Positions 1 through 64,000 of a DNA stretch of 64,000 nt are shown here, one piece after another. The DNA lies in assembly GCA_951406725.2 (NCBI GenBank), contig OX597816.1:106330001-106394000 (forward strand), given 5' to 3'. Numbering within the stretch: the stretch's first letter is position 1; the number at the start of each line of letters is the position of its first letter. The DNA is from Octopus vulgaris (lineage: Eukaryota). A program made the translations under genes and the position numbers. The notes under the pieces were generated by a model, which was given only the letters and a program-made list of their open reading frames with translations, did not search any database and was not told the origin of the DNA.

Positions 1-695
1 ATCAAAATGAAAACCCTCTGCAATTTTTAAGAAGTCTTGCACACAATTTGTCTTAAGAAATTTTTTTTTAATAAATTAAACTTTCTTATCCTAACTCTAC
101 TTCACAATGTACTCGCTATTATTTTCTATCCTATTGTTATAATAAAATGTGTGCTAAAATTTGATCTTTTCTTTCTTTATCCCAAATTATATTATTTTTG
201 AAATTCTGTGATGAGTCTTTTTCATAGATTCTTGCTCAATGGGAGTGCATTAAAGTGATCCATCTCAATTCAAGTAGATTATAAAGATTATGTTCTATCT
301 CACCTTCAGACTCCCTCTCTCTCTTCTTAAAACTTCAGAGATAGACCAATTAAATAACATTTATTGACCCACAGTCTAGAGAAACTGACCACGGTGATTA
401 TTAGCTGGTGGAATTTACCTATGGTAAAATTTACCACAGTGGAATTTACCTAGAACCATATATATATAGGTTTAAGAGACAGAATCACCTTCAGGCAACT
501 CAATCATCATTGAATGACATTATCCACAATATGTACATACAACCCATGCTAGCATGGAAAGCGGACGCTAAATGATGATGATGATGATAAGGACTAAATA
601 TTAAAATTATCAAAATTAATACCTACAATTCTTATTCCAAATTATCAAAATTAATACCTTCAATTCTTATTACAAATCATATACTTTACATTATC

Positions 696-800
696 TAGAC
701 TACACGCATTTCATGACAACATATTCCTCAATATTGCTGAAATAGAATGTCTCTATACAATACCACATTAAAATGATTATATTGCCAATCTTCAGGTCTA
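696..800 (-). ncRNA. Decayed type I hammerhead ribozyme motif (Penelope-like minimal HHR)
   Basis: Minus strand reads TAGAC-CTGAAGA-t-TGGCAATATA...TATGTTGTCA-t-GAAA-TGCGT-GTA-GTCTA. Stem I is TAGAC/GTCTA, the core is CUGANGA plus GAAA, stem II is 10 bp with G-U pairs, and the cleavage triplet is GUA. Stem III ATGCGTGT matches the palindrome ACGCGCGT after two CpG transitions. Confidence 0.5.
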
Positions 801-1408
801 TCTTATATGAACTTATTTTGCTATTTACATCGTATATTAAGACATGACAAACTAACATTATATAACTAAAAGTTGTTGAAATAATTTTACTTTAGTAAAT
901 AATGAACAGAAATGTGGAATAAAAGTAGGAAAAAGAAATGTTAACTTATGTGTATGGTAATTTTCTCAAGAAAAGCCTGCAAAGATCATTGGCTCTTCTT
1001 CTATCTTCAAACGCAGCTTGTTATATATATATACACATATATATATATTCACAACAAAATAACAAAAATGTATTAAAAAATATAATGACAAAACCATAAA
1101 AATAAAAGTTTTATAGCTCATGTAAATGCTAGAAAGACTTCTAAATCATCCTGTACATTTTCTCATACAGTCTGTGTTATTTTAGTTACTGTAATTCAAA
1201 TCTTCTTTAGATGTAAATTCTCAGATATTTTGGTGGAAAACAAGCTGCTGTGTAAATGATTTAAATATTAATTTCATTTAACAATCACAATTTTCCAGCC
1301 CTCTTTCCTGAAAAGAAGACAAATGTTTATACATTTCAGCTTCATTACACAGCTTCACTCAGATTTATTTTTCTTTGTTCTTAATGTATTTATCTGAAAC
1401 TATTTCAG

Positions 1409-1467
1409 AGAAATTGATAAAAGCAGTTGTATCTTTCCTACAAAATACCAACCACTCAAGGCACCAG
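1409..1467 (+). CDS. Internal coding exon of an unidentified gene (EIDKSSCIFPTKYQPLKAP)
   Basis: tttcag acceptor and cag|gtaact donor; open frame; phase 2 to 1, compatible with the next exon. Confidence 0.6.
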
Positions 1468-2127
1468 GTAACTTTTCTAATTTTATTTCTTCTGTTTCTC
1501 CCAATATACTAACTTAACAATTATATTTGTCTTTCAGTAAATTGAATTTGTGGCTGAATTGTAGCATTCATGCCCCTCACAATGGTATTAACTAATCTAG
1601 TGAAAAGACTCCAACATCACATTTCTTTTCCCAAAAAGATTATTATTATTTGTGTTAGTTTACAGAAATCATCATCACCATCATTTAACATCCATATACC
1701 AAGCTGGTATAGGTAGGATAGCTTGACAGAGAACTGGCAAGCTGCAAGGCTGCATTCAGCTCCAATGAAATATGAACGAATATATCAAAGAAATGGTATG
1801 CATTAGGGTTTCTGATACAGCCTTGTTATACTATCTACCCACCACCATCCAGTTGATTTTTTTTTTTTAATCTTGGAATGTGACAGTTAAGTGAACTACC
1901 AGGAGACTAATCTATTTGCAGAAGAACTATTCATTCATATTTTATAATTTCATTAGTACAGTACAAGAACCTATTTCCCTCTCCTCCCCCAAACCATGAC
2001 ATTTTGGTGGCTCTCCTCAGAATTAAAATAACAATTAGTTTTAAAAGTTTACACAGTAGCAACTGTATATGCTAAGATCCCTGTCACACTTTCAAACTTT
2101 GAAATGAATTTAAAGAGCTAAACATCT

Positions 2128-2355
2128 TTAACCCTTTCGTTATTAGCCCAGCCAAAACTGGCTCTGGCTCTGTAGTACAAATATCTTGTTTTCATAAATT
2201 TTGAATTAAAATCTTTCACCAAACCTTAGTCACAATTTATGTTCCTAACATTAGCTGAATGATAACTTAGTTATTTTACTAAACTCTTTGTTATATTTAA
2301 AAATGATTGAAAGAAACAGATTATCTCAAAATAAATACAGTAATGAAAGGGTTAA
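2128..2355. mobile_element. piggyBac-like MITE
   Basis: TTAA-CCCTTTC...GAAAGGG-TTAA termini; no coding capacity. Confidence 0.7.
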
Positions 2356-3208
2356 TCAACTTGTGTTTTCTTATGGCAATCAAAAAGCTCAAGCTTGTTA
2401 TCAGAATCTCCCGGAATAGACTTAATTTTTTATGGTTAGCATATCATCATTGATGATGATGATGATGGTGATATACTGTCCATTGAAAATTATATATATA
2501 GATTACTGTTTAGTTGGATTGTCTAACAATTTCAAAATTATTGGCAACAAATGGTAATGTGCCTTCTTTCTTTATAATATAAGATTCTAACATATGTACA
2601 ATGCTACAAATTTGGAGGAAAGGGAAAAGTACTTCAGTACTTAATTCATTTTATCAACCCTGAAAAGATGAAAAGTCAGAATTTGAGCTCACAATGTAAA
2701 AGACACAGCATTATTTAATGAGTAATATTTAATGAATAAATCATTTAATATAATGAATAAATGTGTCTTATTGTTTATCTGTAACTTATTTCAGTCATTG
2801 AACTGCAGCTATCCTGGGGCCTTGAAGGGTTTTAGTCAAACAAATAAATCCCAATACTTTTTTTTTGTAAGCCTGGTACTTTTATCAATCTCTTTTACTG
2901 AGCTACTAAGTTACATGGACATAAACAAAAAGACAGAAATATATATCTATATATTTTTAATTATTTTTTTTAAAGCCAAAACTATGCTAGTTATAAAAAT
3001 AATGTCAATGGTTTTACCAAGTATTTCATTATTTCAGGGTTAAGACCCCTTCTTCAGGAAATCTTTGGAGAAAAGGTGTTGTTAGATGGCTTCTCTCTCT
3101 TCCACTACATGAAATGTGTTAATACTAACTTATTGTAATACTACTTAATGGTAGGAAGTAAAACAAAACCAAACAATATCAATTCAGTAACTACTTTATA
3201 TTTTTCAG

Positions 3209-3340
3209 AAATCATCAACGTAATCCATGTTATTCCATCAGGGATATCAATTAAAAAGACCTTTCTTTTGGATCATGGCCGGTTACATATGGAATCTGTG
3301 AAACAGTCTTTTGGTTTGAATACCATTGAGCTTTACATTG
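3209..3340 (+). CDS. Internal coding exon (EIINVIHVIPSGISIKKTFLLDHGRLHMESVKQSFGLNTIELYI)
   Basis: tttttcag acceptor and g|gtgag donor; 132 nt, phase 1 to 1; frame continues into both flanking exons. Confidence 0.75.
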
Positions 3341-3858
3341 GTGAGAAATATTTCCTCATCATATTTTGAGAATACAATAAAATAATAACACATCAATTTA
3401 ATCTATTGTATTGTAATTATAATGTGGATATTGATTAACTTTTTCCTATTTAACTCAGTTTATTGTAATTGTATTTTTACAAGTACAACAAAGATCTCCT
3501 GGGTTTTTAACTTGCATTTATTTTATCATTAACATCATGATCCCTGTACTATAAGCATGTGGCTCCAGTGTGTATCAAGGTTATGTTGGTTCAGTACTAG
3601 AACACTTATCTACTATTTCCCTTAGATGGGTTAATCACTACCACATTGAGCTAGAAATTTGTTACAAGTAGTATTCTATGAGAGACAGGTTGTTGTAGGG
3701 AAAGGAAAGAGCCCTAAAGATTCTGGCAAATGTGCAGATTTGTCACTACCCAACCTGTAATTTTCATAGCAAAAGTGATCTAATTGGTGTAAATGTATTT
3801 TTGTTAAAGCTCTCTCATTAACACACATTATATCACCGGTTTTCTTTTCTTTTTTCAG

Positions 3859-4100
3859 ATGGTGTTCCTGTTATTGTCAGTGCAAACATTGATGGCTATA
3901 TTCCACTGAAATTCGAACCCAATTCTACACTGTTCATTAGTGGTGTCACATCTCCAGCTCAGGAGGATAGTGTATCAATATCATCATTAGCATCATCTGC
4001 TGTCTTACCTCAGAGCCCAATTAATGAAAGTAAACCTATTACAGACTTAACAGTTACTGGGGCTCTGACTTCCATCAAAGGAAAAGCCACATCATGTTAG
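3859..4100 (+). CDS. Terminal coding exon (DGVPVIVSANIDGYIPLKFEP...KGKATSC*) of an unidentified gene whose 5' part lies upstream of the window
   Basis: Long polypyrimidine tract plus cag acceptor; phase matches the previous exon; ~80 open codons to TAG; AATAAA at 4421. Confidence 0.75.
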
Positions 4101-5036
4101 CATTTCCAGTGAAAATCTCTCTCTTTTCTTGTATGTCTTCATCTTGTAATGACTTTGGGGGAGGCAGCCAGTTTGTACTATTCGGTAAAGAAGTTGCTGT
4201 GTTATTATTTGTTAGCTACAACTGCACAACCTTACAACTAACTGCACAGTTTGCTTAAAATACATTAACATCTATATAATTTCCCCTTCTCAAATACATT
4301 GCTATTATATATATATGAGAATGTATATGTGTTTGTATATTTGAACAAATTGATGTATTATGTATTGTTATGGATTTTTTTTTTTTGTTAATAATGAAAG
4401 CACAAAAAAGAAAAAGCTGTAATAAATAAATAACATAAAAACAAGCTGTTTTCTTCATTTTGACCTGTTCCTATTTAGTGCCATACCAGTGCCATGTATT
4501 ACTGCTTATACCATGAGATATGACATCATCCTCATCATTATTATCAACATTGTTTAAACATCTATTTTTCCATGTTTGCATAAATCAAATGAAACTTGTT
4601 GAAACAGATTTTCTATAGATGGATGTTCTTCTTATCACCAATCCCCACCTGTATCTGTTTCCAAGAAAAGCATTATCCCTTGTTCTTCAAACAATGAACA
4701 ACTCAATGGCTAAACATGTTTTAATAGAAGATTGCAAACAAACAATACCAATTGAGTGAATAAATGCTGAAGCAAAGGAAAGACACACACATGCATACCA
4801 TACATGCATATATATATGTATGTATGTTTACACACATGATGAAAGTAAATAGGGGTTAAATAAGCCATGGTGAATACCCCTTTAAGCAGTCTCTGGAAAT
4901 AGAACTTGTTCAGTTATAACAATCCATATATCATTATTTTTTTCTTGTGACAGGTATAATTTGTAAATCCATGGTTGAACACCAATTAAACTGGGTATAT
5001 TAATCACTGTATATTAGAAAAAAAGCAAAGGATCCA

Positions 5037-6782
5037 GATGCATTATCATCAATTTATTTAGCTTACACATGTTTCAAACAGCATGGCACAACAGAAGTTC
5101 TGCACATTGCGGTATGCACATTTAATTAATCCTTCTATTGGTTGACTGAATTGTGAGAGAAACAGAGCATGTAGCTGCCATGCCATTCTTTTCAATGCTT
5201 CTGCTAAATTTTGTATATATTGGGATAATGTAGAAAGGGCAATAAATTCCAGACTGCTGTTTCCATTTTATTGTCCAGTGTCCATATCATGGGCAAGGGG
5301 CAGTCTCTTTTTCTTCATTTAATGACAGCTACTACTTGTATGTATTTTGTTAGACTTGTAATTTAATCTGGAATGTCATTAAGTGCAACTTAATTCACAG
5401 CAGAAGACAATGAATTTAATAGAACTATAAAAGAAAATCTAATAAAAATATGCTTTTCACTGTTGAAGGAATTTATATTAGGTAAAAATTACATTTCATA
5501 AATTAATAAAAAAAGAATAAATTATACACATATACACTCACATACATATATGTACACACACATGCATACACACTCTTACTTGTCATGATACAGACTTACA
5601 TCAAATTTGTAAAATTTTTGAAGAAAAGAATATCAAAAATTTAATTAAAGTGTAAAACAATGTTGGGAAACAGGAAACATTAAAATATGATATAGTGCCT
5701 CAACTATTAATTTTAATATGTCAGTTTGTGGATGATTTAGTATATTATTATATATGTTAATCCCTATTATGAAGTATATGCTACAGGGATTAACGAGAGT
5801 TGCTGAAGCATGGAACAAACTGCTGGCATCAGTTGTTAGTTGTCTGAGCACTGCATCCTTCAAAACTTCCATGCTTTCTGAGATTCGCCAACACTACACC
5901 TGATTTTCTCCCCTCCATACACACACAGGCATGTATCTGACTCATACATTGTTCGCTTTCCAGACATTTTTACATTACTGCATGTACTTTATATGCACTT
6001 TTTGACAAGTTGTGGTGCACCTGAGCACTGTATACAATAATTTCATTATTATTTTTTATTTTATAAAATATACTAAATTATCTGCAAACTGACATATTAA
6101 AATTAATTGCTTTGTCAATATTTTAATGTTTCCTCTTCCCCACTCTGTTTTAATCTTTAATTAAGTTTTTAATATTCCTTGCTTTAAAACTTTAGAAATT
6201 CAATTGTAAGTTTTTATTATGATTAGTAAGAGTGTGTATGTATATATATATATAGAGAGAGAGAGAGAGATGCATTAGTGTGTGTATGCATTTATACAGT
6301 ACGTGTGTGTATGTATGACATTTTATTTTTATGTTATATAATTTTACTTAATATAGATTACTCCAACAACCAAATGCATATTTTTCTTAGTAGATACTGA
6401 TTTTCTTTTATAGTTCTAGCAAATTCTTTTTGTCATTAAGATGCACTTAAGAGAGACTAAATTACAATTTTTTTCTTGACAAGATACATCTATTAGCTGC
6501 CATTAAATTAAAAGAAAGATACCACCCTTTGCCTGACATGGACACTGAATAATAAAATGGAGACAGTGGTCTGGAATTTATTGTTTGTAAACTCCTTCCT
6601 CATTATTTCAATGTATACAAAATTTAGAAGAAGCATTCTTTGTAAAGAATAGCATGGCAACTTCATGCTCTGTATCTCTGGCAATTTAGTCGATCAAATG
6701 ACGGGTTGATTAAATGTGCAATGCCTGCATTGTGCCATGTTACTTGAAACGTGTAAGCTAAATAAATTGCTGATAATGCATC
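5037..6782. repeat. Large imperfect inverted repeat / foldback element (arms ~5037-5750 and ~6062-6782)
   Basis: Arms align as reverse complements at the outer ends (cattatcatcaatttatttagcttacac vs gtgtaagctaaataaattgctgataatg), in the middle (aataaattccagac vs gtctggaatttatt) and at the inner ends (ttaattttaatatgtcagtttg vs caaactgacatattaaaattaa). Confidence 0.85.
5765..6055 (+). mobile_element. CR1/L2-group LINE 3' end (second copy at ~12020-12280)
   Basis: Translates to RVAEAWNKLLASVVSCLSTASFKTSML, resembling the CR1 ORF2 C-terminus; (ATT)n tail; similar copy at 12 kb. Confidence 0.65.
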
Positions 6783-7453
6783 TTGATTTGTTATGGTAGT
6801 ATAGTAATAACAGGTGAGAAAATGCTTTAAATGTTGTCGGTATGATGGTACAAAATGAAGAAAGACTGGTCAATGCTTGAAAGAATATTCCTTAAATACA
6901 GATGTATGGTATATGATATATTTCCAAATAGGAGTTTGTAAATCATTTTCAATACAAGACCTATAACAATACCCAAAGAAAAAAAGATTATCTATGTAAA
7001 AGGGTTTTTTTTTTTTCCTTTTTGGGGGCAGATTTAACAAGTACTTCTACCTTCATAGATATTCCTTCATTCATGTACACACTCATTTGTTAATGTTGAT
7101 ACCATAATAGCAAATGTATGTGCCATATATGTGTTTGTGTATGAGTATGTATGCAAGTATACATGTTTGTGTGTGAAAACACTACAATCTTAACAACTGT
7201 TCTTTAGAAACTATTGTATTATAAGCATGTTTGTATTTATTTTTTTAATTGAAAATAATTTATTTGAAAATATTTTGTCAAAAGCAATCTATAGGCACAA
7301 AAATTATATAAGAAGAGAGATTAATTTTAAAAATTGTTGCCCTCCCTATGTTTCCCTTTAAATTTAAATTAATACATTTGTAAAGAGGGAAAAAACGTAA
7401 ATCAATCTAGAATCACTATGTTACAATGAATAATTTCAATATAAAATTACACT

Positions 7454-10400
7454 TTATTCACTTGAGTCACCTGAAGCAGAGCCACCAGACACTGATAATA
7501 ACTGATTGTCAATTAAGGATGTGTTATAAACCCACGTTCTTGTTAACTTCAAAATAAAGATACTTCATAAAATTACTTAAAAACCCTTTAGCATTCAGAT
7601 TTCTCTGTTAAATGTAATGCTAATTTATTCACATTGTTTTGAATTAATAATCATGCGCAGTGCTTCTACCGTCATAGATATTCCTTCATTCATGTACATA
7701 CTCATTTGTTAGTGTTGATACCATAATAGTGAATGTATGTGCCATACGTGTTTGTATGTTAGTATGTATGCAGGTATACATGTTTGTGTCTGAGATTTCA
7801 ATGATGTGATTGTTCTTTTTTAGAATAATATTGTAGGGTAAGTGTGAGAGACTGGATTTGGTCAGTTTGAAGATAGAAAAAGGTAGATTATTTTGGCCAG
7901 ATATGGCTAGTTTAAATGCTAAAGGGGTTAACAGAAAAATAGAGTGTTGAGAATGGTTAAGCTGAAGGGAATTATTCAATCAGCTAAAAATTTGTCACCA
8001 ACTATTCAAGTCATTGTGTGAGAAAGAGATGCTTTTAGTTTTTAAACAGTGCCTTGCCATTACAAAACTACCCTCTATTGTTAGACAAGTTTCTTTACTC
8101 CCCTTTGTGTACGTTCATTTCTCAGACGGTGTAGTTGTTTGAGTTAACCCTTTCACATTCAGATTACTCTGTCAAATGTGATGCTTATTGATTCACATTG
8201 TTTATTTTAGAGTAGGTGTGAGAGGCAAAACCTGGCTGGCTTGGACATAAAAACAAGTACAATATTTGGGATGGATATGGCCCTTTTAAATGCTAAAGGG
8301 TTAATGTAAATAGGGAAGAAGTCATAGAGAAAAGTAATTTTCGAGTAGAAAGATTTGAGAAAACTTTAGTTCAAGGTTTAGCGGTGAAATATTGATGTTA
8401 TTGCTTAGTCCCAGATTAGTCTTACTTTAACAGATCCTATGATCAAAGATGCTCCAGTCATGTTCATGTACTGTCTTTTGTTTAGATATAGTGTATCTAG
8501 GATTATCTATCCAACACTAGTCCCTTTCTAAATAGTTTAAAAGTTGAGGGAAATTTGGCTGCTATTGCTAGTGGATCAAACAATCATGTAGAGCAAGGGT
8601 GGGGGAATCCCCCCCTTATGGTCAAAATTTTGCCCACATTCAAAATATAACCTTCTCACTAACATAAAACCCGTATGTGAAAAAAATAGCTTAACCCTTC
8701 AGCATTTAGACTGGCCATACCTGGCCCAAATATCCTACCCTTTTTACATTCAAACTGGCCAGATCCAACCTCTCACACCTCCCCTACAATATCATTCGAA
8801 AAATAAACAATGACATAGAAATCTTGAAGCTACAAAATTATGTGAATAAATAAGCATTACATTTGACAGAGTAATCTGCATAACAGAGGGTTAAGCCTTA
8901 ATACCAAAATAGTAATTTAGGTCATGTGTCTATGTATTTGTAAAATTAAATATTCGTTCTTCTTTTTGGTATAAATACTGCAAAGCATTTTTTTTCCAAT
9001 CCTTATAATTTTGCCGATCTACTGCCCGTTAACATCAACAAAGAAAGATTGGGAGAAAATTACCCAATTAAGGCGGTAAGCTGGCAGAGTTCAAATTCCG
9101 CCAAGGTCAACTTTGCCTTTCATCCTTTCGGGGTCGATAAATTAAGTACCAGTTACGCACTGGGGTCAATGTAATCAACTTAATCCCTTTATCTGTCCTT
9201 GTTTGTCCCCTTTAAGTTTAGCCCCTTGTGGGCAATAAAGAAATAAGAAAATTACCCAAGACTGCATTTGGCATCAAGGTTTTGGCATGTACTGATAAGA
9301 TTATGTTACTGAGAAGATCAAAACATGACAAGAGTTTTCACTATATTTAATAAAGATTAGATTAACTCATCACTACGTGTCCCATTCATTTTTTATTAAT
9401 TTGAATTTAGGAGTAGTTGTTCCCATGAGATCCAAAGCTTGCTTGTTCACAATGCACCTACCCTTATTCACACACACCGCTATATCAGATACCTTTCTCT
9501 TATTTCTCTACCCCAACAAGTAAGTGGAGACCATACTAGCTGGGGTAAAGAAAGTAATTTAGAAAGTTTTTCATTGGTGCAGGTGTGGCTGTGTAGTAAG
9601 AAGCTTGCTTCCCAACCACATGGTTCCAGGTTCAGTCCCACTATGTAGAACCTTGGGCAAATGTCTTCTGTTACAGCCTCAGGCCAACCAAAGCCTTGAG
9701 AGTGGATTTGGTAGACAAACTGGTAGAAGCCCGTTGTATATATATATATAACTCTGTGTGTGTGTCTGTATCCCGCCCTCCATCACCACTTGACAACCAG
9801 TGTTGGTGTGTTTATGTCCCCGTAATTTAGGAGTTCGGGAGAAAAGACTGATAGAATAAGTACTAGGCTTAAAAATTAAGTCCTGAGGTCAATTTGTTTG
9901 ACTAAAATCCTTCAAGGCAGTGCTCCAGCATGGCCACAGTCAAATGACTGAAACAAAAAAGAACTGGTCTTAGTGGAAAAAAATCAAATCAGACCTGAAG
10001 GTCATTGTTCTATAGTATGGCAACAACTTACCTCAAAAGAACTGTTTAGACAACAATAATGAAAAAACCTGTTATAAATGTTGTAATAAAAGGCAAATCA
10101 TCAAAATTTATGAATATCAAAACATTAAGAAAGCAGGATGAACTTTCAAATACAAAAGACAAATAGAACTAATGAATGGAGATGCTGTTACAGTAAGAAA
10201 GTAGACACACTGTTGGTTAATTTAGGAAATTTCAAACCATTTCATTAAGCAGTGAGACAAATACGAAAAAAATAAACAGAATGACTCCAGCTCATGCCAA
10301 ATGATTTAGAAAGTAAATCTTATAAAGTGGAATAAATTCAACATCTTGATGTGTGTCTCTCATCCTCCATCTCTTTATCCATCTATGCCAGAGAGAGAAA

Positions 10401-10565
10401 GAAAGATTGTAGCAACGACTCCCATTTCAACTTTCTACCTTTCTACATCTTTCATGATACACAGCAGCATGTGATTTGAGGGAGATTTGGTGGTTATTTT
10501 ATAGAATAATTGTTGTACAAAACTTCCTTGAGGTGGTAAATAATTATGTATCTGGTTCGTAGTTT
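7454..10565 (-). CDS. Putative exons of an unidentified minus-strand gene: 10565-10439, 10068-10032, 7546-7454
   Basis: AG/GT boundaries with matching phases give the open peptide ETTNQIHNYLPPQGSFVQQLFYK...DVER|FFHYCCLNSSFE|LTRTWVYNTSLIDNQLLSVSGGSASGDSSE*. AATAAA overlaps the stop. No homology recognised, and chance frames are possible in AT-rich DNA. Confidence 0.35.
7577..8894. mobile_element. Three copies of a piggyBac-like MITE family (7577-7931, 8144-8304, and 8691-8894 in inverted orientation)
   Basis: TTAA flanks, CCCTTTAGCATT/AATGCTAAAGGG-type termini, shared internal sequence. Confidence 0.75.
9071..9250 (+). mobile_element. SINE family B (tRNA-derived, gcctttcatcctttcggggtcgataaa core) with target-site duplication
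   Basis: B-box-like gagttcaaattcc; AGAAAATTACCCAA on both sides; many other copies in the window. Confidence 0.8.
9578..9960 (+). mobile_element. SINE family A (tRNA head ggctgtgtggtaag...ggttcagtccc); other copies at ~14783-15218 (+), 42368-42738 (-), 51795-52200 (+), 62322-62670 (+), and partial copies at 2770-2925 and 34930-35122
   Basis: A/B-box-like head, ccttgggcaagt core, internal (TA)n/(TG)n and a conserved tail across copies. Confidence 0.8.
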
Positions 10566-10955
10566 CTGAATACATACATACACATGCATATCCACACACA
10601 TGCACATACATGCTAAAGAGATTATAATGTAAATTGAAAATTATTTTGCCTCTTGATAATGGCCATTTTAGGTGTTGTAAGCAACAATGAGTAACAATGT
10701 TAAATGTCTGCAATTTGTTTGAAATGGTTAATAAAATGGAATATTACAGAACACAATTGAAAAATATTCATTTTATTTTGACAAAATATGATTACACCCA
10801 CACACATTCATACACATATACACACAGCTGACACCCAGTTATACAACATATACATAGACAAGAACACACACACACGAACATATATTAAATGTGTGTGTAT
10901 ACACACAGACATTTCATATATATATATATATACATACACACACACATACATACAT

Positions 10956-11028
<73 letters not shown>

Positions 11029-12959
11029 TGCAAGGGGCAGACAGTCACCATATATAAACTCATCTTCACAGGCCTATCTTGAAAATGGCTATAAACCTGT
11101 GTGGTAAAAAAAAAAAAGAGAATTTAAATAGCACCAAAAATAAATGGTAACCAGTATCTCTCTTTCCACAGACACATTTGATTAAATCTTTCAACACACA
11201 CACACACACATATATTCTGTAGAATAGGGTGACAGAGACAGCAAGAAAAAGTAAAGAGAAATAATACATATACAGATACATGTATATTTCTATTAAATTT
11301 GTCTATTGTTAAAAACTTTCTATATGTTTGCATCTTTATTCATATGCGTAGCTACATACATTTATTTATAATCACAACACATGTACATTGTGCATACACA
11401 TAACATTTTCACATGTTCATACACATGCATACATTTATACACACATCAGGTATAAATGTGTTTCGATAATATATATATTTTTAAATCAGTAATTGATGTG
11501 TGGGTGTTTATGCATTTTTGAAGTGAGGAAGTATTTCGAAAGTTTTTGAAGTGTGTCTTGCCACCATTATAGGTTGTGATAGCTTATTATTATTTTTGGT
11601 GCTGAATTTAGTCAGAGCCTATTATCACTATGACTGATATATTTCAATGAGCTTCCATGATTCAGGTGTAGTCAAGCGGTTACTACTCTCCTATCAGAGT
11701 AACGCTTCAATGGAGATGAGAATGCCAGCAAGATGGTGAAGATGAGCAAAAATAAAAAGACAAATAAATAAAGCTAAAATATGAATAATGGAAAATATTA
11801 AAAGGAAATTAGAAAACTTTAATATTTTCATAATGATTTTTAATAGTGAGTATAAATGACTGAAACAAGTGTTTAGTGGACAATCAGTTTAGTGGTTGCT
11901 AGTTCATATTCTATCAACAGTGGTTTTTTTATATGTTGTGATAGTCAGCTTTAGTTGAGGAAACCTACAGTATATAGGTAGTTAATTCAATGCATAGGTA
12001 AAATCCATAGATCCTACCTAGCTGAGCACTACACTGTGCATTTACCATGCAGAAGATAATTAGTTTTTGGAGCACTGCATCCTTCAAAACTTCTATGCTT
12101 CCCGAGATTCACCAACACTACACCTGATTTTCTCTCCTCTATACACACGCAAGCATGTACCTGACTCATACACTGTTCACTTTCCAGACACTTGTACATT
12201 ATTGCATATGCTTTATACACACTTTTGACAAGTTGTGGTGCACCTGAGCACTGTATACAATAATTTCATTATCATTATTATATATGTAGTGCAGTGCTGC
12301 AGTTTGGTGGATGAATTTTCTTCTAAGTCCAGTGTGTTTCTATATGTCTCTTATTGTAGTTATTGTTTTAGATCTAGGTAAATCCCGATCAAGTAGATCT
12401 ATGAGGAAAGTGTTTCAACTATGACCATCTTTTCTTTTTCTTTTTCTTTTTTTTGAGACAATGTATCTAAGGCTACATTATCCAGTGTTCTTATTTTTTT
12501 AAGACAGTAAAGGTGTGATTCAAATGAGAATTGGATGCTATTTCTCACCAGTCAAGCTACCATGTAAAGTCTCCCTTATTAGCTCAATTTTATATCTGTA
12601 GAATCTGGTGGATTCATTCTAAAGACAACTGTTGTTTCTCTGCACTTATCATTGGATCATCAAGCAATTTTGTGTACATTGCTCAAAATATTTCATTCTC
12701 CAATAGATTATTCATTGACTTAAGAATAAAGGATAACTAATCACTATTTATGGCAACAGCACAGAAAAATTGATGAGCATTTCATTAGCCTGCACAGATG
12801 AGTTCAATTCAAGTGAGTGCTGCTGTAAGATGACTTAGGTATCACTGGTCTCTTCTACAACAGAACCAACCACTTGTTGATGGATATCAAGGAATCTATT
12901 CAATTATTTGACAAAATTTAGGTCAAGAAAGGAGCAAATTTTCTTTGCTACAAATAATA

Positions 12960-14340
12960 ATGGTTTGAAATTTTTGCACAGGGCCAGTAGCTTTTTAGGG
13001 GAGGGGGAAGTCAATTATATTAACCTCAGTACTTGACTGATATTTGTTATCAACCCTGAAATGATGAAAGGCAAAGCCAACCTCAGAACATATAGACAAA
13101 ATGTTTAGCATATCAATGATTGTGCCAGCCTGCTACATTTTTAATAAAAATAATAATCCTTTCTACTATAGGCACAAGGCCAGAAATTTGGCGGAGGGGG
13201 TAAATCAATTACACCAACCCCAATGTTCAACTGACCTCAAAAAAATGAAAGGAAAAGTCCACCTCAGTGGCATTTGAACCAAGAATGTAGAGACAGATAA
13301 AATGCTGCCAAGTATTTTGCCCAGCATACTAACCATCCTGCCAGCTTGCTGCCTTAAATAATCACTTTGCCTTTCATCTTTTTGAGGTCGATGAAAGTCC
13401 CAGTTACACACTGGGGTTGATGTCATCAACTAGTCCCCTCCCTGCAATTTTGAAGCCTTACACTTTTGTGGGAGGTGACTGGTTGATTACATTAACCCCA
13501 TTGTGTAACTGGTTCTTGCATCAACCCAAAAAGGATGAAAGGTAAAGGGGACCTCAGTAGAATTTGAACTCAGAATAGATGTAACACTGCTAAGCATTTT
13601 GTCTGGCATGCTAACAATTCTGCCAGCTTGTTGCCTTTCACTACCTTAAAAAATAGTAATAATAATACCAAATCTAATAATTTTTAGAAAGAGACCCTGT
13701 GAGACCCTTGATAACAGAATTAACAGGAGCAAGTAAGATCAAGAGCTCTGAGAAGTAAAATATAACAATATTATTATTAATAAAAATAATTGTAATAATA
13801 ATAATCCTTTTTACTTAAGGCACAAGACCTGAAATTTGGGGGGAGGGGAGGGAAGTAGTTGACTATATTGACCCCAGTGTTTCACTGATACCTAATTTAT
13901 CAACCCTGAAAGGATGAAAGGCAAAGTCGATCTCGGTGGAATTTGAACTCAGAACATAGTGACAGGCAAAATACCGCTAAGCATTTCATTCAGCATGTTA
14001 ATTATAATAATAATAATGTTTCTAATTTAGGCACAAGGCCAGCAGTTTTGGGAAGAGAAGTTAGTCGATACCGTTGACACATTAATTGACCAGTACTTTA
14101 TTTTATTGACCCCAAAAAGGATGAAAAACGAAGTTGACCCTGGTAAGATTTGAACCCAGAATGTAAGGAATCAGAAGAAATATCACAAGGCATTTTGTCT
14201 GATGCAAGGCTATAAAGTTGTGTGTGGAAAGAAGTAAATGGATCAATCCTTGCATATACTTTGGTTCTTATTTTATATCAATTTTAGGAGAATAAAAGAT
14301 TAAGTTATCTTCAGTAGGATAGGAACTTAAAATCTTAATG
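12960..14340. mobile_element. Cluster of at least six decayed SINE family B copies, mostly minus strand, with one head-to-head pair near 13350
   Basis: Repeated ggcacaaggcc...gaccccagt...aaggatgaaagg...atttgaactcagaa units separated by (TAA)n. Confidence 0.75.
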
Positions 14341-16134
14341 TATGAAACTACACACTATGTGTCATTCAAATCATTATAATAATGTTACATCTTTCTGTAA
14401 GGGTGATAATTACAGTAAATGTTCATTATATTTCATAAGTGGACCTTTAAGATCATATCACTCTAGGTTGTTTTCATATTTTTTTACTAACTCATTTAAA
14501 TGATTAAGAAAATGGAAAACCTAAACAGAAACAGCAATAGAGGAAATGTTTCTATTTGTACACTACTTTGTATGCGTAAAAATGCAGCAACAGAACACAT
14601 ACTTCTTGAAACTTTTTATTTATGTTCCAATAACTTGTTACAATAAATGATAACCCAAAGGTGTTCCAACAGTTTAATATCTATGCAATTTACATAAAGA
14701 TATTCTATTTTTTATTTAATGATTTTATTATATTAAATAATATTTATTGAACAATTAATTGTTGTTTTTTAATTGAAAAAATTTGTGGCTGTGTGGTAAG
14801 TAGCTTGCTTACCAACCACTTGGTTCTGGGTTCATTCCCACTGCGTGGCACCTTGGGCAAGTGTCTTCAACTATAGCCTTGGGCAGACCAAAACCTTGTG
14901 AGTGGATTTGGTAGACAGAAACTGTAAGAGCTCGTCGTATATATATATACACACACGCATATATATATGTGTGTGTGTGTGTGTGTGAGTGTGTATGTAT
15001 GTTTGTGTGTCTGTGTTTGTCCCCCCCAACATCGCTTGACAATCAATGCTGGTGTGTTTATGTCCCCGTAACTTAGTGGTTGGGCAAAAGAGACCGATAG
15101 AATAAGTACTAGGCTTACAAAGAATAAGTCCTAGGGTCGATTTGCTCAACTAAAGGCACTGCTCCAGCATAGCCACAGTCAAATGACTGAAACAAGTAAA
15201 TGAGTAAAAGAGAGAGAGCTTCCTAAATGTGGAATATTCAACACATAAAACTCCAAAGACCATTTTTTTAAAGAAAGGTAATATAAAAAAAAGGTTTAAA
15301 AGGTTTTTAAAAAATTCCTATTTAAGCATTTGTTCTTCTATGACAGAACATAACCAAAAACTAATAAATAAATGATTTGGTATAGTTTATCATTATAGAT
15401 TATTACTTTCATTTCTCAATATCATTGTTAAAAGCATTTAATTAACTTATTAAGCACAAATTGTAGATAAACCATTTCTTTCCTTCTTTCGTAAGTAATT
15501 CAATACAAAAAGTAAACAAAAATTCTATTATTTATTTGAAAGTTTTCAGAAAAGAAATTAATTAATTGAGATGTCTGTCTTTCCCACTACAAGAGACAAA
15601 CAAGATACATAAAGCCAATTTATTTATGAAATATAACAAGAAACATAGAATTTCCAATGTTCTAAACTTAGGAATTTGAAGGACCATTTGAAAAAAAATT
15701 AATAAAAAATTAAAAATTCAAAGTTGGTGCTCAGGAAAGCCAAGTTATTTTTCAACATTCCCATTTATTACTAGTATCTTTTTAAATATGCTACCTTCCT
15801 CATAGATAACCCTAAAGAAAGGTCAGTGCATTTTATAAACAAGATATATTTTTCTTGTGTTTTGTTTGCCATAATTAGAGGTTGGTTTTATGTGTGTATG
15901 TATATATACAAATAAATACAGTACTAAGTTCTTTGGCACCTTAACCTTAAAGTCACAGTTCCTTGTACTCTACTTAAAACTGATGTAACTGACAATATCA
16001 CACTGCTACTTAATTAAATCAACATTAAAAAGATAACTGGTGAATTTTAGCTTTCTCCCCACTCTAAGGAATAATGAGGTACTGAACTAAATCAAAATGT
16101 CATAAAGCCCTGACATAAATAAATAAAGCAAATA

Positions 16135-17625
16135 AAGATATGAAGACAGGGAAATACCCTGGTCCATCATGAATTACCACAAAAATGCTTAAAGTATTTG
16201 GTGAAGTGGGATACGACCTAGTCACCTGTATAGTTAATCAGAAAGGTATCATACCCAATGGTTGAAGTAGCAGCATTATAGTCACCTACTACAATGGTAA
16301 GGGAAATGCTTTAGACAGAAGTATCTACAGTGGTATCAAATTGCTAGATCAAGTCATGAAAGTTACAGAGAGTCACAACTCAACTAATTAGGAAGAGAGT
16401 TAACTTAGGTGAGATGCAGTTTGGTTTTGTAGCAGGGAGGAGCATTACTGATGCTATCTTCCTAGTAAGGCACCTTCAGGAGGATCTTTTAAGCAAAAAC
16501 AAACTGCTGTACATGACATTTGTCAACACAGAGATAGCCTTTTACAGGATCCATTGCTCTCTTGTCTTGTGGTCACTGTAGAAAGTAAAGGGTAAATAAA
16601 TTACTAGAGAGAGGTGCTCAAGCTATGTACAGGGATACTATCAGTAAGGTGAAAATCAGCAATGAGGACAGCAACAAATTTTGGGTGCAGGTAGAAGTTC
16701 ACCAGGGTTTGATTCTCAGCCTTCTCTCATTCATCATAGTCCTCCAGATCATAAGAGAGGAATCTAAGATAGGTTACCCATAGGAGCTCTTCTATACTGA
16801 TGATCTTTCTTGTTCTGACAGCTGAATCTATAGTAGAATTAGAACAGAAATTTCAGGTGTAGAAGCAAAGCCTGGAATCAAAGGGCCTTAGAGTTAATTT
16901 AGCAAAGACCAAAGTACTAGCATACAGAAAAGCAGACAAATTATTAATCTCTTCAGGGAAATGGTCCAGCTCAATGTGAAGGACATATGTTGGTAGAAAT
17001 TCTATATAGTATACCCATTGCAAGCTACAGACACATAAAAGGTACAGATGAAGCTTAATGGAATAAGTAGTCTTTGTGTGTGACAGATGTACAAGAACAC
17101 ACAGGAAACAGGCTTCTTCACATGTTCAGAGGGATCCTTAGAGGTAGTAGATAGTTTACGTTACCTGAGTGACTAAACAGTGGAGGAGGATATTCTAAAA
17201 GGGCTTCTCTCTCGGAGTGAAAAGTAGATTCCATGATACTTGTGTACAAACAGCTATGCTGTTTGGTAGTGAAATGCAGAGGGCATGTGAAAACTTGAAA
17301 TAATTGAAGTTAGTACACTCTGCTGGATGTGCAATGTCAGTGTGCATGAACAATAATGTGTAAATGTGTTGAAAGAAAAATTGTGCATAAGAGGCATCAA
17401 ATGTAGTGTGCAAGAGACAAGACTGTACTAATATGGTTGTTATGTGACCCATATGGATGACAACAGCTGAATAAAGAAGTGTTGGTCTCTAAATGTGGAG
17501 GTAACCTGCAATAGAGGAAGACCAAGAAAGACATGGGATGAAGTAGTGAAAAATGACCTTCAGATATTGAGCATCACTGATGAGATGACAACGAACTAAG
17601 ATGAGTGGCAATTTGCCCTCAAGAT
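16135..17625 (+). mobile_element. Degenerate RTE-clade LINE (RT and C-terminal region)
   Basis: Fragmentary frames: MKTGKYPGPS, MQFGFVAGRSITDAIFLVRHLQE, ELFYTDDL (YADD-like), RGRPRKTWDEVVKNDL; many stops and frameshifts. Confidence 0.8.
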
Positions 17626-18030
17626 GATTGAGAAGAGCCAGTCATCTAAGAAAAATTGAAGTCATAAAGGCATGTCATTTATGTCTGTGCTCCTGCACAC
17701 AATCAGTCCTTGACAAATCTCTTCCCCTACAACTGGTCTTCCTCACACCTCTCCCTGCCTCCACCCATGTTCACCACTTGCAGCATTCCCCTCCCCTCTA
17801 TCTCCCAATCTGCCTTCATGAACCTACCTACTCTCTCTCTAACTAGGTTATTTCCTCTGTTGCAAGACACTTGTTTCTGTCCCTCTATTATACTTTAACC
17901 TTTCATAACCCAGCATAAAACCACCTTCCTCAATGCTACTCCCCCTTTACTGGTGACTGCACTGCTGCTAGTGCCATGTAAAAAGCACCCAGTACACTCA
18001 AGACAATTTTAAATTTCATAACAAAACAAC

Positions 18031-18518
18031 TGTAGTGATGTCAGTATGTGACAACCTACAATTTTACAATTGCATGCAAGAAAGAGGGGTCACCATCATG
18101 TATGTAAAACAACAAGAAAAATAAGGACTTGTGAGATGTTCATAATAAGTCATAACATATTTATTACTGGATGTAATTCATTAACATATAAGAATGGTTT
18201 GAAAGAAAAGGCTTGTAATATATTACATGAACATACTTTGCGACCACATGTCACAAAGCAAATGAGGCAAATATGCACGCGTGCGGGTGTGTGTGCGAGT
18301 GGCATGGCTGAATGCGTATGCCTAGGAAACGACAAGCAAAGGGTACGTGAAATTAGAAATGTGTTTGCTTTATATAAGGGATGAACCAGAAGTCCTTGAC
18401 TTCCATGTCATCCAGAAGTCAATTGAAAGCTTCTAGAATATTCGAGAAGGTTGGAGATTACTCTCATTAGATCCCTTTTTTGTTTTGCTTTCCTGCTTGA
18501 CCGCCAGGGGTCACTACA
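18031..18518 (-). mobile_element. Solo LTR (Gypsy-like), 488 bp
   Basis: TGTAGTGA...TCACTACA inverted termini, 4-bp target-site duplication CAAC, and TATATAAA on the minus strand near 18370. Confidence 0.75.
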
Positions 18519-19439
18519 CAACACTAATATGCAAATTAGATTACCTGTGTAAACTAAACTGCATTCCTATATAGCTATGCAAACTAGAATACCTTCAGTC
18601 AAAGGTTGGACAGTCTCAACTAACCTGGGTTTAGATATCAACGATAACAATGATTTTGATTTCTAACATTGGAACAAGGCCATGAATTTTAGGAGGTGGA
18701 AGTGGTCAGTTAAATTGATTCTAATATTGATTCAGTACATTCCAAGATTTATATCTAAGTTATCAAACTAGTGTCGATAAGCAAATTAGTTTCACTGTGT
18801 TTCAATTAAATTACATTTATATGTAGTCTTAAGTTGCTATCTTATCAAAAGAATTGTAAGCTTAAGAAGACAATCTATCCAAGCATTTATCATACTTTGT
18901 TTCATTAATACAACAAAGACATTAATCTAATGAAAACAACTCTCCATTTAATAATGGAGCTATATCACTATTAGCCAGGCCACAAAAGATCCATTTCCTA
19001 CAACAAAGGAGTTTGGTGGCAGGAGGCAAAATTTGATCTAAGGATGTGAAAAACCAAAACAGACACCACAAAGGAAGAAAGGAAAAAGTTATTCTCAAAC
19101 TGATTAAACTAGATGATAGATTAAGTCTACCACTCAAGAACTCAGAATGCCAAAAGTCAAACAAAAATCACAAGGCAATCTGTCTAATACTGTAACATTT
19201 CAGCCAATTCCTCACCCAGGACTGGTACTATATTTATCTACCCCAAAAGTATGGAAAGCTAGGTTAACTTTGGTGGGATTTCAATTTAGTGCTCTGAAAG
19301 CTAGAATAAAGAATACAATGCATTTTCTCCATCACTTTAATGTCTCTACCATTTCACTAACTTATGTTTAAGTAGATATTGTTAAATGATAATAATCAGA
19401 ACTCAGTCTTCCTAGTCCCCTTATTATTTTTTAATTTGT

Positions 19440-20340
19440 TTTCTGGATAGTTATTAAAATGATGGTACAGTGACTATGATTCTTGCAAGTGGATAGTGAT
19501 TCTTGTGATACAAGCAGCATAGCATTGAGAGTAATGCTGGAAATAGGAAGTGTCAAGGTGGAAGATGCAGCATGACTTAGGAAGAAGGACAACTACAACC
19601 ACATCAATGTAGTTGATGTTTGTTGAAAGGTGTCAACCTAGCATTGAGATGGAGACTATGAACCATCAAGGTCCGGACTGATTCTGCCACAGTTTGAGGG
19701 TGGGTGGAGTCAGTGATCATCAACCAGAAGAAGATTCACATGAAGGAGGCGGTAGAAATGGTGATTAAGCATCACCTGGGAATCCTGAGGGAGATAGCTG
19801 CCATGTTCAACCTGGAGCTGCATGAGGTGTTCGTGCCCTTGGAAATGAATAAGGCAGACACTCTAACCAGAGTAAAAAAGCATTTGTTGGAAACAGTAGA
19901 GGATGTTCCAAGTGGGGTAGCAGTGGTTTGTCAGCTGGAAGGCACAGAACTAAGGAGGATGCACAACATGCACCACATGGGGGTTGACAGGAAGTTGTTT
20001 TTGGCTAGGACGGTCAACCCCGATGTCACCAGGGAGAGCGTTTGGAGGATAATGGGGAATTGCAACAGGTGCCAATCAATTGATCCTGTCCTGAACACAC
20101 ACAAACCAGAAAAGATTCAGGTAGAGGAAGACTGGAAGAAGCTAACCACTGACATGATGCACTATTGAGGAAAGGCATACCTTTCAACAGTCGACTGTGG
20201 TGAATGGCTATATGGAGAGAAATCAGGGTAGAGACTACTGCCAAAGTTGCAGAAGTGTTGAATGTGATGTTCTTGGAAAAGGGACCAGTAGATGTGCTAT
20301 TGATGGAAACAGCACAGTTTTTCACTCAGAATGGTTTGAA
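19440..20340 (+). mobile_element. Gypsy LTR-retrotransposon pol fragment (RNase H end, integrase zinc finger, start of catalytic core), degenerate
   Basis: RTDSATV motif; HNMHHMG...CNRC (H-H-C-C); WKKLTTDMMHY; LSTVDCG; stops and frameshifts. Confidence 0.75.
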
Positions 20341-20699
20341 ATTTTAATGTGTTCAGCAACAGGTGAAATAAGTAATTCTGTTGATGAAAATATCACAAAA
20401 TTCAACAATGAGATGTACATATATATATATATATATATATACACGCACACATATATTATAATATATGCTAAGAGAGATGCTCGGAAGGTGGAACACAAAC
20501 TACTTCTTCAGAGCTGCTGACTGTCTCTCTATCTTTCCCTCTAACACTATCTCTCCTTCTTCTCCTCTCTTTTCCTACTGAAGTAACTAAAGTATCTCCT
20601 CTGTAGTAAGATACCTATATCTAACCTATTATAGTCAAACCTTTCACCTAGCACAAAGCCACTACCCTCAGTTTCACTCCCTCTCCCAGCTGAGAGGTC

Positions 20700-20955
20700 T
20701 TCATCTCACAAATTACTTGGCAACACCACTGGTGTTGGTGCCATGTAAAAAGCACCAGTGTTGGCGTCACATAAAAAAGACCCTGTACACTCTGTAAAGT
20801 GGTTGGCATTAGGAAAAGCATCCAGCCATAGAAACCATGGCAAAGCAGACAATGGATCCTAGTGCAGCTCTCCAACTCCAATCAAACTGTCCAACTCATG
20901 CCAGCATAGAAGATGGATGTTAAACAGAGATGATGATGATGATGATGATGATGAT
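20700..20955 (+). mobile_element. SINE family C with RTE-like (GAT)n tail; other copies at 540-590, 24893-24940, 26232-26440 (-), 27350-27630, 29150-29400 (-), 49611-49850 (-)
   Basis: Shared ggcgttaggaagggcatccagc...ccaacccatgctagcatgg...aaacgatgatgat consensus. Confidence 0.75.
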
Positions 20956-21472
20956 TACAGAATACTACTTTACAGAAAGATTCCCAAGAACGCTATAATG
21001 TAAGGGATGTCTGCACATGTAATTTCATCCATATAGCTTGTTATTTAGTCCAAAGCAGCTCTGATCAAGCAACTCTATGATCAGAGACATTTTAATAAAT
21101 TAAAAACAATCCACCAATTTTTGCAAGCATCATAACACATTATCTAATATGTTTTATTTTTTTAGGTTGTAGTATGTGATTTGAAGGAAATTTGGCTGCT
21201 ATTTCTTGCAAGTTGACCGACCTACTTATATAAAAACTTCCTCATTGACTTACTATCACGAAGTTAGCAGAGGTGAGGTGTTGTGTATTCATTTGTAGCT
21301 GATAATTGTAACTAAATATTACTTATGTGTATAGCAGTGCTGAAAACATTCCACAAATAACATCTAGAGCTTCCTTTAATATCAATGGTTTGAAATTTTA
21401 ATGTGTTCAGCAACAGGTGAAATAAGTAATTCTGTTGATGAAAATATCACAAAATTCAACAATGAGGTGTAC

Positions 21473-21507
<35 letters not shown>

Positions 21508-23199
21508 GTGTGTGTTTGTGCGTGTGAGTGTGTGTATATATATATATATATATATACATGCACACATATATTATAATATAATACAAGTGGCGACATTCTA
21601 TTAAGAAAATGAACCAAATCATTAAATTGGACTGCGAAAAATGCTATTTATTCCTATATTGAGTTATTAGTATCAACTATGAGTGAATAATGTAGCCAGT
21701 GTTAAAGCCAAGTGGATATCATACAATTCTTGTTTGCAAATGTATTGCGCTTATGTGGAGCTATTCATAGTGAAAGAATTCACTGTTCTGCTATTGTGCT
21801 GTCTGCTTATGAGGATTAACCATTATTTGATCCTCGTCATAGATAAGGGATGTGAAACCAATGGTAAATTGTGGCAATGCAACAGAATGAATAAGCTGAA
21901 AGGAAACTTGTTAGAACAAAATTCATTCAGTAGGAAAAAAAGGGATGTAATTCCATTTGAGTGAGTTTTCAATTTTCTGAACATGACATTTTCTTTTACA
22001 AATTCTTTGGGTTTTTGTTTGTGCTGTTTCTTTTCTTTTTTTCTTTTTTTAATTTTCTTGTTCAATTATTTATTTCTAAACTTTCTGAAGCCTTTATCAG
22101 TTGAATTCTTGTATTGGAGATAATCTTAAATCTGGTGAAAAGAAAACTGTTGTAACCTTAAATAATAATTCTAATTAATTCAAATAATAAACTAAATTTT
22201 ACATAGAAAATCAAGAGATTTTACAGATAAAAGTTTTGGGTCATTTTTTTTTTTTTGAAAAACATTAATATATCATTGAGTTCTCATATTGATAAAGTGT
22301 CATTAATTTGCAGTGGAAAGTAGCAGACTTAATTAAATTCGCAAAACATAATGGATGCCTATTTTATGAAACAAAGTAAAATATTGTGCATTTTCTCATA
22401 AACCCAGTTTTACTGTTACAGATAATGTGAGAAACAATTGCATACTTCCATACCATGATGTATGGGCTCACAAATACATAGTATTTGCGTTGTTGCTCAC
22501 ACATACAAACATGCACAAAAATGGTAAAGAATTTCATGAACTTATCTCTTTCACTGGCTTCATGAGAAACATCCATACATCTATGTGGCCGCTGAACCTT
22601 CTAGAAATAGCAGCAAAATTTTCCTCAAATCAACATCCTATCATCTTAAAAAATGGATTGATATATTAGACAATGTAATTCTAAATACACTGTGTCTAGA
22701 CAAAAGATTCTGTTATGACACAAGAGCGCTTCTGACCATATAGCTGCTTCATAACAACTAACTAGAGTCCATAACAACAACTCTATTTTTCCCTAGAATT
22801 CTCAAGACCAACAATCTCATGATTTCAACCCGCAATTGCACAACTAAGTTAATTTCCAACTATGTAGAAAATTATATGTTGTTTTATCCTCCCAATTCAA
22901 GTATACTAACCATGTGATATACTTTAATCAATTCTGTTTCATTTTCAACATGAATGTGAAATCTTTTAACATTGTCTTCTCTCACAATGACAATCTCTCC
23001 AACCTAGGATACTTTTTCGACCACGTTTCACTATAAAAAAAAGTAGCAGATTCTGATTAGCAAAATTACTCTTTAAATAGCTTCACCTTCTCTACTAAGT
23101 GAGTCTTACTAATATATCAATGATATAACTATGATGTAACTGTTGTAATAACAATGCTTTTAATTTCTTTGATTTTTACCCACTTGCAGGTGGTCGTCC

Positions 23200-24200
23200 C
23201 TTAAGATTTACAGCTATTACCTCAATCACTGAATTGCTACAACTTCTCTCAGAAGATATGAATTCATGTGCTTTACATCTTTCAAGAACACCATCGCCTA
23301 GTATTTGAATGTTCTCCTACCATCTCTGACTCATTGCTTTTATTGTCCTTTCTGTCATTATTGACAGATAACACTGACCCCTCCCCTCCCCAGTCTAACT
23401 TCCATCTCACTAAACATACATTAAATCCATAAATCCACCCTCTTTTTCCCTCAATTTCTCCAACTTGCCATTAATGTACAGCTTTCTGTCATCTCTGACA
23501 ACACACTCATATGTAGACGACACTATTTCTTCACTCCTTCTTAATTCCACCGTGCACAAACTTCCTCTGCATGCAACCCGGATATATCAAATAAAAACCT
23601 ACATCCATGAACAAAAACATCAAAGATATTATCCAATAGAAATATGACAAAATTGTCTCTTTCAGCAGCTTAAAAACTACTTAAATCTGTAGCATGCTGT
23701 CTTGGACAACATGCAATCAAAACCTTCAAAATTACTTCAAATATTATGTCTCTTAAACTCTGATGATCTTTCCCAGTAATTACACATACATACCCAAGCT
23801 AAATCTACATCACAAAGACTCATTTTTCTAAGGGTAAGAAAACACTTCAGTTCTGATCAATTGCTGTCTCTTTCATTACCCAGTTCACAAGTGGAGCTTG
23901 AAAAGTCTACCCCTTCTCCTTCCCAAATTTAGCCTCACATACCTTAACGTATCCCTAGTTCCTAACACTCATTTCCATTACTACTACTATGAAAAATGTC
24001 ACTAAAACACTATTCAACTTTTCAAAGTATGTGATATGAACCAAGAACTCTACCTCACATTTCATTGCTTAATGTTACAAGTATAACTTCATTTCAGTTC
24101 AAACTTTAAAATCACCATTCTTTGCATAAGTTTGTCCTCTCAACTCAAAATTCGGTCATATCAATCGTACATTATCCAACACTATCTAAAAACAACCTCT
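23200..24200 (+). mobile_element. Highly decayed LINE RT fragment (L2/CR1 group)
   Basis: THSYVDDT (YADD-like) at ~23505; remainder degenerate. Confidence 0.4.
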
Positions 24201-25032
24201 ATATAGGCTTTTAATTATCTTATCTTCTTAACCACAGTACCCTACAATAGTAATACATCATGGTTTGAGCTCATTTCAATAAAAGTGTCCAAACAGAGAA
24301 AGAATAATCTAATAGTTGCTTCAACTTTAATATAAAAGTCATATAACTTTATCTTACAAATCAAATGGCTGGTCTCAGTAATTAGACTATGGCCAGGGCG
24401 GTGCGTCATCTTCATATTATCCCCAGCGCTTATTTCAGTCCAGTACTTGTATTATAAATCCATATTCATTTTGTAATCTAATTAATACAGTGTGTTAACA
24501 AAATTTTATTCACTTACTAAATTCATATCAAACAAGCAGCAGTTTTTAAAAATGAAGCTAGAAGAAAAAAGTTGTAGAGGAAATAGATTATGCACTATTA
24601 TTTTTTTTAGCTGTTTTAGTGAAACAACACAAGAAAAAGAATAGATTATTTTTATATGAAAACAATAATATGAATGTTAATTCTTCAAAAATAATGTGAG
24701 AAAATAACTCTAACTATGCAAATTTGATCAATGATAATCATCAGAAAAAAATTTTGAACAAATGAAAATGCATAATGGAATCTTTTGAATGTAGATAACA
24801 GAATAGAAGATATAGATTTACAAAAATAAATGAGATATAAAAAGAAATTATATACAAATGTAAATTATGATTAAATTGAAATCTATCTTCCCCAACCCAT
24901 GCTAGCATGGAGAACGGATGTTAAACGATGATGATGATGATCTCAATGTGGGTATGTGTATGTACACACACACATACTTTTTATGTGTGTATATGTCTGT
25001 GTGTATGTATGTATGTATATGTGTGTATATAT

Positions 25033-25920
25033 ATACAAGGGTAAGTCAAAAATTATACACATTCTTGTTCCTGTAATTTATTAAAACAAAAGCAGGAATT
25101 GAACAATTACATAATTTTTTGACATTGTCTCCTTGCTTTTCGATGCACTTCTTCCAGCAGTCCACAAGTTTGCTTATTCCATCAAAGAAGATTTACAGCT
25201 GATCACACAGCCATTTAAGCACCACTTCCTGCACTTCCTCCATAGCAGATGCAGTTCAAATAGGTGACAGTCAGAAGGGGCGAAGTCTGGACTGTATGCA
25301 GGGTGTTCCAGCAACTCAAAACCCAACTATTCAATGATTTCAACAGTGCAGGCAGTTGTATGTGGTCATGCAATGTCAACAATAACACTTGATTTGACAA
25401 CAGACCTCAACATTTAGTGCAAATTTCCAGTTTCAGTTTGTTGGCCAGCATTTCACTGTAGCCTGCACAGATGACTGTAGACTCCTTTTCTCAGGTAATA
25501 TTCCAGTATGGTCCCTTTTGCATCACAAAAAACAGTTAGCATCACTTTTTCCACAGAAGGTTTGAAACATGAATTTCCTTTCCACTGGTAATTCTAGGAG
25601 TTTCAACTCCATACTCTGTCTTCTGAATTCTAGCTCAAAGTGATGAAACCAAGTCTCATTTGTGACTATTCTCTCTAAAAAAGCTTCACCTTCATTGTTA
25701 TAGCAGTTGAGTAAGCGTTGAGTGATAGATCCAGATCTTATCCCTTGTGACTATTCTCTCCAAAAAAGCTTTGCCTTCATTGTTACAGTGGTTGAGTTAA
25801 GTGTTGACGTATCTCTACAAGAAAACACTTATGTGCTTTGATCAGCTCTTCTGACACCCATCTTGCACAGACTTTATGGAAGTGAAGCTTGTCATGGAGA
25901 TTTTGTATGCAGAGTCATAA
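25033..25920 (-). mobile_element. Degenerate mariner element fragment with an internal ~60-bp tandem duplication
   Basis: Minus frames give NEGEAFLERIVTNETWFHHFE and HTVQTSPLL (YSPDLAP remnant); duplicated segment at 25662-25720 and 25747-25805. Confidence 0.7.
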
Positions 25921-26189
25921 TTAATTTTCTGAAAGCCTACATCTTCAGACAAGACAAATTGGAACACTGATCTCTGTTCTTCCTTGGATCACACTGCTAG
26001 CAGAATAGCAACATTTACTCTAGGTCACAAGAAAGAAAACTGGAACAATCAAGGTCAAACCTTAGTTCCATAACCACAAAAGTCTACATTAATTTACATA
26101 TTTGTTTTCTTGTGATTTAACTTCGCACTGTTTTAACCTTACCCACGATCTTTTATACAATATATTCTACACAATGCTTCACAGTAATT

Positions 26190-26234
<45 letters not shown>

Positions 26235-26559
26235 TCATCATCGTTTAGCGTCCGTTTTCCATGCTAGCATGGGTTGGACGGTTCAACTGGGGTCTGTGAA
26301 ACCGGAAGGCTTCATCAGGCCTAGTCAGATCTGGTAGTGTTTCTACGGCTGGATGCCCTTCCTAACGCCAACCACTCCGTGAGTGTAGTGGGTGCTTTTT
26401 ACATGCTTTTAGTGGGTGCTTTTTACGTGCTTTTTACCTATATATATATATATATATATATAGGTATGTATGTATGTATACACACACACACACATATGTC
26501 TATTACATATCAGGAGTTGTCAAACTGCAGAAATATTAAAGATGGGTAAGTTGACTAAT

Positions 26560-27230
26560 AGAATAAAAAATGTTCATATATGCCAGCAAGTGAAGAAGTT
26601 TTGCAGGTGTATGGTGAACCATAGTGGAAGGTGGTTACACAAATTAAGGTAGTGGTCCATGGAGTGGCCTGGCAAATTGAAATGCCCAGCTACAGACTTA
26701 GAGAGTGCTTGGGTATTATTACATATGTTGAACTCATGGGAGTGATTACCTAGATGATGACCACTTTCACCCATACATAATTATTTGTAAAGTTTATAAA
26801 TGATGCAGAAAATAGATTGGTAGGGATTCAGCTAAAGAGGTCTGTGACTTGAAACAGAGTTTAAGTACTAGTTATGAGTGTACTGTTGAAAATAAAAGGA
26901 CAAGTGCAACATATAAAGCTAAAGCATTTGAAGATGCTGGGGTGTACAGAGGGGAAAAGAATTTCTGTTCAAAAGATGGAGCAACTATTTGTTCCTTCTG
27001 AAATTGTGCAGGGGAGGATTAGGAATAATAAAAGCAGTTTGAAGGTCAGAGAGGAAGTGAAAGTCGTGGAAGTTTGTAAAAATGGCAGAGCTGCTGGGTG
27101 AACAGTAGTAGACAAGAAACCCCTAATTTCAGCTGTTTGCATGTGTTGTAGAAGTGCTGAGGCTCATTCAGTGGCCTGGGTTTGGCAGAGCACAACATTG
27201 ATTGTAGATTCAGGGTAAGTACTAGAGTCA
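26560..27230 (-). mobile_element. Penelope-like element fragment (RT C-terminus and GIY-YIG endonuclease), degenerate
   Basis: MGESGHHLGNHSHE...VAGHFNLPGHS matches the Penelope GIY-YIG pattern YIGETGRRL..RF.EH...VA.HFN.PGHS. Confidence 0.6.
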
Positions 27231-29769
27231 ATTAGTTCCTAAAATTCCTCAAGGCAGTGCCCCAGCATGGCTGAAACAAGTAAAAGAGAAAGATCTGAGA
27301 TACTTTATAGAAATAGTAAGTCAACCTGGTACATGACTGCTACTTTAATTTATGTAAAAGCACTGATGCTGATACCATGTAAAAAGCACTGGTGATGGTT
27401 CCACATAAACAGCACTGGTGATGATGCCACATAAAAAAGTATTGGTGATGGTACCATGTAGAAAGCACCCAGTGCATTCTGTGGAGTGATCAGCATTAGA
27501 AAGAGCATCCAGCCACAGAAACCAAGCCAAAACAGACTATGGAACCTAATGTGGCTCCCAGCCTTGCCAGATTCTGTCAAGCCATTTAATCCATGCCAGC
27601 ATGGAGAACAGATGTTTGATGATGATAATGATACATTATATAAGTAGCATACCTGATAAGTGTTGTAAATTCGTTATAGATACAGGTGGATATATTTTTG
27701 AAGAAAATAGTAGAGATAAGGTATAGGACGGGTGCCTATAAAATTTGTAAGATATATATATAAACATACATTCACACAAACACACACACACACAATTTAA
27801 TTTAACATAAATGTTAAATCAAAGTTATTATTTAAAGCTAATTTAAGAACATTTTCTGATGGTGTGACTCTATACTTAGAGTAGCATCAAATTTTTTGTA
27901 AAGTTCAAATTAACTAGACTGAAATTCTAACCAATTTGATCTTTACAAAATTTGTGTGCATGCATGTGTGTAGAGATATATGTATTCACACATGCGTGCA
28001 TGCGTACATACACATGTGCACACACACATATATACATACTTTAGTTGACAAGTTCTTACTCTTTCTCCTCCCCTAAGATACCTTAGGAACACACTTCTAT
28101 CTATAGAGTTTTACAATAAAATGTACATTTCTTAAACTCTCTCATTATTTAATACTCCTCAGATTTATAATTTCCTTCTATTGTATTCAATTTCCTGATT
28201 GAAAAGCAGTTCATATCAGAATATTATTTTGTGCTGAAAGCCATTATTTCATTCTACACGATGTGGATTCAAAACAATCTCATTGATTGAAAATAACCCG
28301 CGCAAGTAGCGTGAAAATACGAAACTTGTTATTAAGTCTAAATGGAACTGGTCGACCATAATCTGAAATTTAAGAATTGAAACAATTGTGCTTGCAGTAC
28401 TTAGAAGAAAAATGGAGAAAAAAGTGGTAATTTTCAATTAATTCTAGCATAATCTTTTTTTTAAATATTTACAAATATTTCCAGTTTTTTGTGTTTCTTT
28501 TTTTGTTTTGCGCTTCTGTTTTTTGTACAGTTTAGTGGAGAGGGATTTGCTCATTTTAAATTTCTTTATCTCTTAAAGGTATGACAAAAAAAAAAAAATC
28601 TCCAAGTTATTAAAATAAAATAAAATTACACCAAAAAGACAAAATTTGTTGCTAGAATGATAGATAGTAGTGGGTGTTGGAAATAGAATTATAAAATAAG
28701 CATCATTTAGGTGATAATAATGATTTTCTTTTCATAGGTATAAAGTAATACATGCATAGGAGATGTAGTACATTTGATTTAATTTACTTTGTAACTGGCA
28801 CTCCAAACTAGAAAGATGAAATGGTATGATCAACTCCAACTGTATTTGAACTCAGAATGTAATGGGATATAACTAAATAGAGCAAGGTATTTTGTCTGGT
28901 ACTCTACAGATCATACCTTCTTTAGACATTTAAGTCAATAATTACACTAAAATATTCCAAAATGAATAATTTTCAGTGAAAATAAAATGTTTAGATGCCA
29001 ACATGTAATTGCATTCAATGATTTAGGATTTATGATGTGTGGTTGAGGATATACATTTGATGGTGTATGTGTTTGTGTGTGCGTGCATGTATGTATGTGT
29101 GTATGTGAGTATGTGTGTGTGTGCGTGCATGCGTGTAAATGTGTGTGCCATCATTATCCTTTTTACAATTTCATGCTGACATGGGTTTGACAGTTAAATG
29201 AAATCCAACATGTCAAAGGAAGAAGATTCTTTTCAGTGCTTCTGTTTGGATGTGGTTTCTATGGCTGGAAGATTTTTTTAACACCAACCACTTTAGAGAG
29301 AGCAATTTTCATGACATCACCACCATTGAGGTTGCCTTGTAACTCACAAGACTAAAAATCCCCCTTTCCTGAGAAGGAGAATAAGGAATAAAACAATCAT
29401 TTGATACAAGATGTTGAGAGATTAATATATGATGGGAGGAGTAGGAACAAGTTTGTTTTGGAGGAGACTCACAGCTACTTTGGGTGATTTTCATATGAAT
29501 TGACCCTTGTCTGCGTGTATATAGCTCATGGTGTACCTATGCGCATAGACACGTGTAGCTACATATATACATACATGCATGCATGCATACATACATATGT
29601 GGCTGTGTGTGTATGTGTGTGTGTGTACACTGATGGATTTGTGGGTGTTATTTATTTACAACTTGATTTCTTAATTTCATCATAATGGTGATTACTTCAA
29701 AAAAAAAAAAAAAACTAATAACAATTCAGTTCAATTGAAAAGTATGGATAAGCAACACATTATAGACCA

Positions 29770-30595
29770 CACTATAATTTCTGAAAAAAATTATTTGCAC
29801 GCAGGGTATGCATTGCCTCTGATGCCTTTTTTCATTTGAAATAAATTGGTTATACTTCTACAATACACAAAATTGCCCTTTCTTACAACCATTTATGTAA
29901 ATTATAATTATTACCTAAGTCTGGCAACAGCCTGTTCTTCAATTCACCTGAGGAATTCACCATGATAGCCAAATGAGCCAAAGTGATATCACCATTCCCA
30001 TCAAATGGTACTTTCCCATTTCCTAATTGGAGGAGCCAAGTTGAAAACTGTTTTGCATGTTGGTTCCCATGTAATTAAGCTCACACATTAGTATTGAAGG
30101 GGAATTTCAGTATTTTATTCCATAGGTGTGAAATGCATGCTTTTATTTCATCAGATCTTGTTGGTCTCAGAATGACTGGTAATGTCTGTCTGAAGTCTCC
30201 TGATGAAACTAGTGTAACTCCTCCCATAAATTTATTGCTGCCTCTGATGTTCTGTAAGGTCATACCAAGAGCTTCCATTGCACCTCTATGTGACACGATG
30301 CATTAATAGCAAAAGATAAGGTGGCATTGGCACAACACTTCAGCTGAACCTGGATCTTTGCTTATGTTACAAATCAGACTGTCACTTGTGACCAGGTTTA
30401 GTGGTAATTTAAAAGCAAAATGAGCTGTTAATCCTCCTGGTAGAATGGTGGCAGCAAAGCCAGGCAATGGTACAGCAACTACAATTTTTTTTTTTTTTTT
30501 GCCTTACTTTGGAGAGAAGCAATGTTACAAATGTTTTACCTGTGTCACCAGGAGCATCAAGAAAGAAAATTCCCCTGCTTTTCTCTGATGATTGT
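29770..30595 (-). mobile_element. Helitron RepHel PIF1-like helicase fragment, pseudogenised
   Basis: FFLDAPGDTGKTF (Walker A), AATILPGGLTAH, GGVTLVSSGDFRQTLPVI; frameshifts between motifs. Confidence 0.85.
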
Positions 30596-30799
30596 GGAAA
30601 GCCGCATGCACACACACACAGATACATATAGTATCAAACATCAGATGAATTGGACATGTGCGAGAGAGAGACAGAGAGAGTGATTGAAGGATGTGTTGTC
30701 ATGTATACGTACATACATAAATAGACATACATCTTTCTTGTATGTGTGTGTGTGTATGAAAGAAAGAGAGAGAGAACCACTTGGACCTCACTGTATCTA

Positions 30800-30830
<31 letters not shown>

Positions 30831-31609
30831 TACATACAGACATACGAAAAAAATGTATGCATATCTATTTATGTATGTACGAATACATGACAACATACCC
30901 CTTCACTCACACAGACATACATACTATAGGAAAATGTATACAAATGTACATATAAAAACACGTGTGCGTTTGTGACTGACTACAAATACATGGAGCTCAA
31001 CACGACGTGAAAAAGAAAATAAATAAAAATTTTTTACGCAAATTAACGAAGTGTGCGAGTTACAGTAAAATAATGCCCATATCTTTTGAACGTCCCATGT
31101 TAAATTGCAAAATTTTAACTTGACATTTGTGTAATAAAGAACAAACCTTTCCCTCTACGCATGGTTATATATGTATACAGAAATATACGAGTGCAGAAGA
31201 TAGTAAACAATGAAAATAACTTGTTAACGGAAATTATGTTTCTTAATACGACGGGCAGAAAGTAAATAAGAAATTTTAACGGAAAATAAAGTATTGTACG
31301 AGTTGAAGCGAAATTTGTCACTCAGTGAACCAAAGAGCCAGTATCGAAGGAACCAGAAAGAAACCGTCAACAACAGAAAAACACAAAACTGTACGGATTG
31401 AATCGAAATTTATGAAGATACTTCTGTCAGTAAATTATAAAATTACTTACTTCAGTAATTGTGAACTTCTTTCTGTCAGTAATTTGTCGTTGTTTGTAAA
31501 CAGCGACTCGAAACTTAGACTTAAAGTAAAAACAATAACATGGAAGTTAGACAATGGCGTATGAAAATTGAATGTGAAAAGAAAAGATATAGATAGAGAG
31601 AGATGGATA

Positions 31610-32040
31610 GCTCTCTCTCTAGTCGACTCTCGGTCACTCGTTGGCTCAGTGTCCTCCAGTCCGTTCTATCCTGGGCCGCTTCTTTCAGATTGGCTATGTC
31701 CATTCCGGTATCACTCTTGACGGTGTCAAGCCAGCGGGTTCTTGGTCGGCCTCTTCCTCTCTTACCACTGACCATTCCGAGCATGATGTCCTTCTCCAGG
31801 GATTTTCTCCGCATAATATGACCGAAATATGCCAATCTATGCTTGGTGATCCTAGCTTCTAGCGACATTTTCGGCCTTATCTGCTTAAGAACTTCTCCAT
31901 TGGTGAGCCTCACTGTCCATGGAATCCGCAAAAGTCTTCTCCAACACCAAAGCTCAAATGCATTAATTCTCTTCTGGTCAGCTTTCTTTAGTGTCTAGGT
32001 CTCGCATCCATATGTTGCTATTGGGAAGACAATTGCATTC
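31610..32040 (-). mobile_element. 5'-truncated RTE (BovB-like) LINE 3' end
   Basis: RINAFELWCWRRLLRIPWT...LAYFGHIMRR...GKRGRGRPRTRWLD; largely intact frame. Confidence 0.85.
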
Positions 32041-32413
32041 AACCATTTATTGCCTATGGACCTGTAGCAGAAGCGGTTACCAGAGGCGTGTGTGCTGTGT
32101 TAAATCCTCAGTTGTTTAATATTAAATGTCTTCAATTATCTAATATATAAAATAGAGATGATCATGACAAGTTAATAATTAAAAAAAAAATCAAATGAAA
32201 ACCCTAATATATGTCCGAGCTAAAAGTATTCATGCATCACAAGTATGGAAGTAATTGGTGAAACCTTTTTCGCATGAAGAGTGAATACGCACACATCTCT
32301 ATTTTATATATTAGATAATTGAAGATATTTAATATTAAACAACTGAGGGTTTAACATAGTACACACGCCTCTGGTAACCGCTTCTGCTACAGGTCCATAG
32401 GCAATAAATGGTT
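32041..32413. repeat. Inverted repeat with 120-bp arms (32041-32160 / 32294-32413) and 4 mismatches
   Basis: Direct reverse-complement comparison; the left arm abuts the RTE truncation point. Confidence 0.9.
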
Positions 32414-34193
32414 AAAAAACACGAGTTAAAACTAACGAGTATATGTAGGTGGAATTTAATTAAGCTCCTACGCTACATTAAATTGGTCTCGTGCTTAATC
32501 AAAGAATTCATTATTGAATAAATCATGCTTTCATATTACATAATAGAAAGACTTGGATACAAATTTAGATATAAACATTCGATTACATAGAAATATACAC
32601 AAATAAACACACTCAATCCAATCAACTAGCCCGTTTCTTCCTAAAGGTAATTCAAACTCAAGTGCATTCATGGAACTTAATACAAATATTTTTATTTATT
32701 CTATTTATTTCCCCATCATTGCTTCAAGTGATTGTTTTATTAAATGCTCTTTAAAAAAAATTGCGATGCATTCTCCGATTTACCAAAATACTTTTTCTCT
32801 TTATTCTATTATTTTAACTAAACGACTAAGAATGGTGGATATTTTGAGAGAGAGAGAGAATGGGGAGAGAGAAAGAGACGACAGACAAATAGACAGAGAC
32901 AGATTTTTAAACAGAAATTCAATCGTGTATCAGATCTTATCCTGGAAGTTTTCTTCATAATCAAGAGCCGTTAATTGAACTCATCGACCATGGAGTGAAA
33001 GTTTAACATTTGTTATTGTATTATTTGTATTTTCTTAAATCCCATTAGCTATTCTCGTTTCACACATGCGTGCCCTTCCAAACAAAATAGCTGGTGAGCG
33101 GCAATGGCTATTCCTTAACGATAAATAAAGTAAATATATCAGCGCGTAATCTATATCAAAGGCACGGGGAAAAGTGAAAATTGATCGTTTGATAATAGAC
33201 AACGTTTCATTTGCATGAGGTATGCAGGCACACACGCGCGCATGCATACATAGATACACGCCCACAGACTTTTATTTTTGTTTTAATAGTTATTTGCAGT
33301 TTATGTGATAAAGTATTTCAATTCATTCTTTAGGTGGAGACCTGTTGTCAAAAGAGTTGCCCAGTAAAAGATAATTTCATGTCTCCTCAAGGAGAATTGA
33401 GTGATTTGTCCATAAATTAATATTGTGTACACATTTTAGTCTATCATTCTTTTTCTTCTTTCTCACTGTGTGTGTGTGTTTCTGTGTGTATGTGTGTGTG
33501 TAATTCTATGTATTTCTCTATCATCTTGCTGTCTCTATCCTTTTTATACTCGCGTGCTTTTCACATTCAGCTTGCAAGAAACCGACTCAATCAAATTTGT
33601 CTCTAAATGTTAACGATTTCGACGTTCTCTCTTTTACATCTAAAGAATAACAAACACAATAAATTTTCAAAATTTAACTGAGTTTTTCTCTATCAATGTT
33701 CCCTTTCATCTCTCTTTAAACACTCTTGTTTTATCCTTATCAATGATTATGTTGTTCCTCTGGCATCTTTCTGTGCATTGCTGATTGCACTATTTGTAGG
33801 CAAAACAAATTTATGACTTATAAACAACAGAAGACTAAAACGTAATATAATCGTCATCTAAAAACGATGATTATATATTTTTAGATTTTTTAAAATAATG
33901 ATTGGTTGTAGCATCGCTGTTTGCTTAAGAAGTTCACTCGACTTCACGATACCTTCTACCACAAAATGAGACAATTAGGCGTAGCTGTTTGGACACTGAT
34001 TGGACATTAAACCTGTTTGAGCAATGTTTTTTTTTGTTTTTTTTTTTGTGATAGTACTTTTTGGCGAAAGTAAAGAATACGTACATTCGGTGGTTATAGT
34101 TAGGATTAGGGTTACGGTTTAAAATTAGAGTTAGGGTTAGGATTAGAGTTTTTTGTTATGCCGAAAACCGGTGGTGTACATAGTCTTTACTCC

Positions 34194-34246
<53 letters not shown>

Positions 34247-34247
34247 C

Positions 34248-34331
34248 TTTAAAGCAGCAGAAAATTCAACAAAACCTGTTACTCTGAGTTTCCCGTTGAA
34301 CAGGTTTTGTTGAATTTTCTGCTGCTTTAAA
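34248..34331. repeat. Perfect 33-bp stem hairpin with an 18-nt loop
   Basis: tttaaagcagcagaaaattcaacaaaacctgtt followed by its exact reverse complement; lies between (TA)n tracts. Confidence 0.9.
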
Positions 34332-34405
34332 TAAAGCCTATTACTCTACCACTGGTATTTGAGTACTCTTTTTTCCACCTTGTTTCACATTTATGTGTTT
34401 ACTCC

Positions 34406-34461
<56 letters not shown>

Positions 34462-34535
34462 CACACAAACACATATAGATGTAGGTCCATACATATATGT
34501 ATGTATATATGCATATGTTTTATTTATTATTTTGT

Positions 34536-34583
<48 letters not shown>

Positions 34584-35154
34584 CTAAAAAACGGAACAAG
34601 AACGTAACGCACTATAATGAAAATATACGGACAAAATTATAATACAAAGACGGAGAGGAAAACTAGAACGAAACATTCGTGGCTTTTTATTCTTCAGTCA
34701 AGCTTCCAATCATCATTACAGTTTCGACCTGTTACACTTGAGACTGTTCAAAATTGGGTGGGGGGCAAAAATCTAAGCTAAGAGCAATAAATGTTTGGAA
34801 GAGAGCGAATATGTGCGACAACACGGACAAAAAAAAACGAGAAAACGGAGAAAATATTAGAAATACAAACAACAAGAATAACAACAGGTGTCTTTCGACT
34901 AGGACAAGTTAAGTTAAGCTGGCGCGTGAAATGTGTATGTGTGTACCCCCCACCATCGCTTGATAACCGATGTTGCTGTGCTTACGTCCTCGTAACTTAG
35001 CCGTTTGGTAAAACAAACCGATAGAATAAGTACTAGGCTTACAAAGAATATATCCTGGAGTCGATTTCTTCGACTAAAGGCGGTGCTCCAGCATGGCCGC
35101 AGATACATGACCGAAACGAGTAAAACAATTTTTAAAAAAACTATGCCATTTTAA

Positions 35155-35183
35155 TCTCGAGCAACGCCGGGCATCTCTGCTAG
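35155..35183 (+). mobile_element. Helitron-like 3' terminus (hairpin plus CTAG)
   Basis: ctcgagcaacgccggg hairpin followed after ~8 nt by CTAG. Confidence 0.55.
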
Positions 35184-35189
35184 AATATA

Positions 35190-36462
35190 TGAGGTTATCC
35201 CATAAGTTCTATCCGAATTTTTAATATAGAAAGCAAATGATCAAATGTTATATTTAATTGAAATTTAATCATCGATGTTTTTTCCCTGATTATCTATGAC
35301 TTCCATCTATTTACAAGCTTTTTAATCCCATCAATGTAAAACTCTTTTGGTTTCAAAGCGAAGAACTCTGAAATGTCAGTTTCGACCTCCTCCTGGCTTG
35401 CGAAAGTTATGTCCTCCAAATGATTCTGTAAACTACGAAACAAATGGTAGTCCGAAGGAGCAAGGTCGGGAGAATAAAGTGGATGAGAATTTTTTTCCCA
35501 ACCAAGCTCTTCGATCTTCTGTGATGTGATCTTTGCAGTGTGGGGTCGCGCATTGTTCTGATGAAACATCACTCCTTTTCGATTCATTAAAGCGGGTCTT
35601 TTTTTTCTTCAAAGCTTGGTTCAAACGCTCAAATTGCTGACAGTAGACTTGAGCATTGATTGTTGCATTAGGTGGGAACAATTTAAAATGAATTACTCCT
35701 TTGCAATCCCACCAGATATAGAGAAGAACCTTTTTCCCATGAAGTTCCCTTCTCGGTTGTAGTTGAGCCTTTTTCCCATTTATCAAGCCTCTGTTTACGA
35801 CGTTTAACTTTTCGATAGAAGATCCATTTTTCGTCACCAGTCACAAGTCTATCCAAAAATGGTGAAATGAGTTCGCGAGAATGGAGAGAAGAGCAGATAT
35901 CAACTCGGGTTTTGCGGTTGCTTTCCGACAATTTATGAGGCACCCATTTTCCAAGTTTAGTAACCTTTCCAAGTTGTTGAAGCTGACGATGAACAGTTGT
36001 ATTGTTTGAACTAAGCTTTATTGCCAATTCTTCAACTGATAATGCAGGATTTTCTTCAAGTAATGCCTCAAGAAGCTTATCATCAAACTCAACTGGACGT
36101 CCTGTTCGATCTTCATCTTCAAGGCTGAAATCTGCACTTCTGAATTTTGCAAACCATCTTCTGCAAGTTCTTTGATTCAAGCATTCTTTCCCATAAACTG
36201 AGTGAATGTTTCGAGTCGCTTCGGTTGCAGAGTTTCCTTTTTTGTACTCAAAAAGCATTATGTGCCTCAAATGCTCTTTGGATACTTCCATGTTAGAAAG
36301 GGTTTTAACCAAAGAATTTTAATTCTAAATAATATTTAATTAGTTAAAATGTACACAAATGCATAAAAATAATTTTAATTCCATTAGACATTCTAAAATA
36401 CTATTAAATTTCATTCAATTTTAAAAAAGGTAAAATCGGACAGAACTTATTGGATGACCTGA
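35190..36462 (-). mobile_element. Full-length mariner element (1273 bp) with a frameshifted transposase pseudogene (ATG 36291 to stop ~35265)
   Basis: Imperfect TIRs (TCAGGTCATCCAATAAGTTCTGTCCG), TA flanks, and WVPHKL, TGDEKW, HQNNARPH (catalytic D to N) and YSPDLAPSDY motifs across three frames. Confidence 0.95.
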
Positions 36463-36567
36463 TATATATATACGTAAGTCGTCTAGAAGTCCATAAGTCA
36501 GGGAAAAGATGCCCTCGTGTATTTGTCAAAAGAGTTGTTATATTATCCACAGTGCACAGTATTATCC

Positions 36568-36696
36568 TATCCATCACAGCCGATCTTACCAATCGGTTTC
36601 GCGCTAGGAGTACAAAGGAGAGTTAGGTAACAATCCGATGACATAACCCTACGCTCATCAAAAGTAGCCGATTGGTAAGATCGGCCGTGATGGATA
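36568..36696. mobile_element. Small MITE-like inverted repeat (~30-bp arms)
   Basis: tatccatcacagccgatcttaccaatcgg / ccgattggtaagatcggccgtgatggata, with TA at both ends. Confidence 0.6.
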
Positions 36697-37532
36697 TATA
36701 TATAATACCTACGTTCTGTGGCATCCTGTGCCCACATATGCATATGTATATACGTATATATCTAAGTATGTACAAATACGTATGTATGTATATATTATTT
36801 ATATTATTATATGATTGAACACCACGCATCCATTTCCAAGTAAGTTTTATCTTAATAATTCTGATGCGACACTTTCTATTCTATTCTATTACTCTATTAT
36901 TCTATCACTCTTTCGTTTTCTCTCTATTTCTTTTTACTTTCCCTTCTCCCCCTCTCGTTTTTTTTTCTCTTATCCTTTCTCTAATTTTTTTCTCTCCTCT
37001 TCGCTGTTCACTGTCTGTCACTCTTTCACTCCCTCACTCTTCCTCTTTTGCTCTCTCGTGATCATCGGCCATCTTTCTTTCCCTAACTTGTGTTTCTTTC
37101 TTTCCTCCTGATACAACTGAACGAATCAGACGTTTTCTTGTCTGTCTCTTGTCCAAGCTTGCTTCTTCGCGTTCGCTACCTCACTTCGTTTAGGCTTAGC
37201 AGCCCTTCCTGTTTGTTTTCACTGTCCTGTTTTTGTTACCAATTTTGATCCTCCCCAGAATCCCAAATTTTATTTTATTTACTTTGCGGGAGCAACTGTT
37301 TTATCGAATGCACATCTTGTCGTGAAATGCTCCAAATAAGGATTAGAAAAACAGCCGACAACTGATGAAGGGTCGTTTTTTTCTGTTGCGTGTCTTGTTT
37401 TCCATTTGTTTCCTTCGTTGTTTGCAAAAAAAGTTCATATTCCATGTATTCGTATTCCGTATTCCATATTTTTGTGTGCCCACATATGCATATGTATATA
37501 CGTATTTATGTATGTACATATGCGTATGTATA

Positions 37533-37602
<70 letters not shown>

Positions 37603-38089
37603 CATAACAATGATGAGTGGATCTTAAAGCAGCTTGCCCATTTTCTTGCCCCATATAATCTCTTAATCTCCTACAGGTTTTACTTCATAATTTTAGGGTG
37701 CATAGAGTAAAAGCAGATTTTGCCCTCCTGATAGAATATCAAGATATTAGTGAGCCCCGTGGAAATTCTACAGAACGAAAAAGATTTAGAGAAGATACTT
37801 AAGAAAGAAAGTGGAGGCGCTATGGCCCAGTGGTTAGGCAGCAGACTCGCGGTCGGAGGATCGCGATTTCGATTATCAGGAAACGCATACGCCACAGAAA
37901 CCGGGAAACAGGTCCCATGAGCATGTCTAGGCTTGAAAAGGACGACGTTTTATTTAAGAAAGAAAGGATGATTTGCATTTTTATTTTTATTTTCTGAAGT
38001 TATTTCGCTTCTAGTCATAATAATATACAATATGATTTTAAAATTTCCCTCAGTTAAGCACTTTCCCTTTTTCTCTCTGCCGCTTCAAT

Positions 38090-38739
38090 ACATTAGGTAT
38101 TAGTTGCGAAACGTGTGTGCTCAACTTTGATGGAACGGTGCCACACAAGACCGGTAAGGCTGACACAGTCAACATTTCTCCCTTTCTCTTCACCTCTCAC
38201 TACCACTAACCACATGAGTGATAGCATAAATCATCGGGTGGCTACCTGTTTTCTGACTTACTCTCACATTCCCTCTTCCTCTCTCTCACTCCATCTTTTC
38301 CTCTCTAACAAACTAAAGCGACAGAGGAGGAGACGGCAGTGGAGGCAGAGGCGGAGGAGATGGCGGTGGCGATGGCGATGGTGGGGGCTTTTCGGTTCAC
38401 CTTGATTGGAAGTATTACAGCTCTGACCAGTTCGTCTTTCAATGTATTAGAGACTATATTGTCCAATTAAGTGCTGTGTCCGTGGCCCTTGCAAGTTGTA
38501 CCCATCTGTTGTTTTATAAGTTCGTGTGCACAAAAATCTTATTTTGTGCAATTTTATCTCCCGTGACAAAAGTAGGAACGTGCAAAATGTGCAATAAGTA
38601 TAATTATTAATTACTATATTAATTTTTAATTTTGGAAACTAACCTTGTGAGCACATTAGGTATTAGTTGCAAAACGTATATGCACAGCTTTGATGGGACG
38701 GTGGCACGCAAAATCGGTAAGACCGACACGGTTAACATT
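38090..38739 (+). repeat. Diverged 87-bp direct repeat pair (38090-38176, 38653-38739), each containing a potential 57-nt symmetric exon
   Basis: Gapless alignment; both copies keep cattag| and g|gtaag and an open phase 1-1 frame. Confidence 0.6.
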
Positions 38740-39004
38740 GCTCTTAATCATTTAAAAGTTGACGACCGCAGAAAAAACGAGGAGAACTCAATTGAAGTTT
38801 CAAGATCAAATCTACGTCAGAGTGATTAAAGGGAAAATATGGCTATTGATGCGCGCACTAGTTTCCCTACCAATAATGATGACGATGATGATGATGATGA
38901 CTATAAGCGCATCAATGGAAATAACTCGAGGTGGTGTGATTCATACAGGGCTTGTGAGATGAGTGAATGCAATATGGCCTTGATATTTTATTATATTAAA
39001 TTTC

Positions 39005-39235
39005 TTATTTCTTTATTGCCCACAAGGGGCTAAACATAGAAGGGACAAACAAGAACAGACAAACGGATTAAGTCGATTATATCGACCCCAGTGCGTAACT
39101 GGTACTTAATTTATCGACCCCGAAAGGATGAAAGGCAAAAGCGACCACGGCGGAATTTGAACTCAGAACGTAACGGCAGACGAAATACGGCTACGCATTT
39201 TGCCCAGCGTGCTAACGTTTCTGTCAGCTCTTTGC
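39005..39235 (-). mobile_element. SINE family B copy with intact CpGs and a 16-bp target-site duplication; other copies at 41610-41760, 42750-42865, 53110-53320, 56030-56230, 56415-56625
   Basis: TTATATTAAATTTCTT at 38991 and 39241; close to the consensus of the other copies. Confidence 0.85.
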
Positions 39236-39866
39236 TTTTTTTATATTAAATTTCTTGCCTTTTGCACAAATAAATACAATAAGTGAAATGAAACGCATTA
39301 GCTTAGAAACGAAATCTTGTTAGAAGCCTCGCTCACTGAGATGCCACTTCTTAATAGCAAACGAAAGCAAGTACATTTTTTTCAGTGATATTTATCAAGC
39401 AATACTAACAGAATGGAAACATTTTCAATTTAATACATGTGGCTTATTAACTAGTTTTAAATATTGTTATTAGAAGGTACACTAGCTTCATAATTTCGTT
39501 CTATTTCATTATTTACTTGCTTTGATTCTAGTTGGGCAAAAGCGCTAAACAAACAAGAAAACAAACAAAAAGAGAAAACACAAAGATATGATTATTGTAT
39601 TATTGTACTTTGGTCAGAAAATGGCATTTGTGGCTGACTATAGGATCCTGGAAACATGAGTACGTTAAATAATTAGAAGGAGATTTCACGGAGACATGCG
39701 TTTTCATTAACTCTGCTTGTGCAATCGTTCAACTGTGTAGATTTATCTTTGTATCTACCTATGTCTGTTTACACATACAAACGTACACTCACATACACAC
39801 ATCACCATACATGCATCATATTTACGTACGTATGTGTGTAAGTATATATATACGTGTGTGTGTGTA

Positions 39867-39909
<43 letters not shown>

Positions 39910-39967
39910 TGTAAATGTATATATATATGATATATATGCATGTTGTGGTGTTACATCACACATGTAT

Positions 39968-40001
<34 letters not shown>

Positions 40002-40359
40002 GCATTCATACGATATATATACGCATATATATATGTGTGTATGTATTCATGTTTGTATGTATGTGCATGTATATATCTATGTGTGCGCTCATGTACATGC
40101 TTATGTATGAATGTATGTATGTACCAATGTATGTGTGTGCGAAACAATATAATCCAGCTATTTGGTGAAATCGGCGTCATGGAACCTCCTACATTTCGAA
40201 GTGATAGCGTTATAGCTTTTCATTTTACACGCATGGATGCATCTTAATGATGTGCTGAGACTGAGTAAAGAGGAAGGCTACATTGGATAGATATCGTACA
40301 AAGAGAGATTCAAGGATATCAATAATGTACGTTCATCTTTTTCCTCCTTGGTGGTACAC

Positions 40360-40401
<42 letters not shown>

Positions 40402-41774
40402 AACATAACTAGCGGCGGTTGCTATAAATGTGTTCCGATCCAAAGTAAGGCAGTTATAAATATATATCTTGAGAAAAGATCGAATTTTAAATTTCTTCCA
40501 TCTCTTTTTCTCTAACACTAAATTGGTACTTGCGCACACGCGCGAATCCGCGTGTGCGCAACCGGGACCACTCTGCTATACAAGTACCCACTAAATTTTT
40601 AATAAAATAACTAACAGTAATTACTGCTGTCAAGTATATTTGATCACACACGTGCGTGTGCACACATAGATATGCATGTACACACACACACACATATGCG
40701 CACACATAGATATGCATGTGTACACATACACACAGATATGCAAGTCTACGCTTGCGTCCGCACACACACACATGCACGCACGTGCATACACACACACACA
40801 CACATGGCAATTTGCACTATCTGTTGTCAATCGGTTAAGATGTTTGGCATCTCTCACAACATCTTCATGTTTTGGCAATAAAATGACCCTTACCAAAGAT
40901 AAAACACCAGTAGAATTATTATTTTTGTGTGTATCTTGCAAGAACTAGTTTTGATAGTTGAGAAACTTTGTATTTGTGATATATTTTATATTTTCAAGAA
41001 GGGGAATTTCTACACATTGATTTCAGAATGTCTCCAATAGCATCAGATTCGATCACGACCAAATCTGATGTTTTCAAGCAGTTGTCACAAAAAAAAAAAG
41101 AGATAATGCCATCAGTGTAATAAAAAAAAAATGTCATTAAGTTCTGTTAGATAAAAGTAAAAAATGAAATATGTACTTCAAAACAGATTTTATACTCCTC
41201 CGAAAACAGGTATTATAACGTAAAAATGTCAATTGATACAAAATAATAGCAACATTTTTGTAACATAACTGCAAAAAAAATTAAGAGAATAAAATAAGTG
41301 TTCAGGAGTTCAGTTTGGTGTGTTCAAGTAAGATACAGTTTATAATAAATCAACAATACACTGAAATGAAAATACCGCTGAATTCATTAAAATGTATGTC
41401 TGTAAATTAGCATTTTACTGTGAAGTGCATTGTTGTTTCTCCATTCAGATTTCTGATTGAGACTAGGTCTGCATTCACGTATGGAGACCGATTCAGTAAC
41501 CTGTCTAAGTGTTGCATCATAAGAAAAGTAGCTTTCATTTCTCGTTAACATATTCCAGTATTCACTGAATTGCTCGTTAATATTTGAGCAGTCTAGAGTC
41601 ATTACCACGCTGGGAAAAATGCTTAGCGGCATTCTGCCCGTCTTTCCATTCTGGGTTCAATTTCTGCTGAGGTTAACTTTGCCATTCATCCTTTTGAGAT
41701 TGATAAAATAAGTACCAGTTGAATCCAGGAGTCGATCTAATTGACTTATCCTCTCTCCCAAAACCAGCAAAGCT

Positions 41775-41980
41775 GTGTTAATCGTCAAGGTAGAACACAT
41801 ACACAGAACATTGAGCAGTCATGGCTAGAAGCTAAAATTCATCTCCTCAAAAAAAATGATTGGTGTTCCATTGCAAACATTTCAATTTCATTTAGATTTC
41901 ATTTGTTGGAAGATTTTAAGATCAAATGAGCAAAATCTCTTTATTGCATTTAAAATTGATATCCGTGCTGTTTCAAATAG
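41775..41980 (+). mobile_element. Merlin/ISXO2-type transposase C-terminal fragment
   Basis: HTQNIEQSWLEAK motif. Confidence 0.55.
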
Positions 41981-44085
41981 TCACAGTATTCATGTTTCTA
42001 GTATGAAATAGAAATCAATAACAAATGTTTAACTCACTCCTCTAATTATAATTGTAAATTTATAACACAATTTTGAATGTAGATCACAAGCTAATCAGCC
42101 ATTATTGTTTTGTTGTCTTACAATTGCAGTCACACACAAAATGACAGCTTCCAAATCCTGCTTTCTAACTGGGTAAAAATTATCAAAGTTTGAACTACTG
42201 TAACTTTTTTTTATTTTTCAATTTCTGGAACAAGTAAATTAGACCTTGAGATTCAGTATGACAAACTACATCAATACACCAAATTTGAAAATTTTCACTT
42301 AATTTTAAAATTTCAAAATGTGCAGCCAAACAAAAAAGATCTTTTCTTGTTTTTATGTTTTTCTTTTTTGTTTCAATCATTAGACTGTGGCCATGCTGGG
42401 GCACCACCTTGAAGAATTTTAGTCGAACAAATCAAGCCTAGTACTTGTTGCTGTTTTTCGTAAAGCCTGGTACTTATTCTATTGGTCTCTTTTGCCCAAC
42501 CACTAAGTTGCGAAGACATAAACACACCAACACCAGTTGTCAAATGGTGACGGGGGGACAAACACACACACACACATATGTACAATGAGCTTCTTTCAGT
42601 TTCCATCAACTAAATCCATTCACAAGGCTTTGGTCAGCCTGTAGCTATAGTAGAAGACACTTTCCCAAGATGCCACACAGTGGGACTGAACCCGGAACCA
42701 TGTGATTGGAAAGCAAACCTCTTACCATGCAACCACGCTTTGTGGTCTTTATGTTCTGAGTTTAAATTCTGTCGAAGTTGACTTTGCCTTTCATCCCTTT
42801 CAGGGTCGATAGAATAAGTACCAGCTGAGTACTATGTTTGATGTAATCGATTATCCCCCTCCCCCCAAATTTTTGTTGTAGAAAGAATTTTTAAATGACT
42901 CTTCTACAATATAGCTTCTTCAGTTTCAACACACAGTCCCAGAACAAGTCACTTGCTAGACAAGTATAAGTCCAGAATTAAGAACCTACTACTAGATAGG
43001 GGACTCTGAAAGGGGTCTCAGAGAGTAGCGTCCCTGCCTTCCTGAGCTAGTTTTCCACCACATTTCTTAAAAATCGTGGTAGAATCCTTGGTCTCAGGAC
43101 CACTCATATCTAGAAACTGAGGTTGGGGGTAAGCAAGGGGATACTCCCCATAGAAAATCCAGCCCCCAAAAAGCCTCATGATAGCAAAGGAGAATGGACA
43201 CCAGCCAGCCCAAAGTTTGGGGTGGGCTTCACCTGCCTGCCTCAGTTACTATGGCATTGAAGTAGATCCAACCACCCCTGTTAATGGGGACAAACTCGGA
43301 TTCAAAACACTGGATGATGATGAATACAAGTAGTTAATCACGATTAGTCAAAAATGGTGTTAAACTAGTCTCTGAAGCCTGTTTGAAAACCCAAGAGATC
43401 ATCTAATGTAAAAAAAAAAGTTTAATGTATGTGTGTGTGTAGCAGAACTATTTGGTAGAATCTTAAACATTAACTTATTGCCTAAGAATTGAACCTGGAT
43501 TGCTGTTTTCGACAGATCACTACTTTGTTAGAGATTGATGATGTCAATAAATAAATTACCAGTGAAATCTCTTGTAGAAATTACTGTATCAACATGAACA
43601 CAATCTGCTCAATAATTCATGACATCAGCAAAGAACTGACCACTTGAATCTCTGGTAGAAGCAGGATATCATTAGCAGTTTATTTTGGGTGTCCTTTTCT
43701 CGTGGTAGAACCTTTAACTATAAATAGAACTGTCAGTGGTAGCTCACATCTTAAGCCAGTCAGCTGCTAGAACAGACGCCACTCAAAACTACTGTTTATC
43801 TCAACATGCAACACCCTCACAAAATGTTGAGTTATTTAACTTGGCATAAGCATTTTCTTTTTGTTGTTGGTCATAATGACAATTCATTGTTTTGTTCAAT
43901 GACAAATATTTTTGTATTTAAAATTTTACACGGACTTCTTGTTCTTGCATTCATATCTCAACTCAATCAAATCATTACACTGGCGACAACCGAATCAGAA
44001 ATATTCTTATCATTACACACACACACACACATTAAAGGTTTGGTAGAACAAATAGGAGAAACAAAACTCAATATATGAGTATATA

Positions 44086-45391
44086 TTGGGTCATCCTATA
44101 AATAATGCATCATTTATACTTTTATTTTTTAAAATTAAGATAAACAAAGTTCTTTTTTAATCTAAAATATACTCTCCTTCATTTTCTACAATGCTCTTCC
44201 ATCTATGTAGTAGACATGCAAGGCCCCTCTTCCAAAATTCACTTTTCCACAACAAAAAATACTCCCCCACTACTGTTCTGACCTCGTCTACAGAATTCAT
44301 ATTTTTTGCATCCAAATGATTTTGAAAACTGCGGAATAAATGATAATCAGATGGGGCAATGTCCGGTGGATATGGTGGGTGGGGCATCATTCCTCATTCA
44401 AACTGCTCTAGCCTTTGGAATGTCATCCTTGCTATATGTGCCCAAGCATTATCCTGATGGAAGAACACCTTTCGTCTTGAAACCAAATATGGTCGTTTTT
44501 CTTCCAGCACTGACTTAAGCCACTAAAATTGCTCACAGTATATCTCCTTTGTTATTGTTTAGTTTGAGTTTAAAAGTTCAAAATGGACTAAACCTCTCCA
44601 ATCCCACCAAACAGATAACAACACCTTACTTGGGTGAAAACCTTCTTTAGCCTAGAGTGCAGGTGTTTCTCCTTATCCAACCCACTATCTTTGGCACTTG
44701 AAATTTTTACATAGAACTTATTTCTCATCACCAGTCACTATTCGATCCAAAAAAAGGTTAATTTGTGAGACATGACAGCAAAGAAGAGCACGCATTCACT
44801 CCCTGCGCGTGATTAGACTCGGTAAGTTTGAGAAATCCATTGACCCAATTTGCTGACTTTTCTAATGGTACACAGATGTCATTGAATGGTTGAATGACTA
44901 AATCCAAGCTTCTCTGCTAGTTCCTCAACAGTTACGATGGGATTTTGTTCCAATAGGGTTTACAAGACATTCTCATCGAGCTCTACAGATCTTCCACAGG
45001 ACAAGACTCATCTTCTAGGCTGTAGTTTCTGGCTTGGAATTTCTGGAACCACAGTTGACACTGGCTTACACTTATTGTCCATATACTGCATATATATCCC
45101 CATATACTGCATTAATATTCCTCGCACTTTCCATTACGTTGTTGCCTTTATTGAACTCATAAAGCAAAATATGCCGAATATACTCCTTTGTCACTTCCAT
45201 TTTTTCACTTCCTTTGAAAAAATAACTGTTAAAATCGAACTGCATTCTTCAAAATTTGCACTAAGAATAAATACAAGGAAAAAAATTTCTACCTGCTTTT
45301 ATAGCAAGTTGATGCAGGTAGTTTATCCCATACCCCTCTGACTTTTAGTTCATGTAATTGAAAATACTAGATTGTTTATGGGATGACCCAA
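44086..45391 (-). mobile_element. Second, more decayed full-length mariner element
   Basis: TIRs TTGGGTCATCC(T/C)ATAAA; HPPYPPDIAPSDYHLFRS and RWKSIVENEGEYILD; multiple frameshifts. Confidence 0.9.
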
Positions 45392-45864
45392 CACATTTTT
45401 AGCTTTTATTTATATTTTTAAGTCCCATACACAAAATTCTCAGCTTTTGAGTTACTTTTGCAACTTTTAGCTGATTTAAAATTATAGATAAAAACGTAGA
45501 GAGGTGGGGGAGAAGGGAGAAAGATGATATGTAGGTAAGTAAGTAGGTAGGGAGGGAGAGAGGTAGGTAGGTAGGAAGGTAGGTAGGTAGATAGGTAAGT
45601 AGGTACATACATACTTACCTATACTCACACATATACACACATATAATGATCACATGCAAGTGAGTACCACCTGCTTCATTGAGGAGGTCTAATAAGACAG
45701 AAACATGTTTGCTTTTTTTCACCAGTTGCTTTAAAGACTAGATCTACTCCCAAACTGCATTTTCAATATTTTTCAGTTTCAATGAGTTAATTATATTGGA
45801 GTTACCTCCCTTAGCTACCTTTTATTATGGGTTTAGATTTTAAACAATTCAAGAGGGAGTTCAC

Positions 45865-46650
45865 ATGAGTGGGCTGAAAGGTTCTTAGGCTGATTATGAA
45901 AGAGTGATGCTAGAGCTGTGAAATATTGCATGCATTAATTTCAACTAATCTTATTAATAACTGCATTGTTTCTTTCCAGGTAAACTTACATCTGACTGTT
46001 CAAATAAAACTTCAAAAATAACTAGTAATGACTTCTCTTGAAAGTACTGACATGGTTACTACATTATGGGATGACACTCCAGCTTTATCAACAGTGCAAA
46101 TGTGGGCTGCTGAATTTAGGAGGGGAACAGAGTCTTGAAGATGATACAAAAGAATGTGTGGGTTAAGACTACACACCTTCATTGGTCAGTTAAAGTTGAG
46201 ACAGTGTCACGTGACAACCTGCTGGGGCTGCCTGCTGGAGCCTAGCGGCAGATATTTAAAGGGAAATTTGACTAGACAGTCCGTCACCTGCTGACACTTG
46301 TTGCCGCTACATCGAAGAAGCCAGGGAACAGAAGAAAGAAGAGGAAAGAAGACATGCACCCAACACCAGAGCTGAAGACACCTCCAAAAGCGGGGGCAGG
46401 GGGGGACTCCACATCAGAACAGTAGAGGAGTAGGAGCCGAAACCAGACATGGTTCCTCCTGGTGATGTCTTGAGCTAACTGGATCTTATAAAGGAGCTGT
46501 TGTGGTAGTAGACCGTGAAACAGTTGAAATTCCTGGGTGCCTTGAAATTGTCATCACCATGATGATGGATGACAGGCGACTGACAACAAATCAAATAGCC
46601 TATGCTATTAGCATATCCCATGAGAGAATAGAGAATATTCTGAATAATGA
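45865..46650 (+). mobile_element. Mariner 5' fragment interrupted by a ~400-bp GC-richer, possibly LTR-derived insertion (~46150-46545)
   Basis: TPALSTVQMWAAEFRRG before the insertion and DRRLTTNQIAYAISISHERIENIL after it. Confidence 0.6.
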
Positions 46651-47114
46651 AGGTAGGTAGGTAGGCAGGCAGGCAGGAAGGAAGGAAGGAAGGAAACCAG
46701 ACATGCAGGCAGGTTAAGTAGACAGGAAGGTTGGCAAGTAGACAAATGAACTTCATAAAAATCTAGTTGAATGATACTACAATGAGTATCCCCAAAAGGA
46801 CAAATGTTCCTTTCAAGCTTGTCAAGAGATTGTAAGGTGATAGAATTATCAAAACACAAAGGTGAAGTGGAACCTAATTCACAACTGAGTAGTCCTGATA
46901 ATGAATAATTATAAATCATCTAGAATAATGAGGATATTCACTTCAAGGAACATAAAGAACAGCATCAAGAAAGATATTAGGAAACAAGAAAAAAAAAAAC
47001 AGGTGAAGGTGAAAGAAAAGTTAGTTAAATAATGAAATATATTAATGGGGGAAGAGATGGAAGAGAGGTAAAGGCAGAAAAATGGATGGAAAGCTGTGGA
47101 AAAAATGTCAATGA

Positions 47115-48070
<956 letters not shown>

Positions 48071-50499
48071 AATAGACTGAGAAAGAACGTAGGGAAAAAA
48101 CAAATAGCAAACCAAGAAAACTGGGTGTGAAACTGCTTAAGGTATTTTTTTTAAAAAGTGTGTTCAAAGAAAAGAGGGGGAGAAACTACTGTGTGAGATA
48201 ACTAGCAATGCAGTTTTCAAAAATGAAGTGGGAAGAAGAGGAGAGGAGAAGGATGTAGTAGTGATTTTACCCTTTCTTTTAATACTGTAAAAATGTGCAG
48301 TATTAAATGAAGAAGGAAGATATCAAATATAGGGTATTGCTCCTACATCTAGGTTGGTGCTGCTGTTGCACATAGAGATCCTGGACTGCATTCAGAGAAG
48401 GGCCACTTGACTGATTGGCATTCAGTCACCAACAGACACACTCCAGCTTCAGGCCCACAAGGATATTGTCCTCTCTTTCTGTAATTTCTTTTGCTACTAT
48501 AATGGCCTCTAGTCCTCAGATCTGGCTTTCAAATTGAATAAAAAATATTTTCACTTTCACTTGATCTTACTTATGCTTGAATTAGCTATACATCATTTAT
48601 ACAATTTAATAAGAAATTATATAACTAATGTTGAATTGTAATCCATATCAACATGCATTGGACACCAAACTGCTATAGATGTAAAGGAAAGAAAATTTAC
48701 TTTATACATGGAAGGTAATTTTTCAAGAGAAAGATAAAAGTATTTTATTGCACAGAAAATGCCTTCATTAAGAACAGTTCTGAGCCATTAACTGCATAAT
48801 CCCAGAAAACTGGACAAACATTTCTATTCTCAGCAAGGTATTTCAATTGAGACAAATTTGAAATGCATGTGAGACCCAAGTTACTTACATGAAAAAATTG
48901 AAGTGATTTCAACCACAGTATATCCACTAGGTATCTGATGGCAAATGCAATGTATGTAAGTGATATTGCAGTCCCCAAATGCAGTCAGTCTACTAGTAGA
49001 GTATCTTATTGCTTCAGCACCAGTTAAAATTGAGTGGTCAAGATGGACGATGACTGGATTCTTAGCCCAAGGTAAAAAAAAAAAAATCAGTGCACAAACT
49101 GAAATTAAGTTATAAGAGCTGCATCAAGAATATGCTAAAGAAGGTCAAAGTCTTGGAAAATGTATGGGAAACCTGGCCCTAGATTCTTCTTCATGAAAGA
49201 AAACAGTGTATGATGGAAGAATGAAATTTGAACAAAATTGTATCAAACATGAACAGCTCAAGAGAGATGTTCATAAGGGTTGTAGTGTAAATACATAAGG
49301 TGGGGTGGGGCACAACGAGTAATATTTATTGCATTTTTAACTTATAGGAAAAATATGTTTCACAAATTCACTTACGAAAACTATATCAGCTAGGCAAATT
49401 ACTTTCCCTGAATGCATTAAAAACACAATAACTTATTCGCTATTTCAGAAAATTATCTCCATTCTCTTTGAGTATACAAAAGACATTTAGGTAGGATGAA
49501 GGAGTAAGATGAAGGAAGGTAAATTTGTTTCTTCACTTTGAAACCTCTCAACTTCAACAACAACTATGCTGACCAATTTTAACTCCCAATGATGATGCAA
49601 CAATACAAAATCATCATCGTTTAACGTCCGTTTTCCGCACTAGCACGGGTTGGATGGTTCGACCAGGGTCTGGGAAGCCAGGGGCTGCACCAGGCTCCAG
49701 TCTGATCTGGCAGTGTTTCAACAGCTGGATGCCCTTCCTAACGCCAACCACACCGCAAGTGTAGTGGGTGCTTTTTACGTGCCACTTGCACAGGTGCCAG
49801 GGGAGTCTGGCATTGGCCACGATCGGTTGGTGCTTTTAACGTGCCACGACGCAATATTTGCAATAGTAATAATTTCAAACAGATAAGGAAAATGTGATAA
49901 GGAAATAAAAAATTACTCAGTCAGTTTTTCAGCCACGTCCATTGACTGCTAATTGACTTATCCAATTCTGCAAGGTTATCAGCATGGAACCAGTCATTAA
50001 CATAAGTCAGCTATTATGAGACTATATTTATTTATTTATTTATTATTTATTGTTTGTTTGTTTGTTTGTTTGTTTGTTTGTTTGTATGTATGTATGTATG
50101 TATGTTTGTATGTCTGTCTGTCTGTCTGTCTGCCTGTCTGTCTGTCTGTCTGTATGTATGTATGTATGTATGTATGTATGTATGTATGAATACTGAAGCC
50201 CATGGTGGGTTGTGCCTGAATTCTGAAAGGTATAGCCTTATAATACACTAGACCATGCTGATTCTGCCTGAGAATAATGTTAAGTGAATATGTTTGTGAA
50301 ATACTCAGCCACTTACACTTTAATGCAGGAACAGGTAATTCGGTTACATGAATAAATGAAGCCTTATCGTCAAACTCTGGAGATACTATACATACATAAA
50401 TACACACACGCACACACACATATTCATACAAGAAGTTTGTTTCTCAACCACATGGACCCATAAATATTTTTTTTAATATTAGACATGGTGGAAAATTGA

Positions 50500-51700
50500 T
50501 TTTCTACCATGTTTTATAATAATAATGATGAGAAAGTCATAAAAATTAAGAATTTCTATTTAAAAAACTTCATTTCTGTGTTATGTATATTCATGTCCCA
50601 AGGTTAGGCAAATTTCATAGAATAAGGCAATGTAGGCCTTAAGGTTAGGCAAATTGCAATATGTAATTAGAGTTTAGGTTTAGGGTTTAGGCTTAGGGTT
50701 AAGGTTTTAGGGTGGAATGATATTGCAGAAGTTTAAAATTAATATTCTTATCTATCTGTGTGGCTTGTAAAGTTCACCAGTATTCTGCATGAATGCTTCG
50801 AACAGATCTACCCCCTTGTGCACATACTTCCACATATATTCACACAGATGGTTGGTGAGGTTTGTATGTGCGTCTCACTCATTTGGCAATTGATCTGCTG
50901 GAAACTAGAAGCTTCAAGACTATTGTATAATTGGTTCCAGTGTGGCCCTATCCCACTTGTTATTTGGCAATGCAACAAGAAAAGTTTCCCGGGTTTCATG
51001 ACATACACCTCTAAATACCAACTGTCCTTCCACAAATCTCCTGAAATTGTACTTTGTTTTGTCGAATTTCGATTTGTCGATTTCAGCTATAAATCAGGGC
51101 CTCCAATGGGTTGGTCCATGTGCAGTTTTGTCTCCACTGACCACTGACAGACTTCACGACAGTATGAAAAATAATCTGATATGGTTTCCGTGGATGTTGT
51201 TAACACGTCATTATCAGAGTCACTGTCCGCTGATGCACAGTTTGCTTATACAGCAACTTATGAATAAAATAGTAAACCAATAGCAAACTCTTTCGATGAG
51301 ACAAATTGCTATGTCTAAACCAAGTTCCTTTACGAAGTGGTATTTGGTTCTTCACTTTCTCCTTACAAGTTCTCTTGTTGCACTGAAATCTGCGCTCTGC
51401 ATGAGATCTTCTGGCATGCTTCACTTTGTAGATTTTGTTCAGCTTAATTTTACAAGATGGGCAACACATTTGGTTGGCAATGATTTCAAGTTCCTGGCAA
51501 TGATTAACCGTTGACTCTTCATCAGATATTTTGAGGGAAAGTCTATACAGGTTTATGCCATGCTTTTTCTCTTGTCTCCGCAATGTTGTCGAAGCCATAG
51601 ACATAGAGGGTTGCTCATAATCTGACATCTTGGAGCGAACTGAGAACGCACATGTTGATGGCATGCATATTTATATTTTATGAGAGAAGTAGTCTGCTGC
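50500..51700 (-). mobile_element. Merlin (IS1016/ISXO2-like) DNA transposon with a degenerate transposase
   Basis: N-terminal CPSC...FQCNKRTC, LRKGTWF, an IGGP..EIDKSKF (VEIDES-like) segment and GQLVFRGVCHETRETFLV; TTAGGG-like subterminal repeats at ~50670. Confidence 0.75.
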
Positions 51701-52218
51701 CATCTACAGCCTGTACTGTGCAAAATAGTATTCTAACATATTTCAATCATTAAAAACACAATTTTATGGTGGGGTACAAAAGGAAGTCTTTCCTCCAGGT
51801 TCAACCCTACTGTATGGCACAGTGAGCAAGTGCCTTCTACTACAGGGCTGGTCCGACCAAAGTTTCGTGAGTGAATTTGGTACATGGAAACTAAAAGAAG
51901 CCTATCAGACAGACACACACACACACACATACAGAAAGAGAGAAAGAAAAGAATCTGTGTGTGTGTTTGTGTTTGTTCTCAACCGTCCATACACACACAT
52001 ACACACACACACGCACACATACACACACTGCTTCACAACCAGTGTCTATTCATTTACGTAACTGGGTGATTCGGCATTAGATAGATATTGATAAAATAAG
52101 TAACATGCTTTAAAAAAAATGTACTGGAGTCGATTTGTTCGACTAAACACTTTAAGGTGGTACCCTTGTATGACTGCAGTCCAATGACTGAAACAAGTGT
52201 AATATAATATACTATGAT

Positions 52219-52291
<73 letters not shown>

Positions 52292-52599
52292 ACAGAATTG
52301 ATTTTATGTTTGAAATATGACTTTTCCCTTTTTGTTCCTTTTCAGAACCAAACTCCTTTGTTCATCTCAAGTGTACCATGCCTCCTTGGCACTGTCTGTA
52401 TGACGCTATGCCAAGTAATTCTTATCAAACAACTTTTTTTTCCTTTATCACTTATTCAAGAGGTTAGAGATCTATGTTGCTGATCTTGTCTAGGCAGAAG
52501 ATATGGAAGATTTATCTAAGCTAAAACAGCTATTTATGAAAGCCTGCATCCTCCTAAATGTGGGCTTCTTGCGCTTCAATACCCTGCTATAAAGTAGAA

Positions 52600-52920
52600 C
52601 TTTCTTTACGTTTAAGTTAAACAGTCCGAATTTTGTGGGTAAAGTCTGGAGCTCCAGATGGTCTTTAACGGAGGAAAGCTGGGTTGCTTTTCTTAATTCT
52701 AATAATTGGCAATGTTGCAGCTCATGTATGCAAAGGCTTTCACTTCTTCAAGTGCTGCACCATCCAGTTTAATGGTCCTGTGTTTATCTTCCACGAGTTT
52801 TATCTTTCCTCGGGGAATATGTAACCCAAGTTATCTCCAATATAGCCATCTTCTTCTGAATCTTTTGATGACTAAAATGACAATGCTTGGTCGTCAACAA
52901 ATCCAGGTCTTCCGGTTGCG
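52600..52920 (-). mobile_element. Decayed RTE-clade RT fragment
   Basis: EDLD...DD-like segment and IKLDGAALEEVKAFAYM on the minus strand. Confidence 0.5.
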
Positions 52921-54260
52921 TTAGAGATGTCCCAACCGTCTTTTCTTGTGTAACACTACTCCTCCAATTCTTCTTTTAGTCAAGCGTTTATTGTAATAAT
53001 TTAATGTTGCAGGCAAAACAAAAGGCAATTTTGATCTCAGAACAGAAACATCTAAAAATATTGTAAAGCATTCCGTTTGCAAATCTCAGGAATTTGTATT
53101 AACATTCTTTCTACTACATGCACAAGGCTTAAATTTTGGGAGGAGGTGACTAGTCCGATTACATCGACCTCAATGCTCATCTGGTACTTATTTTATTGAC
53201 CTGGAACGAATAAAATGCTAAGTCGACCTCGGCGGTATTTGAAATTGGAACATAAAGCTGGAAGAAATGCCGCTAAAGTATTTTATCTGGTGTGTAAAAG
53301 ATTCTACCAGCCAGCTGTCTTGGAATTTCTATTGATACAGATATCAGTTGTAAATTGGAATATAGAGTAATGATGGAAAGAGAGTTAAGTGAAATATGAC
53401 GAAAAAGAGAGGACGAAAAGCAACGATACAAGAAAGAGAAGGGCAAGTGGCGACGTTAAGTTGTGAAAGAAGAGAAAGAAATGAATTGAAAAAGAGAGAA
53501 GAGGAAAACAGGGGTGCATATGAAAAGAGGGACATCTTTAGATGCATAAGAGAGGAGAAAGAAAAGAAATGACGAGAGATCAGAGATGTGTAAGAAAAGG
53601 GCGAAGAGCAAAGATGTGTACAATGAGGAGAGGTGATGCTAAAGAAGAGATGCAAATGGAGAAAAAAGACGTAGAGAAGCAAATAAATAATTAAATGAAA
53701 ATGTTTAAAAAGAGAGGCAAAAGTAGAGATGTGAAAAAGTGCGATGAAGAAGAAGCATAGAAGCAAAAGGGTGAGAGAAAGGGATGGAGGGAGGAAGATG
53801 CGGAAAGGTAGAAGAAGAAGAAGAAGAAGAAGAAGAAGAAGAAGGTGAGGTGGAGATAACCGAATGAAGCGCAGCGACGCAAAGAAAAAAAAGCGGGGAG
53901 GAGCAGAAATACAAAAGATGGGACGATGTAGAAATACGAATGGATAGAGTGAGGTGTGAATATATTGGAAGCAATGAAGACAAACAATAAATGTGTGAAA
54001 AAGAGAGTGAGGCGGGAGGAGAAAAGACATTGCATTTAACGTTTACAATTCAGTGTCGATACGTCCTATATCGTCTGGTCATCTTAATTACAATTGTAGA
54101 CGACGGCGACGATGCTGATTATAAGGAGAAGGAGGAAGAGGGTGGTTGTAGGTGGTGACTGTCAGTAACAATACATCCATATTTGTAAACTATTCATTCA
54201 CAGACGACATCTATACATTTGTAACAAACATACAAATATGCATATATGCATACATACACA

Positions 54261-54308
<48 letters not shown>

Positions 54309-54681
54309 TATGTACACGCATACATGCATACATACATACATACATACATACATACATACATACATACATACATACATACATACATACATACATACATACA
54401 CACACACTTTCATAAATGCATGCCAATATACATATACAAATTTATTCATACGCACTTAAAAACATGAATGTTACATACAAGCACACGGTGATCTAATATT
54501 GCGCTCTTCGAAATGCATGCATAATAATCAAGAAGTATACTCACCTACTTGAAAACTTGAGGCTCTATAATCAAATAGCTGAACAATGTTTTCAGTCTGG
54601 CACCACCTTACTTTGGTCCGTCCCACAAAATTAAGCATTGCCCATGTAATGTCAGGGCGTGTTCACGAAGTGTTAGATATG

Positions 54682-54716
54682 TATAAAAGGAAACTGTTTG
54701 TATCAAGGATTCACAG
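54682..54716 (+). promoter_or_regulatory. TATA box and initiator of the Arg-rich secreted-protein gene
   Basis: TATAAAA at 54682-54688; Inr-like TTCACAG with its A at 54713, 31 nt after the first T of the TATA box. Confidence 0.6.
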
Positions 54717-54891
54717 GACAGCAAAGAGACTTATCAGTCAACGAAATATCAGCATAAACTGCAATTTGAAAATATTCCCATCGGTTCAAAAGAATTTAAC
54801 ACCAAACTTGGCGCACACAATTTTAAGTACGGACAAGCTGTCACCAACTGTGATAAAACAAGCATCCGCAACTCTTTGGACAGAGCTGCTA
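54713..54891 (+). other. Predicted non-coding exon 1 (5' UTR); intron 54892-58215
   Basis: No ATG in the interval; GTAAGT donor at 54892; long pyrimidine tract plus CAG acceptor at 58213-58215, 12 nt before the ATG. Confidence 0.55.
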
Positions 54892-56359
54892 GTAAGTTAT
54901 TCTTTTTCTCTACATACGTATTTTTCAAGTTCTTCCTTGTTATTTTAATCTTAAAATTGTGCCTGAAATATTTTTTATACGCGTCAGATTGAATTTCAAA
55001 TTTTGTAAGTAAATATTCGAAGTTTAATATACATTAATTAAATTTTAGAAAAATGTTGAGTTGCGCTTCCAGTTTGTTCTCTTCAGAAAGAAACTACACG
55101 AAAGATGAACAAGACGCATTCTGTATTTGCCAGTGTAAGCTAGAACACTAAATTTGGTTGATAAAGAATTTTTAATCATCAGTTACTTTGAAAGAAGTTA
55201 CGATTTTTTAATTTAAAATTTCCATTTCTTTAGGTCTGGCATAAAAACAAACTATTTAATGGGTAAAAAATGTTAAACCTGGTTGGTTTTCTTTTATTTC
55301 AACTGAATTTGTTCTTAAAGATGTTAAGGTTTTATCCTTCTTCCAATTCGGAATATCTATAATATAATAATAATAATATATATAAGTATAAGAGTATAAG
55401 GAAAATATTTCGGTTTCCCAGCTTTAAACGTATTAACGATTGAAGTATAGTTTTTATCGGTCATTCCGATTCTTGGTTGAAGTTGTTTTTACTTCATTTT
55501 TACTAATAATTATTTTTTGGAAAGATACAGCAACATTTCATTTCTTCTCTCAAATAACCGTACGCCTGGTCAAAAGTAATAGGTAGTTTGAACATATTTA
55601 TAATCTTAAATTTCCTCCTAATATTACAATCCCCTTGCAAAGTCGTTAGACAAAAGGACTATCAATATTTAGTCAGTTTTTTCTGTCCTGAATACAAATC
55701 CGGCTGTGATTAATTTTGCCTTTCATCATTCTGGTCATGACAAAACAAAGTACCATCAAGAACTGGAGCCGATCTAATCAACTATAACTTCATTAAATTA
55801 GTGGACTTGTGCCGTTGCTATATATCGGTACTATCTTTTCAAAGTTAAACATGGTCAACTGTTGTAAGTTCTCCTGCTTTGCAGTCTTAAAATAGTTGAT
55901 TCATGTTTCTATTGTGTAATAGCGGTTAATGGCAGAGGGGAAGATCAACTTTCACTTTCTTTTCCACCAATTTTTATTTCTTTTTAATCAAATACGCTAT
56001 TTTGGTTTGTTATTGTTATTATTGTTAAAGCAGGACTCGGCAGAACCTTTAGCACACCAGATAAAATGCTTAGTGGCATTTAGTCCATCTTTAACGTTCT
56101 GAGTTCAAATTCTGCCGAGGTGGACTATACCTTTCATCTTTTCAGAGTCAATAAAATAAGTACCAGTTGAGTACTGGAATCGATGTAATCGACTGCCCCT
56201 CCCCTCAAAATTGCTGGCTTTGTGCCATAATTAAAATAATTATAGTTTGATGTTGTTATTAAAAATATATTCTCACTCAAATACTGGAACGATTCAATCG
56301 ACTAACCCTCTCCTCCAAAATTTAGGTCGTTTGCCTGTGTAAGAATTTATTATTATTAT

Positions 56360-56398
<39 letters not shown>

Positions 56399-56644
56399 AA
56401 CTACTATCATTATAAGGCGACCTGGTAGAATCGTTAGCACACCGGATGAAATGATTAGCGGTATTTCGTCCGTCTTCAAGTTCTGAGTTCAAATCCCGCC
56501 AAGGTCGACTTTGCCTTTCATCCTTTCGGGGGTCGATAAATTAAGTAGCAATGAAACACTGGTGTCGATGTGATCCACTCACCCCTCCCCCAAAATGGCT
56601 GCCCTTATGGCAAATTTTGAAACCATTATTATTATTATTATTTT

Positions 56645-57030
56645 AAAATAAAATATGGTCCGTTATCTTCTGCTGAACCGGGGTCATCCCTTGACCCTAG
56701 GGTCACAGCAAGTCCTCATCTCATGGGGAGTTCACGGCGTAAAATGTGTGCGGAACCTAGCAACACTATTTTCTGAAGTTCTCCCATGTTAACACTGCAA
56801 GGGAGTTTGTTGAGCTGCTTATCAAGGCCCTTTTTAATAAGCCCTAATTCTCCAATCACCACTGGTGCTGTGCTGCTTTTCATTCCCCACATCTTGGTCA
56901 TTTCTATTTCTAGGTCTTTGTACTTAAATAACTTCTCAACTTCTTTAATAGACACATTTCTCTCTGATGGGGCTGTCACATCTGTCATTAAGCATTTCTT
57001 ATTCTTCAAATCTTTGATGTCCGGCCTGTT
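56645..57030 (-). mobile_element. R4/Dong-clade non-LTR retrotransposon 3' fragment (restriction-like endonuclease domain) in a (TAA)n tract
   Basis: PDI..KNKKCLMTDVTAPSERNVSIKEVEKLFKYKDLEIE...W...PVVIGELG...LQKIVLLGSAHILRR; (TAA/TTA)n on both sides, the known Dong target type. Confidence 0.8.
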
Positions 57031-57053
57031 TTATTATAATAATAATAATAATA

Positions 57054-57090
<37 letters not shown>

Positions 57091-58227
57091 GAGGCAACGG
57101 AGTAAAGACCACAGTGTCAGATTAATTCACTTACAAGTGTTTAGTTACGTTTCGAAAATCCTCTCTGCTACATCTACTGTTCGAAACATCGTCCCTTGTC
57201 CTTTGTTGGACGTGAGTTTTGCCCGATTGTTGTCACTTGCTCCACCTTCTTGATCAGAATTTGTCAAGATCGTCTCGGCATCGGATCCGTAGATCACCAC
57301 AGCTTCGTTTGTAGCTTCTGGAGTCCAGCTAGTTAATCTCGATGTTCACCTATTATTTGTCATTCTCGTCAAGTGACCTGCTCGGATTCATTTTAATTTA
57401 TATTTCTGAGAATGCCACGGATATCTGTCTGTATCCATTGAACTGTTCTCCTGTCTTTGTATTTGAATGACGAGCATAATTCTTTCGTAAACTCGTTGCA
57501 TTATTCCTAATTTGCGACATTTTTATTTTCTTTTATGTCTCAGAACCGTATGTCAAAGTTGGTAGTATGCATTCGTTATATATTTATCTTTTCAGAACCA
57601 TAATCATATTAGAATTGAAGATGGAACTAGCTCAATCAAAAGACTGCCATCCTCTGTATGATTCAGTGTATGATTTCCTATTTCTTGGAAAGAATTGCTG
57701 ATATATATTAACCCGAGTAGATGTAATAATCAACATGTCGGATGGTCCATTTTTCAACTTTTATATCGGATTCTTCATGTAGCTCTTTCTGTTTACCATT
57801 ACTTGGATTTTCTTCCGCTCATGTGGAGTCCCATCGATTTGCTTGAGTTCGTTGAACATTTCATGCAATTTGTCAATAGTTGTATAGAATGCTAAGGCCA
57901 GATGTCAAAAATTCGAAAAGTTCAGCTTTTTATTTTATATAAAACTTTGTTTTTGTTATTTAGATCTAGAGCAGTCCTGAAGAAGCATAAATATCAAAAG
58001 TGCTCCGATATTAATTATCTTGTCCTTTCCTTTGTTTTCTAGTGTATTAATTTTTTATAATCAGTACGGTATAATTCTAGGGACTATGCCTACTGTCTTA
58101 CAAATTTGTATTTTTGCATATGTTGAAAATATTTACTTTAATTATATGAGGACAGAGTGTATTATCATCTCCTGTGTGTCATTCTTTTTTCTTTTTGTTT
58201 TCTTTTTCACTTCAGACCTTGTAGAGG

Positions 58228-61200
58228 ATGAGGTCCTCTATACCAATATTTTCCACGATCTGCTGCTATTTCCTGTTTCTGCATGGATGCCACAGTGAAC
58301 ATGTTCTTAGTAGGAATGCACGTGAGCTACCAGGCGGAACCGAACATGATTATTCACCAGGGAAGAGAGCTGCGAAAACAGATAACATTGTCCAACCGAC
58401 TTCACCGAGTGCTATCCCGTCCAGTACAACTAAATGTCCCAATCTAGACTCGAACGATCTCGCAAACAACGGCCATAGAGTTATGAAAAGGAACAACATG
58501 CAGCGATCTAGTTTTGAGGCTGTACATGAAAAACGTAGAGTTGTCAGAAGAACTGCAAATAGCTGTGTTGTTGCCCAAAGATCGCGTCATGAGTTATCTA
58601 CCAGACGTACCGACAACAATGGGAGAAACACAATGCGCACCTCAACGTCTAGAACATTCAGCCGAGAAAATATTAGAAACAATAGAATGAGTAACCGAAG
58701 ACAAAACTCCAGGGCATCTTTAGAAACACGACGTTCCGCAGCTGAAAATGTGCAGAAACTGTCTTCAAGAAGGAGTATTGATTCTAGTAGGACATTGCAA
58801 GAGAACACAAGACAACAAACCATTAACACCCGACGAAATTCACTAACACGCGATGTTTCTAGAACAAGAAGATCAAGAGATGTTGACAGCATCAGTAGAA
58901 CTCAAGAAATCCGCAAAGAAATCTCAAATACAAGACAACAAACAGATAACATTCGCCGAAATTCACTGACACGTGACCGTTCTGTAGTTCCCAGTACACG
59001 AAGATCTAGAGATGTTGATAGCAGCCAGAAAATACGAGAAGTTCGTAATGTGGTATCAGATACGAGACGACATGCAGACGACACTCGCCGAAATTCACTG
59101 ACACGTGACCGTTCTGTAGTTCCCAGCACACGAAGATCTAGAGATGTTGATAGCAGCCAGAAAATACGAGAAGTTCGTAACGTGGTATCAGATACGAGAC
59201 GACATGCAGACGACACTCGCCGAAATTCACTGACAGTAAGTTCGAGAAGACAAAGATCCAGATCTGTAGACGCTAGAAGGAGAATACAGGATACTGGCAA
59301 AGAGAACTCAGATATAATACGAAAGCCTGATAATACGCGCAGAAATTCTCTTACACGCGAATCTTCAAGGGATTCTAGAATTCAAAGATCGAGATCTGTT
59401 GATACTACCAGAATGAGAACACAGGAAATTCGTAAAGAAGTATCGAATGCGAGACGGCAAACCGATAACACGCGTAGAAATACTCTCAGGCGTGACTCTT
59501 CGGTAGTTTCTAGAACTGAACGTTCCAGATCTGTTGACGCTACAAGAAGAATGCGCGAAGTTAAGAGAGAAGTATCAAAAACAAGACAAGAAATAGATAG
59601 CACTCGCCGAAATATTCTTACTCGTGATACTCCAGACGCTTTTAGAAATCAAAGGTCCAGATCTCTTGGTTTCAACAGGAGGACACAAGATATTCGTAAA
59701 GAGATACCAAATACCAGAAGACAAGCAAACGACGTTTACCGAGTTTCCCAGACCCGCGACACTTCAGCTGTTTCCAGAACACGAAGGTCAAGCTCGGTTG
59801 TGTCCAGTCGGAGAATTCAAGATGTTCGCAAAGACACAGACACAAAACAACAAGGAGATAATTCACGCAGAAACTCACTAGTTGATTCTAGAACTCAAAG
59901 GTCAAGGTCGGTTGATTCTGTCAGAAGAACGCGGGAATTAAGTAGAGAACTTTCGAATACAAGACGACAAACATACGACACTCGCCGAAATTCATTAACA
60001 CGTGAGTCCTTGGTAGTCTCTAGAACTCGAAGAGCTAGAAGTACTGATTCCAGTCGGACAACACAGGACATTCGCAATGAAATATCGAACACTAGACGGC
60101 AAACAGACAACAGGCGCCGAAATTCACTGATGCGTGATCCTTCGGTAGATTCCAGAAAACGAAGATCTAGGGATACTGAAGTTAGCAGAAGAAGACGAGA
60201 AATTAGTCAAGAAATATTAAATACAAGACGACAAATAGACGAAACCAGACGAAATTCACTTACTCGTGGCGCTCGATTAGTTTCTAGAACTGAAATGTCC
60301 AGATCTGTTGATTCTAGCAGAAGATCGAGGGAAATCGTTAATGAAATGTCAAGAACAAGACGACAGACAGACAACCTTCGCAGAAACACTCTTACACGTG
60401 ACAACTCAGACGTTTCTAGATCTCGAAGATCCCGATCTCTTGATTCCAGCATAGTACAAAATGTTCGCACAGGGATATCAAATACGAGACGACAAATGGA
60501 CAACAGTAGAAGACTTGCTGTAACACAAGATACTTCAGTAGCTGCTAGAGTTCAAAGGTCCAGATCTGTTGATTCCAACCGAAGAATACAGGAAACTCGC
60601 AGAGTGATGGCAAGTACAAGGCGAGATGTAGATAACACTCGTAGGGATTCTCTTTCAAGTGACTCTTCGCTCGTCCGCAGCGTTAGGAAGTTCAGATCCG
60701 CAATATCGGAAACGCGCGATGGATCTTCCAATACAAGGCGTGTAATAGATTCCAGACAACGAAACTTGGCTGTTCGTGATAAAAAAGAATATATGTTTCG
60801 TTCAAGTGATTCTGAAAGAATGAGGCACAGTAATCGCCGGAATGTGCACACTCGCGAGTCTCGAAACGATAATGAAAACTGGAGATCCACTCCAATTAAT
60901 TCCCAAAGAAGATTAAGTCAAGCAAGAGTAACTGGAAACGTTCGCGAGGAAATGAGCAATACAAGGCGACGCGTAGACAGTGGTCGTCGAAACGTCTTAC
61001 TTCAGGAATCTGGAGATGTTTCTAGAAACAAAATGTCCAGATCTGTTGATTTCAACAGAAAATCATGGCAAGAAAGGACAAAGTTTGAGGCTCGATACGT
61101 TAAATCAAATACCAGACGACAGGTAGATGATATGCATCAACCTTCCGTAGTAAGTGGGAAATCCAGGTCCATTGAATCTAACAGAAGGCAAGTTCGTACG

Positions 61201-62061
61201 GAAATATCTAATAGACGTCAAATAGACAACACTCGTCGAAACAGTGCGGTTTATGAATCTCGTGGTGTTTACAGAAGACAGACATCTAGATCCGCTGATT
61301 CTAACGTCATGTTACATCACACAAGAAGGATGCGAGATGTTCGTGAAGATACTGGCAATACCATGCGTGAGATGCGACGTACCATTCGAGAAAATTTGTC
61401 TTATGACCTCCCAAAAGCGTATAGGAACCAAAGAGCTATATACAGGACACGTCAACAAATTCGCGAGAAAATATCAGACACACGTCGTCAAATTCATAAT
61501 ATTCGTCAAAATGCTAGAAGTGCTCCTCAATTCCAGCGATCAAGATTGAGTAATTTTAACAGTTTCCGAATTGCAAGAACTGCTAATAACCGGGAAGTTA
61601 AAATATTTGGAAACTCGAAACAATTTTTAGTTTCTTCCCATCAAAACTTTCAGTTTGATATATCTTTCTTCCCGTCAAGAAACTTTGGAGCTATTGTTGT
61701 TATAAATCTAGAAAACAAACCATCATTTACAACACAAGCTTCAAACAATTCTCTATCTAACTTGTTGCCTTCATTAACACCACTGAACCAAGAGGCTGAA
61801 CGGAGCACTGCGATATCACTAGGAGTCCCGGTTGACCTGGAAATGACAGATAACGAATATTCTCGGCTGTCGTTGCCATCATCTTTCGTCCTGTCTAGTG
61901 ATAGTACAACACAGAAATATATAGGAGATAATGGCATTAATGAGGATTCAACTTTATTAATGAAAAACATTGTTGCATCACCATTAAACAATGTAAAGCA
62001 ATCTAAACTGGAAACAAGTACAAGGTTTGTAAACTTGAATCTTATTTCTCTTATTGAATAA
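58228..62061 (+). CDS. 1277-aa predicted secreted Arg/Ser/Thr-rich repeat protein, family not recognised
   Basis: 3.8-kb uninterrupted ORF in AT-rich DNA. Hydrophobic signal peptide aa 1-23 (cleavage likely after CHS). ~44-aa repeats; the youngest duplicated pair differs only by two synonymous changes. Splice acceptor upstream; AATAAA at 62057 and 62169. Confidence 0.92.
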   Translation: MRSSIPIFSTICCYFLFLHGCHSEHVLSRNARELPGGTEHDYSPGKRAAKTDNIVQPTSPSAIPSSTTKCPNLDSNDLANNGHRVMKRNNMQRSSFEAVHEKRRVVRRTANSCVVAQRSRHELSTRRTDNNGRNTMRTSTSRTFSRENIRNNRMSNRRQNSRASLETRRSAAENVQKLSSRRSIDSSRTLQENTRQQTINTRRNSLTRDVSRTRRSRDVDSISRTQEIRKEISNTRQQTDNIRRNSLTRDRSVVPSTRRSRDVDSSQKIREVRNVVSDTRRHADDTRRNSLTRDRSVVPSTRRSRDVDSSQKIREVRNVVSDTRRHADDTRRNSLTVSSRRQRSRSVDARRRIQDTGKENSDIIRKPDNTRRNSLTRESSRDSRIQRSRSVDTTRMRTQEIRKEVSNARRQTDNTRRNTLRRDSSVVSRTERSRSVDATRRMREVKREVSKTRQEIDSTRRNILTRDTPDAFRNQRSRSLGFNRRTQDIRKEIPNTRRQANDVYRVSQTRDTSAVSRTRRSSSVVSSRRIQDVRKDTDTKQQGDNSRRNSLVDSRTQRSRSVDSVRRTRELSRELSNTRRQTYDTRRNSLTRESLVVSRTRRARSTDSSRTTQDIRNEISNTRRQTDNRRRNSLMRDPSVDSRKRRSRDTEVSRRRREISQEILNTRRQIDETRRNSLTRGARLVSRTEMSRSVDSSRRSREIVNEMSRTRRQTDNLRRNTLTRDNSDVSRSRRSRSLDSSIVQNVRTGISNTRRQMDNSRRLAVTQDTSVAARVQRSRSVDSNRRIQETRRVMASTRRDVDNTRRDSLSSDSSLVRSVRKFRSAISETRDGSSNTRRVIDSRQRNLAVRDKKEYMFRSSDSERMRHSNRRNVHTRESRNDNENWRSTPINSQRRLSQARVTGNVREEMSNTRRRVDSGRRNVLLQESGDVSRNKMSRSVDFNRKSWQERTKFEARYVKSNTRRQVDDMHQPSVVSGKSRSIESNRRQVRTEISNRRQIDNTRRNSAVYESRGVYRRQTSRSADSNVMLHHTRRMRDVREDTGNTMREMRRTIRENLSYDLPKAYRNQRAIYRTRQQIREKISDTRRQIHNIRQNARSAPQFQRSRLSNFNSFRIARTANNREVKIFGNSKQFLVSSHQNFQFDISFFPSRNFGAIVVINLENKPSFTTQASNNSLSNLLPSLTPLNQEAERSTAISLGVPVDLEMTDNEYSRLSLPSSFVLSSDSTTQKYIGDNGINEDSTLLMKNIVASPLNNVKQSKLETSTRFVNLNLISLIE

Positions 62062-62168
62062 ATTATTTAAATACGCCATCTGCATGAAAAATATCAGTCG
62101 AGTTAGTTTTAATATATTTGATGCAGGGAGCATTAAAAATGCTAACAAGAAATAATAATGCGGTGAAG

Positions 62169-62174
62169 AATAAA
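62169..62174 (+). terminator. Candidate polyadenylation signal of the Arg-rich gene (another overlaps the stop at 62057-62062)
   Basis: AATAAA followed by T/GT-rich sequence at ~62195-62215. Confidence 0.5.
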
Positions 62175-64000
62175 CCATATTAGTTAGTGACTAATACTGT
62201 TTTCGTGTTTTCGGCAAATGTGTGGGACAACTCCCGTCATATTTCTATATTATTCTGATCCCATCAACGAAATATTCTTGCCAAAGTATTGGTGGAAGAA
62301 TCACTCGGTACATTTACTGACGCGTGGCTGTAAGGTAAGACGTTTACTTCTCAACCACATGGTTCTAGGTTCAGTTTTCAGTCCCACTGTGTAGCACCTT
62401 CGGCAAATGTCTTCAGCTTTAGACCTGCGTCGACCAAAACCATGAGTGGATTTGGTGGACGGAAACTAAAAGAAGTCTGTCGTGTGTGTATGTCCACCAC
62501 CTCTTGACAACAGATGTTAGTTTCTTTATGTCCCCCGTAACTTAGAGGTTCGGTAAAAACGGATCAATCGAATAAGTATAAGACTTTAAAAAAGTAATCG
62601 GTCGATTCATTCGACTAAAAAGGCAAATCTTCGAGCCGATGCCCACAGGCTGCACAGTCAAATGAATGAAACATGGAAAAGATTGGTATAAGAAAAAAGA
62701 ATTGTTTAGAGAAAAAAGAATTATTCAGAGACGCCAAAGAAATTTTCATTTTTTTCAACAGAAAGGATTACTTTCATTGTTGCAAGATGTACGGGAGACA
62801 ACTTCAAATATATTGGTTTCAAATATTGATACAAAGCCAGAAATTTCGGGGGAAGGGCCACGTCGATTAGACTCGCTGAGCGATATTGTTTTTCCCTCAG
62901 GTCATAATTATTTCTACCTAGATCCTCGCATTAAATATGTCAACTAACCTAACTCTAGTTTACTTTGTTGTTTTATATTACTTATGCTAAATATATATCT
63001 TGCCATTTCATCGCTTTTTGCTGTTAACATCATTTTTTTCGTTTCTTTCCTTTTTATACTTCCTTTAATATAAAGACATGAATTTGAGACATGCGATTTT
63101 TAAAGAACCTAGTTTATGAGTGAAATTTAGACAATCTTTTATTATAAACTCACAAGAAAATGCAAACAGGAACCAGAGTAACAGAATTTAATATAAACAG
63201 AGTATCGTTAACTTTTCTAAAGAGATAAAACAATTATGTTTTTAAATATGTATATATATATTTTTAATGGTATTTAATATGTAATTATATAAGATATATT
63301 TTAACAAGGATATGTAGCAGATCATTCTTTTGGCTGTAGTGACTACTGATGTGATACGAAGCATCGCCAGAAACTATAGCACTCCAATAAACAATCTTGT
63401 TAGTGATAGGTTTAAACGTTTTAGGTGAAGATTACCTTATGAGCCTTCATATAAAATGAAACATTCAATATAAAAAGATATTAACTGGTAATGGTTCGTG
63501 TTGGCTCCGTCGCCCTGTTTAACGCCACCACATAGCACCTTGGGCATTGTGGAGTAAGTACATTGTTCAAAACATTCGAGCCAGGTCTCCGGTCAAACCA
63601 TATTTTCATTCCGTTCTCCTTCAAGTCACTCTTGGAGGCGCTGTAAAGGATCATGAACATTCCTTTCCTCATGACTATATATATATTTTTTTAATAGTAA
63701 TACAACTAAGTTCAGATGAATGAATGTTGTGAGTGAAGATAAGTTTAATACAGAACCCTTCATCGGAGAGAGATGAAATAGCAATCTCGTTATCCTACAA
63801 TATCTATAACCACTTCACCTGTCTCAGACCAAAATTCTGCTCCAAACGTAGGGAAAAAAATCTTCCCACTATTTGAATTCCTTAAATTTATTAGAACCAC
63901 CTTAGTTATATTATTATTATTTACTATTTTATCAAGTTAACTCCACTCAGATTTAATCTCAGAAATAGCATCAAATTAATAATGTAAAGAGTTGTTTCAT

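What the first reader, a model, noticed from the sequence alone, without database searches (positions are those of the whole stretch)
54682..62200. Complete gene for an unrecognised secreted, highly cationic 44-residue-repeat protein: candidate new biomaterial or cationic polyprotein system
Seen: a TATA/Inr, an ATG-free exon 1, an intron and one 1277-codon exon with a signal peptide. From about aa 200 to 1050 there are roughly 18-20 units of consensus RRNSLTRDxSxVSRTRRSRSVDSSRRTQEIRKEISNTRRQTDNT. The array has no Cys and few aromatic, Gly or Pro residues. One counted unit has 11 Arg + 1 Lys, 7 Asp/Glu and 11 Ser/Thr, so net charge is about +5 and two or three phosphates would neutralise it. 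Established: SR-rich and protamine-like proteins are normally nuclear, not secreted. Charge-neutralisation assembly drives squid reflectins, and phosphoserine plus cationic blocks drive caddisfly silk and sandcastle-worm cement. This sequence lacks the reflectin, suckerin and histidine-rich beak protein motifs. Inference: a lineage-specific gland product (egg stalk cement, spermatophore, mucus or salivary secretion) that coacervates or binds polyanions.
Basis: partly seen in the sequence, partly recalled or inferred. Interest (0 to 1): 0.9.

Follow-up and report, generated by a model that had tools for sequence, protein, structure and literature searches.

The report
Octopod secreted arginine-rich repeat protein
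This is a real, spliced, single-copy gene, longer than first read, for a very large positively charged repeat protein whose only relative found is in the argonaut; it is likely secreted and likely works as a silk-like building block that binds acidic polymers into an extracellular material.

Summary
The gene is real, but it is not the two-exon gene described. Transcript contigs from 4 of 4 runs join 54891 to 58216 exactly, and all four leave the long exon at 62024. Three more exons lie beyond the window (one inferred), giving 1362 aa collinear to the last residue with the single relative found, an Argonauta hians protein. The 44-aa array is genuine: 14 clear units, net +5 to +7 each. The gene is under purifying selection (pN/pS 0.25). 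Secretion is supported by a conserved signal peptide and a specific lack of N-glycosylation sites (3 seen, 25 expected). The layout is fibroin-like: an invariant 23-aa N-terminal segment, a repeat core whose units pair an Arg/Ser half with an Ile/Val/Thr heptad half, and conserved C-terminal modules. Best reading: a secreted polycationic structural protein that condenses with polyanions (0.5). Main rival: a precursor releasing an amidated N-terminal peptide (0.2). No family, fold or paper match was found. Tissue and function are unknown.

The parts
54682..54689 (+). TATA-like box (candidate core promoter)
   Evidence: Sequence. 3 of 4 contigs begin 40-66 nt downstream; one begins upstream. Start site not shown.
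54722..54891 (+). Exon 1, non-coding (5' end approximate)
   Evidence: Contigs of 4 of 4 runs cover it and join 54891 to 58216.
54892..58215 (+). Intron 1, 3324 nt, GT..AG; holds high-copy repeats (about 56090-56550)
   Evidence: depth inside the intron is confined almost wholly to the repeats.
58216..62024 (+). Exon 2: 12-nt leader, ATG at 58228, 1265 codons plus 2 nt
58228..58296 (+). Predicted signal peptide, aa 1-23
   Evidence: Hydropathy; 18 of 23 identical in Argonauta; cleavage site judged by the recalled -3/-1 rule; SignalP not available.
58297..58365 (+). Invariant N-terminal segment, aa 24-46, with an R-x-x-R site and ending in S-P-G-K (then R here, M in Argonauta)
   Evidence: 23 of 23 identical in Argonauta.
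58831..60639 (+). Core array: 14 units of 39-45 aa (aa 202-804), each an Arg/Ser-rich half plus a heptad half; net +86
58953..59235 (+). Most recent duplication (units 2 and 3): 132-nt copies differing at 2 places; one run's contig has one unit fewer
   Evidence: X5 contig joins 59049 to 59182.
60640..61500 (+). Degenerate continuation of the array (aa 805-1091)
   Evidence: 5 weak profile matches.
61615..61758 (+). Conserved hydrophobic/aromatic module after the array (aa 1130-1177)
   Evidence: 30 of 48 identical in Argonauta; single copy in G000; fold not predicted.
62025..64000 (+). The gene continues outside the window: exon 3 at L009:956-1022 (67 nt, inferred), exon 4 at L009:2225-2316 (92 nt), exon 5 at L009:4227-4359 (coding part and stop). 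Exons 4-5 encode the conserved C-terminal module (aa 1291-1362), predicted as three helices around a 12-residue hydrophobic core
   Evidence: Donor at 62025 used in 4 of 4 runs. Exons 4 and 5: tblastn with the Argonauta C-terminus, E 0.005 and 4e-14, splice signals, 39 of 72 identical, single copy, low-confidence helices. Exon 3: the only one of 7 in-phase candidates with a 9/9 donor; it aligns to Argonauta and fits two contig lengths.

Best explanation
The gene is spliced and conserved and encodes a predicted 1362-residue arginine/serine-rich repeat protein that is likely secreted and likely works as a fibroin-like structural polycation, condensing with acidic polymers into an extracellular gel, coat or fibre. 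Steps: (1) shown: spliced transcript, purifying selection, ortholog collinear end to end; (2) inferred, well supported: the signal peptide takes it into the ER, where it avoids N-glycans; (3) inferred, moderate: in each 44-aa unit the Ile/Val/Thr heptad half forms a short helix that pairs with other chains, while the Arg/Ser half stays flexible; (4) inferred, weak: the conserved end modules set register or end-to-end assembly, as fibroin termini do; (5) inferred, untested: the roughly +6 per unit, almost all arginine, is neutralised by sulfated polysaccharide, acidic or phosphorylated proteins or phosphate, possibly aided by partial phosphorylation of the S-R-S-V-D motif, and this triggers condensation on release.
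For: Splicing in 4 of 4 runs. Against the contigs of run X17 (organism C), exon 2 shows 12 replacement and 15 silent differences over 2734 and 839 sites: ratio 0.25, P 3e-4, no stops. N-x-S/T sites: 3 against 25.0 expected in the mature chain, 3 against 14.6 outside the array, and 4 against 15.6 in Argonauta (0 of 3000 shuffles as low in each); 0 against 9.9 under a repeat-aware null (P 0.007); five control patterns were not depleted. Secretory proteins lose such sites at buried and interface positions (PMC5562741, abstract and section 8), and site-poor secreted human proteins are rich in matrix proteins (PMC10987669, section 13). Conserved ends with a variable core: 23/23, 30/48 and 39/72 identical against 378/851, and one contig has one whole unit fewer; caddisfly H-fibroin has this layout and allelic unit variation (PMC13267644, passages). 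Arg is the best-kept residue (133 of 190), and R:K is 260:42. Heptad contrast: 0 of 3000 column permutations as strong with core set ILVMFTA. AlphaFold confidence peaks (88-90 and 68-78) on the heptad half in 2 of 3 units.
Against: No tissue, protein-level or biochemical data. The heptad core set was chosen after seeing the alignment; with ILVMF alone P is 0.063. AlphaFold draws almost the whole fragment as helix with pTM 0.27, and the full-length Argonauta model is unreliable (pLDDT 38). The two species share ancestry, so their lack of glycosylation sites is not independent evidence. Site-poor cytosolic proteins are also enriched in basic, disordered regions (PMC10987669, passage). High Arg identity is partly due to composition. 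A structural role does not by itself explain 23 of 23 identity in the N-terminal segment. The 44-aa period has decayed in Argonauta (no lag above shuffles), so exact spacing is not essential. There are no Cys, Gly/Pro, Tyr or His blocks for known cross-linking chemistry.
Confidence: 0.5

Rival explanations
1. A peptide precursor: convertases would release the invariant N-terminal segment as a C-terminally amidated (possibly Tyr-sulfated) signalling peptide, with the array acting as a carrier or being cut at RR into cationic peptides.
For: aa 24-46 are 23 of 23 identical in Argonauta, lie directly behind the signal peptide, contain R-x-x-R and end in S-P-G-K-R. A snail SPamide (calcitonin-like) peptide also ends in S-P-G-K-R in its precursor (PMC10036341 supplement), and scallop calcitonin-like peptides end in SP-amide (PMC5996578 passage). 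There are 58 RR pairs in aa 200-1050.
Against: Argonauta has G-K-M, with no dibasic site after the Gly. RR (58 against 50.3) and furin-type sites (7 against 13.2) are not enriched, and in Argonauta they are 37 against 38.0 and 3 against 9.4. There is no Cys ring as in SPamide. Units are not on a fixed grid in Argonauta.
Confidence: 0.2
2. A secretory-granule packing scaffold: a lumenal polycation that would condense acidic cargo (mucus polysaccharide, acidic proteins) inside granules, held at the membrane by the C-terminal amphipathic/hydrophobic helices, and dispersed or degraded on release; the charge mirror of granins (granin comparison recalled).
For: The same ER-passage evidence. The conserved C-terminal module has a 12-residue hydrophobic core flanked by amphipathic stretches.
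Against: It does not need the heptad pattern or the fibroin-like layout; there are no localisation data.
Confidence: 0.15
3. A membrane-anchored surface protein: the C-terminal hydrophobic segment would be a transmembrane or lipid-anchor signal that displays a long cationic brush.
For: A conserved hydrophobic core (11-residue hydropathy 2.66 and 2.65) followed by basic residues and a conserved S-I-F end.
Against: The core is only 12 residues; 17- and 19-residue windows score strongly unfavourable on a recalled insertion scale in both species. A polar tail of about 20 residues follows, unlike a GPI signal (recalled).
Confidence: 0.08
4. A nuclear SR-type or protamine-like protein, as the automatic name 'serine/arginine repetitive matrix protein 2-like' of the Argonauta relative suggests.
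For: 19% Arg and 15% Ser; R-S-R-S is enriched (7 against 0.9, P 0.018); 21 R-R-x-S/T sites in aa 200-1050; the source's name.
Against: Conserved signal peptide; specific loss of N-glycosylation sites; the longest RS run is 2 dipeptides; no Pfam domain; phmmer over 1.84 billion proteins returns only the query itself, no SRRM2.
Confidence: 0.05

Closest known systems
Argonauta hians 'serine/arginine repetitive matrix protein 2-like' (P0002, NCBI, 1129 aa; uncharacterised)
   Same: The likely ortholog: 42% identity over 77% of the query, E 7e-156; the same signal peptide, invariant N-terminal segment, unit profile (13 of 20 stretches at E < 0.01), post-array module and last residues.
   Different: Shorter, with a decayed repeat period and G-K-M instead of G-K-R. 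Its name appears to reflect composition only.
Caddisfly H-fibroin (PMC13267644, passages read)
   Same: Aquatic silk block-repeat protein with conserved non-repetitive termini, Ser-x motifs, Arg clusters and allelic variation in unit number.
   Different: No (SX)nE blocks (1 weak match), no Gly/Pro spacers (Gly 1.8%, Pro 2.1%), no C-terminal Cys, about a fifth of the length; no homology detected.
Octovafibrin, Octopus bimaculoides egg-tether protein (PMC10336842, abstract and passages)
   Same: Octopus extracellular repeat protein of similar size (135 kDa) with terminal modules that drive assembly.
   Different: 29 disulfide-bonded EGF domains and C-type lectin ends; here there are no Cys in the array and no Pfam domain.
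Molluscan SPamide / calcitonin-like precursors (PMC10036341 supplement; PMC5996578 passage)
   Same: A peptide ending in S-P-G-K-R within a secreted precursor.
   Different: SPamides have a Cys ring in a precursor of about 200 aa; here there is no ring, the precursor is 1362 aa and the dibasic site is not conserved.
Squid reflectins; sandcastle-worm cement proteins (recalled, not looked up)
   Same: Cationic, largely unstructured block proteins that assemble on charge neutralisation.
   Different: No reflectin motif; Met 2%, Tyr 1%, His 1%; no DOPA/Gly/Lys blocks or poly-Ser partner seen.

Membership tests
SRRM2 / SR proteins | Long RS dipeptide runs | tested here: not met
   Longest run is 2 dipeptides in both species.
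SRRM2 / SR proteins | cwf21 or RRM domain and no signal peptide (features recalled) | tested here: not met
   No Pfam hit at a useful E-value; conserved signal peptide.
Caddisfly H-fibroin | Conserved termini flanking a repetitive core | tested here: met
   Layout only; no sequence homology found.
Caddisfly H-fibroin | (SX)nE blocks and Gly/Pro-rich spacers | tested here: not met
   One (SX)2E and ten (SX)2D; Gly 1.8%, Pro 2.1%.
Caddisfly H-fibroin | Phosphoserine complexed with metal ions | not testable with these tools
   Needs phosphoproteomics.
SPamide / calcitonin-like precursors | Peptide ending in Pro-Gly plus a dibasic site | tested here: inconclusive
   G-K-R here, G-K-M in Argonauta.
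SPamide / calcitonin-like precursors | N-terminal Cys ring in the mature peptide | tested here: not met
   No Cys in aa 24-69; compare.
Neuropeptide-type polyprotein | Conserved copies bounded by enriched dibasic or furin sites | tested here: not met
   RR and R-x-K/R-R not above shuffles in either species.
Reflectins | M/F-D-X5-M-D-X5-M-D motif, Met/Tyr richness (recalled) | tested here: not met
   0 matches; Met 2.0%, Tyr 1.0%.
Octovafibrin | Tandem EGF domains with C-type lectin ends | tested here: not met
   5 Cys in all; no Pfam domain.
Secretory-pathway proteins (general class) | Cleavable N-terminal signal peptide | tested here: inconclusive
   Hydropathy, conservation and loss of glycosylation sites all fit; no dedicated predictor or experiment was available.
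Coiled-coil fibrous proteins | Heptad core | tested here: inconclusive
   0 of 3000 permutations with a post-hoc core set, P 0.063 with the strict set; helix predicted.

The most novel reading that the evidence does not exclude
An octopod invention: a 160-kDa, glycan-avoiding, arginine polycation that builds segmented coiled-coil filaments cross-linked only by polyanions (no disulfide, DOPA, His-metal or Gly/Pro chemistry), a new kind of underwater protein material. The same chain may also release an invariant amidated peptide from its N-terminus.
Probability: 0.2. Interest if true: 0.85.

Novelty: new variant of a known kind. Interest (0 to 1): 0.55.

Why it matters
If the best reading holds, this is an undescribed, octopod-restricted family of secreted block-repeat proteins that sets a material in seawater through arginine-polyanion pairing and short threonine/isoleucine heptads, a chemistry unlike silks, cements, suckerins or octovafibrin. 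It is single-copy, has a simple 44-residue unit that is easy to make recombinantly, and is misnamed as a nuclear splicing protein in the one public record found, so it is a tractable lead for cephalopod biology and wet-adhesive design. The invariant N-terminal segment is a second, independently testable lead. For now tissue and function are unknown, and lineage-specific repetitive secreted proteins are common in animals, which caps the score.

Tried and rejected
Homology: whole-protein search, 1 hit among 8000 candidates scored; Argonauta C-terminus against shorter proteins, 0 of 78; N-terminal 50 aa against longer proteins, 1 of 4; phmmer over 1.84 billion representatives, the query only. No Octopus record was returned, which I cannot explain; absence from squid or cuttlefish is therefore not shown. 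Pfam: nothing significant. ESM Atlas: no usable hit for the C-terminus or the array. PDB by sequence: one E 0.5 hit, and none for the repeat profile. Foldseek on the low-confidence model: nothing. Three-copy complex prediction of a 3-unit fragment: no answer, not used as evidence. Paralogs: none in G000 with five queries (lower bounds), and none with the unit profile in 464 kb around the gene. Runs: no holder is on record as RNA; 20 of 24 listed runs, from 8 studies, hold over half the words and 4 hold next to none, which is no evidence on tissue. A short isoform ending at 62061 is not excluded (AATAAA at 62057), but no long contig follows it. Skipping exon 3 was rejected because it shifts the frame and stops after aa 1287, losing the conserved end. 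Literature: ten searches found no description of this protein, 20 of 25 matches were listed, all unrelated by title, and, 25 of 28. Passages of two octopus single-cell papers (PMC9815951, PMC9712504) and of an oviducal-gland paper (PMC8976471) named nothing like it; 3 supplement files of PMC9712504 were searched and one could not be read. Gene tables in supplements I did not see, and subscription papers, may list it under a locus number. PMC6425005, PMC9410093 and PMC13609028 (passages) gave no cephalopod SPamide sequence. Earlier scan notes by place, sequence and words showed nothing on this gene.


Full report
1. The observation. The window lies at G000:C3:106330001-106394000 of a 2.8-Gb genome. 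The frame from ATG 58228 is open for 1277 codons, 20% Arg and 15% Ser, with Cys only at aa 12, 13, 21, 70 and 113. Identity at lag 44 is 0.377, against at most 0.182 in 200 shuffles. Fourteen units of 39-45 aa fill aa 202-804, and five weaker profile matches reach aa 1091. Units carry +5 to +7; the array is net +86 with 4 aromatic residues. The repeat is real.

2. The gene model needs correcting. I laid 4 of the 24 listed runs (4 studies; RNA status is the tool's guess) on 54450-63200. In 4 of 4, one contig joins 54891 to 58216 exactly, removing a GT..AG intron, which shows spliced transcripts. In 4 of 4, the long contig stops matching at 62024, at a GT donor, and carries 646-863 letters that do not lie in the stretch laid. 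The Argonauta C-terminus located two exons downstream of the window (E 0.005 and 4e-14), at L009:2225-2316 and 4227-4359. Phase requires a further exon of 3n+1 nt. Of 13 candidate exons between 62025 and the first of these, 7 have that phase, and one of the 7 (L009:956-1022, 67 nt) has a perfect donor. With it the model has 1362 aa, no internal stop, aligns to Argonauta to the last residue, and puts two of the four contig ends inside an (AT)n repeat; without it the frame stops after aa 1287. Exon 3 is inferred; these downstream junctions were not seen directly.

3. Conservation. The gene is single-copy in G000 by five queries, with no tandem paralog in 464 kb; the nearest recognisable neighbours are housekeeping genes. 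The only relative is Argonauta hians P0002 (42% identity, E 7e-156); searches added none. Identity by segment: signal peptide 18/23, aa 24-46 23/23, aa 47-249 17/203, aa 250-1100 378/851, aa 1130-1177 30/48, aa 1178-1290 23/113, aa 1291-1362 39/72. The 27 differences in the exon 2 contigs of run X17 (organism C) are 12 replacement and 15 silent: pN/pS 0.25, P 3e-4. One contig (X5) has exactly 132 nt fewer at the near-identical units 2 and 3: either an in-frame copy-number allele or an assembly collapse.

4. Is it secreted? No signal-peptide predictor was available. The N-terminus has a basic residue, a hydrophobic core (aa 7-17) and small residues at -3/-1 for cleavage after Ser23 (rule recalled). 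An independent sign comes from N-glycosylation sites. The mature chain has 3 against 25.0 expected from composition; outside the array 3 against 14.6; Argonauta 4 against 15.6 (0 of 3000 shuffles as low in each); the array 0 against 9.9 when alignment columns are permuted (P 0.007); the Argonauta C-terminal half 3 against 7.9 (P 0.029). Five control patterns were not depleted (lowest P 0.09). Secretory proteins lose such sites at buried and interface positions (PMC5562741, abstract and section 8), and site-poor secreted human proteins are often matrix proteins (PMC10987669, section 13). The same paper notes that site-poor cytosolic proteins tend to be basic and disordered, and the two species are not independent, so this is support, not proof.

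5. Anatomy of the unit. The first half is Arg/Ser-rich, with R-S-R-S enriched (7 against 0.9, P 0.018) and an S-x-S-x-D/E motif borderline (7 against 1.9, P 0.068). The second half places Ile/Val/Met/Thr at columns spaced 3-4-3-4-3. The contrast exceeds all 3000 column permutations with the core set ILVMFTA, chosen after seeing the alignment, and gives P 0.063 with ILVMF alone. AlphaFold on a 3-unit fragment draws helix nearly throughout (pTM 0.27), with confidence highest (88-90 and 68-78) on the heptad half of 2 of 3 units. The full-length Argonauta model is unreliable (pLDDT 38) but gives three C-terminal helices at about 54. The C-terminal hydrophobic core is 12 residues, too short for an ordinary membrane span on a recalled scale. 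RR pairs, furin-type sites and S-x-E sites are not enriched.

6. Mechanism. I favour a secreted, fibroin-like structural polycation (0.5): short heptad helices associate between chains, the conserved ends set assembly, and about +6 per unit, nearly all arginine (R:K 260:42), is neutralised by polyanions so that the protein condenses into a gel, coat or fibre. Shown: transcript, first splice junction, selection, ortholog, composition. Inferred: secretion (good support), helical self-association (moderate), role of the ends and polyanion-triggered condensation (untested). Rivals: a precursor that releases an amidated N-terminal peptide (0.2; invariant segment ending S-P-G-K-R, but G-K-M in Argonauta), a granule-packing scaffold (0.15), a membrane-anchored brush (0.08) and a nuclear SR protein (0.05).

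7. Comparison with known systems. It is laid out like caddisfly H-fibroin (conserved termini, repetitive core, unit-number alleles, Arg clusters; PMC13267644 passages) but lacks (SX)nE blocks and Gly/Pro spacers, so it is not a member. [quoted passage not shown] It is not an SPamide precursor (no Cys ring), not a reflectin (recalled motif absent) and not SRRM2 (RS runs of at most 2, no Pfam domain). Ten literature searches found no description; subscription papers and unseen supplements were not covered.

8. Verdict. A real, conserved, apparently undescribed octopod gene family: a new variant of the known kind 'secreted block-repeat structural protein'. Observation partly confirmed (array and first junction right, gene incomplete); interpretation partly supported. 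Interest 0.55. The boldest reading not excluded, a new polyanion-set coiled-coil material that also releases a conserved peptide, has probability 0.2 and would deserve 0.85.

Noticed in passing
window 59049-59182: Run X5's contig lacks exactly one 132-nt unit, while X1, X2 and X17 contigs break here, two of them with raised depth; unit number may vary between individuals or species.
   Followed up: partly
window 54826: Run X17 (organism C) has a 12-nt insertion in exon 1, and its contig starts at 54606, upstream of the TATA-like box.
   Followed up: no
window 60279, 61326, 61821: Single A>G differences in contigs of X2 and X5, all silent; alleles or RNA editing cannot be told apart.
   Followed up: partly
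window 35436-36318 (-): Mariner-type transposase in two frames (HTH_48, Transposase_1).
   Followed up: partly
window 56090-56550 and 62334-62625: Very high-copy interspersed repeats in introns 1 and 2, at great depth in all four runs; they look like octopus SINEs (recalled).
   Followed up: no
L011:545-1480 (-): Mitochondrial ribosomal protein S30 (PDCD9) exon about 16 kb downstream of the last exon, on the opposite strand.
   Followed up: partly
L029:4581-4991 (+); L026:35-427 and 4075-5058 (+): A NopRA1 (URB1-like) exon upstream; two frames 4 kb apart in L026 begin with the same 70 residues, a local duplication or assembly artefact.
   Followed up: no
L027:6370-9567 (-): A 1066-codon open frame with endonuclease and reverse-transcriptase domains, a LINE-type element.
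   Followed up: no
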